DNA from: an uncultured delta proteobacterium | GTDB lineage: Bacteria; Myxococcota_A; Polyangia; Polyangiales; Polyangiaceae | Direction of reading: 5' to 3' | Assembly (NCBI GenBank): GCA_963782055.1 | Contig: CAWAIF010000003.1 | Span: 6,144,001-6,208,000 of the forward strand | DNA: 64,000 nt | Made by a program: the position numbers and the translations under genes | Notes under the pieces: generated by a model | The model's input: only the letters and a program-made list of their open reading frames with translations | What the model was told of the DNA's origin: nothing | Database searches by the model: none | Shown: positions 1 to 64,000 of the stretch, in pieces | How the letters are laid out: the number at the start of each line of letters is the position of its first letter | How positions within the stretch are numbered: position 1 is the first letter of the stretch

Positions 1-1
1 T

Positions 2-247
2 GGCAAAGACGCCCAGCGTACCGCGGACACGGTCGAAGCCTTGACCCTGAGTGTCGCTCATGAATGCCCCAAGAGCGAATGACGAGACCCTTTGCGTGAA
101 GTAGAAACCGGGCACGTCGCCACTAGACGCTTGCGATTGATCGGCGGTGCCATCCGGCTCCCGGGGCGCAGTACTACATCCGTCTGCCACCACCATCATC
201 AGGACCCATGCCAATACTTCCACGCCTCGCGCACTGAACTTCACCAT
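2..247 (-). CDS. Putative lipoprotein, N-terminal part (runs off window edge)
   Basis: Hand translation from ATG at 247 after GGAG: MVKFSARGVEVLAWVLMMVVADGC..., open to the window edge; directly downstream of the 277..3055 gene. Confidence 0.5.
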   Translation of the reverse strand, partial: MVKFSARGVEVLAWVLMMVVADGCSTAPREPDGTADQSQASSGDVPGFYFTQRVSSFALGAFMSDTQGQGFDRVRGTLGVFA

Positions 248-876
248 GGCTTCTCTCCACGACAGCGCTGCTGAACTCACGGCCTCTCAAACGGTATTCC
301 TACGACATCCCAATTACAGAAGTAGTCAAACACGAGGTCCTGCTTACCCTGCGCATCCCGACCGTCATCCTGCACGGAATACCAATCCTCGGAGTCCATG
401 TGCGCTTCTGCCAGCACAAAACTTGTGTCGGCAGACAGCGCCACCTGACAACCGCATCCATTCATGCCGAATCCGCCGCCCCACGAGAAGTCGTCGGGAT
501 GTGAAGAGTCGCAGTTGAACCCCTCTTTCTGAGGCTCCTTCACCATGGTGCGCAGCCATGCGTGCTCGACGGACACCAAAGGATTCACGACATACTCGTC
601 GGCAAGATCCTCGCCACGCGTTGCTATCGCTCCGGTGTCACCCGTGACCGGCATATCTGTCCCCAGCCAGTGGAGGCCGCCCAACGCGGGCCAAAGCCAT
701 TCCTGGTACATGTCTGGCTTCACGCCGTGACTCTCATCAAGAATGGCAACGTTCAGTCCGCCGTTGACTCCCGCGTTGTCCCATGGCCCACTCGTCGGTG
801 ACTCTCCCCACGCGACCAGCCCTCCCCCAATGTCGACTTGGTTGCCATAGGTCGCCACACCGGGTTGACCGTTCAA

Positions 877-2531
877 CCTAGATTTCGCTCCATTCCGGCG
901 ACGGTTGCATGATGCACGCTCCTGAAAATCGACGCGCGCCCTGGAATTTAGCGCTCGGCGCGCCGGTTGATGGAGTTGATGAAGACAACAGCAAGCGACA
1001 CGCCGAGCACCCAGAAGGTGCGACGAGAGCAGCTCGGAAGCAAGCGTCCCGAGGGGTGGGAGTGGCAGCGGGCGAATCGCCGGGTGCGGCGAGCACGCGC
1101 GAGCGGGCTGGAGGTGGGGCGGCCGGACCCGAGGTTGTCGGGACTCGGGGGCCTCGCGTCCTTCAACGCGTTCGTGCAGGGGATTGGACTCGGGCGTCGG
1201 CTTCGGCGGGACTTCGGGCACCTCAAGACCGGAGCGCAGGTGGTCTATCCGATGGCGGCGCAGATTCAGCTTCTGCTCGACGCGTCGGTGGCGGGAGCGC
1301 GGCGCATCTTCGACTTCGAGGTGCTCGCGACGGACCCGGTGTTCCGGCACCTCGCCGGCGGCATCGTGCCGAGCATCGACGTGCTCTACGACGATCTGCG
1401 GCGCTTCACGGGCCGCGAGCTCGAGAGGCTGGAAGAGCTGATGGCCGAGCAGGGGCTCGAGCCGCTCACCAAGCTCCGCGCCAAGGAGCTGACCATCGAC
1501 GTGGACACGACGGTGACGCCGCTGTTCGGCGAGCAAGAGGGAGCGCACGTCGGCTACAACCCGCGCTACCACGGCCGCGTGAGCTATCACCCGATCCTGG
1601 CGCGCATCGCCGAGACCGATACGATGCTCGGAGCGCGGCTGCGGCCGGGCGACACGGGCATCGGCGAGGACGACGTCGAGGACATCGCGCAGTGGATCGG
1701 ACGGCTGCATCGCGCCGCGCCGAAAGCCGTGGTGACGATGCGGATCGACTCCGGCGGAGAGTCTGCAGCGCTGCTTTCTGCGGTCGAGCGCGGCGGGGCG
1801 TACTTCGTGGCGAAGATGCGGCAGACCGCCAACCTGATGAGCGCCGTCGCGCGCACGACGCGCTGGCGCACGACCGATCGCGATGCCTTCGGCGAGCCGA
1901 CGCGACAGGTCGCCGTGGTGGACTTCCGCCGCGACGACTGGCCTCCCGGCTGGCGCGTGGTGGCGGTGCGGACCAGCGAGCGCGACACCGGCAAGCAGGT
2001 CCACCTCTGGGAGGACCTCGACTACTCGGCGCAGGTCTACCTGACCAACGATCACGACCGCGACGCCGACGACGTGGCGCGCTTCTACGACGGCCGGGCG
2101 GGGATCGAGCCGCTCTTCGCCGAGCTCAAGAACGCCTTCGGCATCGGCTACGCCCCGACGAACACCTTCGACGCCAACGAGGCCGCGTTGCTGCTCAAGC
2201 TGCTGGCCTACAACCTGATGCGTCGCTGGGTGCTGTCGCTGTGCCCGGGGACCGCCGTGGCACACTGGCGCGCGACCTGGATGCGTCGCGCCTGCGTCCT
2301 GGTGCCCGCTCGCCTGCTGCGCGTCGGGGGTCGCTGGCAGCTGCGACTCGCTCCTCGCCCGATGCTGAATTGACCGGCACACAACTTGGTTTGCGAGGCG
2401 GGGGAAAGGGGGACGTGTGCTCACGCTACGCGCTTATCGTGCGCGGCAGCCGTGCCGGGCACCGATCCGGGACGCGCCGACCCGTGCGACGCCCGCGCCC
2501 GCTCCGAGGACCGGTGCGAGCGAAATCCAGG
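877..2531 (+). mobile_element. IS1380-family insertion sequence
   Basis: IRs CCTAGATTTCGCTC / CCTGGATTTCGCTC; 5-bp TSD TTCAA at 872-876 and 2532-2536. Confidence 0.9.
967..2373 (+). CDS. IS1380-family DDE transposase
   Basis: 468 aa; LTIDVDTT, GYNPRYHG..SYHP, MRIDSG and FYDGRAGIE motifs. Confidence 0.9.
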   Translation: MMELMKTTASDTPSTQKVRREQLGSKRPEGWEWQRANRRVRRARASGLEVGRPDPRLSGLGGLASFNAFVQGIGLGRRLRRDFGHLKTGAQVVYPMAAQIQLLLDASVAGARRIFDFEVLATDPVFRHLAGGIVPSIDVLYDDLRRFTGRELERLEELMAEQGLEPLTKLRAKELTIDVDTTVTPLFGEQEGAHVGYNPRYHGRVSYHPILARIAETDTMLGARLRPGDTGIGEDDVEDIAQWIGRLHRAAPKAVVTMRIDSGGESAALLSAVERGGAYFVAKMRQTANLMSAVARTTRWRTTDRDAFGEPTRQVAVVDFRRDDWPPGWRVVAVRTSERDTGKQVHLWEDLDYSAQVYLTNDHDRDADDVARFYDGRAGIEPLFAELKNAFGIGYAPTNTFDANEAALLLKLLAYNLMRRWVLSLCPGTAVAHWRATWMRRACVLVPARLLRVGGRWQLRLAPRPMLN

Positions 2532-3162
2532 TTCAACTCAGTGTAGTGCGGCTGTGTATATAGACAGTATCGCTTGAACGGCGCCTGAAGACACACTCCC
2601 GGCAGCGTCGTGCCAAGGAGAGGGGCATTACAATCGGATGCGCTCTGGCAGTAGCTGTCGTCTTTGATGAGGTTGGATCCGTGACCAGAATAATAGGCTA
2701 TCGCTGCATTCGGACTATCCCAGAGATCCCCAAATCCCAGCGCACCTAGGTCCGGATCACAGAACGCCCAGTCAATCACGTTGCTGTCGCGATAAACCCA
2801 CAGATTCTCGTAAGGGGACGCGGGATTCCAGGCCGCGTTCCCGAGCGCCATTCCCGTGAGGAATCCTGCGGTGTTCTCGTTGGAATAGCGGAGGTTGTTC
2901 CCGCCATCGCCACCGTAGTCGTTCACGCTCCAGCCGATCAGATAGGGACCCGCCATTGCGCTATTGCAGAGCAACGCGCATCCCAGCCCCAAGAACCAAC
3001 CAACCACTCCCCTCGCTCGATGCCTACCCCCCCCCAGCTTTCCCCACATCGCCATAGCCGCCTCCCTGTCGTGCGATCTAGTCACAACGACACAGCTAGG
3101 TACATTCTACGTTTGCCACCTCATCCGTGCAAGCAAAAGTGTACTCCGCAGGCATCTACATC

Positions 3163-4897
3163 TGGTGCAGATCTTCTCCGGCGGCGTGAAGCGGCGTGAT
3201 TCCGTCGGGTTGCGGGAACTTCCCGGGGCGGCGTGATGGTTGTTCCGGCGAAGGCCTGGAGCCTTGGACAGGAGCCGCTGATGAGCGCCGCACGAACAGA
3301 TCTGGTCGGGACGGCGGAGACGCCGTTCGCCCGAGCGAGGGCCCACGCCGCGAGGGTCGAGGGTATGCTGACGAGCGACGAGATGACCCGCAAGTCGCAC
3401 TCCGAGCTCGAAGAGATGCTGGAAGGGCAGGGCCGCGAGTGGGCGCGGCTCATGCTGGAGGCGAACCTTCGGCTCCGCGCGCAGCTCGAGAGGCGCACCG
3501 AGGTGGTCGGCGACGATGGCGTGGAGCGCGACCATGCCCGCGACAGCGAGCGCCATCTCGAGACCGTGCTCGGTCGCGTGCCGGTGCAGCGGTGCAGCGG
3601 TGCAGCGGCTCGCGTACCAGGCGCCGGGCAGCAGCGACCTTCACCCGATGGACGCGGCGCTGAACCTGCCGCGCGAGATGTTCTCGCACGGCGTTCGTCG
3701 GTACGTCGCGCGAAAGGCCGCGAGCATGTCGTTCGACGAGGTGGTCGACGATCTGCGGGAGACCGGCGCGTCGATCGCGAAGCGGCAGGTCGAAGACCTG
3801 ACGATCCGCGCGGCACAGGACTTCGACGCGTTCTACGAGCAGCGCGCCGCCGCCCGCGATCCGAAGGACGACCTGCTGGTCAACAGCACGGACGGCAAGG
3901 GGATCGTGATGCGTCACGAGGACCCTCGGGAGGGCACCCGCCGCGCGGCGGAGAAGCGCGGCCGCAAGCTCGAGACGCGGCTGACGCCGGGTGAGAAGAG
4001 CAACAGGAAGCGCATGGCGCAGGTCGCGACGGTGTACCTGGTCGCGCCGTTCCCGCGCGGGCCGGCGGACATCATCCATTCGCTGCGCAAGCCCGACGAG
4101 GTCGACGCGAAGCGGCCACGGCCGACGGACAAGCGCGTGTGGGCCAGCGTCGAGACGGCTCCCCGCGAGGTCATTCGGGAAGCGTTTGCCGAGGCGCTGC
4201 GGCGCGACCCCAAGAACGAGCGGCGATGGGTCGTGCTCGTCGACGGCGAGCCGAAGCAGCCGCGCGCGGTGAAGGCCGAGGCGCGGCGCGCGGGCGTGAA
4301 GGTGACGATCCTCGCCGACGTCGTGCACGTGCTCGAGTACATCTGGGCGGCGGCGCGCGCGCTCTTCGGAGGGAGCAACGCGAAGGCGGAGAGCTGGGTC
4401 GGCGACCGGCTGCTCGCGCTGCTCACCGGCCGCACCGGTGGCGAGCTCGCCAAGACGATCCGATGGTGGGCGGCGAGGGCGAAGAAGCTCGATGACGCCG
4501 CGCTCGCCGCCATCGACAAGACCTGCGCGTACCTCGCCGACCGCACGCGCACGCGGCTGCTCGGGTACAAGGACGCGTTGCGCGACGGGTTGCCCATCGC
4601 GACCGGCGTCATCGAGGGCGCCTGCCGCTACGTCGTCAAGGACCGGATGGACCGCACGCGGGCGCGATGGTCGCTCACCGGCGCGGAGGCCGTGCTGCGC
4701 CTGCGCGCCCTCCGAGCGTCCAAGGACTTCGACGCCTACTGGGCCTTCCACCTCGAGCAAGAGAGCGAGCGGAACCATGCGTCACGCTACGCGGACGCCA
4801 AGATCCCTGACCCGCTGCCGCCGCCGGAGCCGAGGCTCAAGAGGGTCAAGTGATCGATCTTGCTGTGATTGGACCCCGCCGGAGAGGAGCCGCACCC
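3163..4897 (+). mobile_element. ISKra4-family insertion sequence
   Basis: IRs TGGTGCAGATCTTCTCCGGCGG / GGGTGCGGCTCCTCTCCGGCGG; flanking direct repeat ATCTACATC (3154-3162, 4898-4906). Confidence 0.85.
3281..4853 (+). pseudogene. ISKra4 transposase, frameshifted
   Basis: Homologous to intact 61039..62604; GGTGCAGC present three times at ~3583-3606 shifts the frame; DGKG, VDG, HVLEY and GVIEGAC motifs. Confidence 0.85.
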
Positions 4898-4988
4898 ATC
4901 TACATCTCCGGGGAAGGTGCGGGGACGGGGGGACGGGGTAGGAGGTCATGTGCCCACCACGTGGCACGCATGCATCCTCCGGCACCTG

Positions 4989-6686
<1,698 letters not shown>

Positions 6687-6758
6687 GGTCCTCCAGGTGG
6701 CAAGACGGCAGGATCCATGGATATCGCAGCGTGCGCCCGCGTCAAGCGAGCCCGGGGC

Positions 6759-8789
6759 TCACTGGATGATGTGGGAGCGGATGCGCTGGAAGAGGACGTC
6801 GAAGAAGGGGTTCTCCGTCGACGGCTCGCCGGGGCGGGGGCAGATGGAGGCGACGACGCCCTGGTCGCCCAGGCCCTCGGCGAGGCGGAGCTGGCGGATC
6901 GTCGGGTAGGCCTTGCCGCGGATCTGGATCTTGCGGTTGTTCGGGTCGCAGAGGGGCGGGCCGTCGGCGCTGGTCGCGGAGCCGACGCAGTCGCAGGACG
7001 GGGCGAACTGCGGGTCGGTGCAGTCCTTCGGCGTCGTGAGCGGGAAGGTGCACGCATACTGCAGGTCGAGGCCGACGGGGCTCTTGTGGGTGTTCCACTC
7101 CCGGCCGTGGATGGGATCGGTGTCGTCGGCGGCGGAGGGGGGCGGCAGACCGGCGCGCGGGTCGATGGACTCCAGCATGTGTGGGTCGATGCCCTCGGTC
7201 TGGTAGGTCGCCGGATCCTTGCCGACGATGCGCTGCCAGTCGCCGGCGGTCAGCGTCGACTTGAGCGGGGCGGTGGTGTTGAAGGGATCCTGCGCGAGGA
7301 GCTGCCAGGGCACGCCGCCGATGATGAGGTAGTAGACGAGGCCGGTGCCGCGCGGGCCGTCGTCCAGGTGGCAGAGATCGCCGTTGGGGTCCGTCGGCAG
7401 CGAGGCGGCGAAGAGGGGGTTCTGGCAGTCCTTGGTGCCGACGTAGCTCCCGTTGCCGTTCGGGTGCTCGCCGTCACGATCGGGGACGGTGCGGGAGGTG
7501 AGGCCGTCCACGTAGCGCGAGACGGGGAACTGCGGGTCGTAGCCGTAGCGGCGCTTCATGTCGTTGGTGTAGCGGACGTTGATGCCGTCCTGCTGCAGCG
7601 TGTAGAAGCCCTGGCAGTTGTTCCCGCAGGCGATCTGGCAGCTCGGGTCCTGCGAGATGGGCGTCCCCGACTTCGCCTTGTTGCCCACGAAGCCGCAGGA
7701 GGTGCAGTCGGGGTCGTTGGGGCCGGTGTGCATCGGGTCGTTGGGGTTGACCGGCTCGTCGCACTCGTGGGTGGCACGCGGGGCCGCCTGGCCGAAGGGG
7801 GAGCCGGGGTACGCGAGCGTGCGCGACACCCAGCCGCGACCGCCGAGGGCGAGAGGATCGCTCCACGAGTCCTCCTCGTCGGTGAGCTGGATGATCATCA
7901 CCAGCGAGTCGGGGCGCAGGAAGTCGTGGCGCTGCTTGAGGATGTTGGCGTCGATGCCAACGAGCTGCGCCTTGGCCGGGTTGCCGGAGTTGGGGTCCAG
8001 CGAGATCGCGTTCCACGGGTCGGGCTGGACGAGGAAGCGGTACCAGCTCTCCAGCTGGGCCTCCAGGCCGCAGCCGAACTCCTGCACACCGCCGACCAGG
8101 TCCTGGAAGTCGGTGGCGAAGGTCTGCTGGTCGGTCTCCTTCGGGACGTTGGGGCTCGGCTTGTTGGCGTTGGCCTGCACCGGCGGGAGCCAGGCGAGGA
8201 AGTCGCCGCCGGTGCCGTCCACCGGCTGCGCGTTGGCCACGGTGGCCTCCACGCCGGAGGGCGGCGGGTTGGCGAGGTCCGGCCGCTTGCGGTTGATGAG
8301 CTCGCCCTTGTCGTTGTTGTGGCGGCTGAGCTTGGCGAGCTGGGCGATGGGGTTCTTCGCGTCGTCCTGGCAGATGTCGGGGGCCCCGCCGCCGCCGAGG
8401 GACGAGGTGACGATGCCCACGTGGATGTCGACGAAGGGGGCGAACTCCCGCTGGGTGCCGGCGGGGCAGCTGCCGTTCTGCGCGGCGACGGGCGGCGCGT
8501 CCGGCTGCCCGGGGTTGATGCAGAAGGGGTTGACCAGGCGGTCGATGAAGTAGGGGATCGAGGCGTTGAGGAGCTCCTGCTTGTCGCCCATGGACGCGGA
8601 GTTGTCGATCGCGAACAGGACGTCCGCCTTGTTGGACTTGCTCAGCTTGGGCGGGCCCGCGTCGCCCGCGTCGCTCACCGTGCCCGCGTCGTGGTGTCCG
8701 TGGCCGAGGGAGGTGCGGCCTCCGCACGCCCCGACCACCGCCAGCACCGCCAGCACCAGAGGCGGCGCCATCCACTTCCCACGCTTCAT
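6759..8789 (-). CDS. Myxobacterial lipoprotein with vWA-like motif
   Basis: Lipobox VGAC; DVLFAIDNSASM (DxSxS), GCGLEAQLES, FLRPDS, LTDEED. Confidence 0.8.
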   Translation of the reverse strand: MKRGKWMAPPLVLAVLAVVGACGGRTSLGHGHHDAGTVSDAGDAGPPKLSKSNKADVLFAIDNSASMGDKQELLNASIPYFIDRLVNPFCINPGQPDAPPVAAQNGSCPAGTQREFAPFVDIHVGIVTSSLGGGGAPDICQDDAKNPIAQLAKLSRHNNDKGELINRKRPDLANPPPSGVEATVANAQPVDGTGGDFLAWLPPVQANANKPSPNVPKETDQQTFATDFQDLVGGVQEFGCGLEAQLESWYRFLVQPDPWNAISLDPNSGNPAKAQLVGIDANILKQRHDFLRPDSLVMIIQLTDEEDSWSDPLALGGRGWVSRTLAYPGSPFGQAAPRATHECDEPVNPNDPMHTGPNDPDCTSCGFVGNKAKSGTPISQDPSCQIACGNNCQGFYTLQQDGINVRYTNDMKRRYGYDPQFPVSRYVDGLTSRTVPDRDGEHPNGNGSYVGTKDCQNPLFAASLPTDPNGDLCHLDDGPRGTGLVYYLIIGGVPWQLLAQDPFNTTAPLKSTLTAGDWQRIVGKDPATYQTEGIDPHMLESIDPRAGLPPPSAADDTDPIHGREWNTHKSPVGLDLQYACTFPLTTPKDCTDPQFAPSCDCVGSATSADGPPLCDPNNRKIQIRGKAYPTIRQLRLAEGLGDQGVVASICPRPGEPSTENPFFDVLFQRIRSHIIQ

Positions 8790-8854
8790 CGACCTTGCCT
8801 CATGACCGACAACCTTATCAGCTCGGCCGTGGCTTCTTTGGTAAGAAACGGGCG

Positions 8855-10027
8855 GTGGGGCTGTTCGACCGCTGGCTCGGCAAGGGACGGGAGGTGCGCG
8901 CGGCGCGCCGGGCGGAGCTGCGCGGCGAGCTCGCCCGCGCGGCGGAGCTCTACGGCCTCGCGGGCGCGCCGGAGGACGCGGCGCGCGTGATGATGCTGCG
9001 CGGCGACGCCGAGACCGACCTCCGCATTCGCATGCGCCACTACACGCAGGCGGTCGCCACCGCGCCGGAGAAGCACGCGGTGCGCGCGGAGGCGCGCCGC
9101 AAGCGCGCCAACCTGGTGATTGCGCAGCTCTCGGCGGGCGCGGCCTCGGCGGCGGGGCGACGGGAGCTGGCGGAGGCGGCCGGCGAGCTGCTGGCGGTGG
9201 GCGACGCGCTGAAGGCGGCCGAGGCGTTCCGGCTCGCGGGGGACGGCGAGGGCGAGGCGAAGGCGCTGGCGCAGGCAGGCGACGTGGAGCGGCTGGAGTT
9301 CCTGCTCACCGAGCAGCAGACGACCGACCGCGAGGCGCGCAAGAGATCGGAGCTCCACGCCGAGGTGGAGATGCTGGTGCAGTCCGGCCGCCGGCGCGAG
9401 GCGCTCGCCGCCGTCGAGACGTGGCTCGCGGCGCACGGCGATGACTCGGTGATGCGCGAGCGCGCCTCGGGGCTGCGGGGCAAGCGGGCGCTCGGGCCCA
9501 TCGCGCAGGTGTGGCTGGACGGCAAGCCCGCGCCCATCGTGCTCGGAGACGAGGTGGTGATCGGCCGCACCGAGGGCACGCTGCAGGTGCCCAGCCAGGC
9601 GGTGAGCCGCGCGCACGTGCGCATCGCGCGGGAGAAGGGCGAGGTGGTGGTGCGCGATCTGGGCAGCCGCAACGGCACGCAGCTCCGCGGGATGAACATC
9701 GCGGGCGCGCTGCCCGTCGGCGAGGGGGTGGAGCTCACGCTGGGCAAGGAGGTGCGCCTGCGAGTGGCGCCCTCGTCGGCGGTGGAGGGCGCGGCGCAGA
9801 TCGAGATCGGCGGCGCGACGTACGTGGCGCCGCTCGGCCCGGCGCGCATCCCCGGCACCGGCTGGGAGCTGCGGCAGGGGCCGGAGGCGTGGATCGAGCT
9901 CGTGGCGAACGATGCGCCGCCGCTGCTGGGCGACGTGAGCCTCGCCCCGCGGACGACCCTCCTGATCGGCGACGTGCTCACGAGCACGCGCGGCGGCAAG
10001 GAGATCCTCCGCGTCGTCGGCGAGTGA
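8855..10027 (+). CDS. FHA-domain protein with helical N-terminus
   Basis: IGR..., VSRAH and DLGSRNGT FHA motifs; likely GTG start MGLFDRWLG. Confidence 0.85.
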   Translation: MGLFDRWLGKGREVRAARRAELRGELARAAELYGLAGAPEDAARVMMLRGDAETDLRIRMRHYTQAVATAPEKHAVRAEARRKRANLVIAQLSAGAASAAGRRELAEAAGELLAVGDALKAAEAFRLAGDGEGEAKALAQAGDVERLEFLLTEQQTTDREARKRSELHAEVEMLVQSGRRREALAAVETWLAAHGDDSVMRERASGLRGKRALGPIAQVWLDGKPAPIVLGDEVVIGRTEGTLQVPSQAVSRAHVRIAREKGEVVVRDLGSRNGTQLRGMNIAGALPVGEGVELTLGKEVRLRVAPSSAVEGAAQIEIGGATYVAPLGPARIPGTGWELRQGPEAWIELVANDAPPLLGDVSLAPRTTLLIGDVLTSTRGGKEILRVVGE

Positions 10028-10028
10028 G

Positions 10029-10072
10029 CCTCACCCCCCGGCCCCCTCTCCCTGCGCGGGAGAGGGGGAGAA
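10029..10072. terminator. GC-rich hairpin between convergent genes (REP-like or terminator)
   Basis: CCCCCTCTCCC-tgcgc-GGGAGAGGGGG stem-loop. Confidence 0.6.
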
Positions 10073-10083
10073 GAAGAGGGATT

Positions 10084-10833
10084 TCACAAGACGACCACGT
10101 TGTCGAAGTCGACCGCCCTGCCGAGGGCCAGCGTCACGTCGTCAACGATGCCGATGGCGAGCTCGGAGCCCGAGGTGACGCCGACGCCGATGGGGCCCAC
10201 CATGTTGTTGTCGTACTTGATGCCAATCAATCCCGGGCTGCAGAGGACGGTGATGGTGTGCCACATGGCGTCCGTCGCGCTGGCCAGGCCCACCACCCCT
10301 CCCTTGTCGTCCTTGACGTGGACGCCCTGGCCATCCACGGAGAACGTCAGCGTCCCGGTGGGGTCGGTGATGCGCATGAAGTCGGCGGCGACGCTGCCGG
10401 AGACGAAGCGCGCGTTCACGGTGATGGTCTTGGGGCTGGTCGTGATCTTCTCCGTCACCGCCGCGTGCTGACCCACCCCCGAGACCTTCGCCTCCATGGC
10501 GTTCGGATCAGAGAGCGGGTTGGTCTGCACCACCGCCAGGGTCCCCCCGTTGACGTCCTGCGCGTCCCACTTCATCGCGGGGTTGCTGCCCTCGTCCCAG
10601 TCGGCGCAGAAGATGGCCTGCGGGTGCGACGCGCAGTACCCCAGGTCGGGCGCGTCGGGCTGACCGCCGCCGTCGTCCGCGTCGACGGCGTCCGCGCCCG
10701 CGTCGTCCGGCGCGGCCTGGTCCGGCTCCTCCGCGGCGTCGGAGCCCCCGGCGTCGCCGCTGCTCCCGAAGGAGTCGGGCCCGCACGCGGCGGTGAGCAA
10801 GAGCACGAGCACGACGGACGAAGGAAGGCGCAT
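10084..10833 (-). CDS. Hypothetical lipoprotein
   Basis: MRLPSSVVLVLLLTAAC lipobox, D/A/G-rich linker, FCADWDEG motif, beta-rich C-terminus. Confidence 0.75.
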   Translation of the reverse strand: MRLPSSVVLVLLLTAACGPDSFGSSGDAGGSDAAEEPDQAAPDDAGADAVDADDGGGQPDAPDLGYCASHPQAIFCADWDEGSNPAMKWDAQDVNGGTLAVVQTNPLSDPNAMEAKVSGVGQHAAVTEKITTSPKTITVNARFVSGSVAADFMRITDPTGTLTFSVDGQGVHVKDDKGGVVGLASATDAMWHTITVLCSPGLIGIKYDNNMVGPIGVGVTSGSELAIGIVDDVTLALGRAVDFDNVVVL

Positions 10834-10868
10834 ACCGACGAGTATAGCGCCACGGGGGCGCGCGGGCC

Positions 10869-11102
10869 TCAGTGCATGGCGAGCCCGAGGAAGTAGGGCC
10901 ACACGATCAGCGCCAGGAGCGCCTTCCACCACACCAGCTTGAGCAAGCCGAGGGTGAACAGCCAGCCGCCGAACCAGAGCGTGCCCGCGAGGGGCGGCCC
11001 CGGCCGGAGGCGCGCGGACCGCTCCGCGCGTGCCCTGGTCTTGCGCTCGGTGGGCTCGACGTGGACGTCGATGTGAGGGAGAGCGGGAGTCTGGGTGGTC
11101 AT
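10869..11102 (-). CDS. Small membrane protein
   Basis: 77 aa ending GTLWFGGWLFTLGLLKLVWWKALLALIVWPYFLG. Confidence 0.65.
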   Translation of the reverse strand: MTTQTPALPHIDVHVEPTERKTRARAERSARLRPGPPLAGTLWFGGWLFTLGLLKLVWWKALLALIVWPYFLGLAMH

Positions 11103-11321
11103 GGTGCGCCGAGTTGCAACGGGTGGACCAGCGCGCAGCCGGCCAAGCGCCGGATGCGCGGGGCGGCGGGCGTGCTGCGGCAGAAGAGGTTGCGCGCGCG
11201 TGCAGGGCTTGCGATGCGCGCGCGGCGGCGGGAGGGAGGGCTGGCGATCATGCATGCGGTTGCGCCGTCTCGTCTCGTCGAAGCGAATCCCATGCCACGC
11301 GCCGTGGGCTACAGTCCTCGC

Positions 11322-12581
11322 GTGGGCTTCTTCTCCAAGCTCTTCGGCAGGCCGGCCCCTCCTCGCGCGCCGCAACCCACGGCGCCGGCAACGGCTGCAC
11401 ATGCGCCGCCACCGGCGGCGGAGCCTGACCGGAGGGAGGAGCCGGAGTCGGACCTGGACCGGCTGGGCAAGAGCGGGGCGCCGGGAGGCCCGGCGGTGGA
11501 GGAGGCGGTCGCCATCTTCCGCCGGCTGCGCACCACACCGGACGAGGGGCACGCGATCGAGCGGATCCAGCAGGCGACGCTGGAGCGGGTCGTGCCGGAG
11601 CCGCTGCTGGTGGCGGCGGCGGCGGCGCTCGTCGACCGCGGCGAGCCGGCGAACGCGCTCACCCTGCTCGACCACGCGGGCAGCGCGCCGGGCCTGCTGC
11701 TGCGCGCCGACCTGGAGGCGGAGCGCGGGGACGTGCCGCGCGCCCTGGCGCTGGTGGAGCGGGTGCTGCTGCGCGAGCTGGATCACCCCGGCGCGCGCGA
11801 GCGGCACCGCCGCTGGCGGGAGGAGCTCGGCCTGGTGGAGGGCCGGCGGCCCGACGCAGCGACGAGCACCGTCGTCTCGGCGGAGCCCGACGCCCCCTAC
11901 CAGCTCCTGCGCGAGGTCGCGCGCGGCGGCGCCGGCGCCGTCTACGAGGCGGACGATCGCGAGCTCGGCCGGCGCGTCGCGCTGAAGGTCTACCACGAGC
12001 CCACGCGCGACCGGGACCAGCTCGTCCACGAGGCGCGCGTCGCGGTGAGCCTCAGCGGGCCCGGGGTGGTGCGCGTCTTCGACCTGGACCCCGATCACGG
12101 CTGGATCGCCCTGGAGTGGGCGCCGCTGGGGGCGGTGCGCGAGCGCCTGCGCGCCGGCGATCTCGCGTCGCTGCTGCCGGTGGAGCGCTGGGCGCTGCCG
12201 CTGGCCCAGGCGCTCGCCCGCGTGCACGACGCCGGCTGGGTGCACCTGGACGTGAAGCCCGCCAACGTGCTGGTGCTCGCGCCGGACCGGCCGGCGCTCA
12301 CCGACTTCGGCATCGCCCGCCGCGCGGGGGCGCAGAGCCCGCGAGGGAGCATGGGCTACGTCAGCCCGGAGCGGATGAAGGGAAAGCGTGCAGACTACAA
12401 GGATGACGTCTACGGCTTCGGGCGCATCCTGGAGGACGTGCTGGACGCCGCGGACGACCCGGCGGCGTCGGCGCGGTGGCGGGCGCTGGCGCGGGCGTGC
12501 ACCGGTCCGGAGGAGGCGCGCCCGGCCCACGCGCGGGATCTGGTCCTGCGCGTCCGGGCCGCCGTCGCTTCGGCATCGTGA
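11322..12581 (+). CDS. Ser/Thr protein kinase (Hanks type)
   Basis: ARGGAGAVY, VALK, HLDVKPAN, DFG, GYVSPE; likely GTG start MGFFSKLFG. Confidence 0.9.
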   Translation: MGFFSKLFGRPAPPRAPQPTAPATAAHAPPPAAEPDRREEPESDLDRLGKSGAPGGPAVEEAVAIFRRLRTTPDEGHAIERIQQATLERVVPEPLLVAAAAALVDRGEPANALTLLDHAGSAPGLLLRADLEAERGDVPRALALVERVLLRELDHPGARERHRRWREELGLVEGRRPDAATSTVVSAEPDAPYQLLREVARGGAGAVYEADDRELGRRVALKVYHEPTRDRDQLVHEARVAVSLSGPGVVRVFDLDPDHGWIALEWAPLGAVRERLRAGDLASLLPVERWALPLAQALARVHDAGWVHLDVKPANVLVLAPDRPALTDFGIARRAGAQSPRGSMGYVSPERMKGKRADYKDDVYGFGRILEDVLDAADDPAASARWRALARACTGPEEARPAHARDLVLRVRAAVASAS

Positions 12582-12632
12582 ACGGCCGTCCCGCTTGACG
12601 AAGGCCGCTTGCGGTACCAGATTGTCCGGACC

Positions 12633-13829
12633 ATGCCTCCGAAGACCTACAGCGACCTGCTGGCCGACACCAAGAAGCGCATCCAGGAGGTCTCCCTCGA
12701 CGAGCTCAGGCGCCGGCTGGACGCCGGCGAGCCGGTGGTGCTCGTCGACGTGCGGGAGAAGGAGGAGTACCGCGCCGGCTTCATCCCGGGCGCCATCTCG
12801 GTGCCGCGCGGCTTTTTGGAGCAGCAGATTGAGCAGAAGGTCCCGGACAAGACGGCGCGCGTGGTCGCCTACTGCGCCGGCGGCGTGCGCAGCGCCTTCG
12901 CGGCGGAGACGCTCGCGCAGCTCGGCTACGTCAACGTGGAGAGCGCCAACCCCGGCTTCGTCCGGTGGAAGGACCTCGGCCACCCCATCGACCATCCCCC
13001 CCAGCTCACCGAGTCGCAGCGCGACCGCTACTCCCGCCACATCCTCTTGCCGGAGGTGGGGGAGGCCGGGCAGGTCAAGCTGCTCAAGTCGAAGGTGCTG
13101 CTCCTCGGCGCCGGCGGCCTGGGCTCGCCCGCGGCGCTCTACCTGGCGGCGGCGGGCGTCGGCACCCTCGGGATCGTCGACGCCGACGTGGTGGACGCCT
13201 CCAACCTGCAGCGGCAGATCCTCCACGCCACCAGCCGCGTCGGCATGCCCAAGGTGGAGAGCGCGGCGAAGGCCATCGCCGACCTCAACCCCGACGTGAA
13301 GGTGATCCAGCACAGGGAGCGGATGACCAGCGAGAACGTGGAGCGCCTCTTCGCCGGCTACGATCTGGTCGTCGACGGGACGGACAATTTCCCGACACGC
13401 TACCTGGTCAACGACGCGAGCGTGTTCCTCGGCAAGCCTGTCGTGCACGGGTCCATCTTCCGCTTCGACGGCCAGGTGACGACCTTCGTGCCGAAGAAGG
13501 CGGCGCTCAAGTTCGGGGTGCCGGAGAGCCCGTGCTACCGGTGCCTGTACCCCGAGCCGCCGCCGCCGCACCTGGCGCCGAGCTGCCAGGAGGCGGGGGT
13601 GCTCGGGATCCTCTGCGGCATCATCGGCACCCTGCAGGCGACGGAGGCCATCAAGCTGATCCTCGGCAAGGGCGACGTCCTCGGCGGGCGCCTGCTCACC
13701 TACGACAGCCTGAAGATGCGCTTCCGCGAGCTGCGCCTGCGCAAGGACGCGGCATGCCCGGTGTGCGGCCCGAAGCCGAGTATCACCAGGTACGTGGACT
13801 ACGAGGGGTTCTGCGCGCTGGGGGCGTGA
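12633..13829 (+). CDS. moeB: Rhodanese + ThiF/MoeB adenylyltransferase (MoeZ-type)
   Basis: N-terminal rhodanese YCAGGVRS; RYSRHILL, GAGGLG, SNLQRQ, DGTDNF, CYRC...CPVC. Confidence 0.9.
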   Translation: MPPKTYSDLLADTKKRIQEVSLDELRRRLDAGEPVVLVDVREKEEYRAGFIPGAISVPRGFLEQQIEQKVPDKTARVVAYCAGGVRSAFAAETLAQLGYVNVESANPGFVRWKDLGHPIDHPPQLTESQRDRYSRHILLPEVGEAGQVKLLKSKVLLLGAGGLGSPAALYLAAAGVGTLGIVDADVVDASNLQRQILHATSRVGMPKVESAAKAIADLNPDVKVIQHRERMTSENVERLFAGYDLVVDGTDNFPTRYLVNDASVFLGKPVVHGSIFRFDGQVTTFVPKKAALKFGVPESPCYRCLYPEPPPPHLAPSCQEAGVLGILCGIIGTLQATEAIKLILGKGDVLGGRLLTYDSLKMRFRELRLRKDAACPVCGPKPSITRYVDYEGFCALGA

Positions 13830-13840
13830 TCCCGTAGTCC

Positions 13841-14665
13841 CTACTTCTGGCAGGCGCCCGTCACGCACTGCATCCCGAAGAACACGCAGTTGGTGCAGCC
13901 CTGTCCGCCCGAGCCGCAGGCGAAGGGCTGCGTGCCGACCGCGCAGACGCCGTCGGTCGTGCAGCAGCCGGCGCAGGTCTCGGGACCGCACGGCGGCCCC
14001 GCGTCGGAGCACACGCCGCCTCCACCGTCGAGGAGCTCGCAGTGGCCGGAAGCTTGGGCCGGGTTGCACCGCAGGCACGGCTCGCCCCCATGCCCGCAAG
14101 CGTTGTCGTGGCGCCCGGAAGCGCAGTACTCATCGCTGTCGCCGAAGCAACAGCCGTCGCAGTTCGCCGAGTTGCACGGCCCGCCCGTGGGGTAATAGCA
14201 GGTTGCGCCCTTGCAGATGTCCTCCTTTGGGCACACCTCGCATGGCTCGCCGTAGCCTCCGCACACCCAACCGGCATCGACGTCTGCGGGCCCCTGATAG
14301 CAACCGCCATCAGGGACACAGCAAGACTTCGGGCACGTGGCGAAGCCGCACCCGGCCGGGGTGACGTCCGGCTCGGCATCGACGCCCCCCTCACCGTCGA
14401 CGCCGGCGTGTGCCTCCTGCGAGCCGTCCGCAGCCGTGCCATCGAGGATGGTTCCATCCTCCGAAGCGTCATTGATCTCGTGGAGATACAGGCCCGTTCG
14501 GCTTCCGCACCCCTGCCAGCAGAGCGCCATGAAGCACGCCCCCGCGATCGCGAGGAAGCCCCATCGGCGCGGCGTCCCCATCAGCCCCATCAGAGGAGCG
14601 CCGCGCCAACCGGTCTGCATAGGCCAACGCGGAGCGTTCAATTCGTAAGGGTGACGCTGTCGCAC
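13841..14665 (-). CDS. Cys-rich lipoprotein, cassette 1 gene B (start uncertain)
   Basis: GCGSRTGL motif, D/A/G linker, repeated C..CxGCC...C..G....ACG..G..C units. Confidence 0.8.
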   Translation of the reverse strand: MRQRHPYELNAPRWPMQTGWRGAPLMGLMGTPRRWGFLAIAGACFMALCWQGCGSRTGLYLHEINDASEDGTILDGTAADGSQEAHAGVDGEGGVDAEPDVTPAGCGFATCPKSCCVPDGGCYQGPADVDAGWVCGGYGEPCEVCPKEDICKGATCYYPTGGPCNSANCDGCCFGDSDEYCASGRHDNACGHGGEPCLRCNPAQASGHCELLDGGGGVCSDAGPPCGPETCAGCCTTDGVCAVGTQPFACGSGGQGCTNCVFFGMQCVTGACQK

Positions 14666-15279
14666 GGGGAGCCACCGCAGAGATTCGTATTCGCGCAGAG
14701 ATCTCCGCCACTGAAGGACACCTTCGTCCCCCAGGCGCTATTCTCGAAGTAGCCATCCTCCCCGCCCGGCAGCGAGCCAGGGTAGTACGAGTACACGTTG
14801 TTGGACCAGTAGACCCAGAAGCAGGTGGGGGACCCGAGACAGAACTGATCACTATCAAGATTCTCTGTACCCTGCCCGGCGAGACAAAGCCGCGCGAAGC
14901 TGCCCGAAGTAGGGCAGTTACTCACATCGTAGACCCAGAGGTCGCTGTACGCACAATTGGGGTCCCCCGAGATCGCCGCCGACTGCTGGGCCACTGCTTC
15001 CCCACCGCCGGTCACGCTCGTGCCTGGATCGGGCTGAGGCGCAGGTTGGTGGTTGAGGAACGCCTTCTTCGCGGCCAGCTCCCTCGCGTATTGTTCGGGT
15101 GACGCGACGTAGTGGTACGTGTGCAGCTTCCCGTCGGGCCCGACGCGGATCACCGTCGTGTCCACGCCGTCGGTGGGCGGCGTCGCCCCACCCGAGGAAC
15201 ACCCGGCTCCGACGAGAACACCCACCGCGACCATCGCGAGCACACCGATCCAGCGTCCAGAAATCTTGTTCTTGACCAT
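14638..15279 (-). CDS. Secreted lipoprotein, cassette 1 gene A
   Basis: GAGGT RBS then MVKNKISGRW...GAGC; propeptide-like segment ending QQSAAI; Cys-containing C-terminal domain. Confidence 0.85.
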   Translation of the reverse strand: MVKNKISGRWIGVLAMVAVGVLVGAGCSSGGATPPTDGVDTTVIRVGPDGKLHTYHYVASPEQYARELAAKKAFLNHQPAPQPDPGTSVTGGGEAVAQQSAAISGDPNCAYSDLWVYDVSNCPTSGSFARLCLAGQGTENLDSDQFCLGSPTCFWVYWSNNVYSYYPGSLPGGEDGYFENSAWGTKVSFSGGDLCANTNLCGGSPCDSVTLTN

Positions 15280-15298
15280 CTTGCACCTCACAGGATTG

Positions 15299-16798
15299 GT
15301 CTCTGCTTAGCGGCCGGAAGACGGCCCGCGGCCCGGGCGTGACGTCGACCGTCGGAGGACTCGCCGGCTAGTGGGCAAAGACAGACGGAGGCGGCTTGCC
15401 GTGGAGGTGACTTTCGTACAGCCCGATGACGAAGCCCCGAAGCGGGAGCCGGCACTTGCGCCGCGTCTGCGTGATGCTCATCCAGTGCGCCAGGGTGGCG
15501 CTGCCGGCGGCCGAGCGCGTTCCGCCGGTCATCGCGCGGTGCCGCCCGTGGGCGCGGATGTCGCGTTCGGTCGCGTTGTTCGTGGCCGGGACGTCGGGGC
15601 GGTCGATGAAGAGCGTCACCCCCACCTTGTGCTCGTCGAGGCGCTCCTGCAGCCGGACGATGTCCGGGAACTCCACGAAGTTGGTGCTGCTGATGAGATG
15701 GCCGAGGCGGATGCGCGCGCCTCGGCGCTGCTCGGGATCGCCGCTCGCCGCGGCGTGCTTGCCCGCGACGTAGAAGCCGATGAGTCGGTCGCGGCGCACG
15801 GGGTGAGCTCGGCGATCTTCTTGGCCTCGCGGATGGTGTGCGCACCGCAGTAGGCGTGGGTCCAGCCGTCGTGACTCGTGTACACGCCGTAGAAGTCGGT
15901 GCACAGGACTCCTTTGAAGCTCGCGCCGAGCATCGACTCGGCGACCCACGCGCCGCGCGACAGCTCGGCGCGGAAGACCGAGACGCGGTCGGTGCGCATC
16001 AGCCACATCCAACCCGGCACGCCGTCCTGTCGATGGCCGCTCTCGTCGAGGCCCGCCACGGGCGATGCGCGCACCGCGTCGACCAGCTCGTCGTAGCTCG
16101 GCGCCGAGCGGCGTCGCAATCGGTCGAACATCTGCGCCAGGCCGCCGGTCGTGATCGAGATGCCGAGCCACTGTCCGAGGAACGCACTGATCTTGCCCAG
16201 CGGCATGTCGCGCTCGAAGCGCAGGTCCAGCGCCATCGCCTGCACGTTGGGGCCGAACGACACCGCGGCGACGCTCTTGCCCGCCGCCGGCGCGCCCGGC
16301 AGCTTCGCGACCACGCGCTTGTGGCACACCTCGCAGCTGCCGACGTGCGCCACGTGATGCGTCTGCCGCGGCTGCACCACTGGGATGTCGGTGACGACTG
16401 TGCTGTCCGTCTCGCCCGTCGCCACGACTGCCCCGCCACAGCTGCACGTCGCCGGCATCTCGTGCACGACTTCGTCGTCGACGTGGGCCGGTGCGGCGGG
16501 CCGCGATCCGACATGGCCCACCTTGCGGCCGCGCGGCTTGCCCGAGGGCGCCCGCCGACCCTCGGAGCGCGACGTCCGCCGCTTCCCGCGCTCCCGGAAC
16601 CCGCGCTTCCACTCCTCGATCTCCTTGCGCAGCTTCGCCAGCTCTTCGCGAAGCGCGGCGTTCTCCTGCTCCAGCTCCTGGATCCGCTGCTCGGGCGTCA
16701 CGTGATCCGGGATGCTCCCGATCAGGCCCCATGGAAAGAACTTCTCGCATCAGGAACGAAGAATGGACCCACAGTGTGCGACACCGCTAAGCAGACAC
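15299..16798 (-). mobile_element. IS66-family element (single ORF), transposase frameshifted
   Basis: IRs GTCTCTGCTTAGCGG / GTGTCTGCTTAGCGG; 8-bp TSD CAGGATTG; 16-bp deletion near 15795 relative to intact copy 57898..59247. Confidence 0.9.
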
Positions 16799-16845
16799 CA
16801 GGATTGTGCCCCCCCCCCGCGTCGCCGCGGGATGAGTGCACCGCG

Positions 16846-16917
16846 ATGACAGCACCGCCGGCTGAGCCGTGCAAGGGGAAAAGGACGCAGGCGAGACCAC
16901 TACCAGCTAGCGGGTAG
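16846..16917 (-). promoter_or_regulatory. Conserved cassette promoter and palindromic operator (unit 1)
   Basis: TTGCAC-17 bp-TGTCAT on minus strand; CTACCAGCTAGCGGGTAG palindrome at 16900-16917; conserved in five places. Confidence 0.55.
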
Positions 16918-17007
16918 ATCGTTTGCCCCGCTCGCCTGGCCCATGCGGTCGAGGCCGGTCCACCTCGCTGATGGCCCCCTGCGTCAGAGCTGCCAGGAGG
17001 GGGGTCG

Positions 17008-17111
17008 GCGAGCTGCGCCTGCGCAAGGACGCGGCGTGCCCGGTGTGCGGCCCGAGGCCGAGCATCACCAAGTACGTGGACTACGAGGGCTTCTGCGCGC
17101 TGGGGGCGTGA
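17008..17111 (+). repeat. Duplicated moeB 3' end (copy a)
   Basis: Encodes ELRLRKDAACPVCGPRPSITKYVDYEGFCALGA*, nearly identical to the moeB end. Confidence 0.95.
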
Positions 17112-17122
17112 CCGCGTAGTCC

Positions 17123-17941
17123 CTACTTCCGGCAGGCGCCCGTCACGCACTGCATCCCGAAGAACACGCAGTTGGTGCAGCCCTGTCCGCCCGAGCCGCA
17201 GGCGAAGGGCTGGGTGCCCACCGCGCAGACGCCGTCGGTCGTGCAGCAGCCGGCGCAGGTCTGGGGGCTGCACGGGGGGCCCGCGTCGGAGCACACGCCA
17301 CCGCCGCCGTCGAGCAGCTCGCAGTGGGCGGAGCCCAGCTTCGGCTTGCACAGCGAGCACGGCAGACCGCCGTGCCCACACGCGTTGTCGTGTCGTCCGG
17401 AGGAGCAGTAGTCGTTTCCGTAGCAGCACCCGTCGCAGTTGGAGGGGTTACACGGACCATCCGTATTGATCAAACAGGATTGGCTCTTGCAGAAATAGCC
17501 CTTTGGGCACGTCTCACACGGCTCGCCGAAGCCCCCACACACCTGATGGTCCGGATCTTGGGGCCCCTGGAAGCAACCGCCGTCCGGGAGACAGCAAGTC
17601 GAACAAGTATCGAAGCCGCAACCGGTGGGGATGACGTCCGGCTCGGCGTCGACGCCTCCCTCCGCATCGAGGGCGGCGTCGGTCTCCTGCGATGCGTCCC
17701 GCGCCGCGCCATCGAGGATGGTTCCATCGTCCGATGCATCGCTGACGTCGTTGAGATACAGGCCCGTTCGACTTCCGCAGCCCCACCACGAGACGGACAC
17801 GACGCACGCCCCGGCGATCATGAGGAATGCCCATCGGCGCGGCGCCTCCGTCGGGGGAGCGCCGCGCCGACCATTCCGCGGAAGCCGCCGGGCAGCGCTC
17901 AATTCGTGAGGGTGAGGGTGTCGCACGGGGACCCACCGCAC
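17123..17941 (-). CDS. Cys-rich lipoprotein, cassette 2 gene B (start uncertain)
   Basis: Paralogue of 13841..14665 with the same GCGSRTGLY motif and C-terminus. Confidence 0.8.
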   Translation of the reverse strand: MRWVPVRHPHPHELSAARRLPRNGRRGAPPTEAPRRWAFLMIAGACVVSVSWWGCGSRTGLYLNDVSDASDDGTILDGAARDASQETDAALDAEGGVDAEPDVIPTGCGFDTCSTCCLPDGGCFQGPQDPDHQVCGGFGEPCETCPKGYFCKSQSCLINTDGPCNPSNCDGCCYGNDYCSSGRHDNACGHGGLPCSLCKPKLGSAHCELLDGGGGVCSDAGPPCSPQTCAGCCTTDGVCAVGTQPFACGSGGQGCTNCVFFGMQCVTGACRK

Positions 17942-18189
17942 AGGTTCGTGTTCGTGCAGTTATCTCCACCACTGAAGTACACCTTCGTCCCCCACGCCGT
18001 ATTCTCGAAGTATCCGTCCTCCCCGCCAGGGATACTACCCGGCCAGTACGAGTACACGTTGTTGGACCAGTACACGGTGAAGCAGGTTCCACCGCTGCAG
18101 AGCAAGAACGTGTCGTTGTCGAGGTTCTCCGTACCCTGACCCGCAAAGCAGACCCGCATCCAGCGTCCAGAAATCTTGTTCTTGACCAT
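17899..18189 (-). pseudogene. Cassette 2 gene A with in-frame internal deletion
   Basis: MVKNKISGRW fused directly to RVCFAGQG; signal and pro-region missing. Confidence 0.8.
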
Positions 18190-18244
18190 CTTGCACCTCA
18201 GAGGATTGTGCCCCCCCGCGTCGCCGCGGGATCAGTGCACCGCG

Positions 18245-18316
18245 ATGACAGCACCGCCGGCTGAGCCGTGCAAGGGGGAAATGACGCAGGCGAGACCACT
18301 ACCAGCTAGCGGGTAG
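18245..18316 (-). promoter_or_regulatory. Conserved cassette promoter/operator (unit 2)
   Basis: Same TTGCAC-17-TGTCAT and CTACCAGCTAGCGGGTAG. Confidence 0.55.
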
Positions 18317-18405
18317 ATCGTTTGCCCCGCTCGCCCGGCCTACGCGGTCGAGGCCGACCCACCTCGCTGACGTCCCCCTGCGTCAGAGCTGGCGGGAGGT
18401 GGGTG

Positions 18406-18513
18406 TTCCGCGAGCTGCGCCTGCGCAAGGACACGGCATGCCCGGTGTGCGGCCAGAAGCCGAGCATCACCAGGTACGTGGACTACGAGGGGTTCTGCAC
18501 GCCGGGGGCGTGA
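18406..18513 (+). repeat. Duplicated moeB 3' end (copy b)
   Basis: FRELRLRKDTACPVCGQKPSITRYVDYEGFCTPGA*. Confidence 0.95.
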
Positions 18514-18526
18514 TCGCTCTGACTTA

Positions 18527-19225
18527 CTACTTGCTGCACACCTGTTCGACGCAATGCGTCCCGTGAAAGACGCAATCGTCGCAGGCGACACCGCCCTTGC
18601 CGCAGGCGAACGGCTGCGTCCCGATGGCGCAGGTGCCGTCTGCCGTGCAGCACCCGGGGCAGTTGTCCGGGGAGCATGGGGGCGCGGCGTCGAGGCACTC
18701 GCCTCCGCCCGCTTCCAGAGGCGTGCACGGGTCGCACGCGTCGCAGTGCCCCCCCCCGTGACCACACGCCCGCGCGTGGATGCCGCTCGCGCACCAGTCG
18801 GTTCCTTGGAAGCAGCAGCCCTCGCAGTTGGACGCGTTGCACGGGCCGTCCGTGAAGTGGAAGCACGTGCCCTGCTTGCAGTACCCGGCCTCGGGACACG
18901 TCTCACAGGCCTCTCCGTGGTCGCCGCACTGCGACTGGTTTGGTTGGGGCTCGATGCACGTCCCGTCCGGCGTGCAGCACCCCTTCTCGCAGGTCGCCAG
19001 GCCGCACCCGCCCTCCGCGCCGCCGTCGACATCCATGTTGGAGTCGGCGTCGGCTTCGGCTTCGGGTGCGTCGCCGAACCCATCTTCCGCAACTGTACCG
19101 TCCACGGCGCCATCCTGAACGAGGCCCCCCCCGAGCCCCGTTCGACTACCGCATCCACCGATGCCGAGGTCGACGGGCAGCGCGGACGCCAGCGCAACGA
19201 TGAGCAGACGATGCCAGCGCACCAC
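18527..19225 (-). CDS. Cys-rich lipoprotein, cassette 3 gene B (second subtype)
   Basis: GCGSRTGL; C-terminus CSPDNCPGCC...GTQPFACGKGG. Confidence 0.8.
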   Translation of the reverse strand: MVRWHRLLIVALASALPVDLGIGGCGSRTGLGGGLVQDGAVDGTVAEDGFGDAPEAEADADSNMDVDGGAEGGCGLATCEKGCCTPDGTCIEPQPNQSQCGDHGEACETCPEAGYCKQGTCFHFTDGPCNASNCEGCCFQGTDWCASGIHARACGHGGGHCDACDPCTPLEAGGGECLDAAPPCSPDNCPGCCTADGTCAIGTQPFACGKGGVACDDCVFHGTHCVEQVCSK

Positions 19226-19244
19226 GATCGCCTTGTCGGACCGA

Positions 19245-19871
19245 TCAGTCGGTCAGCACCAGCGTGTCGCAGTCACCACCAGGGTTGCAGAGGTTGGTGT
19301 TGGTGCATCCCTGATTGGCACTGAAGCTCACCTGGGTTCCCCAAGCATTGTTCTCGAAATACCCAACCTCCGATCCGGGGGAGAACGAGTACACGTTGGC
19401 GTCCCAGTACACATAGAAGCAGCTTCCACCGCAGATGTAGAAGCCCTGGTTGTCGAGATTCGCCGTTCCCGAGCCGTTGAAGCAGATGCGGGCGGAGCCA
19501 CTGCCGGGGCATCCGCTCTGATCGTAGACCCAGAGATCACCGCCCGCGCAGGTCACCACCGAGATCGCCGCCGACTGCTGGGAGACGTCTTCCCCGCTCC
19601 CCGTGACGCTCGTGCCCGGATCGGGTTGCGGCGCAGTCTCGTGGTTGAGGAACGCCTTCTTGGCTGCCAGCTCCCTCGCGTACTGCTCGGGGGACGCGAC
19701 GTAGTGGTACGTGTGCAGCTTCCCGTCGGGCCCGACGCGGATCACCGTCGTGTCCACGCCGTCGGTGGGCGGCGTCGCCCCACCCGAGGAACACCCGCCT
19801 CCGACGAGGACGCCCACCGCCACCATCGCGAGCACACCAATCCAGCGCCCAGAAATCTTGTTCTTGACCAT
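19245..19871 (-). CDS. Secreted lipoprotein, cassette 3 gene A
   Basis: N-terminal ~75 aa nearly identical to cassette 1 gene A; C-terminal domain divergent. Confidence 0.85.
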   Translation of the reverse strand: MVKNKISGRWIGVLAMVAVGVLVGGGCSSGGATPPTDGVDTTVIRVGPDGKLHTYHYVASPEQYARELAAKKAFLNHETAPQPDPGTSVTGSGEDVSQQSAAISVVTCAGGDLWVYDQSGCPGSGSARICFNGSGTANLDNQGFYICGGSCFYVYWDANVYSFSPGSEVGYFENNAWGTQVSFSANQGCTNTNLCNPGGDCDTLVLTD

Positions 19872-19934
19872 CTTGCACCTCACAGGATTGTGCCCCCCGC
19901 CCCCCCGCGTCGCCGCGGGGGGGGTGCAGTCCCG

Positions 19935-20015
19935 ATGACAGCACCGCCGGCTGAGCCGTGCAAGGGGAAAGGACGGGAAAGGACGCCGACGGGACCACTA
20001 CCAGCTAGTGGGTGG
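19935..20015 (-). promoter_or_regulatory. Conserved cassette promoter/operator (unit 3)
   Basis: TTGCAC-17-TGTCAT; CTACCAGCTAGTGGGTGG. Confidence 0.55.
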
Positions 20016-20119
20016 ATCGTTTGCCCCGCTCGCCTGGCCTACGCGGTCGAGGCCGGTCCACCTCGCTGACGTCCCCCCGCGTCAGAGCCGCGAGGAGGCG
20101 GGGATCCCCGAGCCACGCG

Positions 20120-20215
20120 TGCGCAAGGACGCGGCGTGCCCGGTGTGCGACCCGAACGAAGCCGAGCATCACCAGGTACGTGGACTACGAGGGGTTCTGC
20201 GCGCTGGGGGCGTGA
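20120..20215 (+). repeat. Duplicated moeB 3' end (copy c, decayed)
   Basis: RKDAACPVC...KPSITRYVDYEGFCALGA* with a small insertion. Confidence 0.9.
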
Positions 20216-20226
20216 TCCCGTAGTCC

Positions 20227-20985
20227 CTACTTCTGGCAGGCGCCCGTCACGCACTGCATCCCGAAGAACACGCAGTTGGTGCAGTCCTGCCCGCCCGAGC
20301 CGCAGGCGAAGGGCTGCGTGCCCACCGCGCAGACGCCGTCGGTCGTGCAGCAGCCGGCGCACGTTTCCGGGTCGCAAGGCGGGCCCGCGTCGGAGCACAC
20401 GCCACCGCCGCCGTCGAGCAGCTCGCAGTGACCGGAACCTTCGGCCGGGTTGCAGCGCAGGCACGGCTCGCCCCCATGCCCGCAGGAGTTATCGTGTCGG
20501 CCTGTGGAGCAGTAGTCGTTGCCGTAGCAGCAGCCGTCGCAATTCGAGGGGCTGCACGGCCCGTCGGTAGCGCGCAAGCAGCTGCCCTTGCAGAAGAACC
20601 CTGCGTCCACATCACACTTCTCACACGGCTCGCCGTAGCCGCCACATGCCTGGTTCCAGTCCTTCTGCGGCAGGACACACTGACCATCGGACGCACAGCA
20701 ACCGTCTGGACAGGTCTGGAAGCCGCAACCTGTCGGGATGACGTCCGGCGCCGCGTCGACGCCGCCCTCCGCATCAAGGTTGGCGTCTGCTTCCTCTGAG
20801 CCGTCGGCGGCACCATCGGGGACCGTGCCATCGGCCGAGGCGTCGCCGATCTCGTTCAGATACAAACCAGTACGGCTTCCACACGCTTCTACACCGAGGA
20901 CCCAGATAGCGACACAGGTACACACGGACAGGAGCGTCAGAGCGGTAGGGGACCTCGGCAGCATGCGTTTCGGCACCACGCCCAC
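20227..20985 (-). CDS. Cys-rich lipoprotein, cassette 4 gene B
   Basis: ACGSRTGLY; C-terminus nearly identical to cassettes 1 and 2. Confidence 0.8.
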   Translation of the reverse strand: MGVVPKRMLPRSPTALTLLSVCTCVAIWVLGVEACGSRTGLYLNEIGDASADGTVPDGAADGSEEADANLDAEGGVDAAPDVIPTGCGFQTCPDGCCASDGQCVLPQKDWNQACGGYGEPCEKCDVDAGFFCKGSCLRATDGPCSPSNCDGCCYGNDYCSTGRHDNSCGHGGEPCLRCNPAEGSGHCELLDGGGGVCSDAGPPCDPETCAGCCTTDGVCAVGTQPFACGSGGQDCTNCVFFGMQCVTGACQK

Positions 20986-20990
20986 CTCAA

Positions 20991-21625
20991 CTAGTTGGTG
21001 AGCGTCAAGTAGTCGCAGTCTCCGCCCGGGTTACAGAGGTTCGTGTTGGCACAGCTGGTGTTGCTGCCTCCACTGAATGACACCTGGGTGCCCCACGCAC
21101 CATTCTCGAAATATCCGTCCTCGGTCCCCGGCCAGTACGAGTACACGTTGTGGGACCAGTACACGCTGAAGCAGGTGCCACCGCTGCAGAGCAAGAACGT
21201 GTCGTTGTCGAGGACCTCCGTACCTTGCCCGTAGAAACACACTCGCGCGAAGGTGCCCGAAAGAGGGCAGCTGCTCACGTCGTAGACCCAGATGTCGTTC
21301 GGGTCGCAGCCACTATCCTTGGTGATGGCGGAGGCCTGTTGCCCCACGGCTTCCCCCCCAGCCGTACCTTGCGGCAAATCGGCGGCCCGCGCACGCGGGT
21401 CGAGCACGTGCTTCTTCGCCGCCACCTCCCGCGCGTACTGCTCGGGGGAGGCGACGTAGTGGTACGTGTGCAGCTTCCCGTCGGGCCCGACGCGGATCAC
21501 CGTCGTGTCCACGCCGTCGGTGGGCGGCGTCGCCCCACCCGAGGAACACCCGCCTCCGACGAGACGCCCACCGCCACCATCGCGAGCACACCGATCCAGC
21601 GCCCAGAAATCTTGTTCTTGACCAT
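20991..21625 (-). pseudogene. Cassette 4 gene A, 1-bp deletion in signal region
   Basis: CCGACGAGACG at ~21562 versus CCGACGAGGACG in unit 3; rest of ORF intact. Confidence 0.75.
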
Positions 21626-21684
21626 CTTGCACCTCACAGGATTGTGCCCCCCCCCGCGCGTCGCCACGGGATGGGTGCACCCCG

Positions 21685-21745
21685 ATGACAGCACCGCCGG
21701 CTGAGCCGCGCAAGGAGAAAGTGCTCACTACACCCTAGTGGGTAG
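21685..21745 (-). promoter_or_regulatory. Conserved cassette promoter/operator (unit 4)
   Basis: TTGCGC-17-TGTCAT; CTACACCCTAGTGGGTAG. Confidence 0.5.
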
Positions 21746-21791
21746 ACCATCTGTCCCACCCGCTCGGTCGACCCTGACCAGCTAGTTTGCT

Positions 21792-21952
21792 AGGGCGACG
21801 TGCTGGGCGGGCGCCTGGTCACCTACGACAGCCTGAAGATGCGCTTCCGCGAGCTGCGCCTGCGCAAGGACGCGGCGTGCCCGGTGTGCGGGCCGAAGCC
21901 GAGCATCACCAAGTACGTGGACTACGAGGGGTTCTGCGCGCTGGGGGCGTGA
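21792..21952 (+). repeat. Duplicated moeB 3' end (copy d, longest)
   Basis: 161 bp, GDVLGGRLVTYDSLKMRFRELRLRK...CALGA*; differences from moeB mostly synonymous. Confidence 0.95.
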
Positions 21953-21979
21953 TCGGGGCGTGATCGCCGCGACTCCCTG

Positions 21980-22610
21980 CTATTTGGTGCACACCTGGTT
22001 GATGCACTGGGTGCCGTGGAAGACACAGTCGTCGCAGACGATACCTCCTTTTCCGCACGCGAACGGCTGGGTTCCGACGGCGCATGTACCATCTGTCGTG
22101 CAGCATCCGGGGCAGTTGTCCGGAGAGCACGGCGGGGCGGCATCGGCGCACTCGCCGCCGCCCGCCTCGAGAGGCGTGCACGGGTCGCACGCGTCGCTGC
22201 CGGATGCGGCAGTCGGACGGGCCTCGGATCGGGGTACCTCCGGGACGGCGGCATGGATGGCACCGTGGCGGACGATGGAATCGGCGACGCACCCGCCGAC
22301 GCCGCCGGCGAGTCAGATTCGGAGATCGACGGTGGCGCGGACGGCGCGTGTGGCCCGCAGACATGCGCCGACGGGACATGCGTCGATTCGCACCACTACA
22401 GCAACGCGGCATGCGGCGACCACGGAGAGGCATGCGAGACATGTCCCGACTCCGACGCCGGCTACTACAGCGCGCAGGGTACGTGTCTCCACTTCACGGA
22501 CGGGCCGTGCAACCCATCCAACTGCGACGGCTGCTGCTTCCAGCAGACAGACTGGTGCGCGAGCGGCATCCACGCGCGGGCGTGTGGTCACGGAGGGGGC
22601 CACTGCGACG
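21980..22610. pseudogene. Cassette 5 gene B, partly inverted and truncated
   Basis: C-terminus on minus strand (21980-22197); middle part GCGSRTGL...GHCD on plus strand (22198-22610); paralogue of 18527..19225. Confidence 0.85.
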
Positions 22611-24128
22611 GTCTCTGCTTAGCGGCCGGAAGACGGCCCGCGGCCCGGGCGTGACGTCGACCGTCGGAGGACTCGCCGGCTAGTGGGCAAAGGCAGACGG
22701 AGGCGGCTTGCCGTGGAGGTGACTTTCGTACAGCCCGATGACGAAGCCCCGAAGCGGGAGCCGGCACTTGCGCCGCGTCTGCGTGATGCTCATCCAGTGC
22801 GCCAGGGTGGCGCTGCCGGCGGCCGAGCGCGTTCCGCCGGTCATCGCGCGGTGCCGCCCGTGGGCGCGCGGATGTCGCGTTCGGTCGCGTTGTTCGTGGC
22901 CGGGACGTCGGGGCGGTCGATGAAGAGCGTCACCCCCACCTTGTGCTCGTCGAGGCGCTCCTGCAGCCGGACGATGTCCGGGAACTCCACGAAGTTGGTG
23001 CTGCTGATGAGATGGCCGAGGCGGATGCGCGCGCCTCGGCGCTGCTCGGGATCGCCGCTCGCCGCGGCCTGCTTGCCCGCGACGTAGAAGCCGATGAGTC
23101 GGTCGCGGAACTCCTCGGTCGCGGCGCACGGGGTGAGCTCGGCGATCTTCTTGGCCTCGCGGATGGTGTGCGCACCGCAGTAGGCGTGGGTCCAGCCGTC
23201 GTGACTCGTGTACACGCCGTAGAAGTCGGTGCACAGGACTCCTTTGAAGCCCGCGCCGAGCACCGACTCGGCGACCCACGCGCCGCGCGACAGCTCGGCG
23301 CGGAAGACCGAGACGCGGTCGGTGCGCATCAGCCACATCCAACCCGGCACGCCGTCCTGTCGATGGCCGCTCTCGTCGAGGCCCGCCACGGGCGATGCGC
23401 GCACCGCGTCGACCAGCTCGTCGTAGCTCGGCGCCGAGCGGCGCCGCAATCGGTCGAACATCTGCGCCAGGCCGCCGGTCGTGATCGAGATGCCGAGCCA
23501 CTGTCCGAGGAACGCACTGATCTTGCCCAGCGGCATGTCGCGCTCGAAGCGCAGGTCCAGCGCCATCGCCTGCACGTTGGGGCCGAACGACACCGCGGCG
23601 ACGCTCTTGCCCGCGGCCGGCGCGCCCGGCAGCTTCGCGACCACGCGCTTGTGGCACACCTCGCAGCTGCCGACGTGCGCCACGTGATGCGTCTGCCGCG
23701 GCTGCACCACTGGGATGTCGACGACGACCGTGCTGTCCGTCTCGCCCGTCGCCACGACTGCCCCGCCGCAGCTGCACGTTGCAGGCATCTCGTGGAAGAC
23801 TTCGCCGTCGACCTGGGCCGGTGCGGCGGGCCGCGATCCGACATGGCCCACCTTGCGGCCGCGCGGCTTGCCCGAGGGCGCCCACCGACCCTCGGAGCGC
23901 GACGTCCGCCGCTTCCCGCGCTCCCGGAACCCGCGCTTCCACTCCTCGATCTCCTTGCGCAGCTTCGCCAGCTCTTCGCGAAGCGCGGCGTTCTCCTGCT
24001 CCAGCTCCTGGATCCGCTGCTCGGGCGTCACGTGATCCGGGATGCTCCCGATCAGGTCCCATGGAAAGAACTTCTCGCATCAGGAACGAAGAATGGACCC
24101 ACAGTGTGCGACACCGCTAAGCAGACAC
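22611..24128 (-). mobile_element. IS66-family element copy 2, transposase frameshifted
   Basis: Same IRs as copy 1; 2-bp insertion near 22867; flanks CTGCGACG / CCGCCAAC do not match (no TSD). Confidence 0.9.
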
Positions 24129-24318
24129 CCGCCAACTTCCCCATAGGGCTCCGAGGCCACCGCCTCGCCGCTGCCGCGCACCGGCTTCGTCCAACCGTCG
24201 ATTTCGCGACCGCGCACCCGCGCCACGCGACCGCCGCCGCGACCCGGCGCGCTCACGCAATCGACTCTTACTTATGCGAAGTGGGGCCGTCCGGTGTCAC
24301 TGGAAGGACGGACCAGGG
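24129..24318 (+). mobile_element. Downstream-end remnant of integrase/IS91-type element
   Basis: Matches the reverse complement of ~39987-40176. Confidence 0.85.
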
Positions 24319-24548
24319 TGGCCCCGAAGCTCGTCGATGACCGCCGGCGTGAAGGTCCGCTGCAGCGCTGCAGCTGCTCCTCCACCGCGCTCGCCTCTTC
24401 GCTCGGCTCTGGCCGGCTGCTCGTGGCTCGGGTAGCTCTCGTCGTCATCGGGCGTCCTCTCCTTGTTGGTGTCGCAACCGAACAACGAGAATGGCGCCCG
24501 AGTTATTTCCATCATTCCGCCACGTTATGTCCAAAGGATCTGGCCATG
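24319..24548 (-). mobile_element. IS4-family left-end fragment
   Basis: CATGGCCAGATCCTTTGG end plus the first transposase codons; truncated. Confidence 0.85.
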
Positions 24549-24654
24549 GGGCGAGGGGAGCTGGCGCGGCGGCAAGTTCCCCGACGTGCGCGGCCGAAAG
24601 AGAAGGTCACCGCAAAGGACCGCAAGGTGGCCGAGCTGGAGCGACAGGTCCGGC
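24549..24654 (+). pseudogene. Probable IS3-family OrfA fragment
   Basis: RGELARRQVPRRARPKEKVTAKDRKVAELERQV resembles an IS3 OrfA leucine-zipper region. Confidence 0.4.
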
Positions 24655-24686
24655 ACGGAAGCGGTCACCTAGCAACGCGGCGGCGA

Positions 24687-25160
24687 TCAAGGCATGCACA
24701 CGCCCTGAGCGCACTGCCAGCCCCCCTTGCAAGAATGACCGCACGCGCCGCAGCTCGTCGGGTCGTTCAGGAAGTTGGTGCACCCCCCCTGGCAGGCGTC
24801 GGGGCAGCCCGCGTCGTCGAGGGTGCAGAGATTGCAGAGGGTGTTCGCCTCACAGGGCTTGATGCAGTGGGGGTGTGGCGTGCGATCGGATGCTCCACAG
24901 TAGAAGCCGCCATTCCCGCCGTTGGGTGCGGAGGTGCAGATCGTGTCGCCCTGGCAGAGTTCCACCTGGGAGTAGTAGTTCAGCCCGGCATCGGGATGGA
25001 TCACGCCGTGTTGCTTGTCGCAGTAGATGCCTGGGCGCAGTGAGCCATCCGGGGCCGCGTCCAAGCCTACATCATCGCCGAAGACGAGCCCCCCGCACGA
25101 CGCCACGATGAGACCGACGATGGCGACCACGGCCAGGGCAATGACACGTGTGCACGTCAC
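24687..25160 (-). CDS. Small Cys-rich lipoprotein
   Basis: VASCGG lipobox; DPTSCGACGHSC repeat; GTGA overlap with the upstream stop. Confidence 0.75.
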   Translation of the reverse strand: MTCTRVIALAVVAIVGLIVASCGGLVFGDDVGLDAAPDGSLRPGIYCDKQHGVIHPDAGLNYYSQVELCQGDTICTSAPNGGNGGFYCGASDRTPHPHCIKPCEANTLCNLCTLDDAGCPDACQGGCTNFLNDPTSCGACGHSCKGGWQCAQGVCMP

Positions 25161-27358
25161 TGGGGCTTCCACAGCGTGGCGTAGATGCTACTGTTGGATT
25201 GCTCGTCGCGGGTGTCGCCCCATGCCGGGAAGCAACCCACGCTGGGCGCGCACGTCATCCCCTCGTAGTCGCCCCACGGCGTGTTGCCCGTGCCGCTTCC
25301 CTCCGTGGGATCGATCGTACTCCAGGGGATGAGATCCCCATCCGCAATCTGCGCTGCCAGCTCCTCGATGCCGTTCCAGCTACCGTTCACGATGGCGCGG
25401 CCGAAGATGCTCTGCAGCGCCGGCGGGCCGGGGCTGCGGCGCGTGTCGTGCCACGCCACCGTCACCGTGGGCTGGGTAGGCTGCCACATCCAGGCGGCCG
25501 ACGCCGCGAACTGGTTGCTGACGCACTCCGTCCCGTTCGAAAAGCACGGCTGCGGCTGCCCCCAGAGCGTGATGGTCGGTGCCACCTCGAAGACCGGCGC
25601 GAAGCCGGTGCTGATGCTGACGTCCGACGTCGTGTAGAAGACGCGCTGGCCTCGCGACGTCTGCTGATGGGTATCGGGGTCCGTCTGGAACAACGTCCGG
25701 TTCCAGAAGACGTGCCACGACGAGGTCTCGGCGTCGTAGACCACCGCGGGCCGCGCGCGGTTGTTCCCGTGGTGGCCGTTCGCGTCGGGATCGACGCAGC
25801 TCGGCCAGGCGGAGTCGGTGTCCAGGATCACCGAGCCATCGTCACCGCCGACGGACTTGCGCCAGTGCTCCCCCCAGTCCGACGAGACCGCCGCGCGTAG
25901 CTCCAGGTCGAAGGTGGGGTTGGTGGGGCAGTCGTCCAATTGATCGGATTCCAGATCCGTGCTGTCGGCGTTGGCACGCGGGAAGGTGACGAGCAGCCGC
26001 TCGCTGCTGCCGTTGCCGCAGTCGTCGATCTGCGCAGCCATGGGATCGGTGCACGCCGCGGCGATGTTGGCGTCGGAGAAGGCGACGCAGGACAGGTTGC
26101 AGTCGATGCGGATCTCCCGCGGAGGGGGGCTGCCGGAGCTGTCGATGGTCCCGTCGCTCTCAAAGTGCAGACGCCGGATCCAGTTGCGCGACAGCCCCTG
26201 GGACAGCGAGCTGTTCCGGTTGCGCCAGTTCACCCACACCACGTGCGGCTGGTTCGGGCCGGCCGGCTGCACCCCGTCCCACTCCAGGGACGCCGTGGGC
26301 TGGTCGGCGAAGCCCGGCTGCGCACCCGCCGCGCCATCGGAGTTGCTATCCGAGACCATGGCGAAGCACTGCGGCCCGCACAGGCCACCACCAGGAAGGT
26401 TGCCGTTGGGCCCGAAGGTCTGGCCCCCATCCCTGGAGAGGAACATCACGATGTCGCTCGTGGTTGCGCTGTTCTGCGATGCCGTGCTCACGGCGGGCTC
26501 GAAGTACGCCAGCTGGTTGGGCCAGCCGGTGGGCACGAGCGCAGGGTCCCCGGCGGTCCCCACGTACTGCGTGCCGTCGGTCAGGGTGGGAGGTGTGCCG
26601 GTGAAGAAGGGGTTGCTCGTCTCGTCGCGCGTGGTGAAGGCTACGCCGTCGGTCGAGAACGTCCATGCGGCGTACTTGTTGTTGTGCGACGCCGTGTTGA
26701 AGGCGATGACGGTGGACGCGGGGCTGGAGAGGCTGACGTCGTCGAAGAGGGTGTCATCCCCGTCGCCCGGCCAGTTGTCGTCGTGGTTGACCAGCTTGAG
26801 GACGTACTCGTGGCCGGAGACGAGCGGCGCGTCGACCTGGGTCCAGCTGTTCGTCGTGCAGGTGCGCGGCAGGATCGTGGTGACGGTGCCGCCGGCGGTG
26901 TTGTCCTTCAGCGTGGCGGTGGCGAAGTCGCAGTTCGTACCGCACACGTCGTTGCAGAACATCTTCCACCAGAAGTGCAGGTCCACCGGGGAGACCGCGG
27001 GCGCGGTGAACGTCTGGCTGATCGTGCTGTCCCCGTTCGTCGGCTGCGTCGACCCGAGCATCGCGGCGAAGCTGCCGGAGTGATGGTCGGAAGAAACGAC
27101 GGTCTCGGACGCGCCGGAGGCGACCCATCCCATGAGGTCGCCGGTCTCGAAGCCGTCGTTGAAGCCCCCCGTCGGAAGCACGGCCACGCTGGTCTCGTTC
27201 CCCCTCTGATCGGCCGCGTCGATGTTCCCGAACGTCAGGGGCTGGCTGGCCGTCGCCACCGGACCGTCGTCGACCGATGCGCATCCCACCATGGACCCAG
27301 AGCCCACCACCAACGCCGTGAGCGCACCGAGGGCCATCGCTTGCAGGTCCATCTTCAT
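25157..27358 (-). CDS. Large secreted lipoprotein with carbohydrate-binding-like domain and BNR/sialidase-like region
   Basis: MVGC lipobox; DGFETGDLMGW domain; Asp-boxes SRDGGQTF and SSDWGEHW; C-terminal WGDYEGM. Confidence 0.75.
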   Translation of the reverse strand: MKMDLQAMALGALTALVVGSGSMVGCASVDDGPVATASQPLTFGNIDAADQRGNETSVAVLPTGGFNDGFETGDLMGWVASGASETVVSSDHHSGSFAAMLGSTQPTNGDSTISQTFTAPAVSPVDLHFWWKMFCNDVCGTNCDFATATLKDNTAGGTVTTILPRTCTTNSWTQVDAPLVSGHEYVLKLVNHDDNWPGDGDDTLFDDVSLSSPASTVIAFNTASHNNKYAAWTFSTDGVAFTTRDETSNPFFTGTPPTLTDGTQYVGTAGDPALVPTGWPNQLAYFEPAVSTASQNSATTSDIVMFLSRDGGQTFGPNGNLPGGGLCGPQCFAMVSDSNSDGAAGAQPGFADQPTASLEWDGVQPAGPNQPHVVWVNWRNRNSSLSQGLSRNWIRRLHFESDGTIDSSGSPPPREIRIDCNLSCVAFSDANIAAACTDPMAAQIDDCGNGSSERLLVTFPRANADSTDLESDQLDDCPTNPTFDLELRAAVSSDWGEHWRKSVGGDDGSVILDTDSAWPSCVDPDANGHHGNNRARPAVVYDAETSSWHVFWNRTLFQTDPDTHQQTSRGQRVFYTTSDVSISTGFAPVFEVAPTITLWGQPQPCFSNGTECVSNQFAASAAWMWQPTQPTVTVAWHDTRRSPGPPALQSIFGRAIVNGSWNGIEELAAQIADGDLIPWSTIDPTEGSGTGNTPWGDYEGMTCAPSVGCFPAWGDTRDEQSNSSIYATLWKPQ

Positions 27359-27584
27359 CGCCCCACCTCCGACATGAATGACCGCGCGTGTGCGCAGATG
27401 GCTGAAACGAGATACGAGGCTACGGAGGGGTGGTGTGTAGCGCAACGGACAAAGCAGGACTCTCGCCTCAATTCACGCGCATGTCACGGACTACTACTAC
27501 CTGGGGTAGTAGAGACCCCGTGCCCCGCCTGATGGCTCATATCGACTATGAGCCCGGGAGCTGGAAGCCGTCTGGGACGAGGGC

Positions 27585-29208
27585 ATGACGGACCAGACGA
27601 CCGCTTCTTCTTCCGGGCTGTACTACCTCTTCGACCCGAGCTACTCGTACGTCACGATGTTCGGCTACGACGGCTCGGACCTGTCCATCGCGTCCACCCA
27701 GACCGGCCTCGCCGAGCTGGAGGACATCGCCAATACCGCGGCGGCGATCTTTACGGCGACCGGTAGGTACTGGTCGGCGGCAGGAGGGTGGGCGAACGTC
27801 AACGTCCAGGCGCCGCCTACCGGGACGTTTTCCACCCTGCAGACGTACTGGGCCACCGGCCTGCGCGAGCAGGACGTCCTCGCGCAGGATGTTTACGATG
27901 GGATCCCCGTCGAGCAGACGGTCCCCGCGTCTGGCCCGAACACGTACAGGCTCTGCGCCCACTGGCACGTGCAATACGAGGACGCGAAGTCATACTATAC
28001 GAACGCGATGCCCACGCAGGGACTCCAGAACGGCACGGCGGCGTACTCGCGGTACTGGATCCAGTACAAAGTCGGGAGCACGTACCACTACGTCGCGAAG
28101 GGCTTCCTCGACGCCGACGGCTGCACCATGCCCGTGGCCCTCGACCCGCTCACCGCCTACTCGCTGTGGCAGGAGTCGATCCTGCAGAGCGCGGAGACCC
28201 CCGCGGGTGGACGTCTACTACGGGGGCTGGAACCCGCGGTTCGCGTACTTCACACACAACCCCTGGGGTGGCGCATGCACGTTCAATTGCGTGCAGATGG
28301 GCGACCTCGAAGCCACTGCCTTCACAGTGAGCGGCGTCCCGTCCACGACGACGATGACGACCACGACCACGCCGTTCGATCTGGCTGCCAACGGCGCATC
28401 GGCCGTCGGCTCGGCACTTCGGACTCCGGGACTGGTCACCCAGCTCTCGGGGTACGCGCCCGACATGAGGGTGTACGTGAATCTGCTGAGTGAGAGCGGC
28501 GGCGAGACGGGATATTACAATACGCAGCCGAGCAACCCCACCGACAACAACTACGGCGTATACCTGTCCCCGAGCGCCGAAGATGGTCATGACTCCAAGT
28601 GGCAAACCATTATCGATCACGAATTCGGCCACTACGTGACGGACCTTCGCTCTGGGACGTCCGACTGGGGTTTTGGATTGCCCAGTGCGAATCCCGCGTG
28701 CCGATGCAATCACATCCTCGACCAAGGACAGGCCAGCCATTGCCTTCAGTCTGCAAATGGAAATGGCTTCGCGACCAACGAGGGCTTCGCGCACTTCTTC
28801 GCAGCGCAGGCCCTCCAGCCGCTGAGCCATTCGAGCTGCAACTTCGGCTACTACAAGGAATTTCTCGAGGACGACTCCTCCGTCGACCTGCCGCCGGTGA
28901 CGAAGAGCTGCGCATCCCAGGTCAAGTGGGGGTGGTCTTATAGCTGCACCGACAGCAACTCTGCGGTGGAGTGGGACTGGCTGGGCGGACTGTGGAGCGT
29001 CCGCACCGACCCGACCGCGCCGTACTCGATGGATGACTTCTTTGCGGTGCGAGAGGCTGCCTGCGGTCATCCCGGGACGCGCCGCGTGTACCCGAACGAC
29101 GCAGAGTTGAGCCCCGCGCTCATACGGTCAGGGGCCGAGACATTGTATGGCTCCGGTAGCCCGAAGTCAGTGAGGCTCAACGTCGATTTCACCGCGAATG
29201 GGATCTAG
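27585..29208 (+). pseudogene. Zinc metallopeptidase-like protein, frameshifted, probably 5'-truncated
   Basis: HEFGH and NEGFAHF motifs; frame change in a C-run near 28200. Confidence 0.65.
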
Positions 29209-30233
29209 CCGCACATCCTTCCTACGCCTGCTCGCAGTGATCTCGCTGCCCGGATGTCACTCCTCGACGCCAGCTACGCTGCCTGGGGAGGCGGGATCGG
29301 ACGGCGGGAACGTGGTGTCGCAGCCGCACAAGACCCAGGCCTGCGTCGTCGATCCGACGGGCGTCACCGCTCCGGGGGCGTGGGTCGAGGTTTCCGCTGG
29401 TTCCTTCGTCATCGGCTCCCCCCCGACGGAGCCCGGTCGTGGGCTCCACGACGAGGAGCAGGCCCCGGTCACCCTGAGCCACGCGTTCTGGATGCAGCGG
29501 ACGGAGCTCACCCAGGCCGACTGGACCTCCATGTGCCTGGACAACCCGAGCACCCTCAGGCCGGACGGGACGGGGGACTGCAGCGCCTCCGATTGTCCGG
29601 TTGGCAACATGACGTGGTGGGAGACGCTCGAATTTGCGAACATGCTCTCCGCCGCCCACGACCCGCCGCTGCAGCCCTGCTACGTGCTGCAGGGCTGCAC
29701 GGGCGCGATGGGACACTACCGCGTCTGCACAGGCGTCACCAGCAGCGCGTCCACCGTCTACGAGTGCGTAGGGCTACCGGCTTCCGACGGAGGTGGAGTG
29801 GGAGTACGCGGCACGCGCCGGCACCACGACCGCCTTCTACGGCGGCGACATCGTCTCCTCGCAGAACGAGGCGTGCCCCGACGACGTCAACCTGGATCCC
29901 ATCGCCTGGTACTGCGCGAACGCCGGACCGATGACCCACCCCGTGGCCAAGAAGGCCCCGAACGCCTTCGGGCTCTACGACATGCTGGGCAACGCGTACG
30001 AGTGGACCGGCAGCGACTTCACGAGCTATGCGTGGGGCGACGGTTCCGACGCCACCCTGACGGACCCGGATGGCACGGTCGACGATGGGGAGGAGAAGGT
30101 CTTCCGCGGGGGCGCGTTCAACATTGACCCCACGGTCTGTCGCGCGGCAAACAGAAACATTGCCGCGGACGTGAAGAAGCCGATCGAGGCTGGACCGGAA
30201 ATTGGCTTCCGACTGGTCAGAAGCAAGCCGTGA
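29198..30233 (+). pseudogene. FGE-sulfatase (SUMF1/PvdO-like) domain lipoprotein, frameshifted
   Basis: FVIGSP, RLPTEVEWEYAARAG, NAFGLYDMLGNAYEW, IGFRLVR; one extra G at ~29772. Confidence 0.85.
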
Positions 30234-30294
30234 CCTTCGCGGCGAGGTCTGGCGATGCGCCACTACCGGACGCTCCTCCTCGGAGCGTTCACCG

Positions 30295-31739
30295 CATGGC
30301 CAGATCCTTTGGACATAACGTGGCGGAATGATGGAAATAAATCGGGCGCCTTTCTCGTTGTTCGGTTGCGACACCAACAAGGAGAGGACGCCCGATGACG
30401 ACGAGAGCTACCCGAGCCACGAGCAGCCGTCCAGACCCGAGCGAAGAGGCGAGCGCGGTGGAGGAGCAGCTGCAGCGGACCTTCACGCCGGCGGTCATCG
30501 ACGAGCTTCGGGGCCGCACCGGCTACAACCCGCGGCAGCGGCGCGCCACCGCGTTCCGCCTGGTGCTCACGGTCGTCGAGGGGTTCCTCGCGGGCCAGAC
30601 GCTGTCGTTCGAGTCGCTGCGGGCGATCTTCGTGAGGCGCTTCGGCTTCATGCGCCCGTGCCCGTTCCAGAAGCGGTTCAAGCAGGAGTCGGCGGCGGCG
30701 TTCTTCCGCGCGGCGCTCGAGCACCTCGTGGCGTCGGTGACGAAGGCGGCGGGCCTGGAGCTGAGCGGGCCGCTCGCCCGCTTCGAGGACGTGCGGGTCT
30801 ACGACGGTACGGGGCAGCGCGTGCCACCGCGCGGGCGCGAGCTGCTGCCGGGATGCACCAAGGGCAAGGCCGGCACCAAGTGGGTGATGGGCTACAGCAT
30901 CAAGACCGGCCTGCTCGAGCACGGCGTCTCCGACGCGGAGACCGCGTCGGAGACGCCGCTGTGGCGGAAGCTGGTCCCGAGCTTCACGCGCGGGGTGCTC
31001 TACCTCTTCGACCTCGGCTTCTTCGAGCGCGCTCTGTTCACCCAGGCGAAGGCTGCCGGCGCGCACGTGCTGATGCGCCTCAAGACCACGGCGAAGGTAC
31101 GCGTGACCGCGCACATCTCGGAGAACGGCCACACCCCGCTCCACAACTGGTCGCTTGGCTACTACCTGCAGAGCGTGTCGCGCAAGCGCGGGACGATCTT
31201 CGACCTCGACGTGACGTGGGGCAAGGGCAAGGACACCGTCGCATTGCGGCTCGTGGGACTCGCGCACAAGTCGACCGTCATCCGCTGGTACCTGACCACC
31301 GTGCCGCGCAGCGTGCTCTCGCCACGGCAGATCATCCAGACCTACCGACTCCGCTGGCTGATCGAGCTGCTCTTTCGCGAGCTGAAGCAGACCGCCGACC
31401 TCGGCCGCTCCTTCACCGCCGATCCCCACGCGATCAAGGCGCTCACCTACGGCGCGATGCTCGCCCACGCGCTCGTGCGCTCGGTCAGGATCCAGGCTGC
31501 ACTCGCGCGCGACGTCCCTCTCGAGCAACTGCGCCCCCTGGCGACGTTGCACGTCGTGCGCGCCTACGCGCGGGACCTGGTCGACGCCCTCGTCTCCCTG
31601 AGCACCGCCGCGTGGACTGCCGTCGTGACCACCGTGGGCGCGGCACTCGTCGCTCTGGCACGCGAACGACAACCTTCACGCTCCAGGAAACGAATCGCCC
31701 GCAAACTTGGGGCGATCGGTGCTTAAGAGATCGGGCATG
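30295..31739 (+). mobile_element. IS4-family element, 443-aa transposase at 30395..31726
   Basis: IRs CATGGCCAGATC / CATGCCCGATC; 10-bp TSD GCGTTCACCG; YRLRWLIELLFRELK (YREK) motif. Confidence 0.92.
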
Positions 31740-31776
31740 GCGTTCACCGTGCCGTCCTTCTAGCTAGGTCCGCGTT

Positions 31777-31904
31777 GTCTCTGCTTAGCGGTACCTGATG
31801 CCACCAGAGGACGCCCGACATGCGGAATTCCCCGGAAATTCGCGGCGGCGGCACGGCGGCAGGGGGCGCCTGCGGGCAAACGATGCGTCATCGGAAGACG
31901 TTCC
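31777..31904 (+). mobile_element. End of an IS66-related element, truncated
   Basis: GTCTCTGCTTAGCGG IR followed by different internal sequence. Confidence 0.6.
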
Positions 31905-32755
31905 GCGCATAGGAAATGCTAGCGCGGTCGGGCGCGAAAGTTTACGAAATCCATCTTGGACGAAGCCGCTGCGCGGCAGCGTGGCTCCGCATCAAGCTCG
32001 CTCGCGAGCCGGGAGCCCCGCGAGCGTGTGCGCGCTGACGAGCCCGCCTCGTAGCCCTCGCGTGCCGTGATGCGGGCGATCCTGCGGCGCGCGCCGCCCG
32101 CTCGTGGGCGCGCGCGGAGCCGAAGGAGGCCGCGATGGGTGCGAAGCGAAGACTGCGGGACACGATGAGCGAGGACCTCGCGCTGCGAGGGATGAGCGCC
32201 AACACGATCGCCACGTACGTGGGGTGCGTGCGGCGGTTCGCGCAGTACCAGGTGCAAAAGGAACGTCCGGATCTCCGCCGCCCCCAGCGCGCACGGCGAC
32301 CGCCCGTCGCTTGCCACACGCCTGCCCTCGTGCGCACCGCGCTGCCGGAGCCCCGAGCTCGCGACCCGCCGGGGGCCGCATGATCTCCCCGCGTCGTGTT
32401 CCACTGCGCTCGCTCCACGAGTGCGGCGCAGGCCCCTGTCCATCCGCGCCACGAAAACCCGCCCTCCGAGCACGCACGGCTGCCCGCTGCGCGCTCCGGG
32501 ACGCCCGCGTCGAGCGCCGTCCCGCCGCCCGCTCCGCACCTCGCGCACCCGCACGCGTGACCCACACGCCGCCAACTTCCCCATAGGGCTCCGAGGCCAC
32601 CGCCTCGCCGCTGCCGCGCACCGGCTTCGTCCAACCGTCGATTTCGCGACCGCGCACCCGCGCCACGCGACCGGCGCCGCGACCCGGCGCGCTCACGCAA
32701 TCGACTCTTACTTATGCGAAATGGCCGTCCGGTCTCACTGGAAGGACGGACCAGG
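31905..32755 (+). mobile_element. Non-autonomous mini derivative of integrase/IS91-type element
   Basis: Both ends kept; first ~38 integrase codons, a ~60-bp inverted integrase piece, then the transposase 3' end. Confidence 0.85.
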
Positions 32756-32765
32756 TCTAGCTACG

Positions 32766-33347
32766 TCAGGGGCAGACGCCTGCGTCCCCGTCGACGCACA
32801 CTCGCCCGCCGTCTCCCAGCGGACAGCAAAGCTGGCTCCAGTAGCAACCCGGGCCGAAGGGCTGGCAGGTGCACCAGTCCAGGCCGGTGTTCGTACCGCA
32901 CACGCCGCGACAGTACATCGATACGGTGTCGCCCGTGCCGAAGGTCCGAGGGCAGCACGTCTCAATACCCGCGCCCTTTCCGACGTCGGCGCAGGTCAGG
33001 CACTCCGTGCCGACGTCCTGCTCGGGCACGCACTCGTAGCCATGCGGTTCGACATAGCAGCACCGGGCTGCTGAGGGGCAGCCATCCGCCGCGCCACAGG
33101 CACACTTGGGCTGGGAGTCATTGACGGATGCGATGCATGCGCCGTTGCAGTATCCGCCTGCGCAACAGGAGTCCACCCATGGCCCCTGTCCGACGGGGAT
33201 GCCGCAGTCGTCCTGCGCCGCCGCGTCGATGTCGGCTCGGCCGTCGAACGCCGCGTCCACCGCGGCGGCGTCGATACCACCGTCCGGCGGCGCCACCTCG
33301 CCTCCGCAGCCGAACAGGGCCAGCGGGAGCAGCCATTTCGGGCTCAT
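32766..33347 (-). CDS. Cys-rich lipoprotein
   Basis: MSPKWLLPLALFGCGG; DAA linker; ATGA overlap with the upstream gene. Confidence 0.75.
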   Translation of the reverse strand: MSPKWLLPLALFGCGGEVAPPDGGIDAAAVDAAFDGRADIDAAAQDDCGIPVGQGPWVDSCCAGGYCNGACIASVNDSQPKCACGAADGCPSAARCCYVEPHGYECVPEQDVGTECLTCADVGKGAGIETCCPRTFGTGDTVSMYCRGVCGTNTGLDWCTCQPFGPGCYWSQLCCPLGDGGRVCVDGDAGVCP

Positions 33348-33727
33348 TTCGGTGGCAGCGGGCATGTTGGCTCGCAGGTGAGACCGCCGCCGTCCGGTTC
33401 CGTGGCGCAGCAGTGTTCGGGGCTGCAGCTCGAAAGGAAGTGGCCGCATGTGCACGTAGCGCCATCGCCGCAGGTACCTCGACAGACCGCACCATTGCAA
33501 CAGGTGAGTCGTTCCATGCCATTCCCCACATCGAGCACCGCCGCATCCTCGCACGGGTTGCCGGCATCCTGCTCCACATCTTGCGAAGCATCCAACGCGG
33601 CGGCGGAGTCCTCAGTTCCGCCTTCCGCCGGGCCCGCATCACGCGCGCCGCCGGGCTGCGTGCTGGCGCACCCGATCAGGACGGTGGCCGAGAGGAGCGC
33701 CGCAGAGTTCAGCCCGGCCACGGCCAC
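33344..33727 (-). CDS. Cys-rich lipoprotein
   Basis: VLIGC lipobox, DAG linker, CCNGAVCRGTC. Confidence 0.7.
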   Translation of the reverse strand: MAVAGLNSAALLSATVLIGCASTQPGGARDAGPAEGGTEDSAAALDASQDVEQDAGNPCEDAAVLDVGNGMERLTCCNGAVCRGTCGDGATCTCGHFLSSCSPEHCCATEPDGGGLTCEPTCPLPPK

Positions 33728-33918
33728 GCCTGAAGATGCAGCTCCTGTCCCTGGTAGATGTTCGTCTGATGGCACCCCAGGTGTTCGTCGCTCGAGTAGA
33801 TGGCGACGTGCGTGAACGCCGTTCCCGATGGCGAGGTGACGGGTACGTAGCGAAACCCGAAGAAGTCCCCCCAGTAGTAGTAGTTGCTCCCATACCGAGC
33901 GGGGCACACCTCCGGGTC
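33709..33918 (-). pseudogene. C-terminal fragment of a large secreted protein cut by IS66
   Basis: YYYWGDFFGF resembles the WGDY C-terminal motif of the other large proteins. Confidence 0.6.
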
Positions 33919-33983
33919 GTGTCTGCTTAGCGGTGTCGCACACTGTGGGTCCATTCTTCGTTCCTGATGCGAGAAGTTCTTTC
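33919..33983 (+). mobile_element. IS66 left-end remnant
   Basis: Identical to 57801-57865. Confidence 0.9.
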
Positions 33984-35432
33984 GGCTCCCCCGCCGAATC
34001 CGTGGGTTGACGTGAAGCGGATCGCTCGGCGCTCGTCACGGGGCTCGCATCGCGGGAGCGTGTGGGCGTCCCGCCCGCGAGCCTCGCGCCGAGCGCCGGT
34101 CGTTGGGGCTGGAAGGGAAGGATGCATCGTGCAAGGAAGACGGCATCCAACCTCCAACCCCCTCGCACGATGCACCTTCAATCTATCCTGCGCCGGCTGC
34201 AGCCGCAGCCCGGATTCGTCTACGACAAGATCACCTGGGCCGGGACGCCCACGCGGCCAGCGCTGCACGTCCACGTTCGACCTCGCCGCGGGTCCCTTGC
34301 CGTGTGCTCGCACTGCTACCGGAAGCGGCGCGGCTACGACCACGGGCCGCCGCGCCTGTTCACCTTCGTGCCGCTCTGGGGCATCGCGGTGTTGTTCGTC
34401 TATGCGATGCGCCGCGTGGACTGTCCGCGTTGCGGCGTCACGGTGGAGCTGGTGCCCTGGGCCTCCGGCAAGAGCCAGGCGACGCACGCGTTCGTGTGGT
34501 TCGTCGCGAGCTGGGCGCGGGTGCTCTCGTGGACGGAGGTGGCGCGCCGCTTCCACTCGAGCTGGGACACCGTCTTCCGCTGCGTCGAGCACGCGGTACA
34601 GTGGGGCCTCGAGCATCGCAGCCTCGATGGCATCCGGTCCATCGGCGTCGACGAGCTGGCCTGGAAGAAGGGGCAGAAGTACCTCACCGTCGTCTACCAG
34701 ATCGACCACGACTGCCGTCGCCTGCTCCACATCGCCCGCGACCGCACCGCCGCGAGCTTCCATTCCTTCTTCGACATGCTCGGCGAGGAGCGCACCAAGG
34801 CTATCGCCTTCGTGGCCAGCGACATGTGGCGTGCCTTCCTCAGCGTCGTGCAGGCCCGCTGCTCCGTCGTCCTCCACGTGCTGGACCGCTTCCACGTCGC
34901 CAAGCTCCTCGGCGAGGCCGTCGACACCGTCCGTCGCGACGAGGTCCGCGCCCTGCGCGCCACCGGACGCCACCCCCTGCTCACCAAGACCCGCTGGCTG
35001 CTGCTCAAGCGGCCCAAGAACCTCCGGCGCGGCGAGCGCGGTCGCCTGCGCGAGCTCGTCCGCATCAACCTTCGCTCCGTCCGTGCCTACCTGCTCAAGG
35101 AGCAGTTCCAGCACTTCTGGACCTACACCTCGGTCGCCGGCGCCGGCCGCTTCCTCGACCGCTGGACCACCATGGCCTTGCGGTCCCGCCTCGCCCCCTT
35201 TGCGAAGTTCGCGCGCACCCTCCGGAGCCACCGACGCGAGCTGCTCAACTGGTTCCTCGCCCGAGGGGAGTTCGCCGCGGGCGCCACCGAGGGATTCAAC
35301 AACAAGGCGCGAGTTACGACCCGAAAGGCGTACGGCTTCCGCAGTCCAAGACACGCCGAGATCGCCCTGTATCATGCGCTTGGTGCCCTACCCGAGCCGC
35401 CTTGGCTCACCCACAGATTCTGCTGAGGAGGC
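33984..35432 (+). mobile_element. ISL3-family element, transposase ORF 34062..35426
   Basis: IRs GGCTCCCCCGCCGAATC / GCCTCCTCAGCAGAATC; IGVDE, SDMW, DRFH, EGFNNK, AYGFR; no TSD. Confidence 0.92.
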
Positions 35433-35922
35433 GGATTTCCTATGCGCCGACCCGGCACGCCCACCGCGTAGCACAACTTCCCCCCGCACGCGTGCCCGCG
35501 ACCCGCCCCGGGCTGGGAGGGGACGCGCCCATGCCCCGCCCACTCGATCGCACGAGGCAGCCCTCCGCGACCTCACGCCCCCGCTCCGGGTGGCGCGTGA
35601 AGTGCCTGAAGGCTTCGGCCTCGCGCTCGCGGTCCCTCCTCACATCCTCCGTCGACTCGGGTGTGCGACGTGCCCGAGTCGGCCCCCGCGCGACGGCGAG
35701 GCGCGCGCTCCCCCGACTGCTGGACGCGTCGCGCTGGTGTGGGAGAGCCGTCCAGAACTGCTCCCGAGGAACCGCTGCGGTTCCCTCCGGGGTGGCGGTC
35801 GGGTTTACGGATTCGTCACCAGACGACGATTGACAACTATCGCGATCCGATCTGTAGTGGTCTTGTCGGGGGACTGAGCCGCAAGTCGCCTCCGACGTCG
35901 ACTTCGACGCGAGGAGGACTCG

Positions 35923-37411
35923 ATGGACCACATGCCCCCCCCCCGGACGTACACGCACATACTCTAGCTCTGCTGCCGAGCTCGTTCCGCTCGCGCTCGC
36001 ACTGACGCTTTCGATGGCGGCTTCGCTCGGGTGCAGCCCCGCGCCGCTTCCCAGCCCCGGACCGGAGCAGCTCGTCGACAACAACGGGGACGAGACCTCC
36101 GCGGGCTTCGCGCCGGCGAGCGTCGGCGAGGCGGCCGGGATCCCGGTCGCCTTTCCCGCGACGGCCGTGTCCTCGTTCAACGAGTTCACGCGACCGGCGG
36201 GCGGCGGAATCTTCGGCTATGCTTGGACGGTGGACGGCATCAACTGGACGAGCTGCAACGCGGACCAGTCGGGGCCTTGCTTCGTTCCCAAGCACCCGTC
36301 GCAGAAGAACTGGCGTGGAGACCCCGCCATCGCCGCCGCGCCGCAGGGTGGCGGGATCGTCGTCGCGGCCAACCTGGCCAACACCACCGACGACTCCGGC
36401 AACCCGAACATGATCGTAGCGGCGCTCTCCTTCGACGGGGGGCGCTCCTACGGCAACACCCAGTGGGTGAATGGCGATGGCTGCACGGACGGCGATCAGG
36501 ACCAGGAAGCCATCGCCTTCGACCCGACCACGACCGAGCCGACCGTGTGGATCGCCTGGCGGCACAACGGGGCCGCTGGTCTCTCGGGGACGTACGGGAT
36601 CTGCGTCCGCGGAGGCACGGTGAACGCTGCGGCGCACACCATCGACTGGTTCGGCCCGTCGGAGGAGATGCAGAACCTCGACCGCGCGCCCTTCCACGGC
36701 GCCGGCGGCCTGCTGATCCAGCCGGCACACGACGCCGTGACGGTGATGTACTCGAACACCGACCGTGCGGACACGTCGATCTTTTGCAGCACGCACGACA
36801 CGCAGGTCAAGTGGTTCACAGGCACGACGACCGATGCCGGGGCGAGCTGGTCGTCGAGCCACTTGGTCTACGACACCCAGACCTTCCACTGGTGCACGTC
36901 CGGGTTGCACTACCAGAACGGACTGCGGGCCTTCGGCTTCGTGCGCGACTCCTATGGTGACCTCTGGGCTGCCGTTCACGACAGCCCCGGCACCATCCGC
37001 ACCTTCACCAGCACGGACGAAGGCACCACGTGGATCGCCAACAGGGTGATCTCGGTGATCGGATTCCCCGATCTCCTCTTTCCGACGCTCGCCGCGGGCG
37101 CGGGGGGACGAGTGGGCCTCACCTTCTACGGCAGCGAATCTGCGGAGCGAACGATGCGGATGTTCTTCACGGCCAAGGGCTACGATCCCGCGCAGCCTCA
37201 GCGCTGGAGCTTCCCGCTGGCGTACGGCAACGTGTTCCTGGCGTCGGGGCTGCTGAGCCGATCGCTCGGCGATTACCTCGGGATGACCGTCGTGCCGAGC
37301 GGCTCCTTTCACTTCGGCGACGACGAGACCTTCCTGCCGCTCTACACCGACGGCGGCGGGGCGGGCTTTCAGGTCTCGTCGGCGCTCATCGACATGCCGG
37401 GGACGCTGTGA
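35923..37411 (+). CDS. Secreted BNR/sialidase-like lipoprotein (start out of frame at a C10 tract)
   Basis: RBS GAGGAGG and ATG 35923; main ORF 36014..37411; SLGC lipobox, Asp-boxes SFDGGRSY and STDEGTTW, LGDYLGM. Confidence 0.75.
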
Positions 37412-37839
37412 TCGCTCCGCGCCGTTGCAGCGCATTCCTTCTCGCCTGTGCAATGTTCGGGCTGGGCGCCGCCCCGGCCTGCGGGGGCCGAACCGGCGAC
37501 GGTACGGACGCCGGTGTCGACGGGGCGGCAGACGCCGGTGCGGAGGCTGGACCCTGCGACCCCAATGTCCCGAGGCTGCCTCAACAACCCTGCACCGCCG
37601 ACCTCGTCAAGATCTGCCAGGACTGGGCGGCCCAGGCGGCCGCACCCGCCGGCGCTTACGGCTCCGCGAGCTGCATCGTGGACAGCGTGACGGGCCATAC
37701 CGACTGCACGCTACCGACCTGTGACAACGGGATCTGCGGTTGCGGGTCCAGCAACGTCGTGTGCCAGAGCGGCCAGGTCTGCGCGAGCGACACGCCCGGC
37801 GGCCCCCTGCACTGCGTGACCGCCTGCAAGGGGCTCTGA
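37408..37839 (+). CDS. Small Cys-rich lipoprotein
   Basis: GTGA overlap; PACGG, DAG linker. Confidence 0.75.
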   Translation: MIAPRRCSAFLLACAMFGLGAAPACGGRTGDGTDAGVDGAADAGAEAGPCDPNVPRLPQQPCTADLVKICQDWAAQAAAPAGAYGSASCIVDSVTGHTDCTLPTCDNGICGCGSSNVVCQSGQVCASDTPGGPLHCVTACKGL

Positions 37840-37841
37840 GC

Positions 37842-38285
37842 GTGCGGCGCCTTCGTCTACTCGCCGTGCTCCTCGTGACGGCGTCCGCTGCCTGCGGCGG
37901 CGTCGTGGTGGACGACGACGGCGGCGCCAACTCGAACGGAGACGCCGCCCCCACGGGGGATGGCGCGCCGGACGACGCCGCCGGTGTGCCCCCCTTCCTC
38001 GACGCCTCGTGGGACAGCCCCTGCTACACCGTCAGCTACTCCTTCGGGGACGGCAAGTGCTCCCCGGAGCGCGACGCCATCTGCGAGGCCAAGGCAATGC
38101 GTGCCGCCGTCGACGCCTATGCGCACTCGCGATGCCTGAACGGCCTCTGCACCCGCGGGGACTACTGCTACGGCAACCCCGTCGTGTGCGCCTGCTCGCC
38201 CAAGGTCATCTGCGCGGCGGGGTACGTCTGCTACAGCTTCACGCCCGACGGCGGCGCGCACTGCAAGGTGGAGTGCACCCCCTGA
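37842..38285 (+). CDS. Small Cys-rich lipoprotein, paralogue of the preceding gene
   Basis: AACGG; shared C-terminus C..G.VC.S.TP.G..HC...C. Confidence 0.75.
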   Translation: MRRLRLLAVLLVTASAACGGVVVDDDGGANSNGDAAPTGDGAPDDAAGVPPFLDASWDSPCYTVSYSFGDGKCSPERDAICEAKAMRAAVDAYAHSRCLNGLCTRGDYCYGNPVVCACSPKVICAAGYVCYSFTPDGGAHCKVECTP

Positions 38286-38357
38286 CGCGCCCGCCAACGA
38301 CGCCGTCACCTGTACAGACGCCTTGACAGGTCGCCGCGACGTTGGCGAGATGCGCTC

Positions 38358-38936
38358 GTGCAAGGGGACGTCCGGGACCTCGCCCGCCGCTGGGAGCGCT
38401 CGCTGCGGCGCGCCCTGCCCGCGGTCCGGCGCGAGGCCCTCCGCCTCGAGCGCGGCGCGCTCCGGAGGCCGGAGCGCTTCCACGATCTCGGCGTCGCGCT
38501 GGACGCGTGGCGGCGCTCCGGGCGCTTCCGCCTCCTCGGCTTCCGCTCCTTCACCGCGTACCTCCGCGCGCGCGGGGGGATGAGCCGCGCGACGGCGTAC
38601 AAGCTCATGGCGGTGGCGTCGGGCATGGACAGGGCGACGGCGAACGCGCTCGGTCTGGAGCGCGCCTACGCGGCGACGCGCCTCGGCCCGCGGGGCACCG
38701 CCCTCGCCGCCGACAGCTCCGTCCGCGCCCTGCGTGCCCGCGCGACCGCCACGCCGGGCCGCGCCGCCGGCGCCGCCGCCCGCGCCCTCGCCGCGGCCCT
38801 CCGCGCGCCGCTCGGTGACCGCGGGCGCGTCCGCGCCTCGCGCCGCGGCAAGGGGTGGCGGATCGCGCTCGAGCTGAACGTCGAGGACGCCCGCACGCTC
38901 GCCCGGCTCGTCCGGGCGCCGCGCCGATCGCCTTGA
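38358..38936 (+). CDS. Hypothetical protein, possibly HTH DNA-binding
   Basis: LLGFRSFTAYL...MSRATAYKLMAVA segment. Confidence 0.55.
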   Translation: MQGDVRDLARRWERSLRRALPAVRREALRLERGALRRPERFHDLGVALDAWRRSGRFRLLGFRSFTAYLRARGGMSRATAYKLMAVASGMDRATANALGLERAYAATRLGPRGTALAADSSVRALRARATATPGRAAGAAARALAAALRAPLGDRGRVRASRRGKGWRIALELNVEDARTLARLVRAPRRSP

Positions 38937-38998
38937 CGTCCCGTCCCCCGGCCAGGAGAGAACGGACACCCGCGCGCGTTGCAGGGGCCCCCCCCGAG

Positions 38999-39433
38999 CC
39001 GCCGCGCGCGGGAGTCGGCAAGGCTGCGAGCGCAGCGAGGACGGCCCCGGCCTTGCCAACCCCCTTCCCCTTCCCGTTCCCGTTCCCCCTTCCCGTTCCC
39101 CGTTCCCGTTCCCGTTCCCGTTCCCCTTCCCTTCGCGTGCGCAAGTGCGGGCGCGTGCGCGAACGCGGGCGCGGGCGCGAACGCGAGCGCGAGCGCGAGC
39201 GCGGGCGCGGGCGAGGGCGAGGGCGGGAGAGGAGGGGGCTCGCTCGGGGGGAGGTCATCGTCCCGCCGTGCTCGGAGTCGGCAAGGCCAGGCCGTGCTCG
39301 CCGTCCTCGCCGTGCTCGGCCGCGCGTGCGCCTCGGGCGACGATGGACGCAGCGCGCGGCCTGCGCGCGGCTGCGGGCGGCTGCGCGCGGTGCGCGCTCC
39401 GCGCGCAGCCTTGCCGACTCCTGCGCGCGGCGG
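38999..39433. repeat. 30-bp inverted repeat enclosing hexamer tandem repeats
   Basis: 38999-39028 versus 39404-39433 (1 mismatch); (CCCGTT)n at 39061-39134; (GCGRRC)n at 39135-39224. Confidence 0.8.
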
Positions 39434-39489
39434 GCTTGGGCGTTCGCCCCCCGCGCGAGGGTGCGCGGGCGCATGCAAGGAGTCGAACG

Positions 39490-39814
39490 ATGTTGCGTAT
39501 CTATCCTGTGTTGCTGGAGCTCGTGCGGACGCTGGCACCTCTCGTGCGGGAGCTAGAGCGGCATGATCCGAGATCTCGCGCGGCAGTGCAGGCGGGCGCT
39601 GGCGAGCGCGCCGCTCAACGTGGCCGAGGGGATGTACTCGCAGGGGCGCAACCGGAGGGCGCGCTACCACAACGCGCTCGGCTCCCTGCGGGAGGTGCTG
39701 GGGTGCTTCGAGGTCGCCGCGGCGCTCGGCTACTTGCCCGGGCTCGACGACGGACTGCGGGACCGCGTGGATCACGTGCTCGGCACGCTGGTCCGCCTGG
39801 TCGTCGCGCGCTGA
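39490..39814 (+). pseudogene. Four-helix-bundle protein (23S IVP / Avd-like), 1-bp insertion
   Basis: MLRIYPV...DLARQCRRALASAPLNVAEG...ALGSLREV...AAALGY; extra A at ~39571. Confidence 0.8.
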
Positions 39815-40362
39815 GGCGCGCGATCGGCGACGTCGCCGGAAGATCGGCGACGTCGCCGATGCGCCTGGGCGCGAGCGCGTGGGCGGGCGCGGGCGCGTGG
39901 GCGGGCGCGTGGGCGCGTGGGCGAGCGCGAGCGCGTGGCCGGAACCGGGCGGGCGCGATGAGACAGGACATCGCGCCCGCCGAGCCACCCTGGTCCGTCC
40001 TTCCAGTGAGACCGGACGGCCCCACTTCGCATAAGTAAGAGTCGATTGCGTGAGCGCGCCGGGTCGCGGCGGCGGTCGCGTGGCGCGGGTGCGCGGTCGC
40101 GAAATCGACGGTTGGACGAAGCCGGTGCGCGGCAGCGGCGAGGCGGTGGCCTCGGAGCCCTATGGGGAAGTTGGCGGCGTGTGGGTCACGTGTGCGGGTG
40201 CGCGAGGTGCGGAGCGGGCGGCGGGACGGCGCTCGACGCGGGCGTCCCGGAGCGCGCAGCGGGCAGCCGTGCGTGCTCGGAGGGCGGGTTTTCGTGGCGC
40301 GGATGGACAGGGGCCTGCGCCGCACTCGTGGAGCGAGCGCAGTGGAACACGACGCGGGGAGA

Positions 40363-41523
40363 TCATGCGGCCCCCGGCGGGTCGCGAGCTCGGGGCTCCG
40401 GCAGCGCGGTGCGCACGAGGGCAGGCGTGTGGCAAGCGGGGCAGCGGCGCAGGTCGATGCCCGCGATTCGCAGCAGCAGGTCGGCGGCGTCGGCACGGCG
40501 CACCGGTCGCGCAGCGGGCGCCGCGTGCGGACCCAGTCTGCGGCGTGCGGTCTCGAGGCGCGTGGTGGCGTGGCTGGCGGAGTGCAGGCCGTAGTGGCGG
40601 ATCTTGACGAAGCCGCGCGGCAGCACGTGCTGGACGAAGCGCGCGAGCAGCTCCTCGGCCGGGACGGTGACCGACTTGCCGTCTCTGGTGCGGAAGGTGA
40701 CGCCGCGCTCGCCCATCGAGACGAAGCGGTGGTTGGAGATGCCGACGCGGTGCGTGTAGCGACCGAGGTAGCGGATGACCTGAGCGGGGCCGCCAAAGGG
40801 TCGCTTGGCGTAGACGACCCAGGCCTTGCGTCGGAGCGCCAGCAGGTCGACGCCGCCCAGGTCGACGAGGCCGCGCGCGTGGGCGCGCTCGAGAGCGGCG
40901 AGCATCTTGCCGCGAAAGAGCGCGCCCATCACGCGCACGGGGAAGAGGAAGCGACGGCGCGCGCGCACCCAGCGCGCGGCGTCGCCGGTGAGTCCGCCGC
41001 CGGTGACGATGGCGTGCACGTGGGGGTGGAAGAGCAGCGCGCGCGTCCAGGTGTGCAGGACCATCGTGACGCCGAGCTCGGCGCCGAGCCACTTCGGATC
41101 CCGCGCGAGGGTGGCCAGCGTGTCGGCCGCGCTCGCGAAGAGCATGTCGAAGACCCGCGCGCGCGAGCGCCGCGCGACGGCGCGCAGCTCGGCGGGGAGC
41201 GTGAAGACGACGTGGAAGTAGTGCACGGGCAGAATGCGCTCGAGCCGCGTGGCGACCCACCGCGCCTGCGCGAGCGACTGGCACTTGGGACAGTGCCGGT
41301 TGCGGCACGAGTTGTACGACGGTCGCTCGAGCCCGCACGCGGTGCACACGTCCAGATGTCCGCCCAGCGCGGCGGTCCGGCATCGCTCGATCGCCCGCAG
41401 CGCCGACCGCTCCTCGGGACGCAGCACGCGGCCGCCGGCGAAGGCCTCGCCGTGGGCGCGCACCACGTCCGCGAGCTCGATGGGCGCCGCGCACGTGCGC
41501 GCGGGCGCACACGACGGGTGCAT
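40363..41523 (-). CDS. IS91-family (Y2 HUH) transposase with Zn-binding domain
   Basis: CRTAALGGH...YNSCRNRHCPKC; HPHVH; YLGRY. Confidence 0.92.
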   Translation of the reverse strand: MHPSCAPARTCAAPIELADVVRAHGEAFAGGRVLRPEERSALRAIERCRTAALGGHLDVCTACGLERPSYNSCRNRHCPKCQSLAQARWVATRLERILPVHYFHVVFTLPAELRAVARRSRARVFDMLFASAADTLATLARDPKWLGAELGVTMVLHTWTRALLFHPHVHAIVTGGGLTGDAARWVRARRRFLFPVRVMGALFRGKMLAALERAHARGLVDLGGVDLLALRRKAWVVYAKRPFGGPAQVIRYLGRYTHRVGISNHRFVSMGERGVTFRTRDGKSVTVPAEELLARFVQHVLPRGFVKIRHYGLHSASHATTRLETARRRLGPHAAPAARPVRRADAADLLLRIAGIDLRRCPACHTPALVRTALPEPRARDPPGAA

Positions 41524-41529
41524 CGGGGC

Positions 41530-42375
41530 TCAGGGCAGCGCGTCGAGGGGGCTCTGAATCGACTGCACGCGGGCGGTGCTCACGTGCAGGTAGGCCATCG
41601 TGCTCCTGAGCGACGCGTGCCCGAGCAAGACCTGCAACGTGCGAAGGTCGGTCCCTGCGTCGAGCAGGTGCGTGGCGAAGCTGTGGCGCAGCGTGTGCGG
41701 CGACACGCGCCGGGTGATGCCCGCGCGCCGCGCCGCCTTGAGGATCGCCCGGTGGACGGCCGCGCGCGTGAGGAGCGTCCCGGGCACGCGCCCCGGAAAC
41801 AGTTGCGGTCCTGCGGGTCGTGACGCCTTCCAGTACGCGCGCAGCGTCGCCAGCAGCCTCGCGCTGAGCATCACGTAGCGCTCACGCCCGCGCTTGGTGT
41901 GCCGCACGTGCAGGAGCATCCGCTTCGGATCGATGTCGTCCACCCGGAGCTTGCACACCTCGCTCACGCGCAGCCCCGCCCCGTAGGCGAGCATCACCAG
42001 GGCCCGGTGCTTGTGGCTCGTGAGCGACGCGAGCAGCCGCGCCACCTCCGCGCTCGTCAGCACCACCGGCACGTGCATCGGCACCCGCATGCGCGCCATC
42101 CCCAGCGTCGCCTCCGGCCGCTCCAGCGTCACCTCGTAGAGAAACCTCAGCGCGGCCGCGTGCACGTTGACCGTCAGCGCCGCCAGCCTGCGCTCCGCCA
42201 CCAGGTGCAAAAGGAACGTCCGGATCTCCGCCGCCCCCAGCGCGCACGGCGACCGCCCGTGGTACTGCGCGAACCGCCGCACGCACCCCACGTACGTGGC
42301 GATCGTGTTGGCGCTCATCCCTCGCAGCGCGAGGTCCTCGCTCATCGTGTCCCGCAGTCTTCGCTTCGCACCCAT
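41530..42375 (-). CDS. Tyrosine recombinase (phage integrase family)
   Basis: YGAGLRVSE, HTLRHSFATHLL, LLGH, TMAY. Confidence 0.92.
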   Translation of the reverse strand: MGAKRRLRDTMSEDLALRGMSANTIATYVGCVRRFAQYHGRSPCALGAAEIRTFLLHLVAERRLAALTVNVHAAALRFLYEVTLERPEATLGMARMRVPMHVPVVLTSAEVARLLASLTSHKHRALVMLAYGAGLRVSEVCKLRVDDIDPKRMLLHVRHTKRGRERYVMLSARLLATLRAYWKASRPAGPQLFPGRVPGTLLTRAAVHRAILKAARRAGITRRVSPHTLRHSFATHLLDAGTDLRTLQVLLGHASLRSTMAYLHVSTARVQSIQSPLDALP

Positions 42376-43964
42376 CGCGGCCTCCTTCGGCTCCGCGCGC
42401 GCCCACGAGCGGGCGGCGCGCGCCGCAGGATCGCCCGCATCACGGCACGCGAGGGCTACGAGGCGGGCTCGTCAGCGCGCACACGGCTCGCGGGGCTCCC
42501 GGGTCGCGAGCGAGCTTGATGCGGAGCCACGCTGCCGCGCAGCGGCTTCGTCCAGTGCGCCCAGCATGGGCATCAACCCGGAGGTGAAAGTCCTTCCTGA
42601 AATTGGTCACAATGACAGAAGCGAACCACAAGGGCGGAACCGTGAGGGACCGTCTGGAGGAAGTGGGGAGCGAAGCCGCGGGCCGACGTACAGAAATCGG
42701 ATCGGAGGCGTGGCCGAGCAGGGCGAGCGGACTGGAACCCGCGAAGCTCTCGTGACCGAAGCTCGGCGGCGTATATCCGGCGGTCGTGCGGTGAAGGTTG
42801 ATGCTCTTACCTGGGGAGATCTCGCCTCGCGCCTGAAAGGGCGACGGCCGGCGACAACGTCGGACGGAGCGAGAAGTCAGCAGAGGCCGTAGTAGCGGCG
42901 AAGGAGCCGGGCAGGGACCCCCCCCGAACCCCGGAAGTCTCTATCGCTGCGAAGGGCCAAACGGAGAGGAGGGCGAAACGCCCATGGATCTCGAGAACGC
43001 GCAGCCACAGAAGTCCAAGAGCGAGACGCCGACCGCCGCGGATGGTGAAGCCCCGAGCGACGACCGACGCGTGGAAGCGGATTCGGCGACCCATGGAACC
43101 GAGCGCTCAGGAACGAGCGGGCTGATGGAGGCGGCGCTCACGCGCAAGAACCTTCAGGCCGCGCTGAAGCGAGTGAAGCGGAACAAGGGCAGTCCCGGCA
43201 TCGACGGGATGACGGTGGAGGAGCTACCGGACCACCTTCGCGTGCACTGGCCGTCCCTCCGCGAGCAGCTGCTCGCGGGGACGTACCAGCCGCAGCCGGT
43301 GCGACGGCACGTGATTCCGAAGAGCGGCGGCGGCGAGCGACAGCTCGGCATCCCGACGGTGCTCGACCGACTCATCCAGCAGGCCCTCTTGCAGGTCCTG
43401 CAGCCTCGATTCGATCCGACCTTCTCGGAGCACAGCCACGGCTTCCGGCCGCGGCGCAGCGCGCACGACGCCGTGCGCGAGGCGAAGCGGTATGTGCAGC
43501 AAGGAAGACGATGGGTGGTCGACGTGGATCTCGAAGCTTTCTTCGACCGCGTCAACCACGACGTGCTCATGGGGAGACTGGCCAAACGAATCGAGGATCG
43601 GCGCGTGCTGGGACTCATCCGTCGCTACCTGAACGCCGGCATCATGGCGAACGGCGTCGTGATGGATCGCGACGAGGGAACGCCCCAGGGCGGTCCTCTC
43701 TCGCCAATGCTTGCGAACGTGCTCCTCGACGAAGTCGACAAGGAGCTGGAGAAGCGCGGACACGCCTTCGTGCGCTACGCCGATGACAGCAACGTTTACG
43801 TGCGGTCACGGCGAGCGGGCGAGCGGGTCATGCAGGCGCTGCGGCGTCTCTACGCGAAGCTCCATCTCCAGATCAACGAGTCGAAGAGCGCGGTGGCACC
43901 CGTGCAAGACCGGAAGTTCCTCGGCTACACCTTTTGGTTGTCGTCGAAGAACGAGGTCCGCTGC

Positions 43965-45409
43965 CATGCCCGATCTCTTAAGCACCGATCGCCCCAAGTT
44001 TGAGGGCGATTCGTTTCCTGGAGCGTGAAGGTTGTCGTTCGCGTGCCAGAGCGACGAGTGCCGCGCCCACGGTGGTCACGACGGCAGTCCACGCGGCGGT
44101 GCTCAGGGAGACGAGGGCGTCGACCAGGTCCCGCGCGTAGGCGCGCACGACGTGCAACGTCGCCAGGGGGCGCAGTTGCTCGAGAGGGACGTCGCGCGCG
44201 AGTGCAGCCTGGATCCTGACCGAGCGCACGAGCGCGTGGGCGAGCATCGCGCCGTAGGTGAGCGCCTTGATCGCGTGGGGATCGGCGGTGAAGGAGCGGC
44301 CGAGGTCGGCGGTCTGCTTCAGCTCGCGAAAGAGCAGCTCGATCAGCCAGCGGAGTCGGTAGGTCTGGATGATCTGCCGTGGCGAGAGCACGCTGCGCGG
44401 CACGGTGGTCAGGTACCAGCGGATGACGGTCGACTTGTGCGCGAGTCCCACGAGCCGCAATGCGACGGTGTCCTTGCCCTTGCCCCACGTCACGTCGAGG
44501 TCGAAGATCGTCCCGCGCTTGCGCGACACGCTCTGCAGGTAGTAGCCAAGCGACCAGTTGTGGAGCGGGGTGTGGCCGTTCTCCGAGATGTGCGCGGTCA
44601 CGCGTACCTTCGCCGTGGTCTTGAGGCGCATCAGCACGTGCGCGCCGGCAGCCTTCGCCTGGGTGAACAGAGCGCGCTCGAAAAAGCCGAGGTCGAAGAG
44701 GTAGAGCACCCCGCGCGTGAAGCTCGGGACCAGCTTCCGCCACAGCGGCGTCTCCGACGCGGTCTCCGCGTCGGAGACGCCGTGCTCGAGCAGGCCGGTC
44801 TTGATGCTGTAGCCCATCACCCACTTGGTGCCGGCCTTGCCCTTGGTGCATCCCGGCAGCAGCTCGCGCCCGCGCGGTGGCACGCGCTGCCCCGTACCGT
44901 CGTAGACCCGCACGTCCTCGAAGCGGGCGAGCGGCCCGCTCAGCTCCAGGCCCGCCGCCTTCGTCACCGACGCCACGAGGTGCTCGAGCGCCGCGCGGAA
45001 GAACGCCGCCGCCGACTCCTGCTTGAACCGCTTCTGGAACGGGCACGGGCGCATGAAGCCGAAGCGCCTCACGAAGATCGCCCGCAGCGACTCGAACGAC
45101 AGCGTCTGGCCCGCGAGGAACCCCTCGACGACCGTGAGCACCAGGCGGAACGCGGTGGCGCGCCGCTGCCGCGGGTTGTAGCCGGTGCGGCCCCGAAGCT
45201 CGTCGATGACCGCCGGCGTGAAGGTCCGCTGCAGCTGCTCCTCCACCGCGCTCGCCTCTTCGCTCGGGTCTGGACGGCTGCTCGTGGCTCGGGTAGCTCT
45301 CGTCGTCATCGGGCGTCCTCTCCTTGTTGGTGTCGCAACCGAACAACGAGAAAGGCGCCCGATTTATTTCCATCATTCCGCCACGTTATGTCCAAAGGAT
45401 CTGGCCATG
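43965..45409 (-). mobile_element. IS4-family element (transposase 43978..45309)
   Basis: TSD GGTCCGCTGC at 43955-43964 and 45410-45419. Confidence 0.95.
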
Positions 45410-45645
45410 GGTCCGCTGCACGATCGCGCGCAAGGCCCTCGACACGATGAAGGACCGCGTGCGGCACATGACGAGCCGCATGCGCGGTCGGAGCCTGGCC
45501 CAGGTCTGCCGAGATCTGCGAGGGTACTTGCCAGGCTGGAAGAACTACTTCCAGCTTGTCGAGCTCCGCACGCTCTTTCGCGAGCTGGACTCTTGGATCC
45601 GGCACCGACTCCGCGCACTGCAGTTGAAGCAGTGGGTGCGAGGAG

Positions 45646-47090
45646 CATGCCCGATCTCTTAAGCACCGATCGCCCCAAGTTTGAGGGCGATTCGTTTCCT
45701 GGAGCGTGAAGGTTGTCGTTCGCGTGCCAGAGCGACGAGTGCCGCGCCCACGGTGGTCACGACGGCAGTCCACGCGGCGGTGCTCAGGGAGACGAGGGCG
45801 TCGACCAGGTCCCGCGCGTAGGCGCGCACGACGTGCAACGTCGCCAGGGGGCGCAGTTGCTCGAGAGGGACGTCGCGCGCGAGTGCAGCCTGGATCCTGA
45901 CCGAGCGCACGAGCGCGTGGGCGAGCATCGCGCCGTAGGTGAGCGCCTTGATCGCGTGGGGATCGGCGGTGAAGGAGCGGCCGAGGTCGGCGGTCTGCTT
46001 CAGCTCGCGAAAGAGCAGCTCGATCAGCCAGCGGAGTCGGTAGGTCTGGATGATCTGCCGTGGCGAGAGCACGCTGCGCGGCACGGTGGTCAGGTACCAG
46101 CGGATGACGGTCGACTTGTGCGCGAGTCCCACGAGCCGCAATGCGACGGTGTCCTTGCCCTTGCCCCACGTCACGTCGAGGTCGAAGATCGTCCCGCGCT
46201 TGCGCGACACGCTCTGCAGGTAGTAGCCAAGCGACCAGTTGTGGAGCGGGGTGTGGCCGTTCTCCGAGATGTGCGCGGTCACGCGTACCTTCGCCGTGGT
46301 CTTGAGGCGCATCAGCACGTGCGCGCCGGCAGCCTTCGCCTGGGTGAACAGAGCGCGCTCGAAAAAGCCGAGGTCGAAGAGGTAGAGCACCCCGCGCGTG
46401 AAGCTCGGGACCAGCTTCCGCCACAGCGGCGTCTCCGACGCGGTCTCCGCGTCGGAGACGCCGTGCTCGAGCAGGCCGGTCTTGATGCTGTAGCCCATCA
46501 CCCACTTGGTGCCGGCCTTGCCCTTGGTGCATCCCGGCAGCAGCTCGCGCCCGCGCGGTGGCACGCGCTGCCCCGTACCGTCGTAGACCCGCACGTCCTC
46601 GAAGCGGGCGAGCGGCCCGCTCAGCTCCAGGCCCGCCGCCTTCGTCACCGACGCCACGAGGTGCTCGAGCGCCGCGCGGAAGAACGCCGCCGCCGACTCC
46701 TGCTTGAACCGCTTCTGGAACGGGCACGGGCGCATGAAGCCGAAGCGCCTCACGAAGATCGCCCGCAGCGACTCGAACGACAGCGTCTGGCCCGCGAGGA
46801 ACCCCTCGACGACCGTGAGCACCAGGCGGAACGCGGTGGCGCGCCGCTGCCGCGGGTTGTAGCCGGTGCGGCCCCGAAGCTCGTCGATGACCGCCGGCGT
46901 GAAGGTCCGCTGCAGCTGCTCCTCCACCGCGCTCGCCTCTTCGCTCGGGTCTGGACGGCTGCTCGTGGCTCGGGTAGCTCTCGTCGTCATCGGGCGTCCT
47001 CTCCTTGTTGGTGTCGCAACCGAACAACGAGAAAGGCGCCCGATTTATTTCCATCATTCCGCCACGTTATGTCCAAAGGATCTGGCCATG
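45646..47090 (-). mobile_element. IS4-family element (transposase 45659..46990)
   Basis: TSD GTGCGAGGAG at 45636-45645 and 47091-47100. Confidence 0.95.
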
Positions 47091-47511
47091 GTGCGAGGAG
47101 TCACCGTCTTCCGAGAACTGCGCCGACGGGGGATTCCCTCCCGTCGACGCTCGCCGCGCGGCAGCAAATACGACGCGCTGGTGGCGAACCTCGGGAATGC
47201 GCGTCCTCAGCGTGGCTCTGCCGAACAAGCTCTTCGACGAGCTGGGGCTTCCCCGGCTCGACACGTGACCTCAACTCTCCGAACCGCCGGATGCGGACCC
47301 GCCTGTCCGGTGGTGTGGCAGGGGTCCCCGGGGAAACCCGGGGCCCCTATGCCGATACGTGTGTTTCGTAAACTTTTCCCGCCCGATCGCGCTAGGATTT
47401 CCTACGTGCTCCACCGGCGCCTGCTGCAGGTCCATGTCGGCGGCGAGCGTTGGGCGTAGTGATGCGGCCGGGGCCTCGGCCTGGGCTACGAGGGGACCAC
47501 CGGGGGCCACC

Positions 47512-47877
47512 TCACGGCTGGTGGCCGCCGGGCGGGCACGTGGAGGCGCAGTGCGGCCCCGCGTCCGGATATGTGCAGCAGTAGTGCTGGACGTCGCAGC
47601 CCAGGCCGTCGCCGCACCGGCACTCGCCGCCGATCACGTGATCGCCGATGCAACAGTAGCCGTCGACGCACGCCTGCTGCGCCACGCAGTCCTGGAGCGC
47701 CCCGTGGGGGCACGGGACGAGACCGGTGGAGCCCTCGTCCGCGCCGCCGGCCTCCACCGTCACGTCGCTCACCGAGGCGTCCTGGGGTGGGCCGCCGTCC
47801 TGGTAGATCACCGCCTTGCCACCGCAGCCGGCGGCGGCGAGCGTGAAGAGCGCGGCGGCGCGCGTCACAGTTCCCAT
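47512..47877 (-). CDS. Small Cys-rich lipoprotein
   Basis: MGTVTRAAALFTLAAAGCGG; GYCC.G....GECRCG..LGC. Confidence 0.75.
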   Translation of the reverse strand: MGTVTRAAALFTLAAAGCGGKAVIYQDGGPPQDASVSDVTVEAGGADEGSTGLVPCPHGALQDCVAQQACVDGYCCIGDHVIGGECRCGDGLGCDVQHYCCTYPDAGPHCASTCPPGGHQP

Positions 47878-48350
47878 GCTCCCCTTCCGCCGGCGTCGCG
47901 GCAGGCGGCCACCGACGTCGCGCACACCGGGACGCTGGCCTCGGGGTAGTCGCAGCACATCTCGGGGGGGAGACACCCGAGCGAGTAGCCGCAGACGCAC
48001 TTCCCCGCGCGGCCCTCGCCGGAGCAGCACCAGCCTGTGCCTATGTCGCAGTGGGCTTGCAGGCCCTCGGAGCCACAGTTGTAGTCAACCTTGCAGAAGC
48101 TCCCGTCTTGCGCAGGAAACTCGCCCGGCGCGGGCGGATAGAACCCGTCGAAGCCGTGCGCCCCATCGAACTGGGCGAACCAGTCCAGCTCGGCGTCGGA
48201 GATTCCGTCCGTGCCTCCGTCCTCGGACGCACCGTCACTGGAAACGCCACCGTCCACACTCGCGTCCGGGCCGACGTAGACGAAGGTCCCACCGCACGCA
48301 GCCAGCCCCGCAACGATCGCACCGAGCAGGGCGTTGCGCGTGGCTACCAC
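47865..48350 (-). CDS. Small Cys-rich lipoprotein
   Basis: LAACGG; GWCCSG...GKCVCG..LGC; paralogue of its neighbour. Confidence 0.75.
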   Translation of the reverse strand: MVATRNALLGAIVAGLAACGGTFVYVGPDASVDGGVSSDGASEDGGTDGISDAELDWFAQFDGAHGFDGFYPPAPGEFPAQDGSFCKVDYNCGSEGLQAHCDIGTGWCCSGEGRAGKCVCGYSLGCLPPEMCCDYPEASVPVCATSVAACRDAGGRGAWEL

Positions 48351-51300
48351 TTGACCGACTCCACGAACTGGTCGTTCGTGAGTCCTCCGCTGAGGCACTG
48401 CGTGGATCGGGCATAGGTCGTGATCCAGAGGGGCTCCGGTTGCAGCACGCCGTTCACCAGACGGCTCGGTGTGTCGAAGGGCGTCACCGAGGCCTCGTAG
48501 TCGCCGAAGTAGAAGTTGCCCGTCATCTCGTCGGTACGCGTGCTCGTACAAGGGGTGTAGGCGGTGCCGAGCGCCGCTGGCGTCGCCTCATCCGGAGGAG
48601 CCTCGCTCCCGACGATGGCACCGAACGGCACGAAGGTGCTCCCGTTGGTCGCGGTCTGCTGGTACCAGGTCAGCGCCGCGTAGCCACGCGTCGGGCTGGC
48701 ACCCAGCGCCGGCTGGAACTGCTCGCCGGCGTACTGAGGTACCTCGAACAATTTCTGAGGAGTCCAGCCCAGGTTATCGGGAAAGATGTAGTCGCAAGCA
48801 TCCTGGTTAGTGTCGACACAATCGTAATATGCCGCACGAGAATAACCCGCAACATCAATCCGGAACGCCAGATGAAGCTCCGCTCCATGGTTCCCCACGT
48901 CGAACGCGAGCGGCGTGGGGTCCCGCCAGTTGCGACCGAGGGCTCCGGGGGCCTCGTAGGGGACGGTCTGGTCGTCGAGCCGAAAGATCTCGTGGGGGCT
49001 CCAAAGGTCCGTCGCGGAGGCGCGCGTCAGGCGAACGACGATGGCGTCGTATTTGCTCTCATTGTGGCCCTTGGAAAGAGCCTCCTCAGCAGAATCTGTG
49101 GGTGAGCCAAGGCGGCTCGGGTAGGGCACCAAGCGCATGATACAGGGCGATCTCGGCGTGTCTTGGACTGCGGAAGCCGTACGCCTTTCGGGTCGTAACT
49201 CGCGCCTTGTTGTTGAATCCCTCGGTGGCGCCCGCGGCGAACTCCCCTCGGGCGAGGAACCAGTTGAGCAGCTCGCGTCGGTGGCTCCGGAGGGTGCGCG
49301 CGAACTTCGCAAAGGGGGCGAGGCGGGACCGCAAGGCCATGGTGGTCCAGCGGTCGAGGAAGCGGCCGGCGCCGGCGACCGAGGTGTAGGTCCAGAAGTG
49401 CTGGAACTGCTCCTTGAGCAGGTAGGCACGGACGGAGCGAAGGTTGATGCGGACGAGCTCGCGCAGGCGACCGCGCTCGCCGCGCCGGAGGTTCTTGGGC
49501 CGCTTGAGCAGCAGCCAGCGGGTCTTGGTGAGCAGGGGGTGGCGTCCGGTGGCGCGCAGGGCGCGGACCTCGTCGCGACGGACGGTGTCGACGGCCTCGC
49601 CGAGGAGCTTGGCGACGTGGAAGCGGTCCAGCACGTGGAGGACGACGGAGCAGCGGGCCTGCACGACGCTGAGGAAGGCACGCCACATGTCGCTGGCCAC
49701 GAAGGCGATAGCCTTGGTGCGCTCCTCGCCGAGCATGTCGAAGAAGGAATGGAAGCTCGCGGCGGTGCGGTCGCGGGCGATGTGGAGCAGGCGACGGCAG
49801 TCGTGGTCGATCTGGTAGACGACGGTGAGGTACTTCTGCCCCTTCTTCCAGGCCAGCTCGTCGACGCCGATGGACCGGATGCCATCGAGGCTGCGATGCT
49901 CGAGGCCCCACTGTACCGCGTGCTCGACGCAGCGGAAGACGGTGTCCCAGCTCGAGTGGAAGCGGCGCGCCACCTCCGTCCACGAGAGCACCCGCGCCCA
50001 GCTCGCGACGAACCACACGAACGCGTGCGTCGCCTGGCTCTTGCCGGAGGCCCAGGGCACCAGCTCCACCGTGACGCCGCAACGCGGACAGTCCACGCGG
50101 CGCATCGCATAGACGAACAACACCGCGATGCCCCAGAGCGGCACGAAGGTGAACAGGCGCGGCGGCCCGTGGTCGTAGCCGCGCCGCTTCCGGTAGCAGT
50201 GCGAGCACACGGCAAGGGACCCGCGGCGAGGTCGAACGTGGACGTGCAGCGCTGGCCGCGTGGGCGTCCCGGCCCAGGTGATCTTGTCGTAGACGAATCC
50301 GGGCTGCGGCTGCAGCCGGCGCAGGATAGATTGAAGGTGCATCGTGCGAGGGGGTTGGAGGTTGGATGCCGTCTTCCTTGCACGATGCATCCTTCCCTTC
50401 CAGCCCCAACGACCGGCGCTCGGCGCGAGGCTCGCGGGCGGGACGCCCACACGCTCCCGCGATGCGAGCCCCGTGACGAGCGCCGAGCGATCCGCTTCAC
50501 GTCAACCCACGGATTCGGCGGGGGAGCCTGGAAAGAGAGACGCGCCCGTTGTCCAGATACGCGAGGTAGGCCAGGTTGGACGAGACCATCTTGACGATGA
50601 CGTGACTGTAGCCGCCGTGCGAGGCGAAGGCGAGGGGCAGCGCCTGCGGCGGCCCCCATGCCGCGTCGTTGCCAGAGTCCTCTGTCGTGACGACGTACAC
50701 CTCCTTGCTGTGCGCCGTATCGAAGCCGAGCATGGCCGCGTCGCCGGCCATGGAGAGGGACTCCTGGTCCGGGAACTCGCCTGGAAGGTAGGCCGCAACG
50801 TAAGGCGGCGCGAACGTTGGCGTGCCGTCCTCCGACCGCGCGACCACGACGGAGTCGGGGTCCACGTTCGTCGTGTCACAGTAGTCCGCAGTGGAGGTCA
50901 CCCCGAGGTTCGCGTACAGCACGCGGGTGCCGTTGGTGGCGAGCCATGGGTCGCCCGCGAGCGCGAGCGGGCAATGCGCGGCGGTGCACTGGCTGGGCGC
51001 AACGGGCTGGATGTCACCCCGGTTCATCCAGGAGACGGGCTCGAGCGAGGTCAAGACACCCAGGTTGTCGAAGGTGGCCGTGGAGAGCCCGGCGAACGTC
51101 TGGCCCCGGTACAAGAGCTGCGACCCGTCCGGGATGAACCCCGGCGTGATGCATACGCTCTGGCCCGGGTTGTTGGGGTCGACCTTTCGCTCGCCCTGCT
51201 CGTCGTTCGTACCGAGGAAGAGCGTGTGCGTGGACGCCACGTAGACCGACTGGGTCTCCGACTGGAAGAAGTTGCGGCGGGTGGCGTCCATGGTGGGGTT

Positions 51301-51384
51301 CGACGCGTTGGCCTCGCAGCCGGCAGCGATGACCGCCGCCATCGCCAGAGAACACTTCGCGACCATCTTGACGCTCGCTCCCAT
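48344..51384 (-). pseudogene. Large secreted BNR-like lipoprotein split by ISL3
   Basis: 51384..50537 plus 49079..48344 give a 527-aa in-frame ORF; AAGC lipobox, GDPW, YFGDYEAS. Confidence 0.8.
49080..50528 (-). mobile_element. ISL3-family element copy 2
   Basis: 1449 bp, same as 33984..35432; 8-bp TSD TGGAAAGA. Confidence 0.95.
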
Positions 51385-51890
51385 GAGCCCTCCCTCTCGC
51401 GCGACTGCGCGCAGTGCAGCAGCGCACGGCAGAAGTCGGGTGTCAACGGTCGGTGACGCTCAATTTCAAGATGGGTACGCCGATGTCGGCCGACTACGCA
51501 CAAGGACCGATGGAGACGAGCGCGGCGCGCGGTCTCGATGCTCTGGGCAGCCGGCGATGCGCGCCTGCACGACCGGGAACCCCACCCTGTCGCCGAGGTG
51601 CCAGACGTACGTCACCTCCCCGGTGAGCGGCGGCGGCGGCGGGACGTCGGCCAGATTGGCGTGGCACACGGGTGGCGGCGGCCTCGGCGCGCGCGCTCCT
51701 GCGCGCCAGCGCGCGGCGACGACGCCGGCCAGCGCGGCGGCGCCGGCGGCGGCGAGGACCCAGCGGAGGGAGGCGCGATTGGCCACGGCGAGAGGGTAGC
51801 GCCGGGCGGGGCCCCCTCGCCACATCGGCGGCCGCTCACGCGGGCACGAACAGGCCCCGCTCCGGTCGACCTGCTCGGCCGGAGCAGCTA

Positions 51891-53341
51891 GGGAGCGTAC
51901 GGGATTTGAGCGCGGTTTTCCACGAGCCTCGAGCCCTCGGGGCACCGCCGGCGGCGGCGTGTGGTGCGCCTGAACGTCGCATGGCGGCCGCGGCGGCGGG
52001 CGGAGCGCCGGTTTCCAGCAAGGAGCCGCCATGAAGAAGAGAGCCGCAAAGAGGAACAGGAAGCAAGAGGCGTCGGCGGGGGCCGCGCTGCCGGAGGCGT
52101 TCCGGCAGATGGTCCCGCCGATGATCGCCGGCATCGAGGTCACTCGGAGCGGCTTGCTGGCGTTCGTCCACGCGATGGGTCGCGCCGCACTCGACGAGCT
52201 TCTTCGGGGCGAGGCCGAGCGCGTCGCTGGCCCGAAGGGCAAGCACGTCGCTGGTCGTGCCGCGCACCACTGGGGCACGACCCACACGCCGCTGCCGTTC
52301 GGTGGGCGTGACATCGTCGTGCAGCGGCCGCGCGTCCGCAGCAAGGACGGGCGCGAGGTCGCCTTGCCGTTGGTGGAGGAGCTTCGTCGTCGCGACCCGC
52401 TGCCCGACCGGGTCGCCGAGCAGATCGTGCTCGGCGTCTCGACGCGCGGCTACGAGCGGAGCCTGGAGCCGGTCGCGGCCGGAACCAGGACGCGGCGCGC
52501 GAGCAAGAGTGCGGCGAGCCGGGCGCTCGTGGACAAGACCACGGAGAGGATGAGCGCGTTCCTCCGCCGCCGTCTTGACGCGCTCGACATCGTGGCGATG
52601 TTCGCCGACGGACTGGAGGTGGCGAGCCAGACAGTCATCGTGGCCCTCGGCGTTACGGCCGAGGGGACGAAGGTGCCGCTGGGCCTCTGGCTCGGCTCGA
52701 CGGAGAACGCGGCGGTCTGCACCTCGCTCGTGCAGAACCTGGTCGAGCGGGGGCTGAGGATCGACGGCAAGTTCCTGCGCGTGATCGACGGCGGCAAGGG
52801 GCTGCGCAAGGCGCTCTGCGACGTGCTCGGGTCGAGCGCGGTGCTGCAGCGCTGCCAGGTCCACAAGACGCGCAACGTCCGCGACCATCTGCCCGACTCG
52901 CGCAGGGCGTACGTGAGCGGCCAGATGCGCGAGGCGTACCGGACGCGCAACGCGAAGGTCGCCAAGAAGCGGCTGCTTCAGCTCGCGTCGTGGCTCGACA
53001 AGAACGGCGAGGACGCGGCGGCCGGCAGCCTGCGCGAGGGTCTCGACGAGACGCTCACCGTGCTCAAGCTCGGCCTCCATCCCACCCTCTGCCGCACCTT
53101 CGCGACGACCAACGCCATCGAGAACATGAACGGGACCATCCGCCGCACGCGCAACGTGAAGCGCTGGCGCGGCGGCCCGATGATCCGCCGCTGGGTCGCC
53201 CTCGCGGTGGTCGAAGCGCAGAAGAAGTTTCGGCGCGTGAAGGGTCACGCCCACATGTCCGCGCTCGTCCGCGCCCTGCGCCCCGAGCAGCTCACCGTTG
53301 CCGACCGGGAGAAGGTCGCGTAGTCCATCAGACCGCCGCCG
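51891..53341 (+). mobile_element. IS256-family element (transposase 52031..53323), right end apparently truncated
   Basis: GVSTR, FADG, VIDGGKGL, QRCQVHK, TTNAIE; left end GGGAGCGTACGGGATTTG; no matching right IR seen. Confidence 0.8.
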
Positions 53342-53729
53342 GTACGACTGCTCACGTAGGTTCGCGTTTTCCAGTCGGAGCGAACGAACCTTTTCGTATA
53401 AGTAAGAGTCGATTGCGTGAGCGCGCCGGGTCGCGGCGGCGGTCGCGTGGCGCGGGTGCGCGGTCGCGAAATCGACGGTTGGACGAAGCCGGTGCGCGGC
53501 AGCGGCGAGGCGGTGGCCTCGGAGCCCTATGGGGAAGTTGGCGGCGTGTGGGTCACGTGTGCGGGTGCGCGAGGTGCGGAGCGGGCGGCGGGACGGCGCT
53601 CGACGCGGGCGTCCCGGAGCGCGCAGCGGGCAGCCGTGCGTGCTCGGAGGGCGGGTTTTCGTGGCGCGGATGGACAGGGGCCTGCGCCGCACTCGTGGAG
53701 CGAGCGCAGTGGAACACGACGCGGGGAGA

Positions 53730-54890
53730 TCATGCGGCCCCCGGCGGGTCGCGAGCTCGGGGCTCCGGCAGCGCGGTGCGCACGAGGGCAGGCGTGTGGC
53801 AAGCGGGGCAGCGGCGCAGGTCGATGCCCGCGATTCGCAGCAGCAGGTCGGCGGCGTCGGCACGGCGCACCGGTCGCGCAGCGGGCGCCGCGTGCGGACC
53901 CAGTCTGCGGCGTGCGGTCTCGAGGCGCGTGGTGGCGTGGCTGGCGGAGTGCAGGCCGTAGTGGCGGATCTTGACGAAGCCGCGCGGCAGCACGTGCTGG
54001 ACGAAGCGCGCGAGCAGCTCCTCGGCCGGGACGGTGACCGACTTGCCGTCTCTGGTGCGGAAGGTGACGCCGCGCTCGCCCATCGAGACGAAGCGGTGGT
54101 TGGAGATGCCGACGCGGTGCGTGTAGCGACCGAGGTAGCGGATGACCTGAGCGGGGCCGCCAAAGGGTCGCTTGGCGTAGACGACCCAGGCCTTGCGTCG
54201 GAGCGCCAGCAGGTCGACGCCGCCCAGGTCGACGAGGCCGCGCGCGTGGGCGCGCTCGAGAGCGGCGAGCATCTTGCCGCGAAAGAGCGCGCCCATCACG
54301 CGCACGGGGAAGAGGAAGCGACGGCGCGCGCGCACCCAGCGCGCGGCGTCGCCGGTGAGTCCGCCGCCGGTGACGATGGCGTGCACGTGGGGGTGGAAGA
54401 GCAGCGCGCGCGTCCAGGTGTGCAGGACCATCGTGACGCCGAGCTCGGCGCCGAGCCACTTCGGATCCCGCGCGAGGGTGGCCAGCGTGTCGGCCGCGCT
54501 CGCGAAGAGCATGTCGAAGACCCGCGCGCGCGAGCGCCGCGCGACGGCGCGCAGCTCGGCGGGGAGCGTGAAGACGACGTGGAAGTAGTGCACGGGCAGA
54601 ATGCGCTCGAGCCGCGTGGCGACCCACCGCGCCTGCGCGAGCGACTGGCACTTGGGACAGTGCCGGTTGCGGCACGAGTTGTACGACGGTCGCTCGAGCC
54701 CGCACGCGGTGCACACGTCCAGATGTCCGCCCAGCGCGGCAGTCCGGCATCGCTCGATCGCCCGCAGCGCCGACCGCTCCTCGGGACGCAGCACGCGGCC
54801 GCCGGCGAAGGCCTCGCCGTGGGCGCGCACCACGTCCGCGAGCTCGATGGGCGCCGCGCGCGTGCGCGCGGGCGCACACGACGGGTGCAT
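53730..54890 (-). CDS. IS91-family transposase
   Basis: One residue different from 40363..41523. Confidence 0.92.
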   Translation of the reverse strand: MHPSCAPARTRAAPIELADVVRAHGEAFAGGRVLRPEERSALRAIERCRTAALGGHLDVCTACGLERPSYNSCRNRHCPKCQSLAQARWVATRLERILPVHYFHVVFTLPAELRAVARRSRARVFDMLFASAADTLATLARDPKWLGAELGVTMVLHTWTRALLFHPHVHAIVTGGGLTGDAARWVRARRRFLFPVRVMGALFRGKMLAALERAHARGLVDLGGVDLLALRRKAWVVYAKRPFGGPAQVIRYLGRYTHRVGISNHRFVSMGERGVTFRTRDGKSVTVPAEELLARFVQHVLPRGFVKIRHYGLHSASHATTRLETARRRLGPHAAPAARPVRRADAADLLLRIAGIDLRRCPACHTPALVRTALPEPRARDPPGAA

Positions 54891-54896
54891 CGGGGC

Positions 54897-55742
54897 TCAG
54901 GGCAGCGCGTCGAGGGGGCTCTGAATCGACTGCACGCGGGCGGTGCTCACGTGCAGGTAGGCCATCGTGCTCCTGAGCGACGCGTGCCCGAGCAAGACCT
55001 GCAACGTGCGAAGGTCGGTCCCTGCGTCGAGCAGGTGCGTGGCGAAGCTGTGGCGCAGCGTGTGCGGCGACACGCGCCGGGTGATGCCCGCGCGCCGCGC
55101 CGCCTTGAGGATCGCCCGGTGGACGGCCGCGCGCGTGAGGAGCGTCCCGGGCACGCGCCCCGGAAACAGTTGCGGTCCTGCGGGTCGTGACGCCTTCCAG
55201 TACGCGCGCAGCGTCGCCAGCAGCCTCGCGCTGAGCATCACGTAGCGCTCACGCCCGCGCTTGGTGTGCCGCACGTGCAGGAGCATCCGCTTCGGATCGA
55301 TGTCGTCCACCCGGAGCTTGCACACCTCGCTCACGCGCAGCCCCGCCCCGTAGGCGAGCATCACCAGGGCCCGGTGCTTGTGGCTCGTGAGCGCCGCGAG
55401 CAGCCGCGCCACCTCCGCGCTCGTCAGCACCACCGGCACGTGCATCGGCACCCGCATGCGCGCCATCCCCAGCGTCGCCTCCGGCCGCTCCAGCGTCACC
55501 TCGTAGAGAAACCTCAGCGCGGCCGCGTGCACGTTGACCGTCAACGCCGCCAGCCTGCGCTCCGCCACCAGGTGCAAGAGGAACGTCCGGATCTCCGCCG
55601 CCCCCAGCGCGCACGGCGACCGCCCGTGGTACTGCGCGAACCGCCGCACGCACCCCACGTACGTGGCGATCGTGTTGGCGCTCATCCCTCGCAGCGCGAG
55701 GTCCTCGCTCATCGTGTCCCGCAGTCTTCGCTTCGCACCCAT
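54897..55742 (-). CDS. Tyrosine recombinase
   Basis: One residue different from 41530..42375. Confidence 0.92.
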   Translation of the reverse strand: MGAKRRLRDTMSEDLALRGMSANTIATYVGCVRRFAQYHGRSPCALGAAEIRTFLLHLVAERRLAALTVNVHAAALRFLYEVTLERPEATLGMARMRVPMHVPVVLTSAEVARLLAALTSHKHRALVMLAYGAGLRVSEVCKLRVDDIDPKRMLLHVRHTKRGRERYVMLSARLLATLRAYWKASRPAGPQLFPGRVPGTLLTRAAVHRAILKAARRAGITRRVSPHTLRHSFATHLLDAGTDLRTLQVLLGHASLRSTMAYLHVSTARVQSIQSPLDALP

Positions 55743-56048
55743 CGCGGCCTCCTTCGGCTCCGCGCGCGCCCACGAGCGGGCGGCGCGCGCCGCAGGATCG
55801 CCCGCATCACGGCACGCGAGGGCTACGAGGCGGGCTCGTCAGCGCGCACACGGCTCGCGGGGCTCCCGGGTCGCGAGCGAGCTTGATGCGGAGCCACGCT
55901 GCCGCGCAGCGGCTTCGTCCAACGTGTGTTTCGTAAACTTTTCCCGCCCGATCGCGCTAGGATTTCCTACGTGCTCGAAGCCATCACGAATGAGCGGGCC
56001 ATCGTCGAGCAGGACGTGCTCGTGGAGTGGGCTACGTCCAGAGAGTGC

Positions 56049-56489
56049 TCATGTCTTTGGTCCACGAAGCGCCAACCAGGGTGCAGCCCTTCCCCATGCC
56101 ATCAAATATGAGTGATGGTTGAAACAGAATAGATACGTCATTGGGTGGTCGCATACCCAGCATTCAAAACGTTGACACTCTCCTAACAGGCGCGTGAGGT
56201 CCGAACCATTTGGAAAGAGGAACCCATTCGCTTCATCGTTGGGCTTGAAAAAGAGATAGTGGGGTGCTTCAGGCTCGAATTCCCCCATCCAAAGGCGCGT
56301 CTCTTCACCATGCGCGCTTGGTGCGCGATTCTCGGCGAAGTCCCAGATCGGGCTATCCCTCCCAGGAAAGAAGTTGCTTGCCGCTTCACGACGTAGCCGC
56401 GACGCCTCGCCTGCGTCTAACACGGTGAGGTTCACGGGTATCGCAAGTGTCCGGTTTGTATCGTTGAGAAGATCAGCAAAGTAGCCCAT
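56049..56489 (-). CDS. Putative immunity protein (DUF6756-like)
   Basis: Visibly lower GC; FECWVCD...YLFCFNHHSYL motif; starts 6 bp after a toxin-like tip. Confidence 0.6.
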   Translation of the reverse strand: MGYFADLLNDTNRTLAIPVNLTVLDAGEASRLRREAASNFFPGRDSPIWDFAENRAPSAHGEETRLWMGEFEPEAPHYLFFKPNDEANGFLFPNGSDLTRLLGECQRFECWVCDHPMTYLFCFNHHSYLMAWGRAAPWLALRGPKT

Positions 56490-56495
56490 ATACCC

Positions 56496-56585
56496 TCACT
56501 GACGGTGTGCGAAAACTTGTTCGATGAATATGTGCCCGCTTGGTGCACCTTTACCTGCGCCTTGCCAGCCGATGTGCGGCACGTC
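56496..56585 (-). pseudogene. C-terminal tip of a polymorphic toxin (Ntox47-like), cut by IS4
   Basis: DVPHIGWQGAGKGAPSGHIFIEQVFAHRQ*. Confidence 0.5.
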
Positions 56586-59554
56586 CATGGCCAGATCCTT
56601 TGGACATAACGTGGCGGAATGATGGAAATAAATCGGGCGCCTTTCTCGTTGTTCGGTTGCGACACCAACAAGGAGAGGACGCCCGATGACGACGAGAGCT
56701 ACCCGAGCCACGAGCAGCCGTCCAGACCCGAGCGAAGAGGCGAGCGCGGTGGAGGAGCAGCTGCAGCGGACCTTCACGCCGGCGGTCATCGACGAGCTTC
56801 GGGGCCGCACCGGCTACAACCCGCGGCAGCGGCGCGCCACCGCGTTCCGCCTGGTGCTCACGGTCGTCGAGGGGTTCCTCGCGGGCCAGACGCTGTCGTT
56901 CGAGTCGCTGCGGGCGATCTTCGTGAGGCGCTTCGGCTTCATGCGCCCGTGCCCGTTCCAGAAGCGGTTCAAGCAGGAGTCGGCGGCGGCGTTCTTCCGC
57001 GCGGCGCTCGAGCACCTCGTGGCGTCGGTGACGAAGGCGGCGGGCCTGGAGCTGAGCGGGCCGCTCGCCCGCTTCGAGGACGTGCGGGTCTACGACGGTA
57101 CGGGGCAGCGCGTGCCACCGCGCGGGCGCGAGCTGCTGCCGGGATGCACCAAGGGCAAGGCCGGCACCAAGTGGGTGATGGGCTACAGCATCAAGACCGG
57201 CCTGCTCGAGCACGGCGTCTCCGACGCGGAGACCGCGTCGGAGACGCCGCTGTGGCGGAAGCTGGTCCCGAGCTTCACGCGCGGGGTGCTCTACCTCTTC
57301 GACCTCGGCTTCTTCGAGCGCGCTCTGTTCACCCAGGCGAAGGCTGCCGGCGCGCACGTGCTGATGCGCCTCAAGACCACGGCGAAGGTACGCGTGACCG
57401 CGCACATCTCGGAGAACGGCCACACCCCGCTCCACAACTGGTCGCTTGGCTACTACCTGCAGAGCGTGTCGCGCAAGCGCGGGACGATCTTCGACCTCGA
57501 CGTGACGTGGGGCAAGGGCAAGGACACCGTCGCATTGCGGCTCGTGGGACTCGCGCACAAGTCGACCGTCATCCGCTGGTACCTGACCACCGTGCCGCGC
57601 AGCGTGCTCTCGCCACGGCAGATCATCCAGACCTACCGACTCCGCTGGCTGATCGAGCTGCTCTTTCGCGAGCTGAAGCAGACCGCCGACCTCGGCCGCT
57701 CCTTCACCGCCGATCCCCACGCGATCAAGGCGCTCACCTACGGCGCGATGCTCGCCCACGCGCTCGTGCGCTCGGTCAGGATCCAGGCTGCACTCGCGCG
57801 GTGTCTGCTTAGCGGTGTCGCACACTGTGGGTCCATTCTTCGTTCCTGATGCGAGAAGTTCTTTCCATGGGACCTGATCGGGAGCATCCCGGATCACGTG
57901 ACGCCCGAGCAGCGGATCCAGGAGCTGGAGCAGGAGAACGCCGCGCTTCGCGAAGAGCTGGCGAAGCTGCGCAAGGAGATCGAGGAGTGGAAGCGCGGGT
58001 TCCGGGAGCGCGGGAAGCGGCGGACGTCGCGCTCCGAGGGTCGGCGGGCGCCCTCGGGCAAGCCGCGCGGCCGCAAGGTGGGCCATGTCGGATCGCGGCC
58101 CGCCGCACCGGCCCACGTCGACGACGAAGTCGTGCACGAGATGCCGGCGACGTGCAGCTGTGGCGGGGCAGTCGTGGCGACGGGCGAGACGGACAGCACA
58201 GTCGTCACCGACATCCCAGTGGTGCAGCCGCGGCAGACGCATCACGTGGCGCACGTCGGCAGCGGCGAGGTGTGCCACAAGCGCGTGGTCGCGAAGCTGC
58301 CGGGCGCGCCGGCGGCGGGCAAGAGCGTCGCCGCGGTGTCGTTCGGCCCCAACGTGCAGGCGATGGCGCTGGACCTGCGCTTCGAGCGCGACATGCCGCT
58401 GGGCAAGATCAGTGCGTTCCTCGGACAGTGGCTCGGCATCTCGATCACGACCGGCGGCCTGGCGCAGATGTTCGACCGATTGCGACGCCGCTCGGCGCCG
58501 AGCTACGACGAGCTGGTCGACGCGGTGCGCGCATCGCCCGTGGCGGGCCTCGACGAGAGCGGCCATCGACAGGACGGCGTGCCGGGTTGGATGTGGCTGA
58601 TGCGCACCGACCGCGTCTCGGTCTTCCGCGCCGAGCTGTCGCGCGGCGCGTGGGTCGCCGAGTCGATGCTCGGCGCGAGCTTCAAAGGAGTCCTGTGCAC
58701 CGACTTCTACGGCGTGTACACGAGTCACGACGGCTGGACCCACGCCTACTGCGGTGCGCACACCATCCGCGAGGCCAAGAAGATCGCCGAGCTCACCCCG
58801 TGCGCCGCGACCGAGGAGTTCCGCGACCGACTCATCGGCTTCTACGTCGCGGGCAAGCACGCCGCGGCGAGCGGCGATCCCGAGCAGCGCCGAGGCGCGC
58901 GCATCCGCCTCGGCCATCTCATCAGCAGCACCAACTTCGTGGAGTTCCCGGACATCGTCCGGCTGCAGGAGCGCCTCGACGAGCACAAGGTGGGGGTGAC
59001 GCTCTTCATCGACCGCCCCGACGTCCCGGCCACGAACAACGCGACCGAACGCGACATCCGCGCCCACGGGCGGCACCGCGCGATGACCGGCGGAACGCGC
59101 TCGGCCGCCGGCAGCGCCACCCTGGCGCACTGGATGAGCATCACGCAGACGCGGCGCAAGTGCCAGCTCCCGCTTCGGGGCTTCGTCATCGGGCTGTACG
59201 AAAGTCACCTCCACGGCAAGCCGCCTCCGTCTGTCTTTGCCCACTAGCCGGCGAGTCCTCCGACGGTCGACGTCACGCCCGGGCCGCGGGCCGTCTTCCG
59301 GCCGCTAAGCAGAGACCTCGCGCGCGACGTCCCTCTCGAGCAACTGCGCCCCCTGGCGACGTTGCACGTCGTGCGCGCCTACGCGCGGGACCTGGTCGAC
59401 GCCCTCGTCTCCCTGAGCACCGCCGCGTGGACTGCCGTCGTGACCACCGTGGGCGCGGCACTCGTCGCTCTGGCACGCGAACGACAACCTTCACGCTCCA
59501 GGAAACGAATCGCCCTCAAACTTGGGGCGATCGGTGCTTAAGAGATCGGGCATG
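56586..59554 (+). mobile_element. IS4-family element interrupted by IS66
   Basis: Both IRs present; flanks GCGGCACGTC / GGGCAATCCC differ (no TSD). Confidence 0.92.
57801..59316 (+). mobile_element. IS66-family element copy 3 with intact 449-aa transposase (57898..59247)
   Basis: 8-bp TSD CTCGCGCG; LDESG, CTDFY, CGAH, TNNATERDIR. Confidence 0.95.
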
Positions 59555-60995
59555 GGGCAATCCCGCCGTGCGCGTCGGTTTCGATGACCTGATCTTCGGC
59601 ACCAACGATGTCGTCGGCGGACCTGGCGGGCCCGTCACCACGCAGACCGACAGGCTCGACTGGGCGATGACGACCCCGTTCTTCCACTGGGACTTCCGGA
59701 GCTGGCAGCTCGTCGGCAACCGGCTGAGTGGGGACCTTTCAGACTTCGGCCTCCCCACCTACTCGCTCTCGCTCGAGCCCTATGTCTGGTACGGATCGAC
59801 CACAGCCTTCTGGCGGACCCTCTCGGCCGCCACGATCGTGCCCGGCCAGACTGGCACCACGGATCTGTGGAACTAGCACGAGGTCCTTCTGTTTGCCCGC
59901 GATCCGCGATCTGGTCGAGATGAGTACCTACTTCCGGAACTTCATGGCCGATCTCCTGAGGGCCCACAATCCGCAGAACGACGACCAGACCCAGCAGGAT
60001 CTCGACACCTACTTCAACTCCGCGTGGCGCGATCTCTATGCCGGGGTGCAGGTCCCGGCCGCTGCGACCCTCTGGTATCCTCCGCAGAAGGGGACGACCC
60101 CTGGGGCCCTGATCACTGCCAACATCATGAGCTCCAGCTTCTGGGGCGCGGAAACGCCGGCGGGGCCGGGCGCCGACCCCAATCCCGATCTCTCCGGCTC
60201 GGTCAAGGCAGCGAAGGTCATCAACCACGGCATCTGTAGCCTGCTCGTGCCCTACGTGTCCGCGGCCCAGGACGGCAGCGGGCTGATGGAAAAGCTCGCG
60301 ACCGACGGGCCGCTCGCGGTGGCGAAGCTGGTCTTCAGTCGCTACGGCGACTCCGCCGACGTGGAGAAGCGGTGGCTCAACGCCGCCCCCTTCCTCGACT
60401 TCACGGAAGAACAGGAGGACGCGCAGCTCGGCGGATTCTTCCTGAACTTCAACGTCCAGTTGAACGTGCCGGTCCTGGGTATCACCGTGGGTGGACCGAA
60501 CCTCTACTACCACAACGCGCTGCGGTGGCGCCTGTACGACGGTCGCCTCGCGGCGGACGGCGAGGTGCTGGACAAGTTCGGACGGGGGAGCGGCGCGTCC
60601 GACGCGATGGTGACGTTCGACGACGTCCTCACGCGCCAGCTCGACCACACGCCGCGCACCGGGGACGACCCAGCCTCGCTCGCCGAGGCGATCTTCCAGG
60701 AGGCGAACGCCCAGCAGGTCTACGAGGGAGACACTGGTACGGTAACCTGCACGCAGATCGTGCCCGGCGAGGATTCGCTCGGCTACGATCCGGCCGAACC
60801 TTGTTACGACTTCATCAAACAGATGAAGAGCGACGTGCACGAGGCGCTGACCTACCTGTCGGCCCCGCTCGGCCTCACGCCGGAGCAGCAGCAGCAGGTC
60901 GAAGACTCGCTCGTGGCGACGGACTTCCCAGGTGGTTCATTGAGGAACTTCCGCTGCGCGAAGTTCCCCGAGGACGCCGAAGGTCGTTGTCAGTT
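59555..60995 (+). pseudogene. Internal fragment of a large unknown protein truncated by IS on both sides
   Basis: Coding-like frames 59555-59876 and ~59860-60995 joined by a frameshift. Confidence 0.55.
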
Positions 60996-62723
60996 GGGTG
61001 CGGCTCTTCTCCGGCGGCGCGAAGCACAGCGAGATCGATCACTTGACCCTCCTCAGGCGCGGCCTGGGAGGCGGCAGGGGGTCAGGGATCTCGCCCTGAT
61101 CGTAGCGTGACGCATGGTTGCGGTCCTTGTCGCGCGCGAGATGGAACTGCCAGTAGGCGTCGAAGTCGCCGGAGGCGCGCACGGCGCGCAGGCGCAGGAT
61201 GGCCTCGGCGCCGGTGAGCGACCAGCGCGCGCCGGTGCGGTCCATCCTGTCCTTGACGAGATAGCGGCAGGCGCCCTCGATGACGCCGGTGGCGATGGGC
61301 AGGCCATCGCGGAGCGCGTCCTGGTAGCGCATCAGCCGGGTGCGCGTCCGGTCGGCGAGGTAGTCGCAGGCCTCGTCGATCGCGCGCAGCGCTGCGTCGT
61401 CGAGCTTCGGCTTCTTGCGACGTGCCGCCCACCAGCGGATGGTGCGCGCGACGTCTCCCCCGCTGCGGCCCGTCAGCAGGGCGAGCAGGCGATTGGCAAC
61501 CCAGCCCTCGGCCTTGGTGTCGCTCTTGCCGAACAGCGCGCGGGCCGCCGACCAGATGTACTCGAGCACGTGGACGACATCGAGCAGGATGGTCACCTGG
61601 ACACGGGCGCGCCGGGCCTCGGCCTTGACGGCGCGAAGCTGCTTCGGCTCGCCGTCGACGAGCACGACCCAGCGGCGTCGCCTGTCCGGATCGCGCCGCA
61701 GCGCCTCGGCGAACGCCTCGCGAATCACGGTGCGCGGATGCTTCTCGACGCTGGCCCACACGCGCTTGTCGGTGGGGCGCGGTCGCTTCGTGTCGACCTC
61801 GTCGGCGTCCCGCAGCGAGTGGATGATGTCCGCGGGCCCGCGCACGAACGGCGCCACCGAGTACACCGTCGCGACCTGCGCCATGCGCTTGCGGTTGCTC
61901 TTCTCGCCCGGCGTCAGGCGCGTCTCCAGCTTGCGCACGCTCTTCTGCGCCGCCAGGCGTGTGCCCTCACGCAGGTCCTGGTGGCGCATCACGACGCCCT
62001 TGCCGTCGGTGCTCAGCACCAGCAGGTCGTCCTTCGGATCGCGCTCGGCCGCGCGCTGCTCGTAGAACGCGTCGAAGTCCTGCGCCGCACGAACCGCCAG
62101 CTCTTCCACCTGCCGCTTCGCGATCGACACGCCCGTGTAGTCGCGCACCATCTCGACCACGTCGTTGAACGACGCCCTCGCCGCCTCCTTCGCGACCATG
62201 CGCCGGATGCCGTGCGAGAACATCTCCCGCGGCAGGTTGAGCGCCGCGTCCATCGGGTGCAGGTCCTCCGTCGCCGGCGCCTGGTAGGCGCGCCGCGGCA
62301 CCGCCACCCGCCCCACCAGCGTGTCCAGATGCCGCTCACTATCGCGCGCGGAGCGACGCTCCACGCCGTCCGCCCCGACCACCTCGGTGCGCTTCTCCAG
62401 CGCCGCCCGAAGCTCCAGGTGCTCCTGGAGCATCAGCCGAGCCCACTCCCGGCCTTGCCCGTCGAGCATCGCCTCCAGGTCCGAGTGCGGCTTGCGGATC
62501 ATCTCCCTGCTCGACACCATACCCTCGACCTTCGCTGCGTGCGCCCTCGACTTCGCGAACGGGGCCTCGACGGCATGGATCGGATCGGCGTGCACGGCAC
62601 TCATCGGCGGCTCCTTCCGGGGCGCGGCTGCGCCCTCACCGCCACAACGTCACGCTTGCGCGGAAAATTCCCCGAAGTATGCGAAATCAGGCCGCCTCAC
62701 GCCGCCGTAATGGAGCCGCACCC
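60996..62723 (-). mobile_element. ISKra4-family element, intact 521-aa transposase (61039..62604)
   Basis: IRs GGGTGCGGCTC at both ends; no TSD; diverged relative of 3163..4897. Confidence 0.9.
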
Positions 62724-63098
62724 ATCTCGATGTCCCCGAACACCGTCGTGTACGTCGCGCGCGTCTCGCGCCCGTTGCCCCACTGCTCGCCATCGATCGT
62801 CACCTCCGGTGCGCTCGTGTCCGCCCGCGCCATCACCTCGCGCATCAGCACGCGGCCGTACGCGTTGGTCAGCTCCTGGGCTCGACGCTCCACCGCCAGA
62901 AGGTCGATCGCGTCGGGGCTCGTCGCCGCGATCTCCCGCCGAAATTCCGCCAGCTCCCGCTCCACCGTCTCGATCTGCGTCCCGATGTCCATGCCTACGC
63001 TTCTCGATCGACGCGACCTCTACGCGCAAGCGAAGACGTCACGCGACCGCACGGTTGCAGTGCCACGATCGATTGCCGCCAGGACTGGATCTGCACCC
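62724..63098 (-). mobile_element. Left part of another ISKra4-like element
   Basis: End GGGTGCAGATCC; ORF from 62992 ...VERRAQEL...RATYTTVFGDIE cut by the neighbouring IS. Confidence 0.6.
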
Positions 63099-63108
63099 AA
63101 GCAGACAC

Positions 63109-63167
63109 GACAGCACCGCCGGCTGAGCCGCGCAAGTGGGAAACGGTCACTACACACTAGTGGGCAG
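63109..63167 (-). promoter_or_regulatory. Orphan fifth copy of the cassette promoter/operator
   Basis: GACAGCACCGCCGGCTGAGCCGCGCAAG and CTACACACTAGTGGGCAG; -10 cut by the IS66 end AAGCAGACAC (63099-63108). Confidence 0.7.
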
Positions 63168-63317
63168 GCCCGTTTGCCGCTCCCGGCTCCGGCTACCCGG
63201 CTAGTCCGTTGATCTTCGTCAGCACACGCCCCAGCGGGAAGCACCGTCCTCGCACCGTCGCACCGGTCGAGGCGCGTTCGTTGACACGGTCGGCGGTCGC
63301 CTGGCGACCCATGGCAG

Positions 63318-64000
63318 TCAGCCCTCCAGCACGGGCCCCATCGCCAGCGCGCAGCCGGCCTCGCGCGCGGCGGCGAGCTCCGCCTGCGTGCGCACGTGGG
63401 CGGCGACGACGCGCACCTTCGCCTCGCGGCACGCCTCCACCATCGAGGCGATCACCCGGCGCTGCACCTTGGAGTCGGCGGCGGCGGCGGTCTTGCCCAC
63501 CGTGCGCATGTCGAGCAGGGCGTACGCGGGGCGCAGCACGCCGACGCTGGTGAGCGCCGCGGGGCCGGCGACGGTGCGGATTGCCAGGGAGAAGCCGAGG
63601 TCGGCGAGCGTCTTCGCCCGCGCGGTCATGTCCCCCACGTCCAGCGCGTCGCGCTGCTGGACGGCGACCACCACCTGCGCGGCGTGGCAGGCGAAGGACG
63701 ACGCGGCGTCGTAGAGGGTGGGGTCGAGCAGGTCCTCTGCGCTGCAGTCGACGAGCTGCGTGGTGGCGCGCGGCGGGGCCTCGCCGACGAGCTCGCGGAG
63801 GCGGCGGCCGAGATCGCGCTGGCGGCCGAGCGCCTGGGCCACCAGCGGCAGGTCGTCGTGCGCGAAGGCGGGGGTGCGCAGCGCCAGGCGATGGCCCCAC
63901 ACCGAGGAGGTCGCGAGAATCGACGATGGCCTCGCGGGCGATCTCCGCGGCGGCGAGCGCGCCGTCGAGCTGCGTGCCCAGGGCGAGCTGCACCGGCGGG
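63318..64000 (-). CDS. Degenerate EAL-domain protein, C-terminal part (1-bp frameshift)
   Basis: Removing one T at ~63919 gives EAIVDLATSSVWGHRLALR; ends VVAAHVRTQAELAAAREAGCALAMG. Confidence 0.65.
   Translation of the reverse strand, partial: RRCSSPWARSSTARSPPRRSPARPSSILATSSVWGHRLALRTPAFAHDDLPLVAQALGRQRDLGRRLRELVGEAPPRATTQLVDCSAEDLLDPTLYDAASSFACHAAQVVVAVQQRDALDVGDMTARAKTLADLGFSLAIRTVAGPAALTSVGVLRPAYALLDMRTVGKTAAAADSKVQRRVIASMVEACREAKVRVVAAHVRTQAELAAAREAGCALAMGPVLEG

Follow-up and report, generated by a model that had tools for sequence, protein, structure and literature searches.

An array of two-gene units lies behind the 3' end of moeB in an uncultured delta proteobacterium of the Polyangiaceae, and the dead copies of the moeB end within it (tails) are far younger than their cargo. 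The array, located in a window of 64,000 nucleotides (the whole stretch of DNA analysed), is a clear example of a known way to diversify gene arrays and not a new mobile system. It probably represents one two-gene family (A and B) that grows, shrinks and swaps units by homologous recombination in a conserved block, the moeB 3' end being the outermost anchor.

The intact moeB gene (12609..13829, + strand) encodes rhodanese and ThiF domains (Pfam PF00581 and PF00899) and scored above the cut-off of NCBIfam NF006444. As the first-pass annotation had proposed, its 3' end recurs four times downstream. These copies, about 107-166 bp long and 90-95% identical to moeB, all lie 3' of the gene: tail a (17005-17111, 107 nt, 94%), tail b (18406-18515, 110 nt, 95%), tail c (20105-20218, 114 nt, 90%) and tail d (21789-21954, 166 nt, 95%). 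No moeB-end copies beyond these four were found in the whole 7.58 Mb genome. Only 11 of the 6695 ORFs scanned have a short downstream copy of their own end, and moeB alone has more than one, indicating that the tails are not due to chance.

The antisense Cys-rich B gene reported after the intact moeB end and after each tail was confirmed, as were the A genes of units 1-4 (tails on the + strand; A, B and upstream elements on the - strand unless stated). Unit 1 contains B1 (13841..14620; a type I predicted lipoprotein, intact ORF, with a lipobox-like motif judged by eye) and A1 (14638..15279; a predicted lipoprotein with a C-terminal beta-gamma-crystallin-like domain, intact ORF). An IS66 copy (15299..16798, - strand) with a 16-bp internal deletion is inserted 20 bp upstream of the A1 start, flanked by an 8-bp target duplication (15291-15298 and 16799-16806), and is followed by the conserved upstream element, the presumed promoter region (16807..16985). 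Unit 2 begins with a moeB remnant plus tail a (16988..17111), followed by B2 (17123..17869; type I, intact ORF, start codon uncertain), by A2 (17899..18189), which has an in-frame deletion of approximately codons 11-128 (signal peptide, pro-region and domain start), and by its upstream element (18207..18384). Unit 3, the only undamaged one, has a remnant plus tail b (18387..18515), intact B3 (18527..19225; type II), intact A3 (19245..19871) and its upstream element (19891..20083). In unit 4, a remnant plus tail c with a 4-bp insertion (20085..20218) precedes intact B4 (20227..20985; type I), A4 with a 1-bp frameshift near codon 25 (20991..21625) and a divergent variant of the upstream element (21645..21788; 75-76% identical to the others). 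The element is conserved as described before, but the name promoter is positional: a sigma-70 scan returned 0 sites.

Unit 5 had been described as broken, and it is: behind tail d (21789..21954), the 3' part of B5 (21980..22197; type II) is followed by its inverted middle part (22202..22610, + strand) with a 6-bp sequence repeated at both ends of the inversion, and the B5 signal peptide and A5 are missing. It is not alone in this, as the A2 deletion and the A4 frameshift damage units 2 and 4. Overall, four of the five B genes are intact ORFs, and one of five A copies is undisturbed. A second IS66 copy (22611..24128, - strand), lacking a target duplication, ends the array. A fifth upstream-element copy (63109..63200, - strand), cut by an ISKra4-type element, probably marks where the locus originally ended. 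The IS66 copies are passengers. The earlier statement that the units contain no recombinase gene holds for integrases, but not for the IS66 transposase gene in unit 1; IS66 transposases are the sole mobility genes present.

Tails a, b and c share a left junction, and in front of each stands a remnant of moeB 13580-13601, indicating that the original copies reached back at least 250 bp upstream before an internal loss of about 120 bp. Their match to moeB starts at 13722 (after the internal deletion), and that of tail d at 13666. Mostly synonymous changes had been described for copy d; this is the case in tail d, the longest, which has no indels, five synonymous and two conservative changes, but not in tail b, where four of the five changes are non-synonymous and resemble neutral decay. 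Against a fully neutral null, the excess of synonymous changes in tail d gives p=0.013, but once moeB's own synonymous drift is allowed for this rises to p=0.096, so the signal is weak. Decay is unordered along the array, the most distal tail being the least decayed. No terminator-like sites were detected in the tails, and the scan thus gives no support to a terminator role.

Next, we compared fourfold-degenerate sites in the tails and in the cargo, a comparison subject to strong G+C bias and saturation. Against moeB, tail b differs at 0 of 14 fourfold sites and tails a and d at 2 of 18 each. By contrast, the 3' 60 codons of the B genes next to the tails differ at 13/21 (B1-B3), 16/22 (B1-B5) and 15/26 (B3-B5) sites (tail b vs. 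B1-B3, Fisher p=5e-9). The A genes differ at 3/28 to 7/46 sites in their 5' part and at 16/28 to 18/28 in the domain. Identity along the units is 90-100% over the A 5' end, the upstream element (units 1-3) and the tail, and 45-80% over the A domain and the B 5' and middle parts. The A 5' end, upstream element and moeB tail make up a common conserved block of about 550-750 bp, whose near-identity indicates recent recombination. In type I units the block also takes in the B 3' end; in type II units identity to moeB ends 2-3 bp past the stop codon. Informative sites in units 1-4 are clustered (37 of 79 adjacent sites alike, permutation p=0.014), and at the two informative tail sites b groups with moeB and a with d, against the B types. 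The moeB gene itself drifts, with 40-50% of fourfold sites differing from six species of the same genus, and the tails track it: each differs from its own moeB at 4-6 of 99 positions, compared to 19-25 for the moeB ends of the six species (last 32 codons). The tails thus group with this genome's moeB, which the first-pass annotation would have read as simple local duplication; the finding agrees in form, but with cargo so much older than its tails simple duplication does not follow.

Among the alternatives, one is possible though on balance unlikely: an old tandem duplication of local DNA, whose left end fell inside moeB, and after it intrachromosomal gene conversion only, with no entry of units from other cells. 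This reading fits the A copies, which form one clade against outside homologues (support 100/98), so that the cargo is a single paralogue family and not a set of unrelated modules. It fits equally the single junction of tails a, b and c (a common origin with d being possible through separate deletions), the neutral decay of tail b, and the fifth upstream element near 63100, as expected of a single ancestral unit. However, in type II units conversion would have to strike a 110-bp patch with non-homologous DNA on either side. Tail d is free of indels and has only conservative changes over 158 bp. Furthermore, cargo divergence is near saturation, yet six species of the same genus lack the locus.

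Integrase-driven islands or satellites inserting site-specifically into the moeB 3' end, with the recombinase encoded elsewhere, are improbable. The geometry is that of tandem islands, three tails share one left junction, and tyrosine recombinase genes are present some 19 and 32 kb past the array; but these genes belong to a multi-copy element, in which their partners are IS91-family transposases. Site-specific integration is unsupported because there are two tail starts and the units, in which IS66 is a passenger, have no integrase; the internal 120-bp deletion also argues against it. Moreover, the A-B pair found in another genus stands in an island-like stretch and not at moeB. The earlier analogy to islands that integrate in gene 3' ends finds no support, given the two starts (13722 and 13666) and the single A clade.

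Plain tandem duplication with independent divergence and no later recombination, previously named as the alternative, offers the simplest origin of a tail, as the left end of a duplicated piece, but is very improbable: the tails are far younger than the adjoining cargo, which in effect excludes duplication plus drift. Non-coding tails differ from moeB by 4-6% while neighbouring B genes differ at 58-77% of fourfold sites (type II comparisons), and B synonymous sites would need a mutation rate more than tenfold that of DNA lying 20-200 bp away. An assembly artefact is extremely improbable: the genome is of metagenome type and no public contig crosses the array, but the units differ by 20-55% in their variable part, too much for mis-assembled copies, the contig is 7.0 Mb long with 0.29% contamination in the genome, and five array pieces (151-302 nt) have counterparts without any difference in short public soil contigs, where a further piece of 224 nt at the unit 5/IS66 junction is matched with a single difference (all from one study, possibly the genome's own source). 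Single-base indels are absent from the 14 IS66 copies, which suggests an accurate assembly and bears on the A4 frameshift.

Array turnover by homologous recombination in the conserved block could have proceeded as follows. An A-B module would have arrived behind moeB within this lineage, as suggested by its absence from that position in six species of the same genus. One or two imprecise joins of the upstream element to the 3' part of moeB may then have produced the first tail, through local duplication or the anchored insertion of a relative's DNA. The tails carry the corresponding scar (one homologous anchor, one imprecise join, a displaced end left behind), to which a local-duplication junction looks identical. 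Tails and moeB would subsequently have crossed over within the chromosome, and probably also with DNA of related strains carrying other A/B variants; this would leave moeB intact, renew the tails and alter which B stands next to moeB. The near-fresh tails are likely landing sites for ordinary DNA-repair recombination. IS66 insertions, inversion and deletions would now be eroding the array. Of the initial proposal that moeB anchors serial acquisition, the recombination anchor is retained, with tails younger than cargo; serial acquisition from other cells may have occurred but looks no different here from conversion within the chromosome, with p=0.096 for tail d, no order in the decay and no donor found.

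The comparison of the moeB-downstream locus across relatives, suggested at first pass, was carried out. The array was absent in all 11: within the 3-16 kb examined, none had tail copies or an A or B gene behind moeB. In one relative, a 37-bp stretch matches the end region of its own moeB; the match excludes the stop codon and was not counted as a tail. A metagenome scan for the moeB end pattern gave 0 matches. Scans with the B alignment gave 325 pattern matches in metagenomes and 66 in genomes, none confirmed, and no second strain of the species was found in these scans. Public runs contain at most 20% of the window's words; at 80% likeness they showed no alternative allele behind moeB, but most of B1 was uncovered, and this result carries no evidential weight.

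Several known systems resemble parts of this locus. The lpl arrays of Staphylococcus aureus, as described in PMC2568036, are tandem lipoprotein paralogues with a conserved mid-ORF stretch used for homologous recombination; strain comparisons reveal the events, for which that work proposes unequal crossing-over, circles and inter-strain exchange alike. The variable unit in lpl is the 3' part of one gene plus the 5' part of the next; here it is the A domain plus the B 5' part. Unlike in lpl, our conserved stretch includes the dead end-copy of a flanking housekeeping gene, the unit has two genes, and a single genome is available. The esaG and tipC immunity-gene arrays (PMC9484751) likewise have homology blocks, including non-coding DNA, between variable regions, with recombination causing loss and expansion; their members are known immunity genes beside a toxin, whereas A and B are only predicted lipoproteins. 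The lpl/esaG-type features encountered here are tandem non-identical paralogues and conserved nucleotide blocks (synonymous and non-coding sites) between variable regions. The Vibrio T6SS effector-immunity arrays generated by sequential displacement (PMC5361080) share a conserved upstream anchor, displaced 3' ends and, as described there, no integrase. They arise by homology-facilitated illegitimate recombination, with often unrelated modules and the effector locus as anchor; in our locus moeB, which lies on the opposite strand, takes the anchor role, and the paralogous modules show no age order. Insertion with long target duplication (PMC2853133) also gives cargo with long, variable, imperfect direct repeats, some overlapping a gene 3' end, and no mobility genes in the cases presented; those cases involve restriction-modification genes and an empty-site strain, unlike our case with four repeats and without such a strain. 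A literature search for moeB-anchored or Polyangiaceae lipoprotein arrays, in which subscription journals were mostly outside coverage, returned nothing relevant. The locus thus joins two known patterns, displaced gene ends and homology-block shuffling of lipoprotein paralogues, and within a single genome the age gap between dead tails and cargo reveals recent integrase-free recombination at the end of a housekeeping gene.

A and B, both predicted lipoproteins, would most likely be expressed together as surface proteins whose diversity serves the binding of outside partners. Diversifying selection is without support because pN was below pS in all blocks. Constant co-occurrence of A and B, as expected of a polymorphic toxin-immunity or ligand-receptor pair, was not observed: only 1 of 19 outside A loci has a B within about 1.5 kb, and none of five further B loci has an A. 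B type II shares about 50% amino acid identity with type I, and B monophyly against outside homologues was unresolved in the tree (p-AU 0.157). A word-index protein search returned only this genome's A copies for A (3 of 477 candidates) and one or two outside relatives for B. One further reading, of low probability, is that Polyangiaceae-like bacteria have here a polymorphic locus for surface recognition or antagonism: a crystallin-fold lipoprotein and a cognate Cys-rich lipoprotein would travel between strains as allele pairs, and the housekeeping 3' end a reusable integrase-free entry site where B variants are collected and A copies switched off. The array would carry greater weight if A and B were strain-specific recognition or antagonism pairs.

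The locus adds an unannotated lipoprotein family with a predicted crystallin fold. None of the 48 A-family members matched a Pfam family, and Foldseek gave no match at E<=0.001; 7 of 54 matches were left out of one of the alignments (six short, one an unrelated protein of 2536 aa). The B structure model was unusable (mean pLDDT 44.5). The end domain of A is predicted to fold like the beta-gamma-crystallin proteins (spherulin 3a, Protein S, AFP1, DdCAD-1, UmbB), from which it differs in sequence (8-18% identity), and a common fold does not show a function. Predicted residues 102-213 aligned with 1hdf over 89 residues (Z 9.2, rmsd 2.7), and the other matches were Protein S (Z 8.2), AFP1 (7.9) and 8w20_B (6.7).

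The moeB gene (12609-13829; NCBIfam NF006444) is followed by four extra copies of its own 3' end, at 17005 (tail a), 18406 (tail b), about 20105 (tail c) and 21789 (tail d), which are 107-166 nt long and share 90-95% identity with moeB. A genome-wide search found no further tail copies elsewhere in the 7.58 Mb genome. As reported in the first-pass annotation, a cysteine-rich gene (B) lies antisense directly after moeB and after every tail; in units 1-4, B is followed by a gene A and an upstream element that is conserved. Both genes are presumably lipoproteins, a prediction based on lipobox-like motifs recognised by eye. When 6695 ORFs across the genome were screened as a control, a short repeat of the gene's own end was found downstream of 11, and moeB alone among them had several; a stricter scan left 7 tail-only cases in 5085. 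Assembly duplication was ruled out, since the divergence between units is too large, and several array pieces were matched exactly by short soil contigs (one study; no contig spans the array). The array is real, well formed and partly decayed. Elsewhere on the same contig, the 3' ends of other genes are copied once downstream (near 6008758, 6010685 and 6963256; 117-147 bp, about 91-92%), possibly as similar scars.

Unit 3 is the only undamaged unit. The earlier description of units 1-4 as carrying A holds for the presence of the gene in all four, but in A2 about codons 11-128 are deleted, and A4 carries a frameshift. This frameshift is probably genuine and not a sequence error, because the 14 IS copies compared showed two indels in all and zero single-base indels. 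Unit 5 is indeed broken: an inversion cut B5 in two and A5 is missing. The units had also been described as free of recombinase genes, which is correct for integrases, but an IS66 sits in unit 1, with an 8-bp target duplication, 20 bp 5' of the A1 start. A second IS66 (22611-24128, lacking a target duplication) closes the array. The genome harbours 14 full copies of this family, 10 of them with their own target duplication, and the array copies are therefore regarded as passengers. Another copy without a target duplication lies about 615 kb away (contig position 6783398), and its right flank agrees in 7/8 bases with the left flank of the closing IS66, a possible trace of rearrangement between the two.

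Likeness between units was 90-100% in the tail, the 5' end of A and, for units 1-3, the upstream element, and 45-80% in the A end domain and the 5' and middle parts of B. At fourfold sites, tail b differed from moeB at 0/14 and tails a and d at 2/18 each, while the 60 B codons adjoining the tail differed at 13/21 (B1-B3), 16/22 (B1-B5) and 15/26 (B3-B5), and A at 3/28 to 7/46 in its 5' part and 16/28 to 18/28 in its domain; the magnitude of this gap is made uncertain by G+C bias and saturation, its direction is not. The moeB gene does drift, as 40-50% of its fourfold sites differ from six same-genus species. The tails nevertheless track it closely and were therefore copied from moeB, or from an allele very close to it, long after the split between B type I (units 1, 2 and 4) and type II (units 3 and 5). 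Young tails beside old B genes rule out duplication followed by drift alone, and with it the plain tandem duplication with divergence considered at first pass.

Behind moeB, 11 relatives, six of them same-genus, showed no A, B or tail copy in the 3-16 kb examined. The upstream element was also absent from the 6/6 same-genus genomes searched, and metagenome and genome searches found no second strain of the species. Gene order upstream of moeB is kept in all six same-genus genomes; in this genome, synteny is broken at the moeB end. The genes behind moeB in the same-genus relatives map in this genome to about 934 kb and, in inverted orientation, immediately before the window, which makes the moeB end a rearrangement breakpoint in this genome. 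A fifth upstream element (63109-63200), cut by an ISKra4-type element, adjoins the 3' end of an EAL-like gene (labelled by eye) and is separated from the array by about 39 kb of IS-rich DNA. It is probably the former far end of the locus, which the IS-rich stretch (24130-63100) probably parted from moeB. That stretch holds further IS66, ISKra4-type, two recombinase plus IS91 elements and other repeated transposase-like ORFs, interspersed with predicted secreted and cysteine-rich genes.

On balance we favour an A-B module that would have come to rest 3' of moeB, an imprecise join producing the first tail. Homologous recombination in the conserved block, the moeB end included, would then add, remove or swap units, probably with DNA from related strains. 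A remnant of moeB 13580-13601 stands before tails a, b and c, whose ancestor thus had at least 250 bp of moeB, about 120 bp of it since lost; tail d begins at moeB position 13666, behind a different upstream-element variant. The proposal that tails are displaced alleles with mostly synonymous changes finds weak support in tail d (5 synonymous and 2 conservative changes, 0 indels; p=0.013 under a neutral null, 0.096 when moeB's own synonymous drift is counted), but not in tail b, where 4/5 changes are non-synonymous as expected of a decaying copy; tail c has a 4-bp insertion. No age order is visible along the array, as decay is least in the tail farthest from moeB. At two informative tail sites, b sides with moeB, and a and d pair up, in conflict with the B types. 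These data fit recombination at the tails and are compatible with both import and conversion within the chromosome; the main rival, at clearly lower probability, is gene conversion in a history wholly internal to this chromosome.

It is rather improbable that A and B form a strain-specific recognition or antagonism pair gathered at the end of a housekeeping gene. The sole hint is that B ORFs outlast A copies (4/5 intact vs 1/5 undisturbed), and A and B rarely adjoin elsewhere, which makes this reading less favoured. A homologues occurred in 15/400 genomes of the order, with B adjoining at 1/19 loci, an island-like stretch lacking moeB in another genus; B homologues occurred in 6/400 genomes, with no A nearby at five further B loci. 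In the tree of A proposed at first pass, the four array copies form one clade (support 100/98); the array copies of B gave no comparably clear grouping. In another genome (G053), A-family genes at three loci (L072, L077 and L080) each precede a different predicted lipoprotein family resembling the window ORF 10084-10932; the partners of A-family genes thus vary. Site-specific integration, as in the islands at gene 3' ends invoked at first pass, is unlikely, given two tail starting points, units devoid of integrase and nearest tyrosine recombinases that belong to a multi-copy IS91-linked element.

The lpl cluster (PMC2568036) and esaG arrays (PMC9484751) work like the moeB array, and the displacement scars of Vibrio arrays (PMC5361080) and an insertion with long target duplication (PMC2853133) resemble the moeB tails. 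The array is a further example of already known kinds; a literature search, at the level of search results, found no publication on this locus.

An imperfect palindrome at 16907-16919, with equivalents in the other upstream elements, is a possible regulator site judging from sequence. Profile searches gave no family match for B, whose look-alikes are weak, cysteine-rich and from Myxococcota. Protein atlas hits suggest Myxococcota as the taxon of this genome too. Residues 102-213 of A (model pLDDT mostly >90) are predicted to adopt a beta-gamma-crystallin-like fold: the model aligned with 1hdf (Z 9.2, rmsd 2.7, 89 aligned), this fold made up most of the top 30 structural matches, Foldseek gave weak matches only, and a protein atlas pointed to a crystallin/I36 cluster as a lead with a fairly high score.
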